Source: Promethearchaeota archaeon (GTDB lineage Archaea; Asgardarchaeota; Lokiarchaeia; Sigyniarchaeales; SOKP01). Taken from it: a DNA stretch of 56,616 nt. Under the pieces are notes generated by a model. That model searched no databases. It saw only the letters and a list, made by a program, of their open reading frames with translations, and was not told the origin of the DNA. The position numbers and the translations under genes are program-made. Positions 1 through 56,616 of the stretch are shown here, piece by piece (position 1 is the stretch's first letter; every line of letters begins with the position of its first letter). The stretch lies in contig JAFGGO010000173.1 of NCBI GenBank assembly GCA_016930515.1, positions 1-56,616 of the forward strand. Reading direction: 5' to 3'.

Positions 1-1
1 A

Positions 2-871
2 ATGACTTCAGTTAGCGAAAACGAATTCACAAAAAAATTATACGAGATCGTCTATAAGCTCTCTAGCATCGGGAAATCTCAAACTTATCGTTTTCGAACG
101 AAATGGAACGAATATTTTAATGCTTTAGGAAAACCACATTTAGTTCGAGATATACCCGTGGAAGAAGGTAAATTCGTGAACGATCTAGATTATAGAATTG
201 AAACCTTAAAAATATTAGAACGGGCGCTCGTTGATGGCTTTTACACGATAAAAACACTGCTAAATGTATTGTATGACAATTATTTCAACGATTCAGAACA
301 GTTTTTAAGAGATTTTTCAAAACAAGATCAAATCATTTTAAAATATATCGTTGCTAAAGAAATTTTGGGTAATTTAATTCAATACAACCGATTAGACAAC
401 GAGAGCGTGCCTTTAAAATATAACCTCATTGCGAGAAATTATTCCATGATGAAATTGCGAGAAATTACCGACGATGAAGTTTTAAATAATATGGAAAAAT
501 TAAACTTCAAGAACATCGATCTTCAAAAAATAAGATCTTCAATGGAAGAAGTCGAGCGAGATGAGATAATTTCGATCGAATCAAGAAACGACAAACAAAT
601 ATATGCAATTAAAACGGAATTAAAATTGAGTAAACAGGGCAAGAACAATTATGCTTACAATTTAGAACATTTGGTTTCGTGGCCTACCCAATTTTGGCGA
701 TCCATGTATAATATTCGGGAACTTAATGTCACGCCCGATGATAGTTGCACGTATCGAGATTACCTCCAAAAAGTTCTTTCAAAATCGGCAACGCAAGGAT
801 TTACTCCGACGCATTATGTGGTTAAACACTTGATTAAATACTACGAAAAGATTAAGGAAGAATCTCAGTAA
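2..871 (+). CDS. Hypothetical protein, possibly with a winged-helix-like segment
   Basis: 289-aa ORF with normal composition, converging on the next gene; no diagnostic motif recognised. Confidence 0.7.
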   Translation: MTSVSENEFTKKLYEIVYKLSSIGKSQTYRFRTKWNEYFNALGKPHLVRDIPVEEGKFVNDLDYRIETLKILERALVDGFYTIKTLLNVLYDNYFNDSEQFLRDFSKQDQIILKYIVAKEILGNLIQYNRLDNESVPLKYNLIARNYSMMKLREITDDEVLNNMEKLNFKNIDLQKIRSSMEEVERDEIISIESRNDKQIYAIKTELKLSKQGKNNYAYNLEHLVSWPTQFWRSMYNIRELNVTPDDSCTYRDYLQKVLSKSATQGFTPTHYVVKHLIKYYEKIKEESQ

Positions 872-872
872 A

Positions 873-1799
873 TTATTTTAAATCTTTACTTTTTTGGATC
901 GGGAGTTCAAACTCTTCTAATAGAGGCAATAAATGTTGTTTGTCTTGGCTATTTGTCCCTTTCCAATCAATAATAAAACAATTCACGGATTCTCTCGTGT
1001 TTGCTATCATTTGCTGGATAGTTTCTTTAGTAAGTTCTTGGATATAATATTTTGGGCAAATGAACGATATAGCAGCCTTATTTTTATCAATTATATCTTT
1101 GAATTGGGGCGCATAATGAGTTCCACCAAATCCCAAGCCAATATAGGGGATATCCTCGTGTTTAAAAAAACTCAAACAAGTATCGATTATGGCTTTACCT
1201 ACTAATTTTCCCGCTTTTCTTACATTCCACTCTTGCTCGCTACTCCCTAATTCCATGAAAAGCAGTGGTTTTTCGAGTGTAGTTGGCCCGTGATGGGTCG
1301 CTTCAATGTCTAAATGGTAATTCGAAAAGTCTGCAAATTCGGGTGATTTAATTTGATTTTTCAGGGAATTATATCCTGATTTTAACAAAATAGCACTAGC
1401 TCTTGATAATTGTCGGGAACTACCTCCAAAATCCTTATTATCCGTCCAATTCCCGGTTAAATGAACTAAAAAAGACGGGCGACCCGCTTCTGATCTGTGA
1501 CGACTCGCAAATATCAAGAAATCTGGATTGATTGTGTTTGGTTCTATTTTTAAATCGTTTAAAAAAATTAATGGGGTATCGGTCAGTCCTAAATATATAT
1601 CGTGTTTTTGTAGGAAGGAATCGTCTTTTGATATAAAAGAGACATCTTCAAGCTTGAAAAGGGAGTATTCCTGCCAAGTTAAATCCGTCTCCACGAACTT
1701 GTACAGATTTGAATTAAGGAAATTCGATCTTATGTTCATCGAAGCCATGTCTTCCGTAGAGGTAATAATTAAAAAATTCAAAATAAGTTCTCCATTCAA
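873..1799 (-). CDS. dtdA: Archaeal D-aminoacyl-tRNA deacylase (DTD2)
   Basis: Motifs DMASMNI, IFASRHRS, VHLTGN, EATHHGPT, FMELGSSEQEW and GFGGTHYAP. Confidence 0.92.
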   Translation of the reverse strand: MNGELILNFLIITSTEDMASMNIRSNFLNSNLYKFVETDLTWQEYSLFKLEDVSFISKDDSFLQKHDIYLGLTDTPLIFLNDLKIEPNTINPDFLIFASRHRSEAGRPSFLVHLTGNWTDNKDFGGSSRQLSRASAILLKSGYNSLKNQIKSPEFADFSNYHLDIEATHHGPTTLEKPLLFMELGSSEQEWNVRKAGKLVGKAIIDTCLSFFKHEDIPYIGLGFGGTHYAPQFKDIIDKNKAAISFICPKYYIQELTKETIQQMIANTRESVNCFIIDWKGTNSQDKQHLLPLLEEFELPIQKSKDLK

Positions 1800-1850
1800 G
1801 CTAATTTGAAGTTATTGCATTCTATTAGGTATTCTTTCAATTTTGATTAG

Positions 1851-2486
1851 TTAGTTTGAAATCATTTTTTTAATACGCTTAACGCCCTCCATTGCGTCTT
1901 CGCCGTAATCGTCAGCACCCATTTCTTTAGCGAGTTCCATGTTCAATGCAGCACCTCCTACTATTATCTTAACTTTATCTCGCAATCCAGATGCTTTTAA
2001 TGCTTCGTGAACTACTCCCACTTGTTCAACAGTAGTGGTTAAAAGAGTGCTTAACGCAACAACCCGTGCTCCAGTTTCTTTTACGGCTTCTATTACTTTT
2101 TTTTCGTCGCAATCCATGCCCAAGTCGTAAATTTCAAATCCAGAACTTAGTAGTAAGGAACTAAGAATGTTTTTTCCTATGTCGTGGTTGTCTCCTTTAA
2201 CTGTTGCAACGATTACCTTACTTTTATTGCTCGAATCTCCCGAAGATTTGAGAATAGGTTTCAAGATCTTGAACGCTTCTTTCATAGTTTCTCCGGCGAG
2301 AACTAATTCGTTGAGATAATATTCTTTTTCTTCGTATAATTTTCCAACTTCATCCATACCCCTCGTTAAGGCTTCAAGAACTTCGTAAGGGTTCTTTCCG
2401 TCCTTATGGATAGCTTCAGAAACGGCGCTCTCGATTTCGTCTACTTCTAAATCTATTACGAGTTCGGTAATTTTTTTTAAATCCAT
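1851..2486 (-). CDS. Corrinoid (cobalamin-binding) methyltransferase partner protein, MtbC/MttC-like
   Basis: N-terminal B12 cap (GMDEVGKLYE), DxHxxG motif (GDNHDIGKN), STLLTTT and VGGA. Confidence 0.9.
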   Translation of the reverse strand: MDLKKITELVIDLEVDEIESAVSEAIHKDGKNPYEVLEALTRGMDEVGKLYEEKEYYLNELVLAGETMKEAFKILKPILKSSGDSSNKSKVIVATVKGDNHDIGKNILSSLLLSSGFEIYDLGMDCDEKKVIEAVKETGARVVALSTLLTTTVEQVGVVHEALKASGLRDKVKIIVGGAALNMELAKEMGADDYGEDAMEGVKRIKKMISN

Positions 2487-2588
2487 CTGTCCTCTCCTCT
2501 TTTTCTCTGCATTCGTGTTTGGTAGAAAAATGAAAGAGATTTTATTAAGGTAGGTTATTAAACTCTTGTTATAAATTGAATTAAGTTT

Positions 2589-2764
2589 TAAAGAGAAAAA
2601 GTAGATAAGAGATTCGAGAAAAGTTAAACCTCGAAACTTGTCCGAGATCTAAGGATTAACTTTAGTTACCATCTAAATTAATAGGAAATTTGCGCCTAAC
2701 GGCGATTAGGGGATATTATGTATTTTCTCGAATTCCCTCTATTGAAGAATTTCTCCTTCTTCGT
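2589..2764 (-). ncRNA. Candidate structured ncRNA or leader upstream of the corrinoid gene
   Basis: 11-bp perfect closing helix 2612-2622/2723-2733 extended by G-U pairs on the minus strand; three internal hairpins; TATA-like TTTATATA at 2786-2793; pyrimidine-rich end at 2589-2601. Confidence 0.45.
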
Positions 2765-2936
2765 ACTATCAAAAAGTGACTTTTGTATATAAATCTATCC
2801 ATGTTCTCTTTCAATTATGCTATATTGATGTAATAGATCGACCTTCACAATTGTCTATGATAGATATTTATGTAAAAAAATATTATATATTGATAAGAAT
2901 TTCAACTTAAATCCAAACCTTAAGAAAGATTCTAAA

Positions 2937-4001
2937 ATGCAAATAAATTCTTTAAAGATTTATATGAAAAATGTATTTCCAAGAACAAAGCGATTCTCGA
3001 TATTAATCGCTTTTTTTTTATGCACTCTAAGCGCATTTGGAGTTTTTAGCTCTCCTCTAAATATGAAACAAGCCCTTCCTGATGTATCCAGTAATGACCT
3101 ATTTTTTCCTATAAGAATTTCAACGAAAGAAGATAAAACCACAATTCAAGAATATATAGTTGAATTTGAATATAAATTAAAAATACAAATTAACGAGGGA
3201 ATTACATCTCTCGAAGATAAGGAATTAAATTTATATCTTTTTGGATCCACCGTTATTGGAGTTATCGTTCTTGTAGAACTCAGCGTGATTGTAGGAAAAC
3301 AGTCTGAGAAATGGAAGAAAAAAAGCGATGAACCAGTAGATCGGATGAATATATTTGGGATATTGGATCGAGATAGTATAATATTTGAGAGCGTTCAACA
3401 ATACATGGAAAAAAATAGGTGTTTCGAGACTAATAAAATCCTGCCAGTTTTAAAATCTATTTGTTCGAAAACAGGGGCAAACTTCACTGAACATGGAATT
3501 AAATTGGCGCTAAAAAACCTTATAAACTCAAAATGTTTCGTTGAGGGATCAAAGTTAATAAAAAACGAAGTCTTAAACAATCCAAATAGAGCAGAGATAT
3601 ACGATTACATCAAGAAAAATCCTGGAGTTCATTTTTCAAATATTACGAAAACCCTGAACCTCAACAATTATTTGACTCGCTGGCACCTCGATGTGCTCCT
3701 TAAATTCGAATACATTTGGAACGAAAACATTGGAAACATGGAAGTATTTTTTGATGGTGATATCCGTAAAGAAGATGGAAGGATTATCCACCTGCTTTCA
3801 AGAGATAAAGTACGACTCATACTCGATTTTATTCGAAAGGACTCAAACGGTAATATGACAAAGTATAGAATCTCTAAAGCTTTAAACATGCATCTTAACA
3901 CCGTTACAAAGTATGTATCGCTTCTCGAAAATCACGAAATTCTTAAAAGCACAAAAGATTCAAAAATCATCGTTTTAAAGGATGAATTTTTTGATTTTTA
4001 A
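2937..4001 (+). CDS. Membrane-anchored winged-helix transcriptional regulator
   Basis: Two N-terminal hydrophobic segments; tandem C-terminal wHTH (LNNPNRAEIYDYIKKNPGVHF..WHL; ISKALNMHLNTVTKYV). Confidence 0.75.
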   Translation: MQINSLKIYMKNVFPRTKRFSILIAFFLCTLSAFGVFSSPLNMKQALPDVSSNDLFFPIRISTKEDKTTIQEYIVEFEYKLKIQINEGITSLEDKELNLYLFGSTVIGVIVLVELSVIVGKQSEKWKKKSDEPVDRMNIFGILDRDSIIFESVQQYMEKNRCFETNKILPVLKSICSKTGANFTEHGIKLALKNLINSKCFVEGSKLIKNEVLNNPNRAEIYDYIKKNPGVHFSNITKTLNLNNYLTRWHLDVLLKFEYIWNENIGNMEVFFDGDIRKEDGRIIHLLSRDKVRLILDFIRKDSNGNMTKYRISKALNMHLNTVTKYVSLLENHEILKSTKDSKIIVLKDEFFDF

Positions 4002-4128
4002 AATCTTTTTCTTTTCTTTCACAATTCTCTATGAATGCTTTATATATCCCCCTTAACGATTCTTATTATAAGATTGTAAAACATATTAAAAATTAACACA
4101 TTTACTCAATCATTACATACCACAAAAA

Positions 4129-4914
4129 ATGACGCAATTTAACATGAAATCGGATGATGTTTCAAAAGATATAAAATTACGGGAAGTCAATAATAGGGAT
4201 GAAGAGGCGGGATTACTTATTTCCCGTTTAAAAAATGAGAAAATCATTATTTACTGCAAGGATCTCGTAAAAGATTACGCGATTGGGGATTTTATAGTGA
4301 GAGCTGTTGACCATATATCGTTGGAGATACGAGAAGGAGAGTTCGTCATTGTAAAGGGTCCTTCCGGAGCAGGTAAAACCACCCTTTTAAATCTCATCGG
4401 TGGTTTAGATTCGCCGAATGAAGGCGAGATCTACAACTCAATGGTGAAAATTTCTGCGATGAGAGAAGATGCTTTGGCGACCTTTCGGTTGATAAATTCA
4501 GGGTTTGTCTTTCAAAATTACAACTTGATAAGTACCCTGACTGCAGAAGAAAATGTAATGTTCCCGTCAAAGTTAGCGGGAGTCTCTTTTTCGAACCAAA
4601 GGAAACGTGCCGTTGAACTGCTAAAAATGGTTGGACTTATAGATAGAAGGGAACATCTTCCTTTTCAATTGTCTGCGGGGGAACAACAACGAGTTGCCAT
4701 TGCTAGAGCACTAGTGAATGATCCTCCAATTATTTTGGGAGATGAAATAACTGCTAATTTAGATTTGAAGACGAGCGATAAGATCAAGAGCATTTTTGAA
4801 CAACTAAAAAGCGAGAAAAAGACCGTTGTCATAGCTACCCACGACACCAAGCTTATTGATTTAGCAGATAGAATAGTATTATTTGAAGACGGTAAGATAA
4901 TTAAGATAGAATAA
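4129..4914 (+). CDS. ABC transporter ATP-binding protein (LolD/MacB type)
   Basis: Walker A GPSGAGKTT, GFVFQNYNL, LSAGEQQRVAIARAL, H-loop ATHD. Confidence 0.93.
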   Translation: MTQFNMKSDDVSKDIKLREVNNRDEEAGLLISRLKNEKIIIYCKDLVKDYAIGDFIVRAVDHISLEIREGEFVIVKGPSGAGKTTLLNLIGGLDSPNEGEIYNSMVKISAMREDALATFRLINSGFVFQNYNLISTLTAEENVMFPSKLAGVSFSNQRKRAVELLKMVGLIDRREHLPFQLSAGEQQRVAIARALVNDPPIILGDEITANLDLKTSDKIKSIFEQLKSEKKTVVIATHDTKLIDLADRIVLFEDGKIIKIE

Positions 4915-4932
4915 TTTAGAGAAGATGGTGCG

Positions 4933-6852
4933 ATGAACTTAGATTTCGCTTTAAAAGACTTTTATAGAAAAAGAAAACAAAATTTTCCGTATGTTTTGGC
5001 CATTTCGCTTGTTGTCGGATTTGCAGAATATTTCACTCTTTTTACCCTAAACATTGGATTTAGGTACATGATTCCCGGTGGTAACACGAATAATTCCCTT
5101 CTGTTGGGTGGAATTGGTGTTTTATATTCCCAATTCAACAACTTGATTTTTTACATGGTAATTGCCTTGTCAGTAGTAGTAACCACCCTTACGGCAACCA
5201 CTTTTATATTGTCTAAAAAACGAGACCTAGCTATAATGCGTTCTCTTGGAACTTTACCGGGAAATCTACATGGATTTTATCTAGTGGAAGTTATCGTAAT
5301 TTTTTTTTTTTCTTATGCTATTGGATTGATGATTGGCTTGGTTTCGTTTGGAATCCACATGGGAATTGCATTTTCTCTTGGACTTCGACTTCAAATTCAA
5401 TCAAGCATGATTTATTCTTTAATTCATTTTTGTTGCTGCTTTTCGGGGGTAATTATTCTTCCTGGATGGGCTTTAATGAAACTTGGAAAGCAAAATATCA
5501 TCAAATCGTTTTCAAAGGATATGCAATACGATTATGATGCTTCAAAAAAGATGGAATTAGTCCCTCGATGGTTATCCCGGTTTGGTTACAACCTGAAGAT
5601 GGCTCTCATAAATACCATTAGGAGAAAAGGAGAATTCAAGAGGTACATGTTGATTTTTTCTACGATTTTTGCGATCATTTTTAGTATTGGTCTTGGTTCT
5701 TTTGTAATGGGTACATCAACTAGCTATTGGATAAAAAACGCACAAGGAGAACACGTGGTGGTCATAGGACATGAAAATACCGTTCGATATTATTCTCAAA
5801 TGTATCGAATGTTTTCTGATCCAAGCATTTCAGTCGGAATGGAAGACATCAACTTTACGAATAAGGATTACTTGTTCGATTTCGAGTCTCTTTCCGAATT
5901 AGAATTGCTTTCCAAAATACAACTCATCGATAAAAGGCTTGTTAGTTTCTGTAACATTACTGAAGCCACGCGAACCTATGGAATTACCATTGAGAACCCT
6001 CTAGAACGGACCTATGGCTTTGCTACAATTGGTTCTAGCAGGACGGGGTATTATCCCGTGATTGGAGTTAATCCAGAAGCATTGATTTCTAATTTTGAAA
6101 TCGAAGGAGAATTCTTACCTAATAATAGTTCGGTTGTTGTGGGAGATGGTCTCGCCTCTCAATTTTTCGACGATGCGCTTAAACAAGGTATAAAAATTAA
6201 CAATTTCAGCTATGGTCCTAGAGTATCTGGTATTGTGATAGATAGCCTTTATGGTGGGTTTGCTGTTTATGTTAACTTATCAAAATTCCAATCACTGCTT
6301 GGGTATGCGACTGATATTAACTTGATCTTGTTAAAACTTGATTCAGCGTTAGATAAAACTTTTGAAACGAACTTAAAAAGTATAATAAATAATAATTTAG
6401 GTTCAAATTTTACTTATAGGGTATTAGATGATGTGTTTAATGAAAACCTTAATTTCTTAATCATAAATTCGCTTTATCCTTTGATATTTATTGCTATATT
6501 GGGTTGCGTTGGTCTGCTCTGTCTTTATAATTATCAAAAAGGTGGATTGGTTGACAAGGCACGAGACATTCAAATCATGCGAGCAATAGGAATTAAAAAC
6601 AAGCACGCACGACGAATATTATTTTTTGAGGTTCTATTCGTCGTCGTTCCTTCGCTATTGTTAAGCTTAGCCCTTGGTATGATACTTAACGCTCTATTTT
6701 TGTTTGATCGAGTTCAATTACCCTCTATTATTGTGCCATTCGTTTTGATTCTTGTTTTAGGGGGATTTGCGTTTTTCTTCAGTTATTTGGGAGTTATTCC
6801 GATCGTGAAAAAAATAAACCAAGTGTCAATAAAAAATTACGAAGTTTTCTGA
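4933..6852 (+). CDS. FtsX/MacB-like ABC permease with two FtsX domains
   Basis: KRDLAIMRSLG and ARDIQIMRAIG FtsX motifs, multiple TM segments, extracytoplasmic loop; follows the ATPase. Confidence 0.88.
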   Translation: MNLDFALKDFYRKRKQNFPYVLAISLVVGFAEYFTLFTLNIGFRYMIPGGNTNNSLLLGGIGVLYSQFNNLIFYMVIALSVVVTTLTATTFILSKKRDLAIMRSLGTLPGNLHGFYLVEVIVIFFFSYAIGLMIGLVSFGIHMGIAFSLGLRLQIQSSMIYSLIHFCCCFSGVIILPGWALMKLGKQNIIKSFSKDMQYDYDASKKMELVPRWLSRFGYNLKMALINTIRRKGEFKRYMLIFSTIFAIIFSIGLGSFVMGTSTSYWIKNAQGEHVVVIGHENTVRYYSQMYRMFSDPSISVGMEDINFTNKDYLFDFESLSELELLSKIQLIDKRLVSFCNITEATRTYGITIENPLERTYGFATIGSSRTGYYPVIGVNPEALISNFEIEGEFLPNNSSVVVGDGLASQFFDDALKQGIKINNFSYGPRVSGIVIDSLYGGFAVYVNLSKFQSLLGYATDINLILLKLDSALDKTFETNLKSIINNNLGSNFTYRVLDDVFNENLNFLIINSLYPLIFIAILGCVGLLCLYNYQKGGLVDKARDIQIMRAIGIKNKHARRILFFEVLFVVVPSLLLSLALGMILNALFLFDRVQLPSIIVPFVLILVLGGFAFFFSYLGVIPIVKKINQVSIKNYEVF

Positions 6853-6968
6853 TTGAATTTGCTTGTATTGAATAAATCGAATTTAAAGGATTTGTCAAGA
6901 TTTATAATTTAGAATTTGTTAAATGCACTATAGGAACAACTATTTATTATCAAGAGGTAAATATTATC

Positions 6969-8141
6969 ATGACTGAAGAGATGGAAAAGCGCATTGCGGA
7001 TTTGGAGCAAGAAGTGCATGACCTATATGACGATATAGAAACCCTACAAGACGAAATCATGGAAAAAGACACTATCATTTCCGATTTGCAATCAACAAAA
7101 GGCTCGAAAAAAGCCACGGTCAAGGCTTTAAAATCTCAGATCGCCATGGAACTCGAACAAAAGGAGAAAGAAAACAGGGACTTGAAAGACAAGTTAGGTT
7201 TTCTCAGAAAAGAAAAAATCGAACTACAGCGAAAACTTGAAAAGCACTCAAAAAACTCGCAATCCACGGTGATTCCGATAATTAAGGAGGAGAAGCCATT
7301 AAATTCGTTAGTAGAGGATTTACAAGCCACAATAGCCAAGTTACGCGTGGAGAATAAGCAATTAAAGCATCAAAGAGGGCAATCTGGTAATAGCAATCGT
7401 GTCATAGCTCAAAAAGATAAAGAAATCGAATTGTTACAATTAAAAATCACGGAATTATTCGATAAATTGAAAAATGACGATAAAAAAACCATTGTGCCCT
7501 CAAGCGCATCATTTACGAAAGACTTGACCATTGAACTTCAAGAAAAGCTTAATAAAACTCGTCTTCAACTCGAAACAACTAAAAAAAAATTAGCTGAATA
7601 CGAAAATAAGGCTCAAAAAGCTATCCCTCTTGATAACGACGAGATTGACCTATTAAAAATGCAGATCGAAAGTCTAAAAAAAGAATTAGCGTCCAAGAGC
7701 GCTAAAAGTGGAGAAACTTCTTCAGATAACATATCTTCACTTATGGCTGAATTACAAGAAAAATTAAATAATGCAAGATCCCAAATTAATACTCTTCAAA
7801 ATGAGATCAAGATCTTAAAAGCAGATAAGGACAAAAACGAGTCAAAATACGACGCAAGCTTTATCGATAAATTGAAAAAAGAATTAAAAGAACAAAAAGA
7901 CTTGAATGACCAATTAAAGAAAAAAATTGAGGAACAAGAACTAATATTGGGTGTTAAGGAGAAACGAATTATCTCACTTTCGGATAAAGCAAAAAGTAGT
8001 AATAAAGGGATTGAGAATGGAATTCCGTACGACTCTCCAGTAGCGCTGCGTTTAAGAGAGCTTTCGGGTGTTATCGATGACTTGAAAAAAGAAAACGCCC
8101 AACAAAGAAATGAACTTTTTAACTTGCGAAATAAAACCTAA
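6969..8141 (+). CDS. Long coiled-coil protein with internal repeats
   Basis: Heptad-rich K/E/L/Q sequence; repeated ELQEKLN motif. Confidence 0.8.
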   Translation: MTEEMEKRIADLEQEVHDLYDDIETLQDEIMEKDTIISDLQSTKGSKKATVKALKSQIAMELEQKEKENRDLKDKLGFLRKEKIELQRKLEKHSKNSQSTVIPIIKEEKPLNSLVEDLQATIAKLRVENKQLKHQRGQSGNSNRVIAQKDKEIELLQLKITELFDKLKNDDKKTIVPSSASFTKDLTIELQEKLNKTRLQLETTKKKLAEYENKAQKAIPLDNDEIDLLKMQIESLKKELASKSAKSGETSSDNISSLMAELQEKLNNARSQINTLQNEIKILKADKDKNESKYDASFIDKLKKELKEQKDLNDQLKKKIEEQELILGVKEKRIISLSDKAKSSNKGIENGIPYDSPVALRLRELSGVIDDLKKENAQQRNELFNLRNKT

Positions 8142-8145
8142 CTCG

Positions 8146-9141
8146 ATGATGAGCTTGGAAGTTGTAGTATTGGGCTCGAGCGCCGCTATTCCCGTGAAAG
8201 ATAGAAACCTTCCCTCCATTGCCTTAATACTTGACAATGGACCCGACATGATCCTATTTGATTGTGGAGAAGATGTCCAACGACGCTTTATCGAAGCAGG
8301 TTTGAAATTTAACCGGCCAATGACCATTCTTATATCGCATTTTCATGGAGATCACGTGAATGGCCTCCCAGGCTTACTTTTTAGGTTTAATCTAACGGAT
8401 AGAACGGCACCTTTAACAATTATAGGTCCTCGGAACCTTTTTTTATACCTATTCTTGCACAGACTAACTGTTGGATTGCGCGCTCAATATCCTATAACGA
8501 TAATTGAAATCGATCACGACAACAAGAAAAAGCTGATATACGAAGGTTTAGATTCCGAATTTCCGATTGATGAGATTGAAATTAAAGAAAACACTATTCT
8601 CGAAGCAAAGAACCATGTAATAAAATACACATTAGTAGAACATTCAATTCTCACATTTGGATATTCATTCGTAGAAAAACCCCGAAACGGTAAGTTTTTT
8701 CCAGAAAAAGCTCTTGAATTGGGAATACCTCGAAATAGCATATGGAAAAGGTTGCATGAAGGTAAAAAAATAGAATTCAATGACCGAGTTATAGATCCAG
8801 AGAAAGAGGGTATTGTAGGACCAAAAAGACCTGGGCGAAAGATAACATATTCGGGTGATACAGCGCCCTGTGGATCCTTGATAGAGCTCGGGGAAGGATC
8901 GGATCTTTTAATACACGAGGCAACATACACAAAAGAATTAGCACACATAGCTAAGGAGAAAAAACATTCGACTACGGTTGATGCTGCTACTGTAGCGATT
9001 AAAATGAATGCTAAAAAGTTGTTACTTACTCATATATCTTCGAGATATCAAGATGATCCTTCTGTATTGCTTGATGAGGCCAAAGAAGTGTTTCCCAACT
9101 CCTTACTCGCAAGAGATTTGATGAGAATCGAGATAAAATAA
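8146..9141 (+). CDS. rnz: Ribonuclease Z (tRNA 3' endonuclease)
   Basis: LGSSAAIP, FDCGE, SHFHGDH, YSGDT, HEAT, HST and LTHIS motifs; start moved to ATG 8146 after the upstream stop. Confidence 0.95.
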   Translation: MMSLEVVVLGSSAAIPVKDRNLPSIALILDNGPDMILFDCGEDVQRRFIEAGLKFNRPMTILISHFHGDHVNGLPGLLFRFNLTDRTAPLTIIGPRNLFLYLFLHRLTVGLRAQYPITIIEIDHDNKKKLIYEGLDSEFPIDEIEIKENTILEAKNHVIKYTLVEHSILTFGYSFVEKPRNGKFFPEKALELGIPRNSIWKRLHEGKKIEFNDRVIDPEKEGIVGPKRPGRKITYSGDTAPCGSLIELGEGSDLLIHEATYTKELAHIAKEKKHSTTVDAATVAIKMNAKKLLLTHISSRYQDDPSVLLDEAKEVFPNSLLARDLMRIEIK

Positions 9142-9149
9142 AAAAAAGA

Positions 9150-9929
9150 TTATTTCTTGTTAATTAGTCTTACTATCGTTAATACCACTAAGATCATGAC
9201 TATAATCATTGTTGCGAATGCCATGATTGCTACTTCGATGTTTATACTCAACTGTTTCGAAAATATTCCGAAAGTTGCCCAAATAACAACCAAAGAATAA
9301 GCAATATCTTTCCTAATTATGAGCATGGCAGTAGTGATTAATAATGCCACGATTAGAACTATATTTGTCCAAACTATAGCTGCTAAATCGAACCCTTCAA
9401 CACCTAAAGAAATAAGTATGGCTGTAATGTTTGCGATGGTTGCAATGGTTATCCATCCTAAATAAACGCTCATTGGGACGTGAACGAAAATTTTCTCGTT
9501 CCGACTTGCTTCCGACTTGCCAATATTCAACCTGAGATATATGGCTATAAGGGATAACAATAAAATTACCATGAATACGAGCGATAAAGCCAAAATTTCG
9601 TAGTGCCACGCAAAAATCCACGCAATATTTGCGGCGCTAGCGATAATGAAAAATATATTGATGGTGTCCAAGAATTCTAAATCCTGTTTTGATGTTTTCA
9701 ACAAATCCTTTCCTTGATAAACCGCAAATAGAACCAGAAGGATGTAAATAACGCTCCAGATTGAAAATGTGAATCCCGCTGGAACGAAAAGATTTGGATA
9801 CTTATCTGAAAGTTCTTGAGTCGTTTTCCCGTTCAAGGGAAGTAAAACCGCAAGCATGTTCAGGAGAATGGTTAAGATAACCGCCACGATGTTTCCTATT
9901 TGAATTAAAATTTTTTTAGTTCTGTCCAA
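9150..9929 (-). CDS. TspO/MBR-related (tryptophan-rich sensory) membrane protein
   Basis: SDKYPNLFVPAGFTFSIW, NIAWIFAW, SVYLGWITIATIAN; TTG start after AGGTGA. Confidence 0.8.
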   Translation of the reverse strand: MDRTKKILIQIGNIVAVILTILLNMLAVLLPLNGKTTQELSDKYPNLFVPAGFTFSIWSVIYILLVLFAVYQGKDLLKTSKQDLEFLDTINIFFIIASAANIAWIFAWHYEILALSLVFMVILLLSLIAIYLRLNIGKSEASRNEKIFVHVPMSVYLGWITIATIANITAILISLGVEGFDLAAIVWTNIVLIVALLITTAMLIIRKDIAYSLVVIWATFGIFSKQLSINIEVAIMAFATMIIVMILVVLTIVRLINKK

Positions 9930-10114
9930 ATAAATCACCTATTTAATTATTAGATCCAAAACGGTTTTAAACCTGTTTCTTATCAATTATTATTTTTTTT
10001 TCAAAATTTAATTTAGCTTGTTTTTAAAATAACAAAATATATCAATAAAATATAAATTGGGATAGTATGGGAAATCTAATTAAAGTAAAAAAAGAGTAAA
10101 AAAAATAAAATAAA

Positions 10115-10333
10115 CTATTTTCCACCAGCTATGTGCGGAAGAATCGTGACCTCGGAATCTGGGCTTATCTTTGTGCTTGGATCCGCTTTTTTACCGTCCA
10201 CGAGTATACCAAAATACTTGCCTTCTAAATTGAGCTCTTTTAACAAGTCCGCAACCGTCATGGTCTTTTCTGGCGTGAATGTTTCGTAAATTCCGGTTTC
10301 TAACAATTCGCTAAGTTGTTTTATTATAAACAC
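10115..10333 (-). CDS. MoaD/ThiS/SAMP-family ubiquitin-like protein ending in GG-K
   Basis: TVADLLKEL..ILVDG..EVTILPHIAGGK beta-grasp pattern; the start may be ATA 10327/10324. Confidence 0.85.
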   Translation of the reverse strand: MFIIKQLSELLETGIYETFTPEKTMTVADLLKELNLEGKYFGILVDGKKADPSTKISPDSEVTILPHIAGGK

Positions 10334-10558
10334 CTCATAATGAAATATTCTAATTAATAAATATCAACTTTTCCTAATAAATATTTATGTTTAGGAATAT
10401 AAGAAGATTGCATGGTAAATGTAAGGATTTAATTGGTTAAATCCGTTTAAATTATATTATCTCTTCGATTTCTGCTGAGAGTTCTTAAAAACTAATATTC
10501 TTTTTATACGCGCAAAAATTTTATAACATGTATTTACAAAACTCTGAGATGATTTACG

Positions 10559-12232
10559 ATTTTTGAAGAAGAAAATTACAACGAATACACCGATTTTTTG
10601 GACGGATTACGAGATACCGTGAGATATATTAAAGGTATCGAAGATTCAAGCGAACAAAAGAAAAGCGTGCAAAAAATTATCTCTGATGTCATTTCATTTT
10701 CGAAAGAAATTCAACTTTCAGGAGATTTATTTGATTCGGGAGAATTTCTTTATTGGGCGGCTGAAATAGTCGAAAATATTGATCACTCTCTAGCAATCAA
10801 GCTATACAAGCAAAATATTAAAGTATGGGAAAAACAAATAGAAGAATTTCACCTTCAAGCTAAACTTCACGAGATCGCCGAAATTTACTTAAAAATTGCT
10901 GAAATATACAGGAAAAAGTTTAAGGACTTCAACCTTGAAAAGGAAGCTATTCTCAAGAGCGTTGAATATTTAATTCAGGAAAGTAAACTCCAGATAGACT
11001 TTAACGAAATTAGGAAGCTCGCTCATTCGTACGAAAATATCGCCGAATTGTACATGAAATTATTTGATTATAAAAAAGCGATTAATTACTATTCAATGGT
11101 CATAGAAATCGCCAAACAAAACGATTATTTCGATCTCCTCTCGTTTTCTTACCAGCAAATCGGGTCCTGTTTCGAAGCTTTAGACGATTACGATAATTCA
11201 AAAAAAATCCTTATAGAAGGAATTGAATATTTTACAACTCTATTCAAGCAATTTGAAAAAAACAACGATCAACTTGCGTTATCTCAGATCTCTCAAATTT
11301 TAAAATCCATGCATGAGATTGCAAATAACGAAAAGCAATACGTGTTTTATCTCAAAAAGGAAGCGGGCGCTTATATAAACTTGGCAGAATCGCTCGAAAA
11401 GAACGATGCGAACTTCCAAAAAATCGCCCAATATTATCGAGGTGCTGCTCTCTGTTACAAGGATTTAGAAGACAATTGGATTGAATCCGCTTCCTGCTTT
11501 GCGCTTGCGGGCAATTATTCAGAGAAAAACGATGACTTTGATAGCGCTGCCACCAATTACTTTAATGCAGGAGAATTATTTAGGATCCTTGGAAATCTAG
11601 ACAGGGCTTATAAGTATTATGTTCGAGCAGGAAGCAATTACTGGGATTTAGGCGATGCCAATCTTGCAACCGAGTGTTTTCTCGCTGCCTATGACATCGA
11701 TCTGGAAGGAGGGCTCGATGTGGATCGCATCGATGTCTTCAATAGAATCGTATCTGGATTAAATAAGATAGCAGAAGACGGCTTAAAAGATGAGCAGTTC
11801 TTTATGGCTGCAGCCCTCATCCTTGAAGGCGTCAAATTCTACGAAAAACTCGACGATGCCGACGATATGGTTCTCAGGGACATGGTGAGAAATGTGTTTA
11901 AGTATTATTATAGAGCGGCTAACTTGAAACAAGTCGGATTTTCTCACATCGTTCACTCCTATGTGATAGCTTCCCTTTCAAGCATTTTAATCGGAAATTC
12001 CAAGAGAGCGAAAAGAATAATGTCTGAAATCGAATCTCAAGGCTATACGGTGGGAAAATATAAGAAAATCGTTGAAATGATCATTTCCTGGCTTGCTGAG
12101 GGGAAAGAAATCGTATTGGAAAACTTTCCATATCGCTACAAGCGCTTGATGAGTGTGTCCGAAGATATTCTCTATCTTCTCAAGTTATTCAAGAACGAAA
12201 AGCTATATCGACGAACACCAAAATCGCGTTAG
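10559..12232 (+). CDS. TPR / alpha-SNAP-like helical repeat protein
   Basis: Repeated A..Y..AA..Y helical hairpins (IAQYYRGAALCY..SAATNYFNAGELF). The frame stays open upstream of TTG 10598 to ATT 10559. Confidence 0.75.
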   Translation: MFEEENYNEYTDFLDGLRDTVRYIKGIEDSSEQKKSVQKIISDVISFSKEIQLSGDLFDSGEFLYWAAEIVENIDHSLAIKLYKQNIKVWEKQIEEFHLQAKLHEIAEIYLKIAEIYRKKFKDFNLEKEAILKSVEYLIQESKLQIDFNEIRKLAHSYENIAELYMKLFDYKKAINYYSMVIEIAKQNDYFDLLSFSYQQIGSCFEALDDYDNSKKILIEGIEYFTTLFKQFEKNNDQLALSQISQILKSMHEIANNEKQYVFYLKKEAGAYINLAESLEKNDANFQKIAQYYRGAALCYKDLEDNWIESASCFALAGNYSEKNDDFDSAATNYFNAGELFRILGNLDRAYKYYVRAGSNYWDLGDANLATECFLAAYDIDLEGGLDVDRIDVFNRIVSGLNKIAEDGLKDEQFFMAAALILEGVKFYEKLDDADDMVLRDMVRNVFKYYYRAANLKQVGFSHIVHSYVIASLSSILIGNSKRAKRIMSEIESQGYTVGKYKKIVEMIISWLAEGKEIVLENFPYRYKRLMSVSEDILYLLKLFKNEKLYRRTPKSR

Positions 12233-12237
12233 ACATC

Positions 12238-12906
12238 ATGAAAATGGGCGGCAATCCACGAAAAATCCTAGTATGTTTCGATTTAGACTTCACGCTTATC
12301 GATAACAAGGAGGGGATCATTAATTCATTTAATCACGCTTTAAAAAGGCACGATCTTCGAAAAATTTCAAGCGATAAAGTGGAGAGAATGATAGGACTTC
12401 CTTTAAACCAAATGTTTGAATCCGTTACCAATTACGATTCTTCTACGCTTTGTAGAGATTTTCGGGATTACTATGGAGCGAAAGGAATATACCAAGTTAA
12501 ATTGTTTTCAGGAGTCAAGGAGATGTTGTTGGCCCTAAAGAAGAATTCTATCAGGTTAGGAATTATAACATCAAAAAAGCAAGAAATGGCTCAAAAATTG
12601 TTAAAATACTTAAATCTAAGCCCGATTTTTGATTTTATCATCGGTGAAAGCGAGATAATTAAAAGCAAATCGAATCCTAAGATAAAAACAAGTCTTATTA
12701 AAGATTATCCCGAATACAAATTTGTTGTAGTGGGAGATCACCCGAACGATGGAAATCTTTCTAATTTGTTAAAATGTTCTTTTATTGGCGTCTTGACAGG
12801 ACAACACTCAACGAAAGACTTGGAAAATAGTTCTAATCAGAATTCCCGGATACTCGAAAATGCAAGCGATATTACTCCTGATTTGATATACTCAATGTTA
12901 AAGTAA
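12238..12906 (+). CDS. HAD-family phosphatase (Gph-like)
   Basis: FDLDFTL, ITSK and VGDHPND motifs. Confidence 0.9.
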   Translation: MKMGGNPRKILVCFDLDFTLIDNKEGIINSFNHALKRHDLRKISSDKVERMIGLPLNQMFESVTNYDSSTLCRDFRDYYGAKGIYQVKLFSGVKEMLLALKKNSIRLGIITSKKQEMAQKLLKYLNLSPIFDFIIGESEIIKSKSNPKIKTSLIKDYPEYKFVVVGDHPNDGNLSNLLKCSFIGVLTGQHSTKDLENSSNQNSRILENASDITPDLIYSMLK

Positions 12907-13140
12907 ATATTGGATATAAATGACTGTCGTTCATTAAGATCCCAATTCTCTAAAAAAATATGCATAACACCCCAAATTTCAATAATTCAAGAATATTTTT
13001 TTGTCAAATAAATTTAATATTTAAAAGCTATGATTCTTATCCTCGAGGCTTCTAGATGCCTTATGAATGAATTTTGCTCCATTTCCACTTGTGATCCTCT
13101 CTGAAAGGGCAAAGCTTTTTAAAGATTGAAGATGAATTTG

Positions 13141-13186
13141 TTTATTAATGTTTTTAAAATCCGCGGATTTTAAATACGTTAGTAAA
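13141..13186 (+). promoter_or_regulatory. Long palindrome / 5'-leader hairpin upstream of the liv-type operon
   Basis: Perfect 22-bp palindrome TTTAAAATCCGCGGATTTTAAA (13153-13174), extended by G-U pairs on the + strand; about 18 nt after TTTTTAAA at 13116-13123. Confidence 0.6.
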
Positions 13187-13242
13187 AATGTTTAATGTTA
13201 ACAATATAACATAAAAATACCAATAAAAAGGTAAAAAAAACT

Positions 13243-14769
13243 ATGGAAAGAAATGCAAAAAGAATTTTAGCAATCGTCATCATTGCCGCCATAGCCACTG
13301 CAGGTATAGTAGGTGCGATCTTCCTTTTACAAGGTGGAACAACAAGTTACTATACAACCCCTGGTGTAACTGGTGTTCCTGACAGTCGATTGATCAAGGT
13401 TGGAGTTATCGGTCCTATGACGGATATTCAAGGAGAAAACGAATGGAACGGGGCTTGGTTGAAAGCTTACGAAATCAATCAAGCTGGTGGTGTTGACATC
13501 AATGGTACTACCTATTATGTAGGAATAACCAAAGAAGATACCAAGGAATCTGCAACTGAACCTTCGGACGATGTAGCAAAAGCCGCAGTAAACAGGTTAT
13601 TGAACATAAAAAAGGCTGAATATATTGTAGGTGGTTTCAGAACTGAATCAGTCCAGAGTTACATGAAAAATGTCATGGATGCTAAGAAACTCTTCTTAGG
13701 AACGGGAAGCGCTGATTATTCATTATGCGCCCTAGTTGACATTCCTGCTGCTGGCGTTACAGCCAATCCAAATATGGCTAAATACTTCTTCAGGTTAATG
13801 CCCCATAACTCTATTGATCTAGCGTACGATATATTGAATTTTATGAAGTACCTGTGTTTAGGTGGAATAAATGCCACAGCTTACACTTCATATAACGGAA
13901 CCGCTGGTTATGGTGATCTAGAATCTGCTGGTGGTATGGCAATAAGCAATGTTGTCGTTGCTTACGAACCTTACACTTGGACGGCCGGCATGGTTGCTTT
14001 CTTAAATGCAGCCTTGAACGCAACGCTTACTGCCTACGGTCATCCTTTAAGCGTGTATCAACCATACCAGCTCTCGAGTACCGCAGATTGGCAAACTCAA
14101 ATGTCCGATATTATGGCCTACAAGCCTCAAATCGTCATTCCGATCTTATCGGCAGCAATGTCGGCTCCATTCTTAGCTGCATATCAAGGCATTGCCTCGG
14201 GATCCGCTCGACCATTGCTTGCGGGAATCGATGTTGCGAGTTCTATGAGCACATACTGGACCACGGTTAATGGAGATTGCGATCTTGAAATTTTCACAGG
14301 CTCAAGCGCTGGATTAAATACATCTGTTACAGCTCTATCACAGCCATTCTGCACGGCGTACGCCGAAAGATTTGGTTATTGGCCTTTATATACTGCGACT
14401 GGTGCTTACGACGCTGTTGCAGTGATTTGTGAGGCAATAAAAGAATCTGGTGGACAGATGGATTCTGACGCGTTAGTTGCCCAAATGGAAACTTGGACTA
14501 AAGCTGATCCTCTCGTGAACAAGACCGCCGCTTCACCGTCTCTTGCGTGGTTCGATGGAAGGTATCATACCAATATGCACGAAGTAGCTACGAACGATTT
14601 AACATTGGGTGAAACCGCATTTTATTCGTCGTTCATTGGACAATGGCAAGACGAAGAAATGAAATGCATCTATGCAGGTGCCTTTGGTGTTAGCAATCCT
14701 ACGTTATTAACTGGAGTGCTTCAATTACCTACTGCAGGAATGTATGGAACGCCAGCTCATCCATTATAA
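13243..14769 (+). CDS. Membrane-anchored substrate-binding protein of a Liv-type (HAAT) ABC transporter
   Basis: N-terminal TM helix, IKVGVIGP, EINQAGG, GGFRTE, AYDAV; first gene of the operon. Confidence 0.88.
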   Translation: MERNAKRILAIVIIAAIATAGIVGAIFLLQGGTTSYYTTPGVTGVPDSRLIKVGVIGPMTDIQGENEWNGAWLKAYEINQAGGVDINGTTYYVGITKEDTKESATEPSDDVAKAAVNRLLNIKKAEYIVGGFRTESVQSYMKNVMDAKKLFLGTGSADYSLCALVDIPAAGVTANPNMAKYFFRLMPHNSIDLAYDILNFMKYLCLGGINATAYTSYNGTAGYGDLESAGGMAISNVVVAYEPYTWTAGMVAFLNAALNATLTAYGHPLSVYQPYQLSSTADWQTQMSDIMAYKPQIVIPILSAAMSAPFLAAYQGIASGSARPLLAGIDVASSMSTYWTTVNGDCDLEIFTGSSAGLNTSVTALSQPFCTAYAERFGYWPLYTATGAYDAVAVICEAIKESGGQMDSDALVAQMETWTKADPLVNKTAASPSLAWFDGRYHTNMHEVATNDLTLGETAFYSSFIGQWQDEEMKCIYAGAFGVSNPTLLTGVLQLPTAGMYGTPAHPL

Positions 14770-14889
14770 TCGAAAGTATCAAACAATAAGATTTATTAAA
14801 CATTTTTTTTTTTATTATTCATTCTTAAATTTTTAAGATGTAATAAGATTTAACAAAGAATATGAGATTAAATGAGAGTATGATAAAAA

Positions 14890-15780
14890 ATGGTTAATCC
14901 ACTATCATATATTTTAGTTACGGGAACTATTGAAGGTACGATAACAGCCTTAATTGCGATGGGATTTTCCTTGGTCTATGGTGTTGGTGGTATATTAAAT
15001 CAGTCACATGGTGTTTTTTATATGTTCATAGGATTCATGACTTTTTACTTTCTTTCAATACTAGGCACCAGTTCCTATTTTCTTGCAGCAATTATTGCGA
15101 TAATAGTAGTTGCAATTATAAGTGCGCTCATGTATTATGGTTTGATAAAACCAGTTCAAGATAACATGATAAGCGTATTAATCATTACGCTTGCTATAGC
15201 AATAATTCTTGAAGAATTAATTGGGATCATTTGGGGAACTGAAGCTGTCGGACTTCCAATTCTGCAACAAATTTTCACTGATATAAATCGGACCGAGCCA
15301 ATATGGGATGAAACCGTGCCCACTCAGGTAATTACGGCGTTTTGGGTGTCAATGATAACGATCATAATAACAATAATAGCCATAAAAAAGCTTAAAATTG
15401 GACAATCTATCAGAGCAGTTTCTCAAGATCGGGAAGCGGCTGAATTGATGGGTATTAATTCTAATTGGATATTGTGTGTTACATTAATGTTATCAATGAT
15501 CCTTGCGGGTATTGCAGCTATCCTTTATCTTCCAAATAGACCGATGGAATACAACCATGGAATGTCTATTTTGATACTTGCCTTTGCTATAGTAGTTATT
15601 GGTGGGTTGGGTAGCTTACCGGGTAGCGTGGTTGGAGCTTTTGTTTTGTCCTTTGCAACAAAAATTTACGAAAAGGCTGTACCACAATTTGATTTTCTAT
15701 CTTCCTTTGTTCCAACTGTCGTTATAATAATCATCCTTCTATTGAGACCACAAGGTCTTTTTGGAGAAAAGGAGGATTAA
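14890..15780 (+). CDS. livH: Liv-type ABC permease
   Basis: ALIAMGFSLVYGV, GQSIRAVSQDREAAELMGIN, IGGLGS, RPQGLFG. Confidence 0.9.
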   Translation: MVNPLSYILVTGTIEGTITALIAMGFSLVYGVGGILNQSHGVFYMFIGFMTFYFLSILGTSSYFLAAIIAIIVVAIISALMYYGLIKPVQDNMISVLIITLAIAIILEELIGIIWGTEAVGLPILQQIFTDINRTEPIWDETVPTQVITAFWVSMITIIITIIAIKKLKIGQSIRAVSQDREAAELMGINSNWILCVTLMLSMILAGIAAILYLPNRPMEYNHGMSILILAFAIVVIGGLGSLPGSVVGAFVLSFATKIYEKAVPQFDFLSSFVPTVVIIIILLLRPQGLFGEKED

Positions 15781-15806
15781 GAATAAAATAATACAAAAAG
15801 AATCAA

Positions 15807-16907
15807 ATGGTGTTTGAAAAATTGAGTAGAATAAAAAGAACTTTCTCTATGCTATCAAAAAACGCAAGTAATGCAAAAACTAAGATTTTATCGTTTAAGG
15901 GAGGACTGACAATATTATGTTTAATAATTTTCATCGTTTATCCATTAATCGTGCAAGCCATGACCTCTACTGAAGGTGAATTATATACCTATCTTGACAT
16001 ATTCATATTAGCTATGTTATATGCAATTCTAGGTGCAAGCTGGGACCTTCTTGCGGGAATTACTGGATTATTTAGCTTCGGACAAGCCGTTTTCTTCGGA
16101 TTATCGGGCTACATACTTGCATACGGTGTAGTTTCTTGGGGATTCAGTTCGGTTTTCTCTTTAATACTTGGGATTCTCGTTGCTGTACTATTTGGTCTAT
16201 TGATTGGAGCTGTGTGCTTGAGATTAAAAGGGCCTTACTTGGCATTAACTCTCTTAGCGTTAAGTATTGTTTTATACAGGTTATTCGCTGAATCTGAACC
16301 TATAATAAAAGATATCTTTAAAGGAACCGCTGGGTTTCCTGCCGTCGAGCACTTGTTCGATAGTGTCATGTTAGTATACTTCACATACTATATAATTATG
16401 ATTGCTTCCATTGCAATAATGAAAATACTAGCAGAGTCTAAATTTGGAACCGTTTTAAAAGCTATTCGAGACGACAATGTAGGTGCGGAAGCTTCTGGAA
16501 TAAACTTATCAAAATATAAGATAATCATCTTTGCAATATCCGCCTTATTTGCGGGACTTGCTGGTGGTCTTTGGGTGATGCATGTCGGTAGCGTTAAGCC
16601 CGAGAATTTCGGGACTAAGTTTTCCTTTTTTCCAATAATGTTTGCTGCTGTTGGTGGTTTGAGCTCTATTTCTGGTGCTGTATTGGGTGCTTTTCTATAT
16701 CAAATTATAGATGCGATTTTCACATATGGAATCAACTACCTACCAGGAATAACAGAGATTCCATTTGTATCTGATGTCTTGGCAGTAGGGTCAGTATTAA
16801 TATTTGCCATCCTTTTGGTGATTATAATAAGATGGGCTCCTAACGGAATTCTCAACCCGGCCATCGAAAAACTCAGATTAGCTTATGAATTAATCAAAGG
16901 AAACTAA
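15807..16907 (+). CDS. livM: Liv-type ABC permease
   Basis: SWDLLAGITGLFSFGQ, LRLKGPYLA, AIRDDNVGAEASGIN, PNGI. Confidence 0.9.
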   Translation: MVFEKLSRIKRTFSMLSKNASNAKTKILSFKGGLTILCLIIFIVYPLIVQAMTSTEGELYTYLDIFILAMLYAILGASWDLLAGITGLFSFGQAVFFGLSGYILAYGVVSWGFSSVFSLILGILVAVLFGLLIGAVCLRLKGPYLALTLLALSIVLYRLFAESEPIIKDIFKGTAGFPAVEHLFDSVMLVYFTYYIIMIASIAIMKILAESKFGTVLKAIRDDNVGAEASGINLSKYKIIIFAISALFAGLAGGLWVMHVGSVKPENFGTKFSFFPIMFAAVGGLSSISGAVLGAFLYQIIDAIFTYGINYLPGITEIPFVSDVLAVGSVLIFAILLVIIIRWAPNGILNPAIEKLRLAYELIKGN

Positions 16908-16928
16908 ACGAAAAGGTGCGAAAAAGAA

Positions 16929-17684
16929 ATGGGAAAAATTATAGAAGTAAAAAATATTACGAAAAAATTTGGTGGTCTCACAGCGGTTAACGATGTAAGT
17001 TTTGAAATTCAACGAGGAGAAATGGTTGGTTTAATTGGACCAAACGGTGCGGGAAAAACGACATTATTTAGCATGATTTCCTGCTTCGAAAAACCATCGT
17101 CGGGATCGATTTATTACGATGGAATCAACATTACTAGTAAAAAACCATATAAAGTGGTAAATTTGGGGCTTACTCGGACCTTTCAATTGGTTAGATCCTT
17201 TAAATATCTCTCCTTGTTAGATAATGTCTCTGTATCGTGCCTTTCAAAGCGAGGCAAGAAGGCGGCGAAAGAAGTAGGAGTACAGGAACAAGCTAGTCTT
17301 ATCTTGACCGATGTCGGATTGATCGATAAAGCAAGGATACCTCCGATCATATTACCACACGGAGACCTACGAAAATTGGAGATAGGAAAAGCCTTAGGAA
17401 GTAATCCTGAAGTATTACTTCTTGACGAACCATTTAGTGGGCTTTCTCAAGAAGAAAAAGATAGTCTCAAGGAACTAATTGTAAGACTTAACAATGATGG
17501 TGTTACGGTCTTTATGACTGGACATGTCTTGCGAGAATTAATGACTCTCGTTCCGAGAGTAATTGCAATGCATAGAGGAAAGCTTATTGCTGAAGGGCAT
17601 CCGGCAGATGTTGCAAATCACAAATTTGTTAGAGAAGCATACTTGGGTAAAGGTGAGACATTTATTGAAGAAAAGAAGAATTAA
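16929..17684 (+). CDS. livG: Liv-type ABC ATP-binding protein
   Basis: FGGLTAV, GPNGAGKTT, RTFQ, LLLDEP, VREAYLG. Confidence 0.92.
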   Translation: MGKIIEVKNITKKFGGLTAVNDVSFEIQRGEMVGLIGPNGAGKTTLFSMISCFEKPSSGSIYYDGINITSKKPYKVVNLGLTRTFQLVRSFKYLSLLDNVSVSCLSKRGKKAAKEVGVQEQASLILTDVGLIDKARIPPIILPHGDLRKLEIGKALGSNPEVLLLDEPFSGLSQEEKDSLKELIVRLNNDGVTVFMTGHVLRELMTLVPRVIAMHRGKLIAEGHPADVANHKFVREAYLGKGETFIEEKKN

Positions 17685-17710
17685 TAATTATTATCAAAAA
17701 ATAAGGAGTA

Positions 17711-18454
17711 GTGTATAAAACAATGAGTATGAAAAAAAGTGGCGATATTCTTCTTGAAGTAAAACGAGTGTTTCATTATTATGGTAAGGCAAAATCTCTC
17801 GAAGAAGTAAATTTAGAAGTTGAGGAGGGAAAATTAACCGCCGTGATTGGACCGAACGGTGCGGGAAAATCAACTCTTCTCAAGATAATATCTGGTTTGG
17901 AAGAACCCGATAGAGGAAAGGTGATATTTCAGGGAAAGAGAATTGATGGGATGAAAGCTCATAAAATAACGAAACTTGGTATTACGCAATGCCCCGAAAG
18001 AAGAAGATTGTTTCCTGATATGACCGTTTTGGAAAACCTAATGATGGGAGCCTATACGCTTAAAGATCGAAGTGCAAAACACGAGCAGTTAGAACTTGTC
18101 TATGATATGTTCCCCAGGCTTAAAGAACGAAAAAAACAACAAGCAGGAAAAATGAGTGGTGGAGAACAGCAGATGGTAGCAATTGGTCGCGCGATAATGC
18201 CAAGACCTAAATTATTGTTATTGGACGAGCCTTCCTTAGGATTAGCACCAAAGATCAAGTTCGAAATTTTTGACGCAATTGAACGGGTGAAAGCAATGGG
18301 TACAACGACATTACTTATCGAACAAGACGCTGCCTTGACAATGAAACACGCAGATATGATTTGCGTGCTTGAAGAGGGAAAGGTTGAAATGAGAGGTACT
18401 CCCGAGCAACTTTCAAGGGAACCACGAATTAAAAAAGCATACTTGGGGATTTAA
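17711..18454 (+). CDS. livF: Liv-type ABC ATP-binding protein
   Basis: GPNGAGKST, PERRRLF, FPRLKER, MSGGEQQM, DEPSLGLAP, IEQD; the start may be ATG 17723. Confidence 0.92.
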   Translation: MYKTMSMKKSGDILLEVKRVFHYYGKAKSLEEVNLEVEEGKLTAVIGPNGAGKSTLLKIISGLEEPDRGKVIFQGKRIDGMKAHKITKLGITQCPERRRLFPDMTVLENLMMGAYTLKDRSAKHEQLELVYDMFPRLKERKKQQAGKMSGGEQQMVAIGRAIMPRPKLLLLDEPSLGLAPKIKFEIFDAIERVKAMGTTTLLIEQDAALTMKHADMICVLEEGKVEMRGTPEQLSREPRIKKAYLGI

Positions 18455-18458
18455 CGAG

Positions 18459-19940
18459 GTGAAAAAAATGTCGGCACCATTAGAAAACTTGTTACGAGAC
18501 GCAAGATTGGATCTTATCATGCAAAGAATCGAAAACGATTCAACCGTTATAGGAGAAGTAATAACGCAATTGGATAGCACAATAAGATCCGTGCGATTTA
18601 ACGCAATCTTGATTTTAGGAAAGTTAGGAGCCCAAGCTTCGTCTGCGCTCGCAAAATTAACGGCGTGTTTGGAAGATAACGATTTTGGAATTTGCAGGGA
18701 AACGATAAAATCAATTGGATCTATGGGTAATATTGCGGAATCGGCTGTTTCGGGTTTATGCAAGCACATGACGCATAAACAAGCAGCAATCCGCAGAGAA
18801 GTTGCAGTCTCTCTTGGAAACATTGGATATGCTTCTGATATGGCATTGTCAACCCTATTAAGTGCATTAAATGATCCCGTGGAAGAAGTACGTAAAGAGG
18901 CTGCGGAAGCCTTAGGGAAGATCAAATCCTCTTCAACACAAGTACTTGAAGGTTTAGCAACGAGTTTATCAGACAATAATTGGAGAGTTAGAGCGTCAAC
19001 GGCAACCTCGCTTGGACTTATTAATTCCACGGATTATGATACAATTGGAAGATTAATTTTCCGATTTGAGGATTCTGATTGGAGGGTTCGTGCAAAAATA
19101 ATAGATGCCCTAATATCTTTTGGAGAAAGAGCTGTACCACAATTATTGGACGCATTAAAAAGTAAGAAATTTCTTGTAAGAAAAGCCGTAATAGAAGCAA
19201 TCGGAGAAATCAAACCCCAAAGCAACGATGCAATAGATTCTCTCGCTCCATTCTTAATACACAGAAAGGAGGTCTTAAGAGTGAAAAGCATTGATTCGCT
19301 CTGTAATATTGGGATTCTCTCGATTCCAAAATTATTATGGGCTTTAACTAAATCTAGTAATAAAAAACGCGCAGTGATAATTTCTTATATCGGCGGTATC
19401 AAGGTATCTTTAAAAGATATAATACCTGATATCGTAAAAACCCTCGGAGAACTCAATGTCTTGTCAACCAGAATTTTAGTAGCAAAAAAACCTGCTGGAA
19501 AAATGACCTTTGGGAAAAAAGTTGGTTTTGCTTGGAGGAGAATGTGGTCCTCTGTTAAAGCTGCTCTAACAGAAGCAGGTAAAACGACTGTGAGAGTTGA
19601 GCTTTGTAGAACTCTTGGTAAAATTGGAAAGGACTCCACATTGGCTATTAATGTACTTTCTGAAAAATTATTAGATAACAAGGATATTGTCAGGCGATCA
19701 GCAGCCTTATCTTTAGGAAACCTTGGAAAGGAATCCATAAATGCTGTTCCTAATCTGGTAGAGTTATGTCAAGATCACAAGGCAGATGTTCGATGGAGGG
19801 CATCTGAAGCTTTAGGAAGGATCGGTGAGGGCACACCTCAAGTAATTTCTGCTTTAGAAGAATTATTATACGACAAGGCTGATCATGTTTCTGCACAAGC
19901 AGAATTTTCGCTCGAACAAATTAAAGAAATTCAATCATAA
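18459..19940 (+). CDS. HEAT/PBS-lyase-like repeat protein
   Basis: Many L.D....VR..AA.ALG.I repeats; starts 4 nt after livF. Confidence 0.88.
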   Translation: MKKMSAPLENLLRDARLDLIMQRIENDSTVIGEVITQLDSTIRSVRFNAILILGKLGAQASSALAKLTACLEDNDFGICRETIKSIGSMGNIAESAVSGLCKHMTHKQAAIRREVAVSLGNIGYASDMALSTLLSALNDPVEEVRKEAAEALGKIKSSSTQVLEGLATSLSDNNWRVRASTATSLGLINSTDYDTIGRLIFRFEDSDWRVRAKIIDALISFGERAVPQLLDALKSKKFLVRKAVIEAIGEIKPQSNDAIDSLAPFLIHRKEVLRVKSIDSLCNIGILSIPKLLWALTKSSNKKRAVIISYIGGIKVSLKDIIPDIVKTLGELNVLSTRILVAKKPAGKMTFGKKVGFAWRRMWSSVKAALTEAGKTTVRVELCRTLGKIGKDSTLAINVLSEKLLDNKDIVRRSAALSLGNLGKESINAVPNLVELCQDHKADVRWRASEALGRIGEGTPQVISALEELLYDKADHVSAQAEFSLEQIKEIQS

Positions 19941-20034
19941 CTTTTTTTTTTCTTCTTAATTTATTTTACTTGTTATATTTTATTTTATATTCTATAAAAT
20001 TAAATTATAAAAATAGAAATGGGTAAGAAAAAAT

Positions 20035-21732
20035 ATGAACGAAACTGTTGATAATCCATACGCATCAAAGTTTTGGGTAAAAAACTACGATGAAGGTATC
20101 CCTGCTGAAATAGATATTCCTGAAAAGAACCTCTATGAGCTGGTTGATAAGGCTGCGGAAAATTTCGGTAAAAGACCCGCAATTTATTTTCTAAAGCAAC
20201 GAATGCCCTATAAAAAGCTCAAGGACAATGTTGATAGGCTCGCAACGGCTCTTGCAGATTTAGGCGTACAGAAAGGCGATAGAATTGGTCTTATGATGCC
20301 CAACTTTCCCCAGTATGTCATAGCATTTTACGGCATATTAAGAGCGGGAGCTATTGTTAGCCCGTGTAACACGCTTTACACGGAACACGAGCTAATGTAT
20401 CAATTGAACGATTCAGCAGCAGAGATCCTTATCGCTCACGATGCTGAACTCGATAAAATAAACAATATCAAGGATTCTACTAGCCTTCGACATGTAATCA
20501 TTTCTAACGTGTTCGATTTCGCTCCAAATGCTAACAAGAATCCTCCTGAAATCGCAGGAACGATGCAACTTTTAAACCTTCTAAAAAAGACGAAACCAAA
20601 TCCTCCCAAATTCGATACAAACGCAAAAGAGGATATTGCCGTTCTCCAGTACACGGGCGGTACTACGGGATTGCCAAAAGGTGCTATGCTTACGCATTAT
20701 AACTTATTAAGTGCTGCTATTGGGATTCATGTGTGGGGTAAACCCTATTCGGTACCTGGAAAAGAAACCGTGTTAACGCAACTCCCGTTATCTCATATAT
20801 ACGGCACGACCGTTTGCTTGAATAATTTCGTTAATGTTGCGGGGTGCGTCGCTCTAAATCCTGATCCAAGAGATCAGATCTCTTTCTTTGAAGTAATTAA
20901 AGAGACTCACCCCACACATCTACCGGGCGTGCCTCGAATTTACATGCAATTGCTTGAAAGGGAGGATTTTAAGGATTATGTAAGGCGATTTAAATCCTTG
21001 AAGTTATGCGAATCGGGAGCGGCACCCATGCCTCACGAGGTCATGGAGGAATTTGAAGAAGTTACGGGATCTAAAATAATAGAAGGGTATGGAATGTCAG
21101 AAACTTCTGCTGCTGGTATTTCAAATCCCGTTGATGGCGTGAGAAAACCAAATTCGGTTGGATTGGTAGTACCAAACATGGAATTCAAACTCGTCGATGT
21201 TGATGATTACACCAAAATCGTCCCTTTAGGCGAGACTGGTGAAATCATGTTGAGAGGTAAGTGCGTGATGAAGGGTTATTGGAACAAGCCGGCAGAGACC
21301 GCTGAACAAATGAAAGAAGGCGGGTGGATTCTTACAGGAGATATTGCGAGAATGGACGAGGATGGCTATGTATTTATCGTTGATAGGAAGAAAGACATGA
21401 TTAATGTCAGTGGCTTTAAAGTGTATCCTCAAGAAGTTGAAAACCTCCTTATTGAGCACGATGCAGTGGATAAAGCAGGCGTAATTGGTCTTCCAAATCC
21501 TGATAATCCTGGAAGTGATACTGTTAAGGCATTTATCGTATTGAAAACCGAATACAACGAGAGCGATGAGCTTTTAATGGAAATCCAGGAATTCTGTAGA
21601 AAAAATCTGGCACCGTATAAAGTTCCAAAGAAGTACGAGTTTAGAAAGGAATTACCAGAAACAAAACTTTTAAAGCTCAGTCGTAAGGATTTAAAAGACT
21701 ACGAGGCCTTTCAGAGAGGCGAAGAAGTATAA
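20035..21732 (+). CDS. Long-chain acyl-CoA ligase (FadD-like)
   Basis: YTGGTTGLPKG, EGYGMSET, GYW, TGD, DRKKDMI. Confidence 0.93.
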   Translation: MNETVDNPYASKFWVKNYDEGIPAEIDIPEKNLYELVDKAAENFGKRPAIYFLKQRMPYKKLKDNVDRLATALADLGVQKGDRIGLMMPNFPQYVIAFYGILRAGAIVSPCNTLYTEHELMYQLNDSAAEILIAHDAELDKINNIKDSTSLRHVIISNVFDFAPNANKNPPEIAGTMQLLNLLKKTKPNPPKFDTNAKEDIAVLQYTGGTTGLPKGAMLTHYNLLSAAIGIHVWGKPYSVPGKETVLTQLPLSHIYGTTVCLNNFVNVAGCVALNPDPRDQISFFEVIKETHPTHLPGVPRIYMQLLEREDFKDYVRRFKSLKLCESGAAPMPHEVMEEFEEVTGSKIIEGYGMSETSAAGISNPVDGVRKPNSVGLVVPNMEFKLVDVDDYTKIVPLGETGEIMLRGKCVMKGYWNKPAETAEQMKEGGWILTGDIARMDEDGYVFIVDRKKDMINVSGFKVYPQEVENLLIEHDAVDKAGVIGLPNPDNPGSDTVKAFIVLKTEYNESDELLMEIQEFCRKNLAPYKVPKKYEFRKELPETKLLKLSRKDLKDYEAFQRGEEV

Positions 21733-21883
21733 ATCCTTTTTTTTATTTTTTTTATTATTTCTATTTCTAAGTATTTAAACTAAATTTCTATAATGTAATA
21801 ATAACACAAAATAGTAAAAAAAATTATAATTATAAATACTATGATTTTTGTCTTATTCCTATCAAGATATAAGATGATTTGTT

Positions 21884-22345
21884 TTGAAACAGGAAAATAA
21901 TACTATTAATCATTTATCAATAACACTAATTTCGCAACATCATACTAATCGTTCTAATTTTCTTCAATTTATTTTGAATTACAAGAACTTAGATTTACAA
22001 GAAACAAAAATAAAATTTAAAAATTATTACTATTTAAATTTAAAAATCGTTTTTATTTTAATCGTTTTAAAAATTTTCGATATTATAACAACTTTTATTG
22101 GTCTCTCAACTGGACTTGCCAGAGAATCAAACGCTCTTGTCGTAGTTTTATTAGATCAAATTGCTCTGCTTTACTTTATCTCTTTTATTCCAATACTTGG
22201 GCTTTCTTTGTTGAATTATTACGTATTTAAGGCGAGAAGGCTTTCGCTTCTAAAGGTAATAATGGCTTCCTGTTGTTTTTTAACAATATTATTAATAATA
22301 ACAGTGGTTAATAACATTGTAGTATTAAATTTAGCCTTATCATGA
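21884..22345 (+). CDS. Small membrane protein (DUF5658-like)
   Basis: FDIITTFIGL..ARESNAL motif and three TM segments; start uncertain. Confidence 0.55.
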   Translation: MKQENNTINHLSITLISQHHTNRSNFLQFILNYKNLDLQETKIKFKNYYYLNLKIVFILIVLKIFDIITTFIGLSTGLARESNALVVVLLDQIALLYFISFIPILGLSLLNYYVFKARRLSLLKVIMASCCFLTILLIITVVNNIVVLNLALS

Positions 22346-22395
22346 AGCATGTGAAACAGATTATATAAAAAAAGAAATAAAAATAAAAAAAACGC

Positions 22396-23865
22396 TTAAT
22401 CTCCGCGCTCGTTAAATTCTTTCATGTACTTCTCAGGAGTCCACAAATCTTCCACGAATTTTGGAATGCCCGAACTATCGCGAGGACCAACTACCACGTA
22501 ACAATTCGCTTCGTCCTCCAAGGCTCCGCTCAATCGGGCAGCCATGCCTGGTAAGATGAGAATTCTGTGTTTAACATTATCGAAGGCTTTAAATTCGCTT
22601 GCTGCTTCGGAAATGGCGGTGGCGTTAAACTGACCTCCTGCAACTGCACTTTCGATTCCTATTCCTTCAGAATCAACCACAAGCAACCAACAATCTATGT
22701 TTGCACCTTGGAGATCTTGTTCCACGGGGATCTTGGTCATCCTATAGTTGCTCGTAACGAAGATGGGGGACATGTCTCCAGGTTCTCCAATCTTGTAGCA
22801 ACCAGGATCGACTGCGGGATATATTCTTGGATCGGCAAAAATGCTTTGCCCTAAGGTAAGCAACGCCATGAGGGCCCATATCTCGTCCTTTTTTTGTCCC
22901 GTGTGAAGGATCAAGAGTGAAGTATCGATCGACACCATTATAGCGCCCATAATGACCTCTTGGTATTGGTGCTTCCAGAGATCTTTATCGCCATCGATAT
23001 TTACTTGCGACCAATAAGCCGCGGGCACGCCCATGACAGGCCAACCTGCGTTCACATCATCGTTTTCGATTGCTGACGTTCTTAATTTCATGATGTTGTC
23101 GTAGGTGGCTGCAAGGTTTCCAGGTCCAAAATAAGTCCCTGGATCCAATATGATTTCCTTTACGCCCATCTTTTTAAGGCTGGCACTCAAGGATGCTAAT
23201 TCGTCTAAATTAGAGGATGTAGCGGCGACGGCCAAGTTGTTTTGGGCAGCAAAAGAACCTACTTTTTCCCAATTGTCCTTGGTGGCTGCGTATAATAGCG
23301 GTTTGTTATCCTTTATTTCGCCAGCAGCGGCGAGGAGGTTATCTGCATTTAAGCTGCATAACATTATCGGCAGGTTGGACATTCCCGTGATTTTCTTAGC
23401 GGCGGCCTTAAAGGTGTCAGCACTTCCAGAGACGCATCGCAAGGCAATACCGTTGATTCTGAGAATGTCTCCCATCCTCTCGATCTTGACATCGTTCAAG
23501 TATTTTACCGTATCATCCAATTCCATTCCCATATCGTCTGGGACTTCGATAAAAATTCCCGTTGGGTTGTAATAGGTCAATTGATGTCTCATCAGCACTT
23601 CTTCGCCTCCTACCGTACATTTTCGATCACCAACTCCAATAACAACGGGTCGTTGAGGTGGCATCGTCAATTCTTTTAACTTGGCGAGTTTCTTCGCTTG
23701 CTTGGGGTCTTGATTCAAGTGAGTGCAATCGGCCAGGCCGATCTTTCTTTCCAATAAGTCGGTAGCAAACGCCATGCAAGTGTCGTAACCACAATCCTTA
23801 CAGTTTGATTTGTCAAGAAGCGCATAAATATCCAATGGACTTGCTCGTTTTCCCAATTTTTTCAC
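22396..23865 (-). CDS. cdhE: Corrinoid Fe-S protein large subunit (ACDS gamma subunit)
   Basis: NCKDCGYDTCMAFA Fe-S motif, VGGEEVLMRH, VTSNY, LILPGMAA, VGPRDSSGIP. Confidence 0.93.
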   Translation of the reverse strand: MKKLGKRASPLDIYALLDKSNCKDCGYDTCMAFATDLLERKIGLADCTHLNQDPKQAKKLAKLKELTMPPQRPVVIGVGDRKCTVGGEEVLMRHQLTYYNPTGIFIEVPDDMGMELDDTVKYLNDVKIERMGDILRINGIALRCVSGSADTFKAAAKKITGMSNLPIMLCSLNADNLLAAAGEIKDNKPLLYAATKDNWEKVGSFAAQNNLAVAATSSNLDELASLSASLKKMGVKEIILDPGTYFGPGNLAATYDNIMKLRTSAIENDDVNAGWPVMGVPAAYWSQVNIDGDKDLWKHQYQEVIMGAIMVSIDTSLLILHTGQKKDEIWALMALLTLGQSIFADPRIYPAVDPGCYKIGEPGDMSPIFVTSNYRMTKIPVEQDLQGANIDCWLLVVDSEGIGIESAVAGGQFNATAISEAASEFKAFDNVKHRILILPGMAARLSGALEDEANCYVVVGPRDSSGIPKFVEDLWTPEKYMKEFNERGD

Positions 23866-24052
23866 ATTTAATTAATAATTATTCTAATGTTTAGAAAAAT
23901 CTAAATTACAATTAAAAATTTATTTTTTTTCAGCAATTGTAATGATGCAATTCGATAATTTGATGTTAGAAACAATAATTAATTGAATTTATCAAGGGAA
24001 AAATTAATAAAAAAAAGAGAGTAATGCCAATAAGGCACATCACCTTGGCAAT

Positions 24053-24547
24053 TTAATAAAACTCTGCCTTGTTCAACAATAGAGCAACGGCTCCATACAA
24101 AAATCCGTTTACTATGCCTGCGATGATGATGGATACGATTGTCCAGGTCAATAAAGATTCGTATACGCCTTCTATGAGCGTTAAGGTCAAGGCAACCCCT
24201 GCACAAATCATCGCCGTCAAGAACCAACTACCAAAGGCTTCCTGTTTGTTCTCACCAAGCTTTCCCGCAACCACGGCAGCAAGTAAGCACGCCACGATGT
24301 AAAATATGGATTGTACTATAATACCCGCCGTAATGGGCTCGGCTAAGGAATTCGTTAGTCCAAAGACGATAGCATAGGGAAAGGTTATTACGGGACCAAA
24401 TAAGGCGATGGATAGGTCAGATAAATCGGATAAATTGTCTACGATTTGATCTATTTGTTCACCAATTATCATGCTGAGGAGGAAGCCAAAAAATCCAACT
24501 GCAATAACAGTAACTAAACTTAATATAAAACTTTTTCCAAAAGCCAT
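24053..24547 (-). CDS. Hypothetical multi-pass membrane protein
   Basis: 164 aa with about five hydrophobic segments. Confidence 0.75.
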   Translation of the reverse strand: MAFGKSFILSLVTVIAVGFFGFLLSMIIGEQIDQIVDNLSDLSDLSIALFGPVITFPYAIVFGLTNSLAEPITAGIIVQSIFYIVACLLAAVVAGKLGENKQEAFGSWFLTAMICAGVALTLTLIEGVYESLLTWTIVSIIIAGIVNGFLYGAVALLLNKAEFY

Positions 24548-24763
24548 ATTCTTATGCTCGAGTATGTAATTTATTTTTGATGTATGATATAGATCTCAAC
24601 ATTGATATAATAATTTAACCAAAAATATTACTTAAGAAATGTAATATTATTTGCTTTTCCCATATCATTATTTTCAGTTTAAAATAGTTCAAAAAGGGAA
24701 CAATAAAATTTACCTACTTTAGATAAAACCTAAAAATCATATTACACTACTGCAATTTAGGAA

Positions 24764-25804
24764 ATGCCCCGAAATGAGAAAAAATTCACGCCTGGAAAGT
24801 TAAATCACGAATTTTTAGAAAAACTGCTGTTAAAACACGCAAGTACTTCAAAAAATTCTCGAGTGATTATGGGTTCAAAGATTGGCGAAGACGCTGCAGT
24901 TATCGATATGGGAGATAAATATCTTGTTTCAAAAACAGATCCAATAACTTTCGCAACGGAACGGATCGGATATTACTCCGTTAATATCAATGTAAACGAC
25001 ATAGTATGCACTGGAGCAAGACCTTTATGGTTTCAATCCACCATTTTACTTCCAGAGAAAACCGCTTCGGAAGAGTTAATTGAATCCATCTTTAAGGATA
25101 TAAGCGATACATGTTATCAAATGGGCATTTCAGTTGTAGGAGGACATACAGAAATAACTGCTGGTCTTGACAGGCCCATTATAGTGGGTTCTTTACTCGG
25201 AGAAGTTGAAAAAGAATCGTTAGTACTAAGTTCGGGAGCAAAACCTGGGGACGCGCTCGTGCTCACAAAGGGGGTTTTTATTGAAGGGACATCAATCATT
25301 GCTCGGGAAAAAGGAGCTTATTTAAAAAAAATAGGATGTACTGAGGAATTCGTTGAAAAATGTAAGGAATACTTATTTAATCCCGGAATAAGCGTTGCCA
25401 AAGAAGCGCTCCTGGTGAGTACGAATTATTCTATATCTGCAATGCACGATCCTACTGAAGGAGGCTTGATGTGTGGTATAGCAGAAATGGCCTTGGCTTC
25501 CAACACCGGAGTGGAGATTGAAGCTGCAAAAATAAATGTTCTGCCTGAACCGCTCGAATTAAGCAAGATATTTGAGATCGACCCAAAAAATACCATATCG
25601 TCTGGATCCTTATTAATTGCAATAAAAGAAGAAGATTCTGAAGAAATGATAAAATTTCTCTTGAAAAACAAAATTAATGCGGAAAAAATTGGCGTTTTCT
25701 CAAATAAAAAAAATGGTTTGAAAATTAAGGATGAACAAGGAAAGATTGTACCATTAGAATATTCAGAAAAGGACGAAATTTCCAAAGTATTCAATTTTTC
25801 TTGA
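24764..25804 (+). CDS. AIR-synthase (PurM/HypE/ThiL) superfamily protein
   Basis: IGEDAAVI, TDPITF, NVNDI, GGHTE, MHDPTEGG. Confidence 0.88.
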   Translation: MPRNEKKFTPGKLNHEFLEKLLLKHASTSKNSRVIMGSKIGEDAAVIDMGDKYLVSKTDPITFATERIGYYSVNINVNDIVCTGARPLWFQSTILLPEKTASEELIESIFKDISDTCYQMGISVVGGHTEITAGLDRPIIVGSLLGEVEKESLVLSSGAKPGDALVLTKGVFIEGTSIIAREKGAYLKKIGCTEEFVEKCKEYLFNPGISVAKEALLVSTNYSISAMHDPTEGGLMCGIAEMALASNTGVEIEAAKINVLPEPLELSKIFEIDPKNTISSGSLLIAIKEEDSEEMIKFLLKNKINAEKIGVFSNKKNGLKIKDEQGKIVPLEYSEKDEISKVFNFS

Positions 25805-25832
25805 GAGTTTAAGAATATATTCCTTCTTAAGG

Positions 25833-26351
25833 TTAATATTCCTTGTTGGGTCTTAATTCAAAAATTTTTACGAATAATTCGAAATTATCCTCGATCTTGA
25901 TCACTGGAACGCCAAATGATTTAAAATTTTCTTGAAATTCGTTGGATATCAAGCCTGATATCATCTTAACATGTTCATTTATTTGATCTTTTATTTCTTC
26001 TGGAGACCGCGCGCATAATACGCTTGGATGAGCTAAATTCCTGAATCCTTCGATAAATAAAACATCAATTTTAAGAGGACCTCGAGAAAGCCAATCGATT
26101 AAGTCTTCTAGCGGAACAGGTTGTTTTAAAAATATACAATTTTCGTTCTTTCTATTTCTAATTACTGAATACGAGGCACCTGCTTCTGAAAATTCATGCG
26201 AATCCTTTCCTGGTGTATCAACCTCGTGATCGTGAATATTCTTGATAACTGCTGCTTCTAAATTTAGTTTTTCTTTTATTAGTCTAATTGCTCTCACGAT
26301 AAAATGCGTTTTACCACTTCCAGATGTACCCAATAATCGTATGATCTTCGT
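25833..26351 (-). CDS. mobB: Molybdopterin-guanine dinucleotide biosynthesis protein B
   Basis: KIIRLLGTSGSGKT P-loop, DTPGKDS, IEGFR; the only start that keeps the first strand is ACG 26351 (or ATC/ATA just after it). Confidence 0.85.
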   Translation of the reverse strand, partial: TKIIRLLGTSGSGKTHFIVRAIRLIKEKLNLEAAVIKNIHDHEVDTPGKDSHEFSEAGASYSVIRNRKNENCIFLKQPVPLEDLIDWLSRGPLKIDVLFIEGFRNLAHPSVLCARSPEEIKDQINEHVKMISGLISNEFQENFKSFGVPVIKIEDNFELFVKIFELRPNKEY

Positions 26352-26464
26352 TGATCATCACTAGTAACTATTCAAATTCTTTATTTTATGTTATGAATTT
26401 TCGTAAATAAAGATTTTATTGGCGTGTTCTTTTATAATCCTAACTGTTCTTTGGAGAGTGAAAT

Positions 26465-26620
26465 ATGACAAATAAAAAAAAACATAATAAAAAAGAGAAT
26501 GAAGAAGAAGAAAAGGAGTATGGTGTAGTTCTTTTGAAAAATAAAAAATATCGAAACCGAGTATATCCTCAAAAAGGAAAACCTCCTAAGGAACAGGACG
26601 AATCGTACAAGATTGTCTAA
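26465..26620 (+). CDS. Unannotated 51-aa charged small protein
   Basis: ATG 26465 to TAA 26620 (MTNKKKHNKKENEEEEKEYGVVLLKNKKYRNRVYPQKGKPPKEQDESYKIV), preceded by GGAGAGTGA and a TATA-like TTTATAAT near 26431. Confidence 0.6.
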   Translation: MTNKKKHNKKENEEEEKEYGVVLLKNKKYRNRVYPQKGKPPKEQDESYKIV

Positions 26621-26721
26621 ATGAGAATTATATTTGCGCTCGCGAATTTTTTAAAGTTTGAAAACCTTTATTTTAAACAACTATTATTTTTTATTCAATC
26701 ATTTCTTTTTAGTTGAATTTT

Positions 26722-28707
26722 ATGGTAAAAACTGAACGAATTATCTTTGATGCCAATTTTTTTATTATGGCTCGGGCGATCCAATCGAGAAATCTTTTAA
26801 AAAACCTGAAAGAAGCGGGAGAAGAACTCCACTTGGATTATTTTATATCTGAAGTCGTATTTAACGAGATTAAAGCCGCTGAAAATTATAAGAATAGGTT
26901 CCAAGCAATAGTGAATGTTGAGCTCGTGGAGGATTCGGAAGTTCGAGAGATAAAATCTACACTCAGCGAACATAACATCAGATTTCCCGCTCAGGATCCC
27001 GATTTATCATTACTAGTTATTGCTGAAAGGTTAATAAATAAGAACGATGGCATTCAAACACACCTCGTTACTGACGATTTCAAATTGGTAAAAAACGCTA
27101 GCTTATTGCTTAAAACGAAATTAAACATATTATCCCTCTCGAGTTTCATTCTAAAAATTCAGCAGACAGCATCTAAGCCAGCAATGAGAAATTATTTTAA
27201 AAATTTATGGAAAAGAAGTTTAGATTACACGCTCCATTACTTAGTAGAGCGTTCGAAAATATATCCTGCTGAGGCAAAGATACAATGGTTAATGGAAAGA
27301 GCAATAACCGTTACAAAAAATAGCATCATAAGTTCAGATACAGATATAGAAGAGAGTGCTATAAAATTCGAGGTTGGTGCCTCGAGATATTCAGAAGAAA
27401 TAGATATTTGTGAAAAATATATTGATAATCAAGAACTTCCTGCGAGCAAGGAAGAAAAGATAGCAGATATTCTTAATTTTTTAGCAAATTTGAAAATATC
27501 ACGAGAATATGTAATTAAAGCTCGAGAAGCTATAATTAAGAACGATTCGGTGAATGCTGTAAAATTGTTAAAAAAAGGAAATGGATTTTTAGTTTCCTTG
27601 CTCCAACTTGCGTCGGGACAATTAAAAAGCGTTAAAAATTACGATATAATCCAACAACTCATCTGTCAAGAAATAAGCAAGATGGAATTCTTGCGAGCTT
27701 TTATTCTCGTGTCATTGGGGAGAATCAGCAACGCAATTGAATCTCTCGAGCGCGCGGCATTGTTTTCAACAATCATTCACAATCACGCCACATGTTTAAC
27801 GCTCAATTACATTAAAGCATTGATATTTCTCTTTCATGGTCTTTACAATTCTGCCATAAAACAATACAATTTTACAGAAGAATTAGCAGAAATTTATGGA
27901 GATGAAAGATTAAAACTCAAAAGTGTGATTGGTAAGGCTATCTCGATTTATATTGGGGGCGAAGAAAAAGACGCGGCAATGAGCATCATGGAAGAAATAT
28001 CTAACATGGATTTGGAAAACAATCATCAAGATGCAATTGTAGTATTTAGCGAATTGGGAGACTATTTTCTAGCTCTTGGTCATTCTCAAATTGCTGCAAA
28101 TTTATATAATCAAGCCCTCGAAATCTCGATAGACTTCAACGAGATGGAACATAAAAGTGAAAATTTAATTAATAAATTAAAACGAGCTTATATTGCAACC
28201 GTTCTTGAAGGATACTCTACCACGGATGCAGGAGAAAAATTAGATGTTCTCTTGGATAAGGCTTATAATGTTAAGGATGTGGAGAAATATAACGATCAAA
28301 TAAAGAAGATTGCCAGCTTTAATGTGTTATTCTACACGCCATTTGAGTATATATCGGGTAAGAAAAAAATTATTCCTTACAGTAAATTACCGAAAGAACT
28401 CAAGAAGGATTATTTGGAAGTGGTTCACTTCGAAAAATCAAAGGAAAATAGCGATGAAATGTTATTTATAGTCTCTCATTACGAATTAGGTCTCTTGGGG
28501 GTGAAGTGCAAAACGGATATGTCCATCCAAGGCATCGCGGAAAATTATTCGCTAAAGATCAAACCAACGGCTCGCGTTAAGATTTATAAACCTGATGATG
28601 TTTCAAAGGATGTTTATCTGATCAGAGCTATTATAGAGATCACGAAAAAGGACGAATGTGAGATAGTCTATACGCTTCCTTCATTTTTTAAGCAATTAAA
28701 TTTATGA
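26722..28707 (+). CDS. PIN-domain nuclease fused to TPR-like repeats
   Basis: IIFDANFF, EVVFNEI, DPDLSLL and LVTDDFKL (PIN acidic residues), followed by TPR-like helices and a beta-rich C-terminus. Confidence 0.8.
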   Translation: MVKTERIIFDANFFIMARAIQSRNLLKNLKEAGEELHLDYFISEVVFNEIKAAENYKNRFQAIVNVELVEDSEVREIKSTLSEHNIRFPAQDPDLSLLVIAERLINKNDGIQTHLVTDDFKLVKNASLLLKTKLNILSLSSFILKIQQTASKPAMRNYFKNLWKRSLDYTLHYLVERSKIYPAEAKIQWLMERAITVTKNSIISSDTDIEESAIKFEVGASRYSEEIDICEKYIDNQELPASKEEKIADILNFLANLKISREYVIKAREAIIKNDSVNAVKLLKKGNGFLVSLLQLASGQLKSVKNYDIIQQLICQEISKMEFLRAFILVSLGRISNAIESLERAALFSTIIHNHATCLTLNYIKALIFLFHGLYNSAIKQYNFTEELAEIYGDERLKLKSVIGKAISIYIGGEEKDAAMSIMEEISNMDLENNHQDAIVVFSELGDYFLALGHSQIAANLYNQALEISIDFNEMEHKSENLINKLKRAYIATVLEGYSTTDAGEKLDVLLDKAYNVKDVEKYNDQIKKIASFNVLFYTPFEYISGKKKIIPYSKLPKELKKDYLEVVHFEKSKENSDEMLFIVSHYELGLLGVKCKTDMSIQGIAENYSLKIKPTARVKIYKPDDVSKDVYLIRAIIEITKKDECEIVYTLPSFFKQLNL

Positions 28708-28812
28708 GGAAGCTAAATAAATCTTACAAAAAGATAGTAATTGCCGTACTCGATGCCGAAAAATGACCCCGTTAACATGTTTCGAGTATCTAGCAATAAA
28801 TTTGAGAAATAC

Positions 28813-29085
28813 TTAACCCTTTCTTAAGTTTTTATCTCGTTGAGCGATTTGATGTCCGTGGACGGCACAACTAATGCAGTAATATTTTTTTGTCTGTGCG
28901 CCGAGTATTATCGTGCCAGACTTTTTGAGTTCTCCGTACATTCTAGCGTCGACTAATGAAGTTCGACGCGTTACCGCTTTTGCCTTGCTTCGAGCAACAA
29001 ACCTGCCGCATTTAGAGCATTGTACCTTGTTGTAGTTGCCCTTACTACTTCCTGTTTTTCCACCACTTTTTCTCTTCTTTGGCAT
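28813..29085 (-). CDS. rps26e: Ribosomal protein eS26
   Basis: MPKKRKSGG..VQCSKCGR..KA..YCISCAVH. Confidence 0.95.
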   Translation of the reverse strand: MPKKRKSGGKTGSSKGNYNKVQCSKCGRFVARSKAKAVTRRTSLVDARMYGELKKSGTIILGAQTKKYYCISCAVHGHQIAQRDKNLRKG

Positions 29086-29213
29086 GTCCTACCTCCTTTT
29101 CTTTGATTTACCGAAACAATCCTGTACTTGAGTTGGAAAATTAAGCAAAATTTAAATATTTTGTCATTTCCTCCAAACGACCGTCTACGATGTGGATCGA
29201 ATCCGTTTTTGAT

Positions 29214-29900
29214 TTAATCGTCTTGAACGCTTCCATTCTCCTTGTTAAGGCTATTAAATACAAAAAAAATGCGCTGACCTATAGTAATAATTAATAATCC
29301 CGAATAAACTAGAATCATTGTGGTAAAGAACCAGGTAATCGCCGTTCCTGTGAGATATTCGGATAGAAAATATATCCAGCTCTCAACAATCAATATTATC
29401 CATAAAAAAATCATTCTTTCAGCTCGTTCCATCCAACCCACGCCCTTCATGTTGAGACCCTCGTTTTCGGCTCGTGAACGAATGTAAGAAATCATGATAG
29501 TAATGAATAATAAAAGGAATCCAAACGCATAATTCACGAGATTACCATAAATTAAACCTAAGACGAGAGTAGCATCTGATATTCTATCTAAGTTTGAATC
29601 TAAAAAGGCCCCAGCTTTCGATGCCCTTCCTGATTTTCTTGCTAAAGAGCCATCCAGGATATCAAAGATACCGGAAAATGCTAGCAATAAAGGAGCTACC
29701 CAAGCGAAAAAAATATGTGAACGAGTAAAACCAAGGGCGATAAAACACGCGGCCCCAATTGAACATAAGAAACCAAGATAAGAAAGAGTATTTGGCTTTA
29801 TTCTTTTTTTAATTAAAAATTCCACGGGACCGTTCACGAGTTTTTCAACAAAACCGTTCTGGCGTTCTCTTTTTGCAGGTAAAATGTTCTCACTGTTCAT
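29214..29900 (-). CDS. CDP-alcohol phosphatidyltransferase (archaetidylinositol-phosphate synthase-like)
   Basis: DILDGSLAR..GAFLDSNLDRISD, SYIRSRAE, VGWMERAER. Confidence 0.9.
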   Translation of the reverse strand: MNSENILPAKRERQNGFVEKLVNGPVEFLIKKRIKPNTLSYLGFLCSIGAACFIALGFTRSHIFFAWVAPLLLAFSGIFDILDGSLARKSGRASKAGAFLDSNLDRISDATLVLGLIYGNLVNYAFGFLLLFITIMISYIRSRAENEGLNMKGVGWMERAERMIFLWIILIVESWIYFLSEYLTGTAITWFFTTMILVYSGLLIITIGQRIFFVFNSLNKENGSVQDD

Positions 29901-29969
29901 TTATGAGGCCTTTTACAGATAGGTGCTTTAAAAACAATAACATAGAAAGTACTACCTTAAATAAAAAAT

Positions 29970-30557
29970 TTATTTTTTCCTTTCCAAGTAAATTTGAATG
30001 AGGCGAATGATGCTACTTGCTAAATAGGATTTTGGACCAAAACTTAAATTTGATAGATTAAAGCGGCATATTTCCTCTGAACTTACGAAATCTCCTGATT
30101 GGTTTCCAATCACGAAAGCTCGCTTTATGGATGGAATAAATTGGAGTTCCCTTAAAAAATCTTTACCTCTCTCTTCTAATATGTAAATGGTATATTTTTT
30201 TTGCATCAATTCATTAATAATATCAATAATTGTTGCGATCTTTATCGGAACATTTCGTAAAGAATCTGGAGAGTTTCGTTGAATTAATTCAACCATCGCT
30301 TTTGCGAGTTTTAACTCGTTCTTAGGAAAAGTTTGATAATCCAACTTGTTTGTATCAAAGATAAACGCTCCATAATTCCCTAAAAATGTCCATATTTGAG
30401 TGTCTTCTATAAAAGAATCGTCACGAATTAATGCCGCTAAAACGCACCTTGCGATGACATCTAATCGTCCCGAAGATCCTGGAAGGTCCTTGATCGTATA
30501 TTTCTCTAAATTAATCGTATCTGATTTGATAATGAATATCGTGCTCAAAGTAACCAA
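29970..30557 (-). CDS. trmY: tRNA (pseudouridine54-N1)-methyltransferase
   Basis: DLPGSSGRLDVIARC, PKNE, SPOUT C-terminus (FVIGN..SFGPKSYLAS). Confidence 0.85.
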   Translation of the reverse strand: MVTLSTIFIIKSDTINLEKYTIKDLPGSSGRLDVIARCVLAALIRDDSFIEDTQIWTFLGNYGAFIFDTNKLDYQTFPKNELKLAKAMVELIQRNSPDSLRNVPIKIATIIDIINELMQKKYTIYILEERGKDFLRELQFIPSIKRAFVIGNQSGDFVSSEEICRFNLSNLSFGPKSYLASSIIRLIQIYLERKK

Positions 30558-30633
30558 CTATTGGACTATGATTTATTTTAAATTAAAGGATTGTATATTA
30601 ATATTAGATAATTTATGTAAAGATAATAATACA

Positions 30634-31401
30634 ATGAATGATTCGTACATTATTGAAGTTAAAAACCTTAAAAAAACTTACGCTGGAAAAAAATACTTTG
30701 AAGATATCAACGCAGTTAACGACATCTCGTTTGATGTAAAGAAAGGAGAACTTTTTGGGCTGTTAGGTCCAAATGGAGCAGGTAAGACTACAACAATTGG
30801 AATGCTCTGTGGACTAATCATTCCAACGAGTGGTGTTGCTAAGGTTGGTGGCTTGAATGTACAGGAAAAATCCTACGATATCAAGAAATTTATAGGTGTC
30901 TGTCCACAAGAAGTGTCTGTATATAAATTTCTTAACGCTCGAGAAAATATTGAGCTCTTTGGTTCTACATACTTGATGGAAAAGAAAGAATTGACCAATA
31001 GAACTAATAAGTTCCTAGAACTTTTTGGACTTTTAAGGGCGAGTGGTCGAAAGGTTAAAGAATTCAGTGGAGGAATGCTACGACAATTAAATCTCATTCT
31101 GGCAATCATTCACGATCCCGATATCTTATTTCTTGACGAGCCCACCGTGGGAATGGATCCACGAGTGCGTAGATCAACTTGGGATGTCATAATATCTTTA
31201 AAAGAGCAAGGTAAAACAATCGTTTTAACAACGCATTATATGGAAGAAGCCGAATCTCTTTGTGATCGGGTGGCGATTGTGGATTATGGAGAACTTATTG
31301 ATTTGGGTACTCCAAGAGAATTAATAGGCAAACACGATAGCAAGAACCTCGAAGAAGTATTCATGAAAATCACGGGTCGAAGGATAGTGGAGGGGATGTA
31401 A
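30634..31401 (+). CDS. ABC-2 (multidrug-type) ATP-binding protein
   Basis: GPNGAGKTT, FSGGM, DEPTVGMDP, TTHYMEEAE; start placed at ATG 30634 to avoid overlap with trmY. Confidence 0.92.
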   Translation: MNDSYIIEVKNLKKTYAGKKYFEDINAVNDISFDVKKGELFGLLGPNGAGKTTTIGMLCGLIIPTSGVAKVGGLNVQEKSYDIKKFIGVCPQEVSVYKFLNARENIELFGSTYLMEKKELTNRTNKFLELFGLLRASGRKVKEFSGGMLRQLNLILAIIHDPDILFLDEPTVGMDPRVRRSTWDVIISLKEQGKTIVLTTHYMEEAESLCDRVAIVDYGELIDLGTPRELIGKHDSKNLEEVFMKITGRRIVEGM

Positions 31402-31405
31402 CACG

Positions 31406-32158
31406 CTGAAACTGAAAAGGATTAAACCATTTGTTATTGTAGAAATAAAAAAGTTTGTTAGAGATCCAGTTTATCTTTTCATGCTCCTTCTATTTCCAAT
31501 AATGTTGGTCATTGCGTTTTACTTGGCGTTCAATCAAACTCCGAGCGGAATTGAAGGAATGTCCCAATTTGATGTCATGGTTCCTGGCTTGTATGCTTTT
31601 GGAACTATATTCATCACCATGCTCGTCGCTCAATCGTTTACAGAAAGTCGAGAAACAGGTCTATTAAAACGAATTTCTCTCACCCCAACCACTTCAGGCG
31701 AATTCGTTTTAAGTCAGGGTTTCGCAAATATATTTATCTCCCTCATTCAAATGGCTATTATCCTAGTGCTTTCTTTAATATTGGGATTTCAAGCTGAAAC
31801 TGGTGTTGATGGATTTATAATGGTGTTTTTCCTCATGGGCTTGCTTTCCATTTGTTCCGTTGGATTTGGTCTCATCACTGCATCAATTTCAAAGAACGCA
31901 GGAACCGCAACGGCATTTGCATTTCTTTTTATCTTACCCCAAATGTTTTTCGGAACTTTCGTGCCATTAAACGACGCCACGAAAGTAATTAGCGTCATAC
32001 TCCCTAGCTATTATGTTACTGACGCAATAACCTTAATTTTTAACGGTACTCCAATGCTAGAATTTCGTATATGGGCGGATTTTGTAATTGTCGCGTTAAT
32101 GGGCGTTGCGATCTTTTTTGTTGGCGTTCAAGTGTTTGAGAAATATGGCCGAAAATAA
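31406..32158 (+). CDS. ABC-2 permease
   Basis: RETGLLKRISLTP and six TM segments. The frame extends to CTG 31406 (LKLKRIKPFVIVEIKKFVRDP) after GGAGGGG. Confidence 0.88.
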   Translation: MKLKRIKPFVIVEIKKFVRDPVYLFMLLLFPIMLVIAFYLAFNQTPSGIEGMSQFDVMVPGLYAFGTIFITMLVAQSFTESRETGLLKRISLTPTTSGEFVLSQGFANIFISLIQMAIILVLSLILGFQAETGVDGFIMVFFLMGLLSICSVGFGLITASISKNAGTATAFAFLFILPQMFFGTFVPLNDATKVISVILPSYYVTDAITLIFNGTPMLEFRIWADFVIVALMGVAIFFVGVQVFEKYGRK

Positions 32159-32248
32159 AGCTCTCCTTTTTACAAAAAAATTTATAGGACCACTTTTTCT
32201 ATTTTTTTAAATTTCAAGTCAAGAAAAAATTGAACGAATTCATATAAA

Positions 32249-32704
32249 ATGCATTTGGTTCTCTCTTATTTTCATAGGATCAAAGGTCCCAACATTTACC
32301 TATCTTTTCCTGAGGTTCAACTGGAGCAGGACATCATCAACAAGCTTATGAAATTCTTTGACCTTGATATAAACGAGACATTTTTTGAAATCGTCCTGAT
32401 CAACCGAAAGCGAAGGATTCTGAACCTATATTTCGAAATACCTTCAGAGTGGGCACGAGGAAAAGTCGAAATGGCCATGCTCTCTCTTATCATGAAGATC
32501 GAGTATGATTCTCGCTTGACCTGGTCGTTCTTAATAGATGCTTCACATAAAATTATTTCCACGCCAAACATCTTCAAGGCCTTCTACAAGCACGATGATT
32601 TCAGGGAAGATGATATCGAAATCGATGTGTATTATGAGGGGATAAAAAATATCTTATTTGATTGCTTGGATGGGCTCATCGACCGTATGGAAAAAAAAGG
32701 CTAA
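32249..32704 (+). CDS. Longin/uDENN-like protein
   Basis: N-terminal LVLSYFHRIKGPNIYLSFP resembles the F-H/D-x3-GP start of NPRL2/C9orf72/FLCN longin domains. Confidence 0.6.
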   Translation: MHLVLSYFHRIKGPNIYLSFPEVQLEQDIINKLMKFFDLDINETFFEIVLINRKRRILNLYFEIPSEWARGKVEMAMLSLIMKIEYDSRLTWSFLIDASHKIISTPNIFKAFYKHDDFREDDIEIDVYYEGIKNILFDCLDGLIDRMEKKG

Positions 32705-32757
32705 TCTTTAATTGCTTGTCGCGATACCTATTTATTGGGAAAGCGATGACGAAATAA

Positions 32758-32817
32758 TTGCATTATCGAGGACTTTTAGGACACTTGGATGATTAAAAGT
32801 GCAAACAAATGCAAACA
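32758..32817 (+). ncRNA. H/ACA guide RNA hairpin 1 (K-loop, ACA box)
   Basis: Stem TTGCATT/AATGCAA, pocket ATCGAGG/GCAAACA, upper stem ACTTTTAG/TTAAAAGT, GA..TGA K-loop, ACA at 32815-32817 14 nt after the upper stem. Confidence 0.85.
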
Positions 32818-32845
32818 TTCGGAGTTCCAATAATCAATACTTCCC

Positions 32846-32927
32846 CTGCAATACATATGGGCTCTTTACCAAGCAACGGTGGGAACCAAAGCGATGAGGT
32901 CAGAGTCAGAATTCCCAATTGCAGATA
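32846..32927 (+). ncRNA. H/ACA-like hairpin 2 (variant K-turn, AUA box)
   Basis: Stem CTGCAAT/ATTGCAG, pocket ACATATG/AGAATTCCCA, upper stem GGCTCT/AGAGTC plus ACC/GGT, AA/gatGA K-turn variant, ATA at 32925-32927. Confidence 0.6.
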
Positions 32928-32958
32928 TGATTATTTCCCAAAAGGCGTGCGAGTTAGC

Positions 32959-33035
32959 GCCTGACACGAGAGAACGTTTTTGATGGTAAGGAATCTCCTT
33001 CGCATGAAAAAATCGTGTTAGTGTCTCAGGCAACA
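32959..33035 (+). ncRNA. H/ACA-like hairpin 3 (K-turn, ACA box)
   Basis: Stem GCCTGA/TCAGGC, pocket CACGAGAGA/GTTAGTGTC, ACGTTTTT-GA..catGA-AAAAATCGT K-turn, ACA at 33033-33035. Confidence 0.62.
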
Positions 33036-33089
33036 GCGCACGCTGATTTCAATCAGAAATTAATAATCATTAATATACATTGATTGTTC

Positions 33090-33566
33090 TTAAAATGTGA
33101 GGTCAGAAGAGAGTAATTCTTTCAATTTATCGCTCGAACTCGTCTTATCGTCCTTTAAATATGCAGTTAAGATTTTTGCGATTTGTGGTGCCCATTTCTT
33201 TAAAAGGGCGCGTATGAACCCTATTTGAACATTTGAATCGGTTGCAATGCATAACACACCACTACCAATCTTTGCCGCAAATATCATTCCATCTTGGTAT
33301 TCAGTAATCTGAACGCGAATGCCTCCATATCCCAGAATTTGCCCTTGTTCTTCTCCTGCAACAAATACTGCCCCTCCAATTGCACCAATCTTTTCAACCG
33401 AGGTATCATTGTCGATAAAATGGAACTTTGATTCGTTAAGTATCGTAATACCCGTCTCGTCGATGATGAGTGCGTGTTTTAAACCAGCCGTGCTATTTAT
33501 AATCGTGTTGAGTATTTTTTTTAAAATTTGTTCGTCTTGAGAATATCTCACTTTCATCACTCGCAC
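33090..33566 (-). CDS. Roadblock/LC7 (MglB/LAMTOR-like) protein
   Basis: ALIIDETGITI, IGAIGGAVF, QITEYQDGMIF, VQIGFIR roadblock pattern. Confidence 0.85.
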   Translation of the reverse strand: MRVMKVRYSQDEQILKKILNTIINSTAGLKHALIIDETGITILNESKFHFIDNDTSVEKIGAIGGAVFVAGEEQGQILGYGGIRVQITEYQDGMIFAAKIGSGVLCIATDSNVQIGFIRALLKKWAPQIAKILTAYLKDDKTSSSDKLKELLSSDLTF

Positions 33567-33719
33567 TTTTCACTTCTTTAGGATCGCATTTGGCGTTTTA
33601 TTGCAGAAGCTTGAAATTACACACATAAATTCTTATACATTAAAAATTAAAAAAATTCGTTCAAATAAATTTAGCCATAATTGATATATGTTATCCCCAA
33701 TAGAGAATACAAATTTCAA

Positions 33720-34148
33720 TTAAAAAAGTGTCTGAAGCGATAAAATCTCATCTAGTTTTTTGTTTTTATATTCTGTTTTGGAAATATTCTTCTTTTTTAA
33801 CAAGAGCAGCAATTTAATTGTTTTTTCCTTGTTGAGATCCATGATTAATTTTATATGGTTCGGATTGAAAACCTTGTTTTTTCTATTCGAAATTGCCATC
33901 AAGGCTAATTCATTTTCCAAAAATTTATTAGGGTCGTTTTTTGGAATTTTTGAAGACAAAATAAAACCGTCTTTATCACAAATCACGCCAGCGTAAAATT
34001 GGTCCGAAAGTTTTTTCGATATGTCATGTAAAAAATAATCAACTTCACTTTCGCTAAGTAATTTAACCACGATTAACACTATTGATATTACGATAGTTTC
34101 TTTTGAATAAAAAAATCGTTTTGAATGATAAACCTGAATGTCATTCAA
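33720..34148 (-). CDS. Putative divergent roadblock-like protein
   Basis: AGVICDKDGFILSS motif; the annotated N-terminal ~30 aa may be non-coding. Confidence 0.55.
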   Translation of the reverse strand: MNDIQVYHSKRFFYSKETIVISIVLIVVKLLSESEVDYFLHDISKKLSDQFYAGVICDKDGFILSSKIPKNDPNKFLENELALMAISNRKNKVFNPNHIKLIMDLNKEKTIKLLLLLKKKNISKTEYKNKKLDEILSLQTLF

Positions 34149-34197
34149 GTAATATTTATATGATTATTAATGAAAAAACAAAATATGGAAAAAGCAA

Positions 34198-35172
34198 TTA
34201 ATCTCTCTTTTTTTTGAGGGATATTGATAAGTTCAAGCTTTCAACAAGTTCGGAAAGGCGATTGCGTACAGTCACTTCCGTGACACCTGCTGCTTGAGCA
34301 ATCTCTTTCTGTGTTCTCCGCTCCCTTATGAGCATTGAGGCGGCATAAATAGCTGCGGCACAAAGACCCACCGGAGCTCTTCCAGATGTTAACCCCCTTC
34401 TTTCAGATTCGTTTATAATTTTTTTTGCTACTTTTTGGCACTCGGGACTTAAACGAAGCTCGGATATGAATCGAGGTAAGAAATCAGAAGCCTTGGTTGG
34501 ATTCAGATTCAAGAGTAGTTCCATTGAAATAAACCTGAAAGACCTGCTGATCTCTTTCTTATCAACTCGAGCAACTTCAGCAATCTCGTTTAAGGTACGA
34601 GGAACTTGAAACCTCCTGCACGCTGCGTACAAGCTTGCTGCGGCAACTCCTTCGATGCTTCTACCTCGAATGAGGTGTCTTTCTACGGCGTCCCTATAGA
34701 TTTTTGCGGCGCTTTCGCGCAAGTTTTTTTGCAAGTCGAGATTGGACGCCATCCTATCGAGTTCGCTCAGGGCGAATGTCAAGTTTCTTTCCGTTGCATC
34801 CGAGACGCGAATCCTACTCTGCCATTTTCGAAGCCGATAAATTTGACCTCGCAATTTTGCCGGGATTTCCTTGCCGAAAATATCCTTGTTTTTCCAATCA
34901 ATCATGGTACTCAGGCCCTTGTCGTGGATCATGTAAGTCATGGGAGCTCCCGTCCGAGTTCTCTTTTTTTTTTGATCGGAATCGAAAGCACGCCATTCTG
35001 GACCTCGATCGATGTGTTTTTCGGAATGAACGAGACCACACTCCTCGCAAACCGTATGTCCCCTATTTTCGTCGAAAAATATATGTTTTCCGCATTCAGA
35101 ACAAGTTTTTCCCTCAACAGGCTGTTCCTTCGTGAACATTTTTAATTCTTTCCAGCTCGAAATGAATTGCAC
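34198..35172 (-). CDS. tfb: Transcription initiation factor IIB
   Basis: Zn ribbon [28 protein letters not shown], two cyclin folds, [10 protein letters not shown]; the start may be ATG 35139. Confidence 0.97.
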
Positions 35173-35193
35173 ACCTTCAGGTTGTTGTAATCG

Positions 35194-35466
35194 TTAAGAT
35201 ATTTTGGCATATACGCTTAGATTGGGGTCAAATTCCAGTGATTTATTCGTGCTAATCGAAATAAACGGAAGATCGACCGGTCCAAAAATGTCTTTAATAC
35301 GACCAATTTCGTCGTAATTCTCATCGTAAATCGGTTTTTTAAAGATTTTTTCGAGGTCGCGATTCCATTTTTTCATTCGAAAAATAAGATGTTTTCTTGA
35401 CTTTCCGAGATAAAACAAGTCTAATTTAATCCAGTTTTTCAAGGCTCGAAGGTATCCCACAATCAT
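35194..35466 (-). CDS. gar1: H/ACA RNP protein Gar1
   Basis: IYDENYDEIGRIKDIFGPVDLPFISI; lies directly upstream of tfb, a common archaeal gene order. Confidence 0.85.
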   Translation of the reverse strand: MIVGYLRALKNWIKLDLFYLGKSRKHLIFRMKKWNRDLEKIFKKPIYDENYDEIGRIKDIFGPVDLPFISISTNKSLEFDPNLSVYAKIS

Positions 35467-35642
35467 TTTTTATATGTTATTTCCTTATAAACCTATATTC
35501 AATTTAAAGGTAATTATTTTCCATGTTTACACGCTTTAAAAGCGTTTTTATGAGCATTATTGCTCTAGAAATCAATGATATTATTGTAGAAAATCATATA
35601 CTCAGGCGAACACATATCCTGTGATTATTTTATAAAGAAAAA

Positions 35643-36746
35643 TTAATGGCAATTTTTTTGCGTTTCGTAGGAAAACGAACATTTACATTGATGATAGTCA
35701 TTAGCAAGCACACTAATATCTTGAGTTGAAACGAATTTTTTTAATAAATCAATCATATTACTGTTGCACTCTCTATTAGTGCAGTTATGAATACCCCTTT
35801 GAGATCCAGCTCCCGAAGGGTCCGACACTATCAATGTTTTTTTCAAATCCTCAGCAGTTAGAGCTTTTTTTAGGCATGAAAAAAGAGAATAAAACCAAGG
35901 AGGGCGATATTTTTTTTGTTTCCACAATTGTTCTAGTAAGGATCCCACTTGTATGTTTACAGGATTTATGGAAATAGTATTAACCCCTAAATCGATGCAG
36001 GTTCTAATCGAATCAACGCAATCGTCAATTGCGCTTTGTTCGGTTAAAAAAGGTGGCTTGAAAAGTAGATATGCCTTTATTCCTATTTTAAATCGTTTAC
36101 ACATCAAGATAATTTGCTTGAAGTCTTCTAAGAGCAAGCCTTTATTAATATATGCGTTTCTCACGTGATCATTAGCAGTTTCCAGGCCAATTGCAATTTC
36201 AACTCGCTTGTCATTTAAACATTCGCGGATTTCCTTAAGTATTTCAGCATTCACGAATTCTACCCTTGATTCTACAACGACTTCTTTAAACTTATCGCTC
36301 TCCGCAATGCGTTTATAGATGTGTTTTCTCACTAGAGGATTGATCTCCAATTCGTCAAAAAAACTACCTGAATTAAATATTTTGATCACATAATCGGACG
36401 AATCTCTTTCTATCTCTTCCGCCTTACTTTCCAAAGCGTAATCAAATTGCTTGATCAAATCGAATTCCGAGAGTTCCATAGTACTCGCGTCTTGAATATA
36501 ACCACACATTGAACACCCTCCGTATTCGCCTAAAGCCCATCTACAACCACTCGTACGCAGAATGATTGTTAACTCCTTTCCTGGGCCATCATGGAGGCGA
36601 TCTTCCCTTATCCAAAAGGAAACGGGTTTGGAAAGTTGTTCTTTTGAATGAACTTTTCTCTTTCGTAAGGCTTTAAGCCGAAAGTTGAGAATTTTTTCTG
36701 TCAGTTGACATTCGTGATTATCGTGCTTTTTCATATATTTTTGCAA
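35643..36746 (-). CDS. Radical SAM enzyme for archaeosine formation (RaSEA)
   Basis: ILRTSGCRW..GCSMCGY, KIFNSGSFFD, VESR, IGLET, AYLLFKPPF, GSQRGIHNC; overlaps arcS. Confidence 0.9.
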   Translation of the reverse strand: MQKYMKKHDNHECQLTEKILNFRLKALRKRKVHSKEQLSKPVSFWIREDRLHDGPGKELTIILRTSGCRWALGEYGGCSMCGYIQDASTMELSEFDLIKQFDYALESKAEEIERDSSDYVIKIFNSGSFFDELEINPLVRKHIYKRIAESDKFKEVVVESRVEFVNAEILKEIRECLNDKRVEIAIGLETANDHVRNAYINKGLLLEDFKQIILMCKRFKIGIKAYLLFKPPFLTEQSAIDDCVDSIRTCIDLGVNTISINPVNIQVGSLLEQLWKQKKYRPPWFYSLFSCLKKALTAEDLKKTLIVSDPSGAGSQRGIHNCTNRECNSNMIDLLKKFVSTQDISVLANDYHQCKCSFSYETQKNCH

Positions 36747-38799
36747 CCCTCCCGTTTTTTGAATTAATTAAATAATTAACGCTTACGAGCGATGTACCGA
36801 CGCCAATAATTTTATCCTTGCTGTTGTTTAAAACTATGATATTTATTTCTGGAGCGATGTTATCGGCGAATTCGATTATTCCTGGTCGAAATAATGTTGT
36901 ACCGGTAACTTTATTTCCATTAAAAACTAGAGCGTTTGGGACATCAGGCATCAATCTTTCAGCACCTTTGAGAGTTAGTAATAATTGACCTGTTTTATGG
37001 TTTAAAGTTCCTATCTTCTCCCTGGTAATGTCATCTATCAGTTCTAATTGAGTGTTGGCTCGATTAATTCTTGTTTTAATACCATTCTTGCATACTTTTT
37101 TTCCAGTACCAGTTCCAAATTGATAATCTATTATTTTAACGAGAGATCGTGTCCAATAATCTGATATTAAGGAAATATTTTTAAATATGTCATCGTTATC
37201 GCTTAGTTCTTTAAATACGCTCGTGACTGTATTTTCAAGGGAAAGTAGGGCCTCTCTTGATGTCGTACCCCCTGTCGTATGAGTAAAGATGATTGGGTTG
37301 TTCACAAGTGCTTGGACTCGCGAAATGATTTCCAAATATTGACCATCTAAATGGCAAATCACTGGAATTGTAGTATTATACTTTTTAATAAGGTTGACGA
37401 GCATTCGAGAGGCAATCTGCAATTCCTCCTCATCCCAATATCCCGTGACCGATATGTCGTAGCAATTGGCGGGATAAATTCTTTCAAGCTGCCTTGGAAT
37501 AGCTCCTAATGGTGAGGTTAGAATAATTTCTTGAATAAAATGAAATTTAGAATATTTTTTTAATACTTTTAAAAAGTGGCGATGCGACTTTGATTCTGAA
37601 TAGGGTTTTTTCGCAGAACAGGGTAATAATACTATAAGTCTTGTATAAGGTTCGGGTTCGAAATAATTTAATACATTTTCCCGAAACTTGACGAAATCGG
37701 GACGTTCGTACGAGCAGGGACCAAGGACTTTCACCTTTCTAACATCTTGTGTAATGGGTGTTTCGTTCCTAAAATCACTATAATATTCCTTATCAATAAT
37801 CTTTAAAGCAGATACTAGATTTAAGTCGTTTAAACAACACTTCTCTACATAAGTACGAAAATCCTCCATTAATAAATATTGTCTGATCTTTTTAATAACT
37901 TCGTCCGCTTTGTGGAGATTATGTAACCCAATGAAAATTGCTTTATCTAATGTGTTTTTTTGATCCATGAGATATTTCAATTTATTACACATCTTACATG
38001 AGCAAGGCAAGTATCGAATTTTATTAAAGGGTACCAAGTGTTCGGTCGTGTCGTAGAAGTAATCCGCTCCTTTGAGCATCGAATAAGAGTCATTTATAAT
38101 GTCAATTCCTAGATATATCAAAAAAGGATAATGTTTTGGAAGGAATTTACCAGATGCCATGATCGCTAAATTTCTATCAAATCTTGACTTTAAACTAAGT
38201 AATACTTTTACAATAGAACGATATTGGACAAGATCGTCAAAAATGTCTGAAAAATTTAGCAGAACAATGTTTTTATTAAAAGTAATAAGTTCGATATATT
38301 CGTCGAATAAATCTTCAAATTCAAATAATCTAATCGTTATACCGAATTTCATGTGGGGGTATTCATTGAGGAAATTTTGAATTATTTTTAATTGATTCCT
38401 AATTTCTTTCAAGGCAAAAGTTCTATTCATGGCTGTGGTGGGATTATTAAACGGAATTATCGCAAGAATATTTTTACTTTCAAATAAATTAAAATTTTCT
38501 TTAAAGATATCTATAAAAACCTTCGTCGTTCCAGGATAATAAAATAAGCAAGAGTTCAAGTTGTTATTTGACCATATAAGTTCAGAACTTATTAGGGATG
38601 GTTCTGAAATAATGATTAACGATTCTTCTCCTAAATCTTGAAAATACTGTTCTTTCGATTCCAATATGGTATTAATTAAGGGAAAAGCAATAATAGGCGT
38701 TTTAAAGCGTTTATTAGCTGAATTGGAAAAACCTACCCGTCCCATTCTTGAGAAACCAATTTTTTCAAGTAAAACTTCAAAAGAAAAAGTCATATCCAC
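36718..38799 (-). CDS. arcS: Archaeosine synthase ArcS (TGT-like, DUF5591 and PUA domains)
   Basis: LPCSCKMC, LHN, LLPCSAKKPYSESKSH, TSPLGAIPR, YDISVTGYW, C-terminal PUA-like region. Confidence 0.88.
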   Translation of the reverse strand: MDMTFSFEVLLEKIGFSRMGRVGFSNSANKRFKTPIIAFPLINTILESKEQYFQDLGEESLIIISEPSLISSELIWSNNNLNSCLFYYPGTTKVFIDIFKENFNLFESKNILAIIPFNNPTTAMNRTFALKEIRNQLKIIQNFLNEYPHMKFGITIRLFEFEDLFDEYIELITFNKNIVLLNFSDIFDDLVQYRSIVKVLLSLKSRFDRNLAIMASGKFLPKHYPFLIYLGIDIINDSYSMLKGADYFYDTTEHLVPFNKIRYLPCSCKMCNKLKYLMDQKNTLDKAIFIGLHNLHKADEVIKKIRQYLLMEDFRTYVEKCCLNDLNLVSALKIIDKEYYSDFRNETPITQDVRKVKVLGPCSYERPDFVKFRENVLNYFEPEPYTRLIVLLPCSAKKPYSESKSHRHFLKVLKKYSKFHFIQEIILTSPLGAIPRQLERIYPANCYDISVTGYWDEEELQIASRMLVNLIKKYNTTIPVICHLDGQYLEIISRVQALVNNPIIFTHTTGGTTSREALLSLENTVTSVFKELSDNDDIFKNISLISDYWTRSLVKIIDYQFGTGTGKKVCKNGIKTRINRANTQLELIDDITREKIGTLNHKTGQLLLTLKGAERLMPDVPNALVFNGNKVTGTTLFRPGIIEFADNIAPEINIIVLNNSKDKIIGVGTSLVSVNYLINSKNGRVAKIYEKAR

Positions 38800-38949
38800 G
38801 AACTATTTACAAATTAATAAGTGAATATAACGATTCAAAAGGTTAAAACTTTGTGTTTGAGAAAATTTATTGGCGTTTGCTTGCTATTCGAACGAATAAA
38901 AGCGTAATAATCTTGATTCTAATTTTTCGTTTTAGAACTTATTCCTATA

Positions 38950-41229
38950 CTAAAATTTTAGGATTAAAAAAGCTTCGGGAAGAAGGATAATGAAATTACT
39001 TCCCTTTGAAGGTGTTCCAGGCATGACGTCTTCAATCCATATTTTACCCATATAAGATTCAATAATTTTTTTCACTAGAGACAAGCCAAGACCTACTCCA
39101 CTGATTGTCTTGTTTTTGTTGTATATCCTTTGAAATATGGCCTCTTTTCTATTATCTTCGATACCTATGCCATTGTCCTTGAAGGAGATCCTTATATATT
39201 TCTTGTTTTCAATCTTTTCTCTGGAAATAGTCGTTTTTAAGGTAACAATGGAGTTTTCGTTATACATGATGGCATTAACCAGAATATTTTCGAACACGTC
39301 TCCAAGCATTTCGTTTGCTTTAACTTTAGCATCGTTCAAGGAGGATTTTACTTGAAATACTATTTTTTTATTAACGAACATACTTTTAACATTTTTTATT
39401 GAGATTTCTATATATTTTTTCACATCAACTGGGTAGAGCTCTTGCTCGATCTCTTCGAGTTGGGATAGTTTTCTAATGTTATTAACAAGTTTTGCACCCC
39501 GATTGATCTGGATCCTGATAATATCGATGATATCGTCTAATTCAATCTTACCTTGCTTTTTAACCTCCATTGCGTAAATCTCGTTAGCAGTTTGAATGCT
39601 TTGGAGAATGTTATTTATATCGTGAGAAAAGAGATCTTTTAATAGATTTGCGTTGTTATAGGCTTCCTTATATTGTGCTTCAGATTGTTTTAAGGCAATT
39701 TCTGCCTGAACACGTTCAGTAATATCTTCGTAAGTGCCCAGTAGGCCCACGACATGTCCTTCTGAATCGTGGAGGGGTATCTTATTTGTATCAAGCCACG
39801 CATGCTTACCGTCCGCTTGAAGTTGTTGTTCAATGATATGATATTCTGGAGTATCAGATTCCATTACGAGTGCGTCAGTTTCGTGAAAAAATTCCGCTTC
39901 CTCTTCTTGCCAAGCTAAATCGCTATCGTTTTTTCCTTTAATTTTGCCTGGATCTTGTACACCTGCCACGCGCGCAAAATTCTCGTTGCAACCTAAATAT
40001 TTCGCCTCTTTATTTTTCCAAAAAATAAATTGAGGTATATTATTTAGCACGAGTTGAAACATTTCTTGAGATTCCTTTAAGGCGTGCTCGACCTTTTTGA
40101 GTTCATCAATATCTATTATGACTCCTTCGATTGAAGAGCCATCGATATCGTCTCTTTCCACTAATTGAGCAGTAATGGATACGAATTTCTTTATTCCATT
40201 AACATTTTTCAATTCTGCTTCAAGATTGTTTACTAATTTAAATTCATTCAGAAGATCGTTAAATTGGGCAATTAACTCCTTTGAAAAATAATCAGATATT
40301 TTAGTACCAATAATGTCGTTAGCTCGAGCCAAACCAAACATTGAGGCTGTCTTATCGTTGGCTCGAATTATTTTTCCGTTTCCGACATTAGATGTCCAAA
40401 AGCCTACTTGAGCTGTTTCGTATAAAGTTCTATAATTTCTTTCCGATTCAAGCAGTTTTGCTTCTGATTTCTCTTTTTCGGTGTTGTCCGTTAAAACTCC
40501 AAGAATTCTGGGTTCGCCATCGACATTAATGAGGGTTCCATGAGCGTGAATTGAGATATAATGTCCCTTTTTATGCCTTACTTTTAATATGTAATCAAAA
40601 GGCTTGCTCAATTCTAATGTTTCACTCACTTTTTTCTTGGCTTCCTCTAAATTTGATGGATGGATAATATCAAAACCGATTTCACCGATTAATTCGACTT
40701 GGTCGTATCCAAGAATATCTTTTACTTGGGAACTCACAAATGTTATCTTTCCCTGTGAGTCTATTTCCATGATGATATCTATTAAACTATTTATAATTGT
40801 TCGGAATCGTTCTTCGGATTTTTTTAACAGCTCGTCTTTTTCGATCGAGGCTTTTTCAAGATCCTTTCTATCTGAAACATCTCTAATTATCGCTATGATG
40901 TATTCTGGGTGCTTAGATTGGTCTTTTACCACGCTTAAATTAATCTCGGAGACGAAAACAGTACCATCTTTTTTAATTAATGTCCTTTCCTTCTTTTCTA
41001 AATAACCTTCTTCCATTAACTTTTTATAGTCTTCTCGAGCTGCGTTTTTTTCTTTAAGAAATACGAATTCGAACCCATCAATTCCTATCAAGAGATCGTC
41101 ATCGTTTGCGTCGTATCCAAAGAGTTTCAGAAAAGAATCTGAATATTCAATAAATTCTCCCTTTATATTTGTAATAGCGATGGCATCTGGAGAGTTCTCG
41201 ATTAATGCGTCAAATAAGTTCTCCTTAAT
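38950..41229 (-). CDS. Cytoplasmic histidine kinase with four PAS domains
   Basis: SHDINN H-box, ENILVNA, KDNGIGI, GVGLGL. The first PAS strand (LIENSPDAIAITNIKGEF) lies upstream of TTG 41091, implying an ATT start at 41229 after GGGGGAG. Confidence 0.92.
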   Translation of the reverse strand: MKENLFDALIENSPDAIAITNIKGEFIEYSDSFLKLFGYDANDDDLLIGIDGFEFVFLKEKNAAREDYKKLMEEGYLEKKERTLIKKDGTVFVSEINLSVVKDQSKHPEYIIAIIRDVSDRKDLEKASIEKDELLKKSEERFRTIINSLIDIIMEIDSQGKITFVSSQVKDILGYDQVELIGEIGFDIIHPSNLEEAKKKVSETLELSKPFDYILKVRHKKGHYISIHAHGTLINVDGEPRILGVLTDNTEKEKSEAKLLESERNYRTLYETAQVGFWTSNVGNGKIIRANDKTASMFGLARANDIIGTKISDYFSKELIAQFNDLLNEFKLVNNLEAELKNVNGIKKFVSITAQLVERDDIDGSSIEGVIIDIDELKKVEHALKESQEMFQLVLNNIPQFIFWKNKEAKYLGCNENFARVAGVQDPGKIKGKNDSDLAWQEEEAEFFHETDALVMESDTPEYHIIEQQLQADGKHAWLDTNKIPLHDSEGHVVGLLGTYEDITERVQAEIALKQSEAQYKEAYNNANLLKDLFSHDINNILQSIQTANEIYAMEVKKQGKIELDDIIDIIRIQINRGAKLVNNIRKLSQLEEIEQELYPVDVKKYIEISIKNVKSMFVNKKIVFQVKSSLNDAKVKANEMLGDVFENILVNAIMYNENSIVTLKTTISREKIENKKYIRISFKDNGIGIEDNRKEAIFQRIYNKNKTISGVGLGLSLVKKIIESYMGKIWIEDVMPGTPSKGSNFIILLPEAFLILKF

Positions 41230-41338
41230 ATTAAAACTCCCCCTTGATTTTATTTCGAATCTGTATTAGTTATTAAAACATGTTTTTAAGATTTATATAT
41301 ATTGCACTTTTTTTGGAATGTGTTATTTTTGAGATTAA

Positions 41339-41614
41339 TTATTCATCATTATCATCATATCCATAAACACGTTGATATAAAATATCCAATTCTGCTACTC
41401 TCCATACTAAAATGTCGTAGGGACATTGCTCGAAGTATATTTGAGCTGCTTTTTGTTTTATATTTTCTTCTGGTATGTATGCTCCTAGTTTTTCCATTTG
41501 GAGTTGTCGTTCTGCTAAAAACCAGCATAAGGTGTCGTAAGGGTGACCCTCCTCGGAAAGAAAATATGCAGCAACATTTATTTCGTGAATTAAATCCTCG
41601 TTTTCATCGCACAT
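41339..41614 (-). CDS. Small protein with two DUF2934-like repeats
   Basis: INVAAYFLSEEGHPYDTLCWFLAE and IKQKAAQIYFEQCPYDILVWRVAE. Confidence 0.7.
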   Translation of the reverse strand: MCDENEDLIHEINVAAYFLSEEGHPYDTLCWFLAERQLQMEKLGAYIPEENIKQKAAQIYFEQCPYDILVWRVAELDILYQRVYGYDDNDE

Positions 41615-41742
41615 TATTTGAAAGTTCCTTTTAACATGATTAGTTATTGGATAAATAATGGGGTTTTAAAATAAATATTTTTAGGAATTGTTTGGGTATT
41701 TAACAATTATGAATTAATTAATAGTAAAAAATCGTACTTATT

Positions 41743-42699
41743 TTAATCAAGTACATAATTTGTATGGGAAATGAGCTCGTCTAGAATAAAATTCGTGAAT
41801 GTATCTTCAATATCCTCTTTATATAAATTTTTGATGAAATTTCCGTAGTCTTCAATTGCTCGAACCCTAACGATAGCGAACAAACCATATTGCTCTCCAA
41901 TTCGGAAAAGATCAGTTATATGCGAATCTTGCTCTAATCGGAGTGCTAGATTCTTGTATCTTGAGGGGTCCTTCGGCTTAACACGAACGATATATTTTCC
42001 ATTGAATCCAATCTTTCTAGGGCAAAAATTCATGCTATAATTTAGAATAACATCCGATTCTTCGAGTCGTTTTATCCTATTATAAATCGTTGATTGAGAG
42101 ATTTCCACATTATTTTTCAACTTGAGTAATTTTGACATCTTATGGGTTGATATTAACTTTATACCTTGGTCTTTTTTTAATGAATTAAGAATTAATCGAT
42201 CGGTTTCGTCGAGGTCTATTTTATTCAGTGTGGATTTTGAAAGCATGATTCCGTTTGTTTTAAACACTCTAATGACTTCCGTTATTTTGTATTTTTTAAA
42301 ATAGGAATTAGCCATGATATTATCGATTTTTGCCAAGATATCATTAAATTCCTCTGAGTCTTTGAACACAAATAATGCGATTAACGAAAATTCACCGAAA
42401 ATGCCGTCAAGGAGTATGAGCTGGGGGATTTTTAACATATTTTTTACAAGTCCAGGTTCGTTTGGGTTTGTTTTTATTTCCAATATCACATATTTAAGAT
42501 TAGGTTGGATGTTAGGATGAATATTAATCGTGAAATTTTTAATAATACCATTGAACTTCAAGGTAATGAGATCTTTCTTTAATGTCTGCCTGGATATATT
42601 CAAATTCCTGCAAATCTCAGAAATTGAAGGTTTGAAATTAGAATTAAGACTTTCGACTATGTTAAAAATCTTTTTTTGAAATAAATTTGTTATTGACAT
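41743..42699 (-). CDS. Tandem (fused dimer) Lrp/AsnC regulator
   Basis: Two HTH+RAM units (ISRQTLKK..GEFSL; LDETD..ISQSTIYNRIKRLEE..GEQYGL); divergent from ahcY. Confidence 0.88.
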   Translation of the reverse strand: MSITNLFQKKIFNIVESLNSNFKPSISEICRNLNISRQTLKKDLITLKFNGIIKNFTINIHPNIQPNLKYVILEIKTNPNEPGLVKNMLKIPQLILLDGIFGEFSLIALFVFKDSEEFNDILAKIDNIMANSYFKKYKITEVIRVFKTNGIMLSKSTLNKIDLDETDRLILNSLKKDQGIKLISTHKMSKLLKLKNNVEISQSTIYNRIKRLEESDVILNYSMNFCPRKIGFNGKYIVRVKPKDPSRYKNLALRLEQDSHITDLFRIGEQYGLFAIVRVRAIEDYGNFIKNLYKEDIEDTFTNFILDELISHTNYVLD

Positions 42700-42811
42700 T
42701 ATAATTTACTCAAATGATCAATAATTGAGTACGATTCTTACTATTTAAGTAAAATCATATTTAAATATTTACTTAAATTTACTATAATTAAAAAATATAA
42801 TGTGAATTAAC

Positions 42812-44080
42812 TTGGTAAATTACAAAATTGCTGATGAAAGTCTGGCAGATAAAGGTAAAGAATCTTTATATGTAGCAGAAAATAAAATGCCTGTCGTTGC
42901 GAAAATGATTCGGGATAGGTTTACTAAAGAAAAGCCGCTTAAAGGTATTACAATTGCGGGATGCCTTCATGTCACGAAAGAAACCGCAAACTTAGCGAGA
43001 ACTCTAAAGGCGGGAGGTGCTGAAGTGTATTTATGTGGTAGCAATCCCCTTTCAACTCAGGACGATGTAACTGCTGCTTTAGTTCAAGAGGGCATTCATA
43101 CTTTTGCGTGGCACGGTAATACTGACGATGAATTTTATTGGTGCATTAGAGAGTGCTTGAAGGCAAAACCTAACATTTTAATCGATGATGGTGCAGATAT
43201 GATAGTGACAGCTCATAAAGAATTCCCAGAATTGATATCTTCGGGAACTATCCTAGCCTGTCAAGAAGAAACTACTACGGGAGTGAAGAGATTTAAAGCA
43301 ATGGATAAGCTTGGGCAATTAAAAGTCCCGCTCTTTCCTGTGAACGACGCTCGCTGTAAAAATCAATTCGATAACGAGTTGGGAACTGGTCAAGGAATCA
43401 TCTCTGCCATTTATGGAATGCACGTACTTTTCGCTGGAAAAAACTGCGTAATCGCTGGATATGGGCATTGTTCTTCGGGAATGGCACTAAGAGCTCGTGG
43501 TTTAGGGGCAAATGTTATAGTTACAGAAATTGATCCTATAAAAGCCCTTCAAGCAAGATTTGCTGGCTTCCAAGTAATGCCCATTGCAAAAGCTCTACCT
43601 GATGCCGATATCATATTAACCGCAACAGGATGCAAGCATGTCATTGCACCCACGAAAGAGATGTTTGCCCTCCTAAAAGACGGCGTCATTCTTGGGAACT
43701 TGGGGCATTTCGATATAGAGATCCCAACGAAAGAATTATATGAACACGCCAAAGAAATCAAGCCAATTCGTTCTGATGTGGAGGAGCTCATCTTTCCAGA
43801 CGGTCGAAGGATCTACTTGTTAGCAAAAGGCAGACTCGCAAATTTAGTATTGTCCGAAGGACACCCGAGCGAGGTTATGGATATGTCGTTCGCCTTACAA
43901 GCCTTAATGTCCGAATATATAGTCAAGAATAAGGATAGTTTGAAGCCGGGAATGATTGATGTTCCCGTTGATATTGATGATTTGGTCGGTATATTGAAGC
44001 TCCAATCAATGGGAATTGATATTGACGAACTCACTGAAGAACAATACAAATACATTCATGGCTACGAAGAAGGAACTTAA
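42812..44080 (+). CDS. ahcY: Adenosylhomocysteinase
   Basis: GCLHVTKET, SNPLSTQD, DDGAD, EETTTG, VND..K..FDN, GHFD.EI, GRLAN, GHPSEVMDMSF. Confidence 0.96.
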   Translation: MVNYKIADESLADKGKESLYVAENKMPVVAKMIRDRFTKEKPLKGITIAGCLHVTKETANLARTLKAGGAEVYLCGSNPLSTQDDVTAALVQEGIHTFAWHGNTDDEFYWCIRECLKAKPNILIDDGADMIVTAHKEFPELISSGTILACQEETTTGVKRFKAMDKLGQLKVPLFPVNDARCKNQFDNELGTGQGIISAIYGMHVLFAGKNCVIAGYGHCSSGMALRARGLGANVIVTEIDPIKALQARFAGFQVMPIAKALPDADIILTATGCKHVIAPTKEMFALLKDGVILGNLGHFDIEIPTKELYEHAKEIKPIRSDVEELIFPDGRRIYLLAKGRLANLVLSEGHPSEVMDMSFALQALMSEYIVKNKDSLKPGMIDVPVDIDDLVGILKLQSMGIDIDELTEEQYKYIHGYEEGT

Positions 44081-44153
44081 TCCTTTCCCCTATTTCAATT
44101 TTTTATTATCTTATTTTTTCTAATGTACTTATATTAAATTAGTTTGATAAATT

Positions 44154-44363
44154 TCAATCAGTATTTACGAGATACTTTTTGATAAGTCTTTCGCACCCTA
44201 AACATTCGCATTGAATTTGTTCAAAAGCTCGAACGCAATAATCGCAATAATAAGAACCGCATTTGCATTTATAAATAAATCCTGATACTTTATTCTTGCA
44301 TAAAAGGCAGGTCTTTCTCTCGCTATAATATTTTCTTTCGACGGGATTCACAACTAATTTCAA
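44154..44363 (-). CDS. Small C4C4 RING-like zinc-finger protein
   Basis: C-x2-C-x10-C-x-C-x4-C-x2-C-x10-C-x2-C. Confidence 0.75.
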   Translation of the reverse strand: MKLVVNPVERKYYSERKTCLLCKNKVSGFIYKCKCGSYYCDYCVRAFEQIQCECLGCERLIKKYLVNTD

Positions 44364-44369
44364 ATGCGA

Positions 44370-44621
44370 TTAGGAGACTAGCGTTTCGATTCGCTCTTCT
44401 ACTTGGTTAAGGTTAAATTCGTCTTTAATAGGTTCTTTACAGTATATGCAGGTCATTTTCTTTCTTTTCAAGGTTTCGGCGCAATACTGGCAATAAAAAC
44501 CGTTACAATTAGGACAATTATAACGATAATGATCGATGGGATTCCTACATTTGAGGCATGCCCGTTTTGTGACTAATCGCGAAAACTCCATCAATTTAAG
44601 CGGTTTATTCTTAGCTCCCAT
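44370..44621 (-). CDS. Small C4C4 RING-like zinc-finger protein
   Basis: C-x2-C-x10-C-x2-C-x4-C-x2-C-x10-C-x2-C. Confidence 0.78.
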   Translation of the reverse strand: MGAKNKPLKLMEFSRLVTKRACLKCRNPIDHYRYNCPNCNGFYCQYCAETLKRKKMTCIYCKEPIKDEFNLNQVEERIETLVS

Positions 44622-44815
44622 ACAATATAAAAAATCCTAATATTTTGTATGTAATAGTGAATTATAGCTAAAATCATACGCCTATAGAGAAAATATATGA
44701 TAAACTAATTGGAATCTAAAATTTGTTTCCTTGAAAAAAAGATTTTTTTGGTTAGGCGTGGCTAGCCCATAAAATAAGGCATTATTAAATTTTTTGCTCT
44801 ATTCTTACCAAATTA

Positions 44816-45295
44816 TTAGTTATTTTTGTTAATCTTTGTTAAAACTTCCAATATATCTGCGTTATTTGGTATGTCTTTCATGCTATCTCCGTAATATGCG
44901 TATTGAACGATTCCTTTTTTATCTACTATTAACATTCCGGGCAATCGTCCTAACTTTGATATCTTCGTTTCTTGTTTCAAGGATTTGGTTACTTTTTTCG
45001 TTTCGTCATAAAAAATTGGATAAGTCCTTGCGTATTTTTGTTCCATTTTGATTGCATTACTTTCGTTATCTGTAAGGATGGGATATAAATATCCATCCAA
45101 CTCGTGTATTTTTTCCAAGTCCTTTCTCAGTTCTGCGGCGTGCCATCGGCAATATGGTCAATGAATGTCCCTGAAAAGTACGACGATTACATTGTTTTTA
45201 TTTTCTAGGTTTCGTATGTTCACATGTTCTCCTTGAGAGTTAGGAAGTTCAAACTCGGGAACCTTCGTTCCAACTAATTCAAACTTGTCCTTAAT
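44816..45295 (-). CDS. AhpC/TSA (peroxiredoxin-like) selenoprotein with a UxxC motif
   Basis: One frame reads (M)KDKFELVGTKVPEFELPNSQG..VIVVLFRDIH-TGA-PYCRWHAAELRKDLEK..LPGMLIVDKKGIVQYAYYG; in-frame TGA at 45158-45160. Confidence 0.85.
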
Positions 45296-45421
45296 TGTAT
45301 TCGCCTTTGCTTATGTAATTTTTATTATAAAATGTTAATTCGTGTGATAATATATACTTTTTATTTATATACTAAAAGAAACCAAAAGTAATAAGTTAAA
45401 AAATGAAGCCATACGAGGTAA

Positions 45422-46453
45422 TTAATTTTTTGGAAATAGAATATCATCAGCATTAATATCCCCATAAACTTCGCGGGCGAACGCTCTTAAACCATTCAAA
45501 CCTATTGGTTCTTCAACGAGCTTGTTCGACTCCCAAATTTTTAACGCACTAAACTCATCATGGATTTCTTGCATGTATTTTTGTTGAGTTTCTCGAATTT
45601 TTCCACAAAAATCGCATTTTTTTGCGTTTTTTCTTGGAATGAGCATGTTTGCGTGAATGGCATCAAGGGTTATGTATTTTTTCGAAAGTTCCCTTGCTCG
45701 CTTTATCTCCTCAAAACTTGGCTTTTCTGCTATTGTGACTAACCGCAATGATCCTACACTATGAATCAATTGTGTTATACGGTCGCCTCTTGCATCAAGT
45801 TCTTGGAGCATCCTATAGACTTCTTCCGAAAGTTGCTTTCGAGAACCATCGTCATGCGTGAATGGATTCATTATCTTGATCATTGTCTTTCTCAATCCCT
45901 TCAGGGCGCCTTTTATGGAATTAAAGAAATTTAAGGAATACTTGAGAATAACCTTCACTTGGTCCTCTGGAATCTCGAATAGCGCAATCATATTTCCAGT
46001 GGGTGGGAAATCGGCAACTATCAAATCAAATCGTATTCCACCTGTTAGGTCCTCAGCATCAAGAATCTTTTGGAAAAACATGCTATTCTTGAGAGCAAGT
46101 GGTATCGAGTCAGCGGTAAATGTCTTATCGATAAATTCTTTAATTTGTGGCAAATTACCTACTAAAGGCATTTTTTTCATCAATGCCCGTAATTTTTCGC
46201 TAAATTCTCTGGTATATTCCTCTGCGTAAAGGTTAGGATCGGGTTCTATACCCCAAAGATTGTCGGTCAATTGAGTAAGTTCTTCTCCTATTTCTATTTT
46301 AAACAGATCTGATAAATTATGCGCCATGTCAAATGAAATGAGCAATATTTTCTTGTTGGGAAGGGCGTCTGAAAGTGCTACTGCTGTTGCCGCACTAATC
46401 GTGCTTTTTCCTACTCCACCTTTGCCTCCGAGAACAAGTATTCGTTCAATCAT
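45422..46453 (-). CDS. ArsA/Get3 (TRC40) family ATPase
   Basis: GGKGGVGKST, SFDMAHNLSD, DFPPTG, C-terminal CDFC, EPIG. Confidence 0.9.
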   Translation of the reverse strand: MIERILVLGGKGGVGKSTISAATAVALSDALPNKKILLISFDMAHNLSDLFKIEIGEELTQLTDNLWGIEPDPNLYAEEYTREFSEKLRALMKKMPLVGNLPQIKEFIDKTFTADSIPLALKNSMFFQKILDAEDLTGGIRFDLIVADFPPTGNMIALFEIPEDQVKVILKYSLNFFNSIKGALKGLRKTMIKIMNPFTHDDGSRKQLSEEVYRMLQELDARGDRITQLIHSVGSLRLVTIAEKPSFEEIKRARELSKKYITLDAIHANMLIPRKNAKKCDFCGKIRETQQKYMQEIHDEFSALKIWESNKLVEEPIGLNGLRAFAREVYGDINADDILFPKN

Positions 46454-46633
46454 GAGCCTTTTTTTCTATAATGAGTGTTAAATTGAAATATCTTTGAACT
46501 AATAAAAATTAATCTAATCTAACGAAATTATTTATCAAATCAGCCTAGTTAAAATTATACTTTTAAAGTAATTTTAAAAATTAATCGAAAGGGAATTATT
46601 TAAAATAAAATGTAATTAATAAAAACAACGATA

Positions 46634-46828
46634 TTACATCGGAGCCTCTAATAATTGGGGTGTAACCTTCGTGTAGGACTCCACTTCGCTAAGGTCGCAA
46701 GTGATTAGGGCGTGACCCCTGTGTTGTCCTTCGAACATGTAAATTCTATTCTTCGTGGAAATGTCATCAACTTCGATCTCAACATATTCCCTGCATTTTA
46801 AACAAGCGCGTACTCTAATATAAATCAC
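46634..46828 (-). CDS. Small CxxC..HxxH putative zinc-binding protein
   Basis: RVRACLKCREY..FEGQHRGH; AGGTGA overlaps the annotated GTG, so the start may be ATT 46819. Confidence 0.7.
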   Translation of the reverse strand: MIYIRVRACLKCREYVEIEVDDISTKNRIYMFEGQHRGHALITCDLSEVESYTKVTPQLLEAPM

Positions 46829-47030
46829 CTATTTTTAATATTATATTTAATATTGTCCATGATTAGTTATAAGTATTTGTTCTTAACGATTGAATTGCCC
46901 GACATTAATAGTTCAAAATCCACACTCTTTTTTATTTTCTACTTTTTAAGTAAAAAGTGTGAAAAACGAGGGAATTATGAAGGCACTATTCATAAAGCAA
47001 AAGTTTTATAAAATGGATTATTACTATATA

Positions 47031-47381
47031 TATGTATCGTCAATCGCGATTGACGGTATTCATAGGAAAAGTTATTCAAGAATAATCAATATTTTATTCA
47101 AATTATTAACAACTTCAAGAATTAAGAATTATCATAATAAATTATCACAAATTAAAAAAAAATCAAATCATCATCATTCACAATAATAAAAATTATTGTC
47201 ATTTAAAATAATAGAAATATCAGTAATTCTCGTAATTTAGAAAAAGATTTTCAGCGAATTACTTGAAACAATTTCAATAATTTTAGGAAATTTTTCTTTA
47301 GTATAAATTTGAAATGTCAGTAACGCAAGTAATTTGCTGAAAAAATTCAATAAGTTGAATTTATTGATATCTTGAATAATT
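47031..47381 (+). ncRNA. Large structured leader or ncRNA upstream of dnaG
   Basis: Hairpin 47031-47064, long-range helix 47070-47091/47362-47381, 18-bp helix 47248-47265/47326-47343 and 8-bp hairpin 47180-47199, with G-U pairs on the + strand; TATA-like at 47004-47012. Confidence 0.6.
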
Positions 47382-47404
47382 AAAAATCAAAAAGAGTGAT
47401 AAAT

Positions 47405-48580
47405 GTGACAAATCAAACAGATTTTACAACTAAATATATCATTGATGCTAAATTCAAGATAAAAGGTGTCGTTGAGAAATCGGACATTGTTGGAGCCATC
47501 TTCGGTCAAACTGAAGGATTACTTTTAGATTTGGACCTAAGAGATCTACAGAAATCGGGACGAATTGGAAGAATAGAAGTTGAGAATATTTCGAAAGAAG
47601 GCGTATCTGAAGGAATCATCAAGGTCCCTTCAAGTCTAACGCGTAGGGAAACGGCATTGCTTGCAGCAACTGTCGAAACCGTATCTCGAGTGGGTCCTTG
47701 CGAAGCAGAAATTAAACTTGTAGAAATTAGAGATGTTCGCCAAACGAAAAGAAAAAAAATTATCGAAAGAGCTGCAGAACTTCTAAAGGAATGGGACACT
47801 AAATCGCTAGAATCTAGCGAAATAGAGGAGCAAATTGACACTGACATAAAACTTGGAGAAATAACTGCTTGGGGGCCAGAACAGCTACCTGCAGGTCCTG
47901 AAGTTGATGAAGACTCCGAACTCATCATTGTGGAAGGCCGGGCTGATGTACTTAATTTATTACGAATTGGCGTGAAAAATACCGTAGCTGTACAAGGAAC
48001 TCAAGTCCCTAAATCGATTATAGAACTTACTAAAAATAAAGAAACCGTAACTGCTTTCTTAGACGGAGACCGAGGAGGTACTATAATTTTAAATGAACTC
48101 CTTCAAGTTGCCAAAATTGATTTTGTAGCGAGAGCTCCAGAAGGGTTTGAGGTTGAAGAATTAACTCGAAAGCAAATGATAAAAGCCCTTCAAAATAAAA
48201 AATCTGCTAAAAACGCATCGGAAAGCGAAAATAAGGTTAAATCCTCCAAAGAATACAAGGGGAAGGATGCTGCCCTTAAAAGGGTGCTAGACAAGCTTAA
48301 AATCAAGGATCCAACCTTTATATTTGAAGCTATTAAAACCATCGAACCTGGTCAAGGGAGTGGATTTAGCAAGAAAGGTGAAAAATTATTTGAGATGCCA
48401 GTAGGAGAGCTTTTTAGTAGTATTGGAGATCATAAGAACTTGTCTTTTTTAATTATTGACGGTATTTTGTCCTCTCGCTTGCTCTCATTATGTCTAAAGA
48501 TGAAGCTGAAATTCGTGGCTTGTAAGAACAAGGAAGAAGATTTAAAAATTCCCGATGGAATATCCATTTTTTATTTTTAA
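47405..48580 (+). CDS. dnaG: Archaeal DnaG (TOPRIM; exosome-associated)
   Basis: GVVEKSDIVGAIFGQTEGLL, LRDLQKSGRIGRI, IIVEGRADV, DGDRGG; GTG 47405 after GAGTGA. Confidence 0.95.
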   Translation: MTNQTDFTTKYIIDAKFKIKGVVEKSDIVGAIFGQTEGLLLDLDLRDLQKSGRIGRIEVENISKEGVSEGIIKVPSSLTRRETALLAATVETVSRVGPCEAEIKLVEIRDVRQTKRKKIIERAAELLKEWDTKSLESSEIEEQIDTDIKLGEITAWGPEQLPAGPEVDEDSELIIVEGRADVLNLLRIGVKNTVAVQGTQVPKSIIELTKNKETVTAFLDGDRGGTIILNELLQVAKIDFVARAPEGFEVEELTRKQMIKALQNKKSAKNASESENKVKSSKEYKGKDAALKRVLDKLKIKDPTFIFEAIKTIEPGQGSGFSKKGEKLFEMPVGELFSSIGDHKNLSFLIIDGILSSRLLSLCLKMKLKFVACKNKEEDLKIPDGISIFYF

Positions 48581-49020
48581 TCCTTTTTTTTTTTTAGTAA
48601 CTCGTTTTTAACGACATTAACATCGATTGGAACGCCTCGTGCGATGGAGTTTGATACAATGCAATATTCTAAAAAAGTGTTGGAGCATTCGTCGATATGT
48701 TTAATATTTTCATTATTTTTAGTCGTAAGTTGTAATTCTGCTTCGATTTTTATAAGTCTTAACCTTCCATCGGGTTCTTCGTGTTTCATTTTACCGTCCA
48801 CTATCACTTTCAAATCGCTGATTTCAATACCTTTCTTGCTTAAGCAATAAGAAAACGTCGAACCCAAGCAACCCCCTATTCCTATGAGGGTGTATTCGAC
48901 AGGACTTGGTCCTAATCCCGTTCCGTGAAATGATTCGGGTTCGTCAATGTGAATGTTGTTAAAATTTCTCGCCTTGGCGATAAAATGCATGTTTTCTGAA
49001 TAATTAATCGTGACTTTCAT
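48577..49020 (-). CDS. OsmC/Ohr family protein
   Basis: IDEPESFHG..GPSPVE..GGC and YCIVSNSI. Confidence 0.88.
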   Translation of the reverse strand: MKVTINYSENMHFIAKARNFNNIHIDEPESFHGTGLGPSPVEYTLIGIGGCLGSTFSYCLSKKGIEISDLKVIVDGKMKHEEPDGRLRLIKIEAELQLTTKNNENIKHIDECSNTFLEYCIVSNSIARGVPIDVNVVKNELLKKKKD

Positions 49021-49067
49021 ATATCTTCCACGAATTTGAGAAATCAGTAGGAACTAGAGATTAACAC

Positions 49068-49319
49068 CTACCAACCAAAGATTCCTTCTCCAATAACTTG
49101 TGAAAAAATCAATTGTAAAACATAGCTTACTGCACCTAATAAGACAATTCCTATCATGCATATCTTTAAAACGGTCATGAATTCTTTTCTACTTGGTTTT
49201 GTAGCAACCTTCAAGACCCGCTTGGTGTTCTGAATGAACGCTCTGATCCTTTCACTGCGGCTTAATTTCTTTTTTTGTTTGTATTTATCGTATTTATCGT
49301 ATTTTGGGTAATTGGACAT
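49068..49319 (-). CDS. secE: Protein translocase SecE/Sec61-gamma
   Basis: RVLKVATKPSRKEF..KI..IGI..LG and a single C-terminal TM helix. Confidence 0.92.
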   Translation of the reverse strand: MSNYPKYDKYDKYKQKKKLSRSERIRAFIQNTKRVLKVATKPSRKEFMTVLKICMIGIVLLGAVSYVLQLIFSQVIGEGIFGW

Positions 49320-49434
49320 GTTAAGGTCGACCGTTTGAATGAATTATATTTCTTAAAAAATAAATTATGTGTATGAATAATTAAATTAAAAAAAGGATTT
49401 AAAATTTAACGATTTTTTCTTTTATTGAGTTGGA

Positions 49435-50814
49435 TCACTCTTCGGTGATTGGGTTGTCAACATCTTGTTTTTCTTCGGTTATTTCTTCTTCAACCTCTTG
49501 TTCTGTCTCCTCGGGTTTTGCGATTAATTTTTTTATACGGTAAAATGTTTCCATGTCAGTCTCACTTACTGCGTTTAAATTTAGCTTACCTCGTTGTCCC
49601 AAATATTCCTTGAAATCGGAAACGATTTGGATGACTTCCTCGTGCTTGAACGAATGCTTGACAATCAAATTATGCTTTTCGAGAACATATCTTGAGTACC
49701 ACCAATAAAAGATGATCGTTACGATCAAAAGAATAAAATTGTTGTACATACTTATATTCGTTCTATTTGAAAAAGCACTAGCGATAACCCCTGATCCAGT
49801 TATTAAAACAACCTGTCCTTCGAGATAGAACAGTACAAAGGCAAACAAAAAGAAAGGAAGGTTACTTTCGTTAAACACTCGTAATTTATATATTTTTCCG
49901 CCTAAACCCCTTAGGACCATTATTGCTGTCAGGATCATGAGAAGAATATCAATAATTATTTCAAAAACCTCTACATCCGAGGAGCTTATAGTAACGACTC
50001 CTTTGAGAGAATTGATAAAGCTAAACGACCTGAACCATATAATAAGCCAAATAAATATATAAAATATCGATGAAAAAACATTATAAGTTTCGTTCTTTCG
50101 GCTTAAATAAAAAAGATAGATAAGTCTCCATGATACTAAAACTATCACGCCAAACATCAGAACATTCCAACCAACAAACCAATAAAATAGATCTTGATTT
50201 CCAGTTTGATTTGGATCGAATTTTTCCCAATATCCGATAAATGTAGCAATCTGCATGAGGACTGGGATGATTAAGGCTATCACTAAAAATATAAAACTCG
50301 TACTTTTACTTATTGAAGAAACATCGTTATTATTGAGAAGTTTATTATCTACCTTTAATGCAACGTTTTCAAAAATCGTCTTTATGAAGAATATTTGGAT
50401 CATGTTCCATCCAAGAAAAATAATGATTACGGCTATGGGTAATAAATTTTCCCTTCTTAAAAACTCAATCGGAATGCTGTCGCTAACTGCCCAATAAATC
50501 CAAGTTAGTATAAGTCCTAAAATGAGCGAGAAAACAAAAAAACCAAACTTCCTCAAATTAATAATTTTTTCGGTCGAAAATAAGAAATTTTGGGTTGCTG
50601 AGGGAATACCTAAGATCATGAGCGTAAAAAAAGCTAAAAAGAACATTGTTGCTATGAATAAAGAAATATCTCCTACAGTCCTGTTATCAACACTAAAGCT
50701 ACATAATCCAAGAATTGCAGCGATTATTAAAAAGACCACCGTATAAAAGATATGGCTCTTATTAAAAATCATGTGAAACTCGGCATTAAACTTATCCCTG
50801 ATTTTCATAAACAT
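49435..50814 (-). CDS. Hypothetical polytopic membrane protein with an acidic tail
   Basis: About ten TM segments and an E-rich C-terminus. Confidence 0.8.
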   Translation of the reverse strand: MFMKIRDKFNAEFHMIFNKSHIFYTVVFLIIAAILGLCSFSVDNRTVGDISLFIATMFFLAFFTLMILGIPSATQNFLFSTEKIINLRKFGFFVFSLILGLILTWIYWAVSDSIPIEFLRRENLLPIAVIIIFLGWNMIQIFFIKTIFENVALKVDNKLLNNNDVSSISKSTSFIFLVIALIIPVLMQIATFIGYWEKFDPNQTGNQDLFYWFVGWNVLMFGVIVLVSWRLIYLFYLSRKNETYNVFSSIFYIFIWLIIWFRSFSFINSLKGVVTISSSDVEVFEIIIDILLMILTAIMVLRGLGGKIYKLRVFNESNLPFFLFAFVLFYLEGQVVLITGSGVIASAFSNRTNISMYNNFILLIVTIIFYWWYSRYVLEKHNLIVKHSFKHEEVIQIVSDFKEYLGQRGKLNLNAVSETDMETFYRIKKLIAKPEETEQEVEEEITEEKQDVDNPITEE

Positions 50815-50897
50815 GTTTTTTATACCACCTAAAATGGTTTTATTGTTACATTAGTCAATCAAGTATTTATTAATATTGGAAGAAAACGAGGAACATT

Positions 50898-51899
50898 TCA
50901 GTTCTTCTTGATGTAGATGTGGTGAATAGGATCGATTATTTCTAAACTGGTTCCCTCTTGGAATATCGTTTCGGTTTTTCCTAAAAACAATAATCCCCCT
51001 TCCTTTAACTGTTTTTCAATGGTCCGAATGAATTTTTTTCGGTTTTGAATGTCAAAATAGATTAAAAGATTCCTGCAAAAGATGATATCAAATTTCCAAG
51101 GATAATTATGGATCTTGGTGATGTCTTCGTTAAGAAAAGTGACCTTATCTTTAATTTCAGAGGAAATAGCATGTAACATTTCAAATGATCTTCTAGTTTG
51201 AGTAAAGTATCTTTGTTCGTATATATTTGGAACATTTCTTAGTTTTTCTGTTGAATAAATTCCATTTTTAGCATCTGATATGGCCAACTTATCAATATCC
51301 GAAGCAACTATTTGATAATTATTATTGATGATTGGAAAAGTTCTAGCAAGATTATCTAATAACATTGCTAAGGAATAAGGTTCTTCTCCAGTAGCACACG
51401 CACAGGACCAAATTGTTAGTGGTTTTTTTACTTTTCTAGAATTGGAAATTAATTGATAAATTGATAATTTTTTTAGGTTGTTAAATAAGGAGGGGGCGTT
51501 CACGATCTCTTTCTCGATCATTTCTTTTCTTTTCTTCCTTAATTTGTCAATATTGTTGCATGCAGGTCTCAATTCTTCGATATATTTCTTTATGTCTTCT
51601 ACATTCAAACATTTAAGCAAAATATTTTGAAAAGTTGCGTACACGTCCCAATCTCTGAAAAAATACGTGTATTTTATGGTAAATCCGTCCTTAAATTTTT
51701 TTAATTCTTCTTGGTTTGAAAGTAAAAACGAATTATATTCTTTAAGGTCGCTAAATTTCTTTCGAATCATCCTCGCCTTGAGCCTGCGTAGGATAAACGT
51801 TCTCCTATAATAATCCAAATTGAGTCCTGTTTTCTCCTTGAGCAACCCAATGAGGGTTTGAAACGACTGTTCGCTAATCCTAATATTAATTTCCGTCAA
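50898..51899 (-). CDS. cheR: CheR-family protein-glutamate methyltransferase
   Basis: TIKYTYFFRD, IWSCACATGEEPYSLAM, ASDID, FDIIFCRNLLIYF, LFLGKTE. Confidence 0.9.
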   Translation of the reverse strand: MTEINIRISEQSFQTLIGLLKEKTGLNLDYYRRTFILRRLKARMIRKKFSDLKEYNSFLLSNQEELKKFKDGFTIKYTYFFRDWDVYATFQNILLKCLNVEDIKKYIEELRPACNNIDKLRKKRKEMIEKEIVNAPSLFNNLKKLSIYQLISNSRKVKKPLTIWSCACATGEEPYSLAMLLDNLARTFPIINNNYQIVASDIDKLAISDAKNGIYSTEKLRNVPNIYEQRYFTQTRRSFEMLHAISSEIKDKVTFLNEDITKIHNYPWKFDIIFCRNLLIYFDIQNRKKFIRTIEKQLKEGGLLFLGKTETIFQEGTSLEIIDPIHHIYIKKN

Positions 51900-51928
51900 T
51901 TCTGCTATTGTTCAACTGTTCTTTAATT

Positions 51929-52957
51929 TTAAAATATTTGCGATCGAGATTTAATATAAATGTGGTTTCTCGAATCAATTTGAGTGAGCGTTCCGTGAGA
52001 CTTGAACAATGTTTCTGTTTTCCCTAATATTAAAATGCCGTTATCTTCAAGATGGTCTTCGATGATTTTTAGAAATCGCGCTCGATTCTCTCGATTGAAA
52101 TAGATTAGCAAATAGCGGCAAAATATTATGTCGTATTTCTGTTTTTTTTTGTGTCCTTCTGTTACGTCCTCCCGTATGAACTCGACTTTCTTTTTAATTT
52201 CGTCGCTGATGTAATTTTCGTACCCAAAGTAGCTGATTTTTTTTTTAAAATATTTTTCTTCAAAATAATCCGATATTTCTTTCATGGAATCATCGTAATA
52301 TAACCCTCGCTTTGCTTTTTCAATGGCTTCTTTTGAAATGTCTGAGGCAACTATCTCGTAATTTTGAAAATTATGGTGTTGCTTATCGAGGTTATCGAGA
52401 ATCATGGCTATGGAATATGGTTCTTCCCCCGTGGCACATGGACAAGACCAGATTCTGATGGTGTTTTTATCGCTTTTTGCACGGGAAAGTTTCTGGTAGA
52501 AAGAAAGCCTATCGAGGAATATGAAAATATCTATATAACTGGAGTCTGGCTTGCTTGAAATACTTGACATTTTCACTTGATTTTTTGCGTAATTTTCTTT
52601 TGAACGGAACTTTGATAATTTTTGTGGATTTGGTCTAATCTCGCTTTTTATATCGCCTTTATTTGCGTTTAATCCATCAAGAAAAATATCTTGGAAATGT
52701 TCGAAGACGTCATAATCTCGGAAGAAAAATGTGTAATTAATTGTAAAGCCCTCTAAAAATTTCACAACTTCTCCTTGGTGAGAAGTAATATAGCCGTAGT
52801 ATTGTTCAAATGTATTGCATGAAGTTCTTATCATTCGAGATTTAATGCGCTTTTCAATAAAATTTTTGCGATAATACTGGAAGTTAAGGCAGGTCTCGTT
52901 TCTAATGTATGAAAGAAGCAAGTCGTAGTATTTTTGGTCGAAAGCAATGTGTTCCAT
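51929..52957 (-). CDS. cheR: CheR-family protein-glutamate methyltransferase (paralog)
   Basis: TINYTFFFRD, IWSCPCATGEEPYSIAM, ASDIS, YDIIFCRYLLIYF, LILGKTE. Confidence 0.9.
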   Translation of the reverse strand: MEHIAFDQKYYDLLLSYIRNETCLNFQYYRKNFIEKRIKSRMIRTSCNTFEQYYGYITSHQGEVVKFLEGFTINYTFFFRDYDVFEHFQDIFLDGLNANKGDIKSEIRPNPQKLSKFRSKENYAKNQVKMSSISSKPDSSYIDIFIFLDRLSFYQKLSRAKSDKNTIRIWSCPCATGEEPYSIAMILDNLDKQHHNFQNYEIVASDISKEAIEKAKRGLYYDDSMKEISDYFEEKYFKKKISYFGYENYISDEIKKKVEFIREDVTEGHKKKQKYDIIFCRYLLIYFNRENRARFLKIIEDHLEDNGILILGKTETLFKSHGTLTQIDSRNHIYIKSRSQIF

Positions 52958-53157
52958 TATTTTTACCCGAATTTTATCCTTTAAATGTCTCGTTTAATCA
53001 AAGACTTACCTTAGAACGCAATTGATATGTTTTTCGAAAACACACTTCCATAATAATAAAATTTTATACATTTATATATTCGTAATTTGTTATGAATGAC
53101 CTTTTACAAGTGATTTTAAAGAAAAGATGTTATAGTCGATTTATTTACTATAAAACA

Positions 53158-53991
53158 TTAGCAAAACTTGCGATATACTTCATTTATCTGTGCACCATTA
53201 ACATTAATTTCGTTTATATCTGCAGTTCCAAGTCCCTTTTTTCCTGCAATCTTCAAGTACTTTGGGTTGCGCCCAATAATAGCACTTCCAACGGAATCTA
53301 CTGCGACTGGATCGCTTCCCACAACGATTAAATCCATTCTCACGGGATTACCTCCAATTTCGAAGCCATCAGAACCCACGATCGCGTCTATCAATTGAAA
53401 TTTCATCTTTGCTCTGAATAAAGATGTAAGATCCGCAATTTTTTCGTGTAATCTCGAGTGCATTATACCCTTGGGCATAATAGTTCCCATGAGATTTTTC
53501 ATTGAAAGCGTGGTGCCCGCTATTGAGTGTGTTTTTAAGGATGGAATTGAAATGATACAGTCTGCCTCCCAAGCAATTTTTGAAAGGTTTACAGAGCATA
53601 AAGCGAGAGGATTAGGAATTTTGACATCTTCTACTCTCTCGTCATTATTAAGATCGATCACCGATATGCCGTAATCTTCTAGTCTAAAAACATCATTTAG
53701 TTCCATTGCTCGTCTAGTATATTTGTCTTGACCCCCGTCACCGATAAAAATAGCACTAGGATCCGTTTTTCCATTGTTTATCAGATATTTCACGACACCT
53801 TCTAATGTGTCCGTTGAGGTAACATTCCCCGAGCTAGATAAATCATCGCAAACCCAATTAGGTTTGATCAATATCTTTTTTTCATTTCCCGATAGATAAT
53901 CAATCGCATTAAACGTCTTAAGAGCGTTATAAACAAAATCTATATCATTTTCGCTTTGTCTTTTCTTGAATATGTGTACTTGAGATTTCAT
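53158..53991 (-). CDS. DUF362 family protein
   Basis: ILIKPN, IPSLKTH, TLSMKNLMG, DPVAVD. Confidence 0.88.
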   Translation of the reverse strand: MKSQVHIFKKRQSENDIDFVYNALKTFNAIDYLSGNEKKILIKPNWVCDDLSSSGNVTSTDTLEGVVKYLINNGKTDPSAIFIGDGGQDKYTRRAMELNDVFRLEDYGISVIDLNNDERVEDVKIPNPLALCSVNLSKIAWEADCIISIPSLKTHSIAGTTLSMKNLMGTIMPKGIMHSRLHEKIADLTSLFRAKMKFQLIDAIVGSDGFEIGGNPVRMDLIVVGSDPVAVDSVGSAIIGRNPKYLKIAGKKGLGTADINEINVNGAQINEVYRKFC

Positions 53992-54023
53992 TTTTCAAAC
54001 TGAACTTTGTTATTATTTTTTTT

Positions 54024-54761
54024 TTATATTTCGTTCCTTTTTTCTCTAGACATTTTCTCACTTGCGTAACGCAGGATCAATCTTGGTAAGGTAGCCTTAT
54101 TGTTCATTAGATACTTAAAAACCACATCAGGATCGTAGTTTGAACAAGTTTTTAGAAGCCACCCAACGCCTTTTTGGATGTAATCTTCGGACGAGTAAAG
54201 CATTTTTTCTATTATTGCAAAAACCCACTTTTCTTCAAATGATTTTTTTATGAGTATTAGTTTTATAAGTATGACGAGTGATGCCCTTCTTATCCAGAAA
54301 TTCTCAGATTCTGACCACATTTCAACCGTTTTTCGAGCTAATTTTTCGTTTCCTTTTTTGCCTAAAAAGGGACCAATCACTCGGATCACCGTACTATCGC
54401 AGAGCGCCCAAGTATCGCAATACTTGATATAGGTATCGTGGAAAAGCTCTATGGTTGAGGCCGTAAATTCCTTATTAAATCTCTTTAGAAGGAAAAGACC
54501 CACAAATTTCTCATCGTGCACGTTTGAACCGATTAATTCTTTAAAAACTTCAATAGCTTCCTCAAAAGATAATTGATGGTTTTTTTGAAACTCTCTCGCT
54601 ATTTTTTCTATCTCGGGAACTTTTAAACCGTAGCTCGAAAATTTTGGATTATCAGAATTAATTATTTTATAAAAACGTTCTTTATCTTTTTCTTCGAGGG
54701 CGGGAGCGCTTTTTTCAAGAGAGTTCTTAAGCAAAGTAAGGTATTTTTCAACTTTTAACAT
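54024..54761 (-). CDS. DNA alkylation repair (AlkD-like) protein
   Basis: YGLKVP, DTWALCD, SENFWIRR, YIQKGVGWLLK, LRYASEK. Confidence 0.88.
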   Translation of the reverse strand: MLKVEKYLTLLKNSLEKSAPALEEKDKERFYKIINSDNPKFSSYGLKVPEIEKIAREFQKNHQLSFEEAIEVFKELIGSNVHDEKFVGLFLLKRFNKEFTASTIELFHDTYIKYCDTWALCDSTVIRVIGPFLGKKGNEKLARKTVEMWSESENFWIRRASLVILIKLILIKKSFEEKWVFAIIEKMLYSSEDYIQKGVGWLLKTCSNYDPDVVFKYLMNNKATLPRLILRYASEKMSREKRNEI

Positions 54762-54839
54762 AAGTTCGATTTTGTTTTAGTTCAAAACGGGTTCTTTTCG
54801 TTTAATGAAAAAATTGAACGCCATTGATAATATTTACGG

Positions 54840-55964
54840 TTATAAGAAATTATCCAAGGCACTTTTCCTTTCGATATTTTTGCGATCCAAGTACCTTTCA
54901 ATCAAACTAGCAACGGAGGTATTAAAACCTCTTATCTGGAGAAGTGTAGTTCTTGCTCTAATGTCAATAATCGACTCTTCCAAGTTGTTTAAATATAACC
55001 CTGCCCATAATAGGGATTTATTTACCTTGCCAGTTAAAGAATCCTTATAATACTTGTTTAATAACATTTGAGAGATTATGTAATTCCATTTTCGATAATC
55101 GTTCGGTATCCAACGTTTAAGCCTTATTCCAAGCGAATATTTATTACATAGTTCTAGCATTTTGCTATTTATCTCTTTTAAATAGTTCCCTAACATAATA
55201 GAATCATCACACAATTTGAGAAGGGGTTTGACGATCTTGGAATGTTCGCTTTTTTTTAATTTTTCAAAAAAATACGCCTTTTGTGAATCTCTAAGCGTGA
55301 GACCTGGTGAAAATAACACGAAATCTGCTCCCGATTCCTTTGATTTTTTCACAACTGATTCTAAATTTTCGTCTGAATCTTCTAAAAAGGGAATGATAGG
55401 CATAAAATAGGTTCCTACCTGAATCTCGGGGGCTCTCTTCTTGATCGATTTCATTGCTTCAAGGCGATCTAATGGAGCAGAGGAATAAGGCTCTAAAAAT
55501 CTAGCTAAATCCTCATTCGTGGTAGTTATGGAAAAACCAACGGTGCACCAAGAATCTTTCGCAATGTTTTTTAAAATATCTATATCTCTCGTTATTAAAC
55601 TCGATTTCGTAGCGATGTTTACGGGGAACTTGAACTTAGATAGTACTTTTAATATTCTTCTCGTGTTTTCAATTTCTTGCTCGATAGGCTGATAGGCGTC
55701 GCTCACGCCTCCGGGTCCCACGACATCAGGGAGTAATTTACGAGCTCGTTTTAGTTTAACGCTTAATTTCTTATCAATATCAATTTTTACGACGATTTCG
55801 TTCTCAAAATCGTTCAAGTAATACCTTTCGCTCCTTGCGTCGCAATATGTACAAGCGTGCTGGCAACCCGAATATGGGTTAATGGAATAACGAGCCCAGA
55901 ACCACGAGTCTGGGTATTTATACTTGTTTAAAGCGGTTTTAAATTCCTTTTTTATAACTCTCAT
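54840..55964 (-). CDS. Radical SAM protein of the SplB/Rv2578c-like group
   Basis: SINPYSGCQHACTYCDAR, SDAYQPIE, TKSSLITRD, LEP, MPIIP. Confidence 0.9.
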   Translation of the reverse strand: MRVIKKEFKTALNKYKYPDSWFWARYSINPYSGCQHACTYCDARSERYYLNDFENEIVVKIDIDKKLSVKLKRARKLLPDVVGPGGVSDAYQPIEQEIENTRRILKVLSKFKFPVNIATKSSLITRDIDILKNIAKDSWCTVGFSITTTNEDLARFLEPYSSAPLDRLEAMKSIKKRAPEIQVGTYFMPIIPFLEDSDENLESVVKKSKESGADFVLFSPGLTLRDSQKAYFFEKLKKSEHSKIVKPLLKLCDDSIMLGNYLKEINSKMLELCNKYSLGIRLKRWIPNDYRKWNYIISQMLLNKYYKDSLTGKVNKSLLWAGLYLNNLEESIIDIRARTTLLQIRGFNTSVASLIERYLDRKNIERKSALDNFL

Positions 55965-56127
55965 CTATTTAATCCCAATAGTGATCAATTATTTATAATT
56001 TATTCAGACTTTTTTATGCAAAACTACTACCTGCGAATTTAAATACTAAAAAATTAGAGGATCATTATTTTTTGTGTGGAATATTATTCTCTGAATTGAA
56101 ATCCTTTTTTTAACGAATTTTTTTTAC

Positions 56128-56232
56128 AAAAAAAAAAGAACGAAAAAACGCCCAAATTTAAAAGATATTAAACTCTAGAGGTTGAAAAAAAATGGTTGTA
56201 TTTTGCATCACTTGTTATTTGGACGTTTTTTC
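56128..56232 (-). terminator. Inverted repeat followed by a long U tract (3' end of a minus-strand transcript)
   Basis: GAAAAAACGCCCAAAT (56142-56157) pairs with ATTTGGACGTTTTTTC (56217-56232), 16 bp with one G-U on the minus strand; A10 at 56128-56137. Confidence 0.45.
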
Positions 56233-56616
56233 ATAATAATACATGAAAATTCGTACATATATTTGTATCTGTCATTATTATAAGCTGGATTCGGTGAACG
56301 AAACAGAACATGCAAATTCACTCAATATAATAAATCGTGTTAAATAGCAATAATGTGTTAATTGATTTGAGTCTCCTTTATGTATAGAATTAGTAAAAAT
56401 CATTTGTTATGGCATAACAAAAAAAAGAGGATTTAGATCCATTTCTAACAAAAAGATTTTTATGTATTTAGAGTTAGTACTGAAGTAGGTAGAGATATCT
56501 TGTTATGTCAAATTTTTCAATTTTTATTTTTTTTTTTTGGGTTAAATTTTTTGCCCTAGCAATGGGTATTTTAAGGACATGGTGGCAGTCTGGAAAATAA
56601 TAATTATTATAAAATA

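What the first reader, a model, noticed from the sequence alone, without database searches (positions are those of the whole stretch)
32715..33046. Multi-hairpin H/ACA cluster with two orphan guides nested in outer helices
Seen: two further hairpins, each with basal stem, pocket, upper stem, K-turn and ANA box. Their predicted targets are approximately UGGGAAUUC(U)-UN-(C)AUAUGU and GACACUAAC-UN-UCUCUCGUG, which I cannot place in rRNA from memory. Unusually, each is enclosed by an extra outer helix (AATAATC/GATTATT; GCGTGCG/CGCACGC at 32945-32951/33037-33043) that puts the ANA box in or beside an internal loop. For hairpin 3 the junction (GTT-agc/AAC-agc) resembles a relaxed bulge-helix-loop motif. 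A further small stem-loop precedes hairpin 1 at about 32717-32752. I see no clear TATA box in the 54-nt gap, so co-transcription with the upstream gene is possible. Inference: a polycistronic snoRNA-like precursor, perhaps processed or circularised by the splicing endonuclease, possibly with non-rRNA targets.
Basis: partly seen in the sequence, partly recalled or inferred. Interest (0 to 1): 0.8.

Follow-up and report, generated by a model that had tools for sequence, protein, structure and literature searches.

The report
Asgard three-hairpin pseudouridine guide RNA
This is a real, conserved small RNA gene of Asgard archaea that most likely tells the pseudouridine-making enzyme which uridines of the large ribosomal RNA to convert; its two supposedly orphan hairpins do have ribosomal targets, so it is a new copy of a known kind of guide RNA with extra enclosing helices.

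Summary
The structure is real; the 'orphan, co-transcribed, endonuclease-processed' reading is not. Window 32737-~33046 is one ~310-nt, three-hairpin H/ACA guide RNA. It has its own archaeal promoter, is present (nearly always as one copy) in 122 of 135 genomes of the family, and has homologues across Asgard. Predicted 23S targets (E. coli numbering): hairpin 1, U2496; hairpin 2, A-loop U2554; hairpin 3, helix 69 U1915/U1917. For hairpins 2 and 3, guide and rRNA change together between lineages. Hairpin 2 also carries a second register fitting U2586: intact in 28 of 30 genomes with U2586, 0 of 8 with C2586, including this one. Target regions and order match Afu4/Pab40/Pf7 and Haloferax sR-h45, although the Rfam HgcG model does not hit. 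The outer helices are conserved and covary, and a fourth K-turn closes hairpin 1. The bulge-helix-loop junction and the 5' stem-loop are not conserved. Single-sequence pairing energies do not beat shuffles, so support comes from conservation. No expression or modification was shown. The scan found this RNA before, in at least 11 genomes by its index.

The parts
32698..32713 (+). Archaeal promoter: A-rich BRE-like stretch and TATA box (TTTAAT, 32707-32712), overlapping the stop codon of the upstream ORF
   Evidence: Positional conservation at -34 to -24 in 55 homologues; inferred, not mapped
32737..33046 (+). Three-motif H/ACA guide RNA of about 310 nt; predicted start G32737, approximate 3' end
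   Evidence: Conservation boundaries; found in 122/135 family genomes
32737..32739 (+). 5' GGG pairing with CCC 32937-32939, closing a junction over hairpins 1 and 2
   Evidence: 96.8% of cells paired but no two-sided change, so weak support
32741..32827 (+). Fourth K-turn helix (32741-32753 with 32818-32827) enclosing hairpin 1 and its ACA box
   Evidence: 7 of 8 pairs with two-sided changes; same motif seen by eye in other Asgard families
32759..32817 (+). Hairpin 1: guides 32764-32771 and 32801-32804, K-loop, ACA 32815-17 at 14 nt; target 23S U2496
   Evidence: Rank 1 of 1307 U, UN unpaired, found in the genome's own 23S
32830..32934 (+). Outer helix of hairpin 2 (32830-32836 with 32928-32934)
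   Evidence: 96% of cells paired; compensated in L026 and L031; different sequences in f7 and f19
32846..32927 (+). Hairpin 2: 5' guide AUGGGC 32857-32862, 3' guide CAG 32907-09 plus CCC 32914-16, K-turn, AUA box; target A-loop U2554. The second register for U2586 is decayed in this genome
32945..33043 (+). Outer helix of hairpin 3 (32945-32951 with 33037-33043)
   Evidence: Two-sided changes; p<=0.05 in 13 of 24 parsed homologues from 6 of 8 families; missing in some genomes
32959..33035 (+). Hairpin 3: 5' guide GAGAG 32968-72, 3' guide GUUA 33017-20, K-turn, ACA 33033-35 at 16 nt; target helix 69 U1915/U1917

Best explanation
One independently transcribed RNA of about 310 nt carries three H/ACA motifs. 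Each binds L7Ae at its K-turn and Cbf5-Nop10-Gar1 at its lower stem and ANA box, and guides uridine-to-pseudouridine conversion in 23S rRNA. Hairpin 1 targets U2496 in canonical geometry. Hairpin 2 targets A-loop U2554, pairing with both strands of helix 92 and leaving three bases unpaired. Hairpin 3 targets the helix 69 loop, U1915 and/or U1917, with 4-5 bases unpaired as in Haloferax sR-h45 SL2. In most relatives hairpin 2 has a second register for U2586; this genome has C2586 and that register has decayed. It is the Asgard counterpart of Afu4/Pab40/Pf7. The outer helices and the fourth K-turn most likely stabilise the fold and protect the ends. SHOWN: conservation, covarying structure, promoter signature, guide-target complementarity and covariation, presence of the protein genes. 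INFERRED: transcription, RNP assembly, actual modification, role of the outer helices, common ancestry with Pab40.
For: Conserved in 122/135 family genomes. Hairpin 1 and 3 models hit side by side in 24 of 55 further genomes from 11 families, one of them a training genome. Structure covariation. The genome's own 23S on contig C11 holds the U2496 and U2554 sites, with A2555 and C2586; numbering checked on E. coli rrlB. Averaged over 56 homologues, U2554 ranks first of 1070 U for hairpin 2 (mean -21.3, worst -17.0), U2586 third, and U1917 first for hairpin 3. Guide-target covariation, hairpin 2: family f19 has helix 92 GCCUGUU with guide GACAGGC, against GCCCAUU with AAUGGGC in f1; f13 has U2551 with 3' guide CAACCC, 6/6 pairs at 15 nt from the box. 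Hairpin 3: f13 has an altered helix 69 and both guides follow it (9/9 and 6/6 pairs); in f19 the 5' guide extends to 9 bp. ACCCAG at a fixed 13 nt from the ANA box: 28/30 genomes with U2586, 0/8 with C2586, the latter from four genera. Cbf5, Nop10 and L7Ae are in the genome, and Gar1 is 2.1 kb away. Literature: Pab40 motifs 1 and 3 guide 2588 and 2016; Afu4 motif 2 was assigned to 2601 or 2632; UNN pockets work (PMC2377435); sR-h45 guides 2605 and 1940/1942, and spacing up to 19 nt works with an ACA box (PMC7075261).
Against: Single-sequence pairing energies do not beat shuffled guides (hairpin 1: 3/40 shuffles as good; hairpin 2: 8/40; hairpin 3: 39/40). For this genome alone U1917 ranks only fourth, and its lead in the family average is narrow. 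Hairpin 2's CAG register lies 18 nt from the box here (16-20 in the genomes), outside the 14-15 nt rule for Pyrococcus. Hairpin 3 has a mismatch next to the pocket on the 5' side. Helix 69 is not assembled in this genome; its sequence is taken from four family members. Rfam RF00064 finds no match, so common ancestry with Pab40 rests on target order. rRNA contigs in assembled metagenomes can be misbinned, and kin are not independent.
Confidence: 0.85

Rival explanations
1. Hairpin 2's only productive target is U2586, as for Haloferax SL1, so in this genome (C2586) it is a catalytically idle remnant and the A-loop pairing is not productive.
For: The N-ACCCAG register has the canonical 14-nt spacing and tracks U2586. 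Muller et al. judged the A-loop assignment of Afu4 motif 2 to break their rules. The A-loop register here is 18 nt from the box.
Against: CAG and AUGGGC are kept in all 8 C2586 genomes. Both guides covary with helix 92 in f13 and f19, while helix 93 is nearly unchanged. f13 has 15-nt spacing for U2554.
Confidence: 0.1
2. Hairpins 2 and 3 pair with helices 92 and 69 mainly as folding chaperones during large-subunit assembly, with little or no modification.
For: Non-canonical pockets (3-5 unpaired bases, long spacing); a scaffold of outer helices; yeast snR10 has a processing role (PMC7991803).
Against: K-turn spacing and ANA boxes are conserved as needed for catalysis. Equivalent atypical pockets are catalytically active in Haloferax.
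Confidence: 0.1
3. A polycistronic precursor, co-transcribed with the upstream gene and cut or circularised by the tRNA splicing endonuclease at bulge-helix-loop junctions.
For: The outer helices are real; this genome's fold shows a 3-nt bulge beside a short helix.
Against: Central helix is 3 bp and its register is not conserved; conserved own promoter; upstream gene variable and RNA inverted in one genome; outer helix 3 is absent in several genomes and f13 lacks the outer helices.
Confidence: 0.04
4. Hairpins 2 and 3 are orphan guides for tRNA, mRNA or other RNAs.
For: Single-sequence energies are weak, and a tRNA-Ser site scores -18.8 against -20.8 for the A-loop. Archaeal motifs can have up to three targets.
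Against: Guides follow lineage-specific changes of 23S helices 92 and 69.
Confidence: 0.03

Closest known systems
Afu4 / Pab40 / Pf7 / Pho40 three-motif H/ACA sRNA (Rfam RF00064 HgcG; PMC2377435, PMC4652768)
   Same: Three H/ACA motifs in one RNA. Motif 1 target P. abyssi 2588 (E. coli 2496 by an offset of 92, my inference). Motif 3 target in helix 69. Motif 2 of Afu4 assigned to 2601 (about E. coli 2555, A-loop) or 2632 (E. coli 2586). Same order.
   Different: No hit to RF00064. Each motif sits inside an outer helix and a fourth K-turn closes hairpin 1; I found no such features in the text of these papers but could not see their figures. Pab40 motif 2 itself acts at 1932. Here one pocket carries signatures of both disputed motif-2 targets.
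Haloferax volcanii sR-h45 (PMC7075261)
   Same: 5' hairpin for 2605 (E. coli 2586) followed by a 3' hairpin for 1940/1942 (1915/1917) with four unpaired bases; upper stem longer on its 3' side.
   Different: Two hairpins only, no 2496 guide, pseudoknot-type spacer, no A-loop target reported.
Yeast snR46, snR10, snR191 (sites 2865, 2923, 2258/2260)
   Same: Equivalent rRNA positions. 2258/2260 by snR191 is from PMC7075261; 2865 and 2923 follow from the 369-nt offset in PMC2584109, and their guide names are from my own knowledge.
   Different: Separate two-hairpin H-box/ACA RNAs without K-turns; no sequence relationship tested.
Pab21 and eukaryotic composite C/D-H/ACA RNAs
   Same: A C/D-like K-turn next to or around an H/ACA hairpin.
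   Different: The position that is U-U in C/D boxes varies freely here, so this is a plain K-turn; no methylation guide was identified.

Membership tests
Archaeal box H/ACA guide RNA | Hairpin with lower stem, pocket and upper stem | tested here: met
   Folds and covariation for all three hairpins
Archaeal box H/ACA guide RNA | K-turn or K-loop about 10 bp above the pocket | tested here: met
   8 nt between guide and GA/AA on the 5' strand in all three; motif conserved. Hairpin 2 has AA for GA and extra bases on its 3' strand
Archaeal box H/ACA guide RNA | ANA box 14-16 nt from the target U | tested here: inconclusive
   Hairpin 1: 14. Hairpin 3: 16 (44 of 56 homologues). Hairpin 2: 18 for the CAG register here, 15 in f13, 14 for the U2586 register
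Archaeal box H/ACA guide RNA | Bipartite complementarity flanking a target U | tested here: met
   with covariation; not significant by single-sequence energy
Archaeal box H/ACA guide RNA | Cbf5, Nop10, Gar1 and L7Ae encoded in the genome | tested here: met
Archaeal box H/ACA guide RNA | Expressed, binds the core proteins, directs pseudouridine formation | not testable with these tools
   No RNA holder listed; needs bench work
Afu4/Pab40/HgcG (RF00064) | Three H/ACA motifs in one RNA | tested here: met
Afu4/Pab40/HgcG (RF00064) | Motif 1 to 2496, motif 2 to A-loop or 2586, motif 3 to helix 69, in that order | tested here: met
   the Pyrococcus-to-E. coli numbering is inferred
Afu4/Pab40/HgcG (RF00064) | Score above the Rfam gathering threshold | tested here: not met
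   No match at gathering score or at E<=10; not filed as an RF00064 member
Bulge-helix-bulge / bulge-helix-loop endonuclease substrate | 4-bp central helix with a 3-nt bulge, conserved | tested here: not met
   3-bp helix; first pair in 2 of 22 homologues
Box C/D methylation guide | RUGAUGA and CUGA boxes with the U-U pair and an antisense element | tested here: not met
   The position varies among Watson-Crick pairs and mismatches; no Rfam C/D hit on this strand

The most novel reading that the evidence does not exclude
The outer helices, the 5' GGG/CCC closure and the fourth K-turn build a fixed scaffold that holds three H/ACA RNP units, so that helices 69, 89, 92 and 93 are engaged in an ordered way during assembly of the peptidyl-transferase centre. 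Hairpin 2 switches between an A-loop register and a U2586 register. The dual register alone I put at about 0.6; it would reconcile the two conflicting published assignments for Afu4 motif 2.
Probability: 0.2. Interest if true: 0.65.

Novelty: new member of a known kind. Interest (0 to 1): 0.36.

Why it matters
Asgard H/ACA guides are not caught by Rfam here, and I found no paper describing them in the library searched. This RNA predicts pseudouridines at four or five positions of the ribosome's functional core in Asgard archaea, most of them also modified in yeast, and homologues exist in three complete single-contig genomes of the same order, which by size look like the cultured Lokiarchaea (my inference). 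The link between U2586 and the second register of hairpin 2 gives a testable answer to a small open question, namely what motif 2 of the Afu4/Pab40 type targets. The kind of RNA and most of its targets are already known from Euryarchaeota, so this is annotation plus a mechanistic detail rather than a new system.

Tried and rejected
Rfam scans: nothing at gathering score; two chance C/D hits on the opposite strand at E 3-8; RF00064 no match. A 16S helix-12 match for hairpin 2 was rejected because the polarity is wrong and spacer lengths vary. U2555 as target was rejected: it is A in this genome and most relatives. The 23S fragment first returned for this genome (C72) was rejected as the target: about 68% identical to family 23S, while C11 is 83%. 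Sequencing runs: no RNA holder listed, and two metatranscriptome contig sets laid nothing; neither is evidence on expression. The sigma-70 promoter scan is not applicable. One search was uninformative (trailing N ignored) and one search found nothing. Pyrococcus and Archaeoglobus sequences could not be obtained (supplement listings illegible; the GTDB pattern returned only Asgard records), so no direct alignment to Pab40 or Afu4 was made. The automated outer-helix test parsed only 24 of 42 loci and cannot score K-turn helices. Two paper searches failed on the term 'H ACA'.

Full report
Setting. The finding lies in the 385-nt gap between a 151-aa ORF (32249-32704, +, no Pfam family) and a convergent roadblock-type ORF (33090-33566, -). 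The genome is an Asgard archaeon: it has eS26 and a Gar1-TFB pair, and GTDB records holding the same RNA are labelled as Asgard. Lokiarchaeia is my inference from the sizes of complete genomes in the same order. Rfam and ARAGORN find nothing in the window.

Observation. DNA similarity in relatives is confined to about 32730-33050, and the RNA is found in 122 of 135 genomes of the family, nearly always as one copy. On a 22-sequence alignment the model structure has 91.9% of cells paired and 37 of 76 pairs with two-sided changes, against 37-42% paired for slid controls. The structure was drawn from one of these sequences, so the cells-paired figure is favoured; the two-sided changes are the better evidence.

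A promoter is present: across 55 homologues A is 95% at -33, T is 78-93% at -30 to -28 and T is 91% at -1, relative to the conserved GGG; here the box is TTTAAT at 32707-32712. The 5' stem-loop straddles this promoter and is not conserved. The upstream ORF is found in only 15 of 29 loci within about 1.5 kb, and in locus L020 the RNA is inverted between the same two genes. The proposed bulge-helix-loop has a 3-bp helix whose first pair exists in 2 of 22 sequences.

Targets. The genome's own 23S 3' part is on contig C11, and numbering was checked against E. coli rrlB. Hairpin 1 fits U2496 with canonical geometry and ranks first of 1307 uridines. The two guides are complementary to the two strands of helix 92 and therefore partly pair with each other; opening them gives AUGGGC against 2557-2562 and CAG against 2551-2553, leaving U2554-A2555-C2556 unpaired. 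This site ranks first here and first on average over 56 homologues. Hairpin 3 uses GUUA against 1911-1914 and GAGAG against 1920-1924 of helix 69; U1917 ranks first on the family average but only fourth for this genome. Helix 69 is not assembled here and is identical in four family members.

Energies alone are not enough. Shuffled guides find an equally good site in 3, 8 and 39 of 40 trials for hairpins 1, 2 and 3. The case rests on covariation. In family f19 the 3' strand of helix 92 differs at two positions and the 5' guide follows. In f13, C2551 is U and the 3' guide reads CAACCC, six of six pairs at 15 nt from the box. In f13 helix 69 is also altered and both guides of hairpin 3 follow, 9 of 9 and 6 of 6 pairs; in f19 the 5' guide extends to 9 bp.

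Second register of hairpin 2. Most homologues carry ACCCAG exactly 13 nt before the ANA box, complementary to 2579-2584, which places U2586 at canonical spacing with a weaker 5' duplex; this site ranks third on the family average. Among 38 family genomes with both the RNA and this part of 23S, ACCCAG is intact in 28 of 30 with U2586 and 0 of 8 with C2586. The eight come from four genera, three of which also have U2586 members, and the decay differs among them. The Fisher p of 9e-7 overstates, since kin are not independent and rRNA contigs can be misbinned. This genome has C2586 and a decayed register, while the A-loop guides are kept in all 38.

Distribution. A hairpin 1 pattern hit 97 of 400 phylum genomes, with about five hits for the reversed control. 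Covariance models of hairpins 1 and 3 hit side by side in 24 of 55 further genomes from 11 families, and DNA search found homologues in three complete genomes of the same order. Outer helices with unrelated sequences recur in several families but are absent in f13, and one genome has only hairpins 1 and 3. They are therefore real but dispensable for the basic design.

Mechanism. Shown: conservation, structure, promoter signature, complementarity with covariation, and genes for Cbf5, Nop10, L7Ae and Gar1. From established knowledge: L7Ae binds the K-turn, and Cbf5 binds the lower stem and ANA box and isomerises the unpaired U (PMC7075261). Pockets with three or four unpaired bases, and spacings up to 19 nt with an ACA box, are active (PMC2377435; PMC7075261). 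Inferred: the RNA is made as one transcript and directs pseudouridine at 2496, 2554 and 1915/1917, plus 2586 in most relatives; the outer helices leave the ANA boxes largely unpaired in internal loops and likely stabilise the RNA.

Comparison. Pab40, Pf7 and Afu4 have three motifs. Pab40 motif 1 acts at 2588 and motif 3 at 2016 in helix 69; Afu4 motif 2 was assigned to 2601 in one study and to 2632 in another. With an offset of 92, derived from the Haloarcula equivalence, these are E. coli 2496, about 2555 and 2586. Haloferax sR-h45 covers 2586 and 1915/1917. The RNA works like these and is probably related to them, but it does not meet the RF00064 model, so I file it as an archaeal H/ACA guide and not as an RF00064 member. 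Earlier reports of this scan reached the same family reading on other Asgard genomes; I saw them only after my own analysis, and they are not independent support.

Verdict. Observation partly confirmed; interpretation partly supported. A new member of a known kind, with two details worth testing: the enclosing helices and the two-register hairpin 2. Interest 0.36.

Noticed in passing
G000 contig C72 (L001), 1-1640: A second 23S fragment only about 68% identical to family 23S, with changes in normally conserved peptidyl-transferase positions and a LAGLIDADG-like ORF in an apparent intron near helix 69-71; probably a misbinned contig from another archaeon.
   Followed up: partly
G000 contig C11, 5936-6742 (-): The genome's own 23S has C2586, U2497 as in eukaryotes, and an insertion in helix 91; G010 has a similar insertion.
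   Followed up: partly
window 35194-35466 (-): Gar1 gene directly upstream of TFB, 2.1 kb from the guide RNA.
   Followed up: partly
L179 (G177) and L175 (G178): In family f21 the homologous guide RNA lies a few hundred bases downstream of the 23S gene on the same strand.
   Followed up: no
L150 (G310); L141 (G105); L154 (G070): Modular variants: hairpins 1 and 3 only in G310; hairpin 3 not seen in G105; hairpin 1 alone before a tRNA-like sequence in G070.
   Followed up: no
L020 (G030): The RNA with its promoter is inverted between the same two flanking genes.
   Followed up: partly
L010, L013, L014, L125 (genus g6): A 10-nt insertion in the 3' strand of hairpin 3's lower stem puts the ACA box 26 nt from the guide; presumably looped out.
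   Followed up: no
window 32249-32704 (+): Conserved 151-aa protein with no Pfam family, 57-92% identical in relatives.
   Followed up: no
L095-L097 (family f13): 23S departs from the usual sequence at the A-loop (U2551) and helix 69, and the guide RNA is compact, without outer helices.
   Followed up: yes

What the first reader, a model, noticed from the sequence alone, without database searches (positions are those of the whole stretch)
32758..32817. H/ACA guide hairpin predicted to pseudouridylate the 23S peptidyl-transferase loop at a site also modified in eukaryotes
Seen: canonical archaeal H/ACA geometry, with a 7-bp basal stem, 7x7 pocket, 8-bp upper stem, GA/UGA K-loop (L7Ae site) and ACA 14 nt from the pocket top. 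The pocket predicts the target 5'-UGUUUGC-[U]N-CCUCGAU-3'. From memory, the conserved archaeal 23S segment GUUUGCUACCUCGAUGUCGG fits this, placing the U at the E. coli 2496 equivalent. That corresponds to yeast 25S Psi2865 (snR46-guided), while E. coli has C there. Inference: an Asgard guide for a eukaryote-shared pseudouridine, possibly descended from the same ancestral guide.
Basis: partly seen in the sequence, partly recalled or inferred. Interest (0 to 1): 0.9.

Follow-up and report, generated by a model that had tools for sequence, protein, structure and literature searches.

The report
Asgard three-hairpin pseudouridine guide RNA
The hairpin is a real guide RNA module aimed at one uridine beside the ribosome's catalytic centre, but it is the first third of a longer RNA whose Pyrococcus counterpart was already shown to modify the same site, so it is not a special Asgard-eukaryote link.

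Summary
The hairpin is real and has the stated H/ACA geometry. Its best rRNA match is 23S U2496 (E. coli numbering; yeast Psi2865): 11 contiguous base pairs against 6 for the next site, and 0 of 1000 shuffled pockets reach this. The genome's own target reads GGCUUGC-UU-CCUCGAU, not the remembered sequence, so one side pairs 4 contiguous bp, not 7. The hairpin is motif 1 of a ~308-nt, three-motif RNA (32737-33044, +) found in 53 of 151 Asgard genomes, with strong covariation. Motif 3 fits helix-69 U1915 (perhaps also U1917). Motif 2 fits U2586 but is decayed here, where the 23S has C2586. Distant Asgard copies match Rfam HgcG (Pab40) at E 1e-11, below its cut-off. Pab40 motif 1 was shown to make Psi2588, the same site, already noted as eukaryote-shared in 2008. 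So the site is pan-archaeal, and descent of snR46 is untested. What differs from Pab40: a second kink-turn caps the base of motif 1 in 10 Asgard families, and outer helices enclose motifs 2 and 3 in the host's family and others. This scan found the same RNA before in several other Asgard genomes.

The parts
32691..32713 (+). A-rich BRE-like run and TATA-like element (TTTAATT at 32707-13), overlapping the stop codon of the upstream 151-aa ORF; about 24-30 nt before the RNA's conserved 5' GGG
   Evidence: Sequence; an A-run plus TTT is kept at the same spacing in homologs. Promoter function is inferred.
32737..33044 (+). Whole three-motif box H/ACA guide RNA, about 308 nt
   Evidence: Conserved block in 20 family genomes; model R1 hits 53/151 Asgard genomes; 31 of 62 pairs with compensatory change; metatranscriptome contigs of relatives lie within 32743-33038.
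32737..32739 (+). 5' GGG, pairs with CCC at 32937-39 and closes motifs 1 and 2 into one domain
   Evidence: 96.7% of cells paired, little variation, so weak covariation support (helix 1).
32742..32826 (+). Second, box C/D-like kink-turn enclosing motif 1: C-stem 32742-44/32824-26, 3-nt bulge, GA 32748-49 with GA 32822-23, NC stem 32750-53/32818-21
   Evidence: Covarying helices 2 and 3; present in 10 of 14 Asgard families parsed, weak in one, not found in three; not in the Rfam HgcG consensus.
32758..32817 (+). Motif 1 (the finding): H/ACA hairpin with K-loop, predicted to guide Psi at 23S U2496
32830..32934 (+). Motif 2 inside an outer helix (32830-36/32928-34); lower stem 32846-50/32920-24, internal K-turn, AUA box 32925-27. 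Family target U2586; the 3' guide is decayed in this genome, whose 23S has C2586. A second register fits A-loop U2554.
32944..33044 (+). Motif 3 (hairpin 32959-33031, ACA 33033-35) inside an outer helix (32944-51/33037-44); predicted to guide helix-69 U1915 (16-nt register with a 2-nt bulge) and possibly U1917 (14-nt register)
   Evidence: same 3' guide GUUA as the HgcG consensus. Target site read from relatives' 23S, because the own 23S fragment does not reach helix 69.
35194..35466 (-). Gar1 gene (H/ACA RNP protein), upstream of TFB, in the unit that converges on the RNA gene
   Evidence: Pfam PF04410, E 7e-7; the neighbouring roadblock, 142-aa ORF and TFB genes stay next to the RNA gene in most family loci.

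Best explanation
The hairpin is motif 1 of a single, independently transcribed, three-motif archaeal box H/ACA guide RNA of a Lokiarchaeia (Promethearchaeia) archaeon, the Asgard counterpart of Pab40/Pf7/Afu4. L7Ae binds the K-loop; Cbf5 binds the ACA box and lower stem with Nop10 and Gar1. The two pocket strands pair with 23S rRNA on either side of U2496-U2497 and hold U2496 in the Cbf5 active site, which converts it to pseudouridine at the base of helix 89 in the peptidyl-transferase centre. Motif 3 does the same for helix-69 U1915 (perhaps also U1917). Motif 2 does so for U2586 in most relatives but is probably inactive or retargeted here. The extra basal kink-turn most likely binds another L7Ae and protects or organises the 5' domain. 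Shown: structure, conservation, complementarity, presence of the protein genes, homology to HgcG. Inferred: transcription in this organism, RNP assembly, Psi formation, the role of the cap.
For: Canonical geometry, with the GCA-to-ANA spacing 14 nt in 29 of 31 parsed homologs. Covariation: 91.9% of cells paired, 31 of 62 pairs compensated, 0/500 shuffles and all slid controls far lower. Invariant pocket cores with variable stems. Unique best target in 23S plus 16S, 0/1000 shuffled pockets. Target segment identical in 25 Asgard 23S sequences. Cbf5 with intact GTLD motif, Nop10, L7Ae and Gar1 encoded. Distant homologs match HgcG colinearly, best E 1.2e-11. Pab40 motif 1 makes Psi2588 in vivo and in vitro (PMC2377435); 2588 maps to 2496 by spacing. 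RNA-library contigs of relatives from three studies lie inside the predicted RNA, one bridging motifs 1 to 3.
Against: No Psi map or RNA data for this organism. Only 4 contiguous bp on the 3' guide side, the side reported to matter more (PMC7075261), although the same short side is kept across Asgard. The window's own copy does not hit HgcG directly and no Asgard copy reaches the gathering score (50.5 vs 77 bits). The contigs are from relatives (under 95% identical) and cannot show strand, ends or absence of DNA. The literature disagrees on the target of Afu4 motif 1.
Confidence: 0.88

Rival explanations
1. One reading: an Asgard guide for a site shared specifically with eukaryotes, and the direct ancestor of yeast snR46.
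For: Same rRNA position by spacing. The guide is kept across most Asgard families sampled, so it plausibly existed in the archaeal ancestor of eukaryotes.
Against: The site and its guide exist in Thermococcales, so the sharing is not Asgard-specific. No similarity to snR46 in Rfam. Any guide for this U must carry the same pocket letters, so shared pockets cannot show descent. The RNA has three motifs with K-turns, unlike the two-hairpin eukaryotic form.
Confidence: 0.15
2. Motif 1 binds 23S near U2496 but acts mainly as a folding chaperone or scaffold, not as a productive Psi guide; the basal kink-turn blocks or regulates Cbf5 access to the ACA box.
For: The ACA box is followed within 1 nt by the capping helix, an arrangement not in the HgcG consensus. 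The 3' guide duplex is only 4 bp.
Against: The 14-nt spacing, ANA box and 8-bp upper stem stay fixed in capped and uncapped families alike, which is what selection for catalysis predicts. The ortholog is catalytically active.
Confidence: 0.07
3. The true target is not rRNA but another RNA, for example the transcript of the one genomic site that matches all 14 pocket bases (contig C126).
Against: That match lies antisense to the 290-codon frame there, so the mRNA is not complementary. The outer pocket letters that give the extra pairs vary freely among homologs, while those that pair with 23S are invariant.
Confidence: 0.02
4. Chance hairpin or transcription terminator between two convergent genes.
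For: It lies between convergent ORFs.
Against: Phylum-wide conservation, covariation, three ANA boxes, K-turns, rRNA complementarity and the HgcG match; no terminator-like site.
Confidence: 0.01

Closest known systems
Pab40 / Pf7 / Pho40 / Afu4 three-motif H/ACA sRNA (Rfam HgcG, RF00064), motif 1
   Same: Three motifs in the same order with the same inferred sites: motif 1 Psi2588 = 2496 (shown in P. abyssi), motif 2 position 2678 = 2586 (predicted for Afu4 and Pf7), motif 3 Psi2016 in helix 69 (PMC2377435). K-loop in motif 1. Colinear Rfam match of distant Asgard copies, E 1e-11.
   Different: Basal kink-turn around motif 1 and an outer helix around motif 3 are absent from the HgcG consensus. 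The motif-3 5' guide is GAGAG, not GGUUAG. AU-rich; below the gathering score; the window copy does not hit at all.
Haloferax volcanii sR-h45 (two stem-loops)
   Same: SL1 makes Psi2605 (2586 by my mapping) and SL2 makes both helix-69 Psi (1940, 1942) from one pocket with an unpaired UNUN (PMC7075261); motifs 2 and 3 here fit the same sites, and motif 3 leaves a similar long spacer.
   Different: sR-h45 has no motif for U2496 and has a long spacer instead of enclosing helices.
Yeast snR46 (Psi2865) and snR191 (Psi2258, Psi2260)
   Same: Same rRNA positions (PMC5699541; PMC7075261).
   Different: Separate two-hairpin snoRNAs without K-turns (own knowledge); no sequence or structure match found; shared target is not shared ancestry.
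Composite C/D plus H/ACA RNAs (Pab21; from memory also human scaRNA U85)
   Same: A C/D-like kink-turn motif and an H/ACA hairpin in one RNA; in U85 the H/ACA part sits between the C/D ends.
   Different: Here the 3b-3n pair covaries instead of being U-U, there is no C'/D' pair, and the bases 5' of the D-like element are the H/ACA stem and ACA box, so no methylation guide is evident.

Membership tests
Archaeal box H/ACA guide motif | Hairpin with lower stem, internal pocket and upper stem | tested here: met
   7 bp, 7x7 loop, 8 bp; both stems covary.
Archaeal box H/ACA guide motif | K-turn or K-loop 10 layers (8 bp plus two G-A pairs) above the pocket | tested here: met
   GA 32780-81 and UGA 32790-92 after exactly 8 bp; the AUGA is invariant in 21/21. 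Rule from PMC4652768.
Archaeal box H/ACA guide motif | ANA box 14-16 nt from the pocket top | tested here: met
   14 nt here and in 29 of 31 parsed homologs, 15 in two.
Archaeal box H/ACA guide motif | Bipartite complementarity flanking an unpaired UN in the cognate rRNA | tested here: met
   4 + 7 contiguous bp around U2496 in the own 23S fragment (C11); best of all U in 23S and 16S; 0/1000 shuffles.
Archaeal box H/ACA guide motif | Cbf5, Nop10, Gar1 and L7Ae encoded by the host | tested here: met
   GTLD motif intact.
Archaeal box H/ACA guide motif | Expressed as a stable RNA | tested here: inconclusive
   Contigs of relatives in four RNA libraries from three studies lie within the predicted RNA; no reads of this organism, no strand, DNA not excluded.
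Archaeal box H/ACA guide motif | Directs U-to-Psi conversion | not testable with these tools
   Needs Psi mapping or reconstitution.
HgcG / Pab40 (Rfam RF00064) | Covariance-model score at or above the gathering cut-off (77 bits) | tested here: not met
   Window copy: no hit. Best Asgard homolog 50.5 bits, E 1.2e-11. Hence filed as a homologous Asgard counterpart, not as a formal Rfam member.
HgcG / Pab40 (Rfam RF00064) | Three H/ACA motifs in the order 2496, 2586, helix 69 | tested here: met
   against PMC2377435 Table 1 and section 27. Motif 2 is decayed in this genome.
Box C/D methylation guide | Boxes C and D plus C'/D' with a 10-12-nt antisense element 5' of D or D' | tested here: not met
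   Only a C/D-like kink-turn; the position next to the G-A pairs covaries; the sequence 5' of the D-like element is the H/ACA stem and ACA box.
snR46 / eukaryotic H/ACA snoRNA lineage | Sequence or structure homology beyond the target-dictated pocket | tested here: inconclusive
   No Rfam hit to snR46 up to E 10 for the window or 18 distant homologs; such a search has little power at this distance.

The most novel reading that the evidence does not exclude
Asgard archaea carry an undescribed architecture of the ancient Pab40-type guide, in which each H/ACA motif is nested in a closing helix and motif 1 is capped by a second L7Ae-binding, C/D-like kink-turn that is needed for the RNA's stability or activity; in Lokiarchaeia, motif 2 is also shifting its target from U2586 to the A-loop U2554 (yeast Psi2923), a retargeting that can be followed genome by genome.
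Probability: 0.35. Interest if true: 0.5.

Novelty: new variant of a known kind. Interest (0 to 1): 0.3.

Why it matters
If right, one guide RNA for three core ribosomal pseudouridines has been kept, in the same motif order, from Euryarchaeota to most Asgard families sampled. That dates these guided modifications to before the Asgard-eukaryote split and gives a concrete archaeal starting state for the origin of eukaryotic H/ACA snoRNAs. It fills an annotation gap, since Rfam misses these genes at its cut-off and I found no paper on Asgard H/ACA guides. It does not overturn anything: the mechanism, the site and its sharing with eukaryotes were published for Pyrococcus in 2008. The testable extras are the kink-turn cap and the apparent co-loss or retargeting of motif 2.

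Tried and rejected
Rfam at gathering level on the window: nothing; E-value mode on the locus: chance C/D hits only; HgcG on the own genome: no hit. The second 23S fragment (C72) was rejected as cognate: 66% identical to the family 23S, divergent at the target, beside a LAGLIDADG-like ORF, so probably contamination. The exact 16-mer match on C126 was rejected as a target because it is antisense to the gene there. A strict motif-1 pattern scan of all named genomes gave 15 archaeal hits, all members of this family, and chance bacterial hits, with no Thermococcales; the pattern is strict, so this says nothing about absence, and I could not obtain the Pab40 sequence itself (supplements lack sequences). 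The comparison with Pab40 therefore rests on the Rfam consensus and published target numbers. Model R1 missed family f2, but a pattern search found diverged copies in two f2 genomes; none was found in G055 or G050 with that pattern. A second model from the wide alignment could not be built. No 16S was found in the own assembly, so a relative's was used. Uncovered flanks in the RNA libraries are not taken as evidence, because flanks diverge in relatives. Literature searches for Asgard H/ACA guides found nothing; the search cannot take the slash in H/ACA and misses subscription journals.

Full report
Observation. It folds better than shuffles (z -2.7) and lies in the 385-nt gap between a 151-aa ORF and a convergent roadblock-domain gene. 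A pattern for this geometry occurs once in the 4-Mb genome. Rfam has no match at its cut-off.

Host and cognate rRNA. Close relatives are named Promethearchaeota/Promethearchaeia, so the host is a Lokiarchaeia archaeon (for example L116 lies on a contig of the same length as that of same-genus G005). The assembly holds two 23S fragments. C11 is 83-89% identical to the 23S of family members and is the cognate one; C72 is 66% identical and probably foreign. The cognate target reads GGCUUGC-UU-CCUCGAU and is identical in 25 Asgard 23S sequences. The 5' pocket strand makes 7 bp; the 3' strand makes 4 contiguous bp, then a mismatch and one more pair.

Target. Scanning every U of a family 23S and an Asgard 16S, this site scores 11 and the next best 6; none of 1000 shuffled pockets reaches 11. 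The U lies 45 nt after the A2451 landmark, so it is E. coli 2496 (landmark numbering from my own knowledge). Yeast Psi2826, Psi2865 (snR46) and Um2921 (PMC5699541) are spaced 39 and 56 nt, as are E. coli 2457, 2496 and 2552, so Psi2865 is the same position. That E. coli has C there is from memory, not tested.

The hairpin is one third of a larger RNA. BLAST found the locus in 20 of 36 family genomes, with conservation running about 310 nt. The alignment shows a TATA-like element, a conserved 5' GGG, and three hairpins, each with a K-turn or K-loop and an ANA box. On a hand-built structure, 91.9% of cells pair and 31 of 62 pairs have compensatory changes, above all 500 shuffles and all slid controls (kinship inflates such counts, but the slid controls keep kinship). 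The pocket cores CGAGG and GCA are invariant while the stems vary, the signature of a guide. A covariance model finds the RNA in 53 of 151 Asgard genomes, 24 of 25 in the family and 12 further families, plus f7; diverged copies occur in family f2. Contigs from four RNA libraries of three studies, from relatives under 95% identical, lie only within 32743-33038, and one bridges motifs 1 to 3. This is a weak hint of one discrete transcript, not proof. Cbf5 (GTLD intact), Nop10, L7Ae and Gar1 are all encoded, Gar1 2.2 kb away.

Motifs 2 and 3. Motif 3 pairs with helix 69: GUUA on the 5' side of U1915 and GAGAG with 1920-1924, leaving a 5-nt spacer; a shifted register fits U1917. In distant families the GUUA register sits 14-15 nt from ACA, so U1915 is the conserved site. 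Double use, as shown for Haloferax sR-h45 SL2 (PMC7075261), is possible. Motif 2 carries ACCCAG 14 nt from its box and fits U2586. In this genome the 23S has C2586 and that guide is decayed. All 3 genomes with C2586 lack an intact guide, and 14 of 15 with U2586 keep it. The sample is small, the genomes are related and binning errors are possible. In genus g9 the U2586 guide is gone but AUGGGC and CAGC form a pocket for A-loop U2554 at 16 nt; in most of the family that register sits at 17-18 nt.

Comparison with what is known. Muller et al. 2008 (PMC2377435) describe Pab40/Pf7/Afu4, a three-motif sRNA. Motif 1 makes Psi2588 (CMCT positive, strong in vitro), motif 3 makes Psi2016 in helix 69, and motif 2 of Afu4 and Pf7 is predicted for 2678. 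The Pab35 sites 2549, 2672 and 2697 are stated to be the RluE, RluC and RluB positions (2457, 2580, 2605 by my knowledge), which gives an offset of 92; hence 2588 = 2496 and 2678 = 2586. The paper already names 2588 as conserved in eukaryotes. Directly, distant Asgard members of this family hit Rfam HgcG (Pab40) as their best family, up to 50.5 bits and E 1.2e-11, colinear over all three motifs. This is below the 77-bit cut-off, and the AU-rich window copy does not hit, so the link is transitive through model R1. I read it as orthology (about 85%) but do not file it as a formal RF00064 member.

What differs. A second kink-turn closes the base of motif 1, right after the ACA box. It is present in 10 of 14 Asgard families parsed, weak in one and not found in three, and is not in the HgcG consensus. 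It resembles a box C/D terminal motif but has no antisense element. Outer helices also enclose motifs 2 and 3. I found no paper describing this or any Asgard H/ACA guide, within the limits of the library.

Verdict. The evolutionary framing is not: the site and its guide are shared with Euryarchaeota and were shown there by experiment, and descent of snR46 from this guide is neither supported nor excluded. Earlier notes of this scan on other Asgard genomes reached the same reading; I read them only after my own tests and do not count them as support. New variant of a known kind; interest 0.3.

Noticed in passing
window 32830-32934; L211, L212 (G023, G013): Motif 2 loses its U2586 guide where the 23S has C2586 (3 of 3 genomes; 14 of 15 with U keep it). 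In genus g9 it instead forms a 16-nt-register pocket for A-loop U2554, the position of yeast Psi2923.
   Followed up: partly
L024 (G000:C72) 206-640 and 828-1639: A second, 66%-identical archaeal 23S fragment beside a LAGLIDADG-like ORF and an integrase-like ORF; probably a contaminant contig.
   Followed up: partly
L023 (G000:C11), 23S helix 91: The cognate 23S has a ~31-nt insertion in the helix-91 loop; some family members have similar insertions, and several have larger, intron-like inserts elsewhere in domain V.
   Followed up: no
L063 (G169:C17:42376-42492): A second, partial copy holding only motif 3, with an altered 5' guide, about 500 nt downstream of the full RNA gene.
   Followed up: no
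window 33090-35466: The Gar1-TFB-142-aa ORF-roadblock unit converges on the RNA gene; this neighbourhood is kept in most family loci and, for TFB, in one f2 genome.
   Followed up: partly
   Followed up: partly
L247 (G044), L260 (G047): Diverged copies of the three-motif RNA in family f2, missed by the covariance model; the G044 copy has an extended apical region in motif 1.
   Followed up: partly
L099 (G161): A homolog that has motifs 1 and 3 but lacks motif 2 entirely.
   Followed up: no
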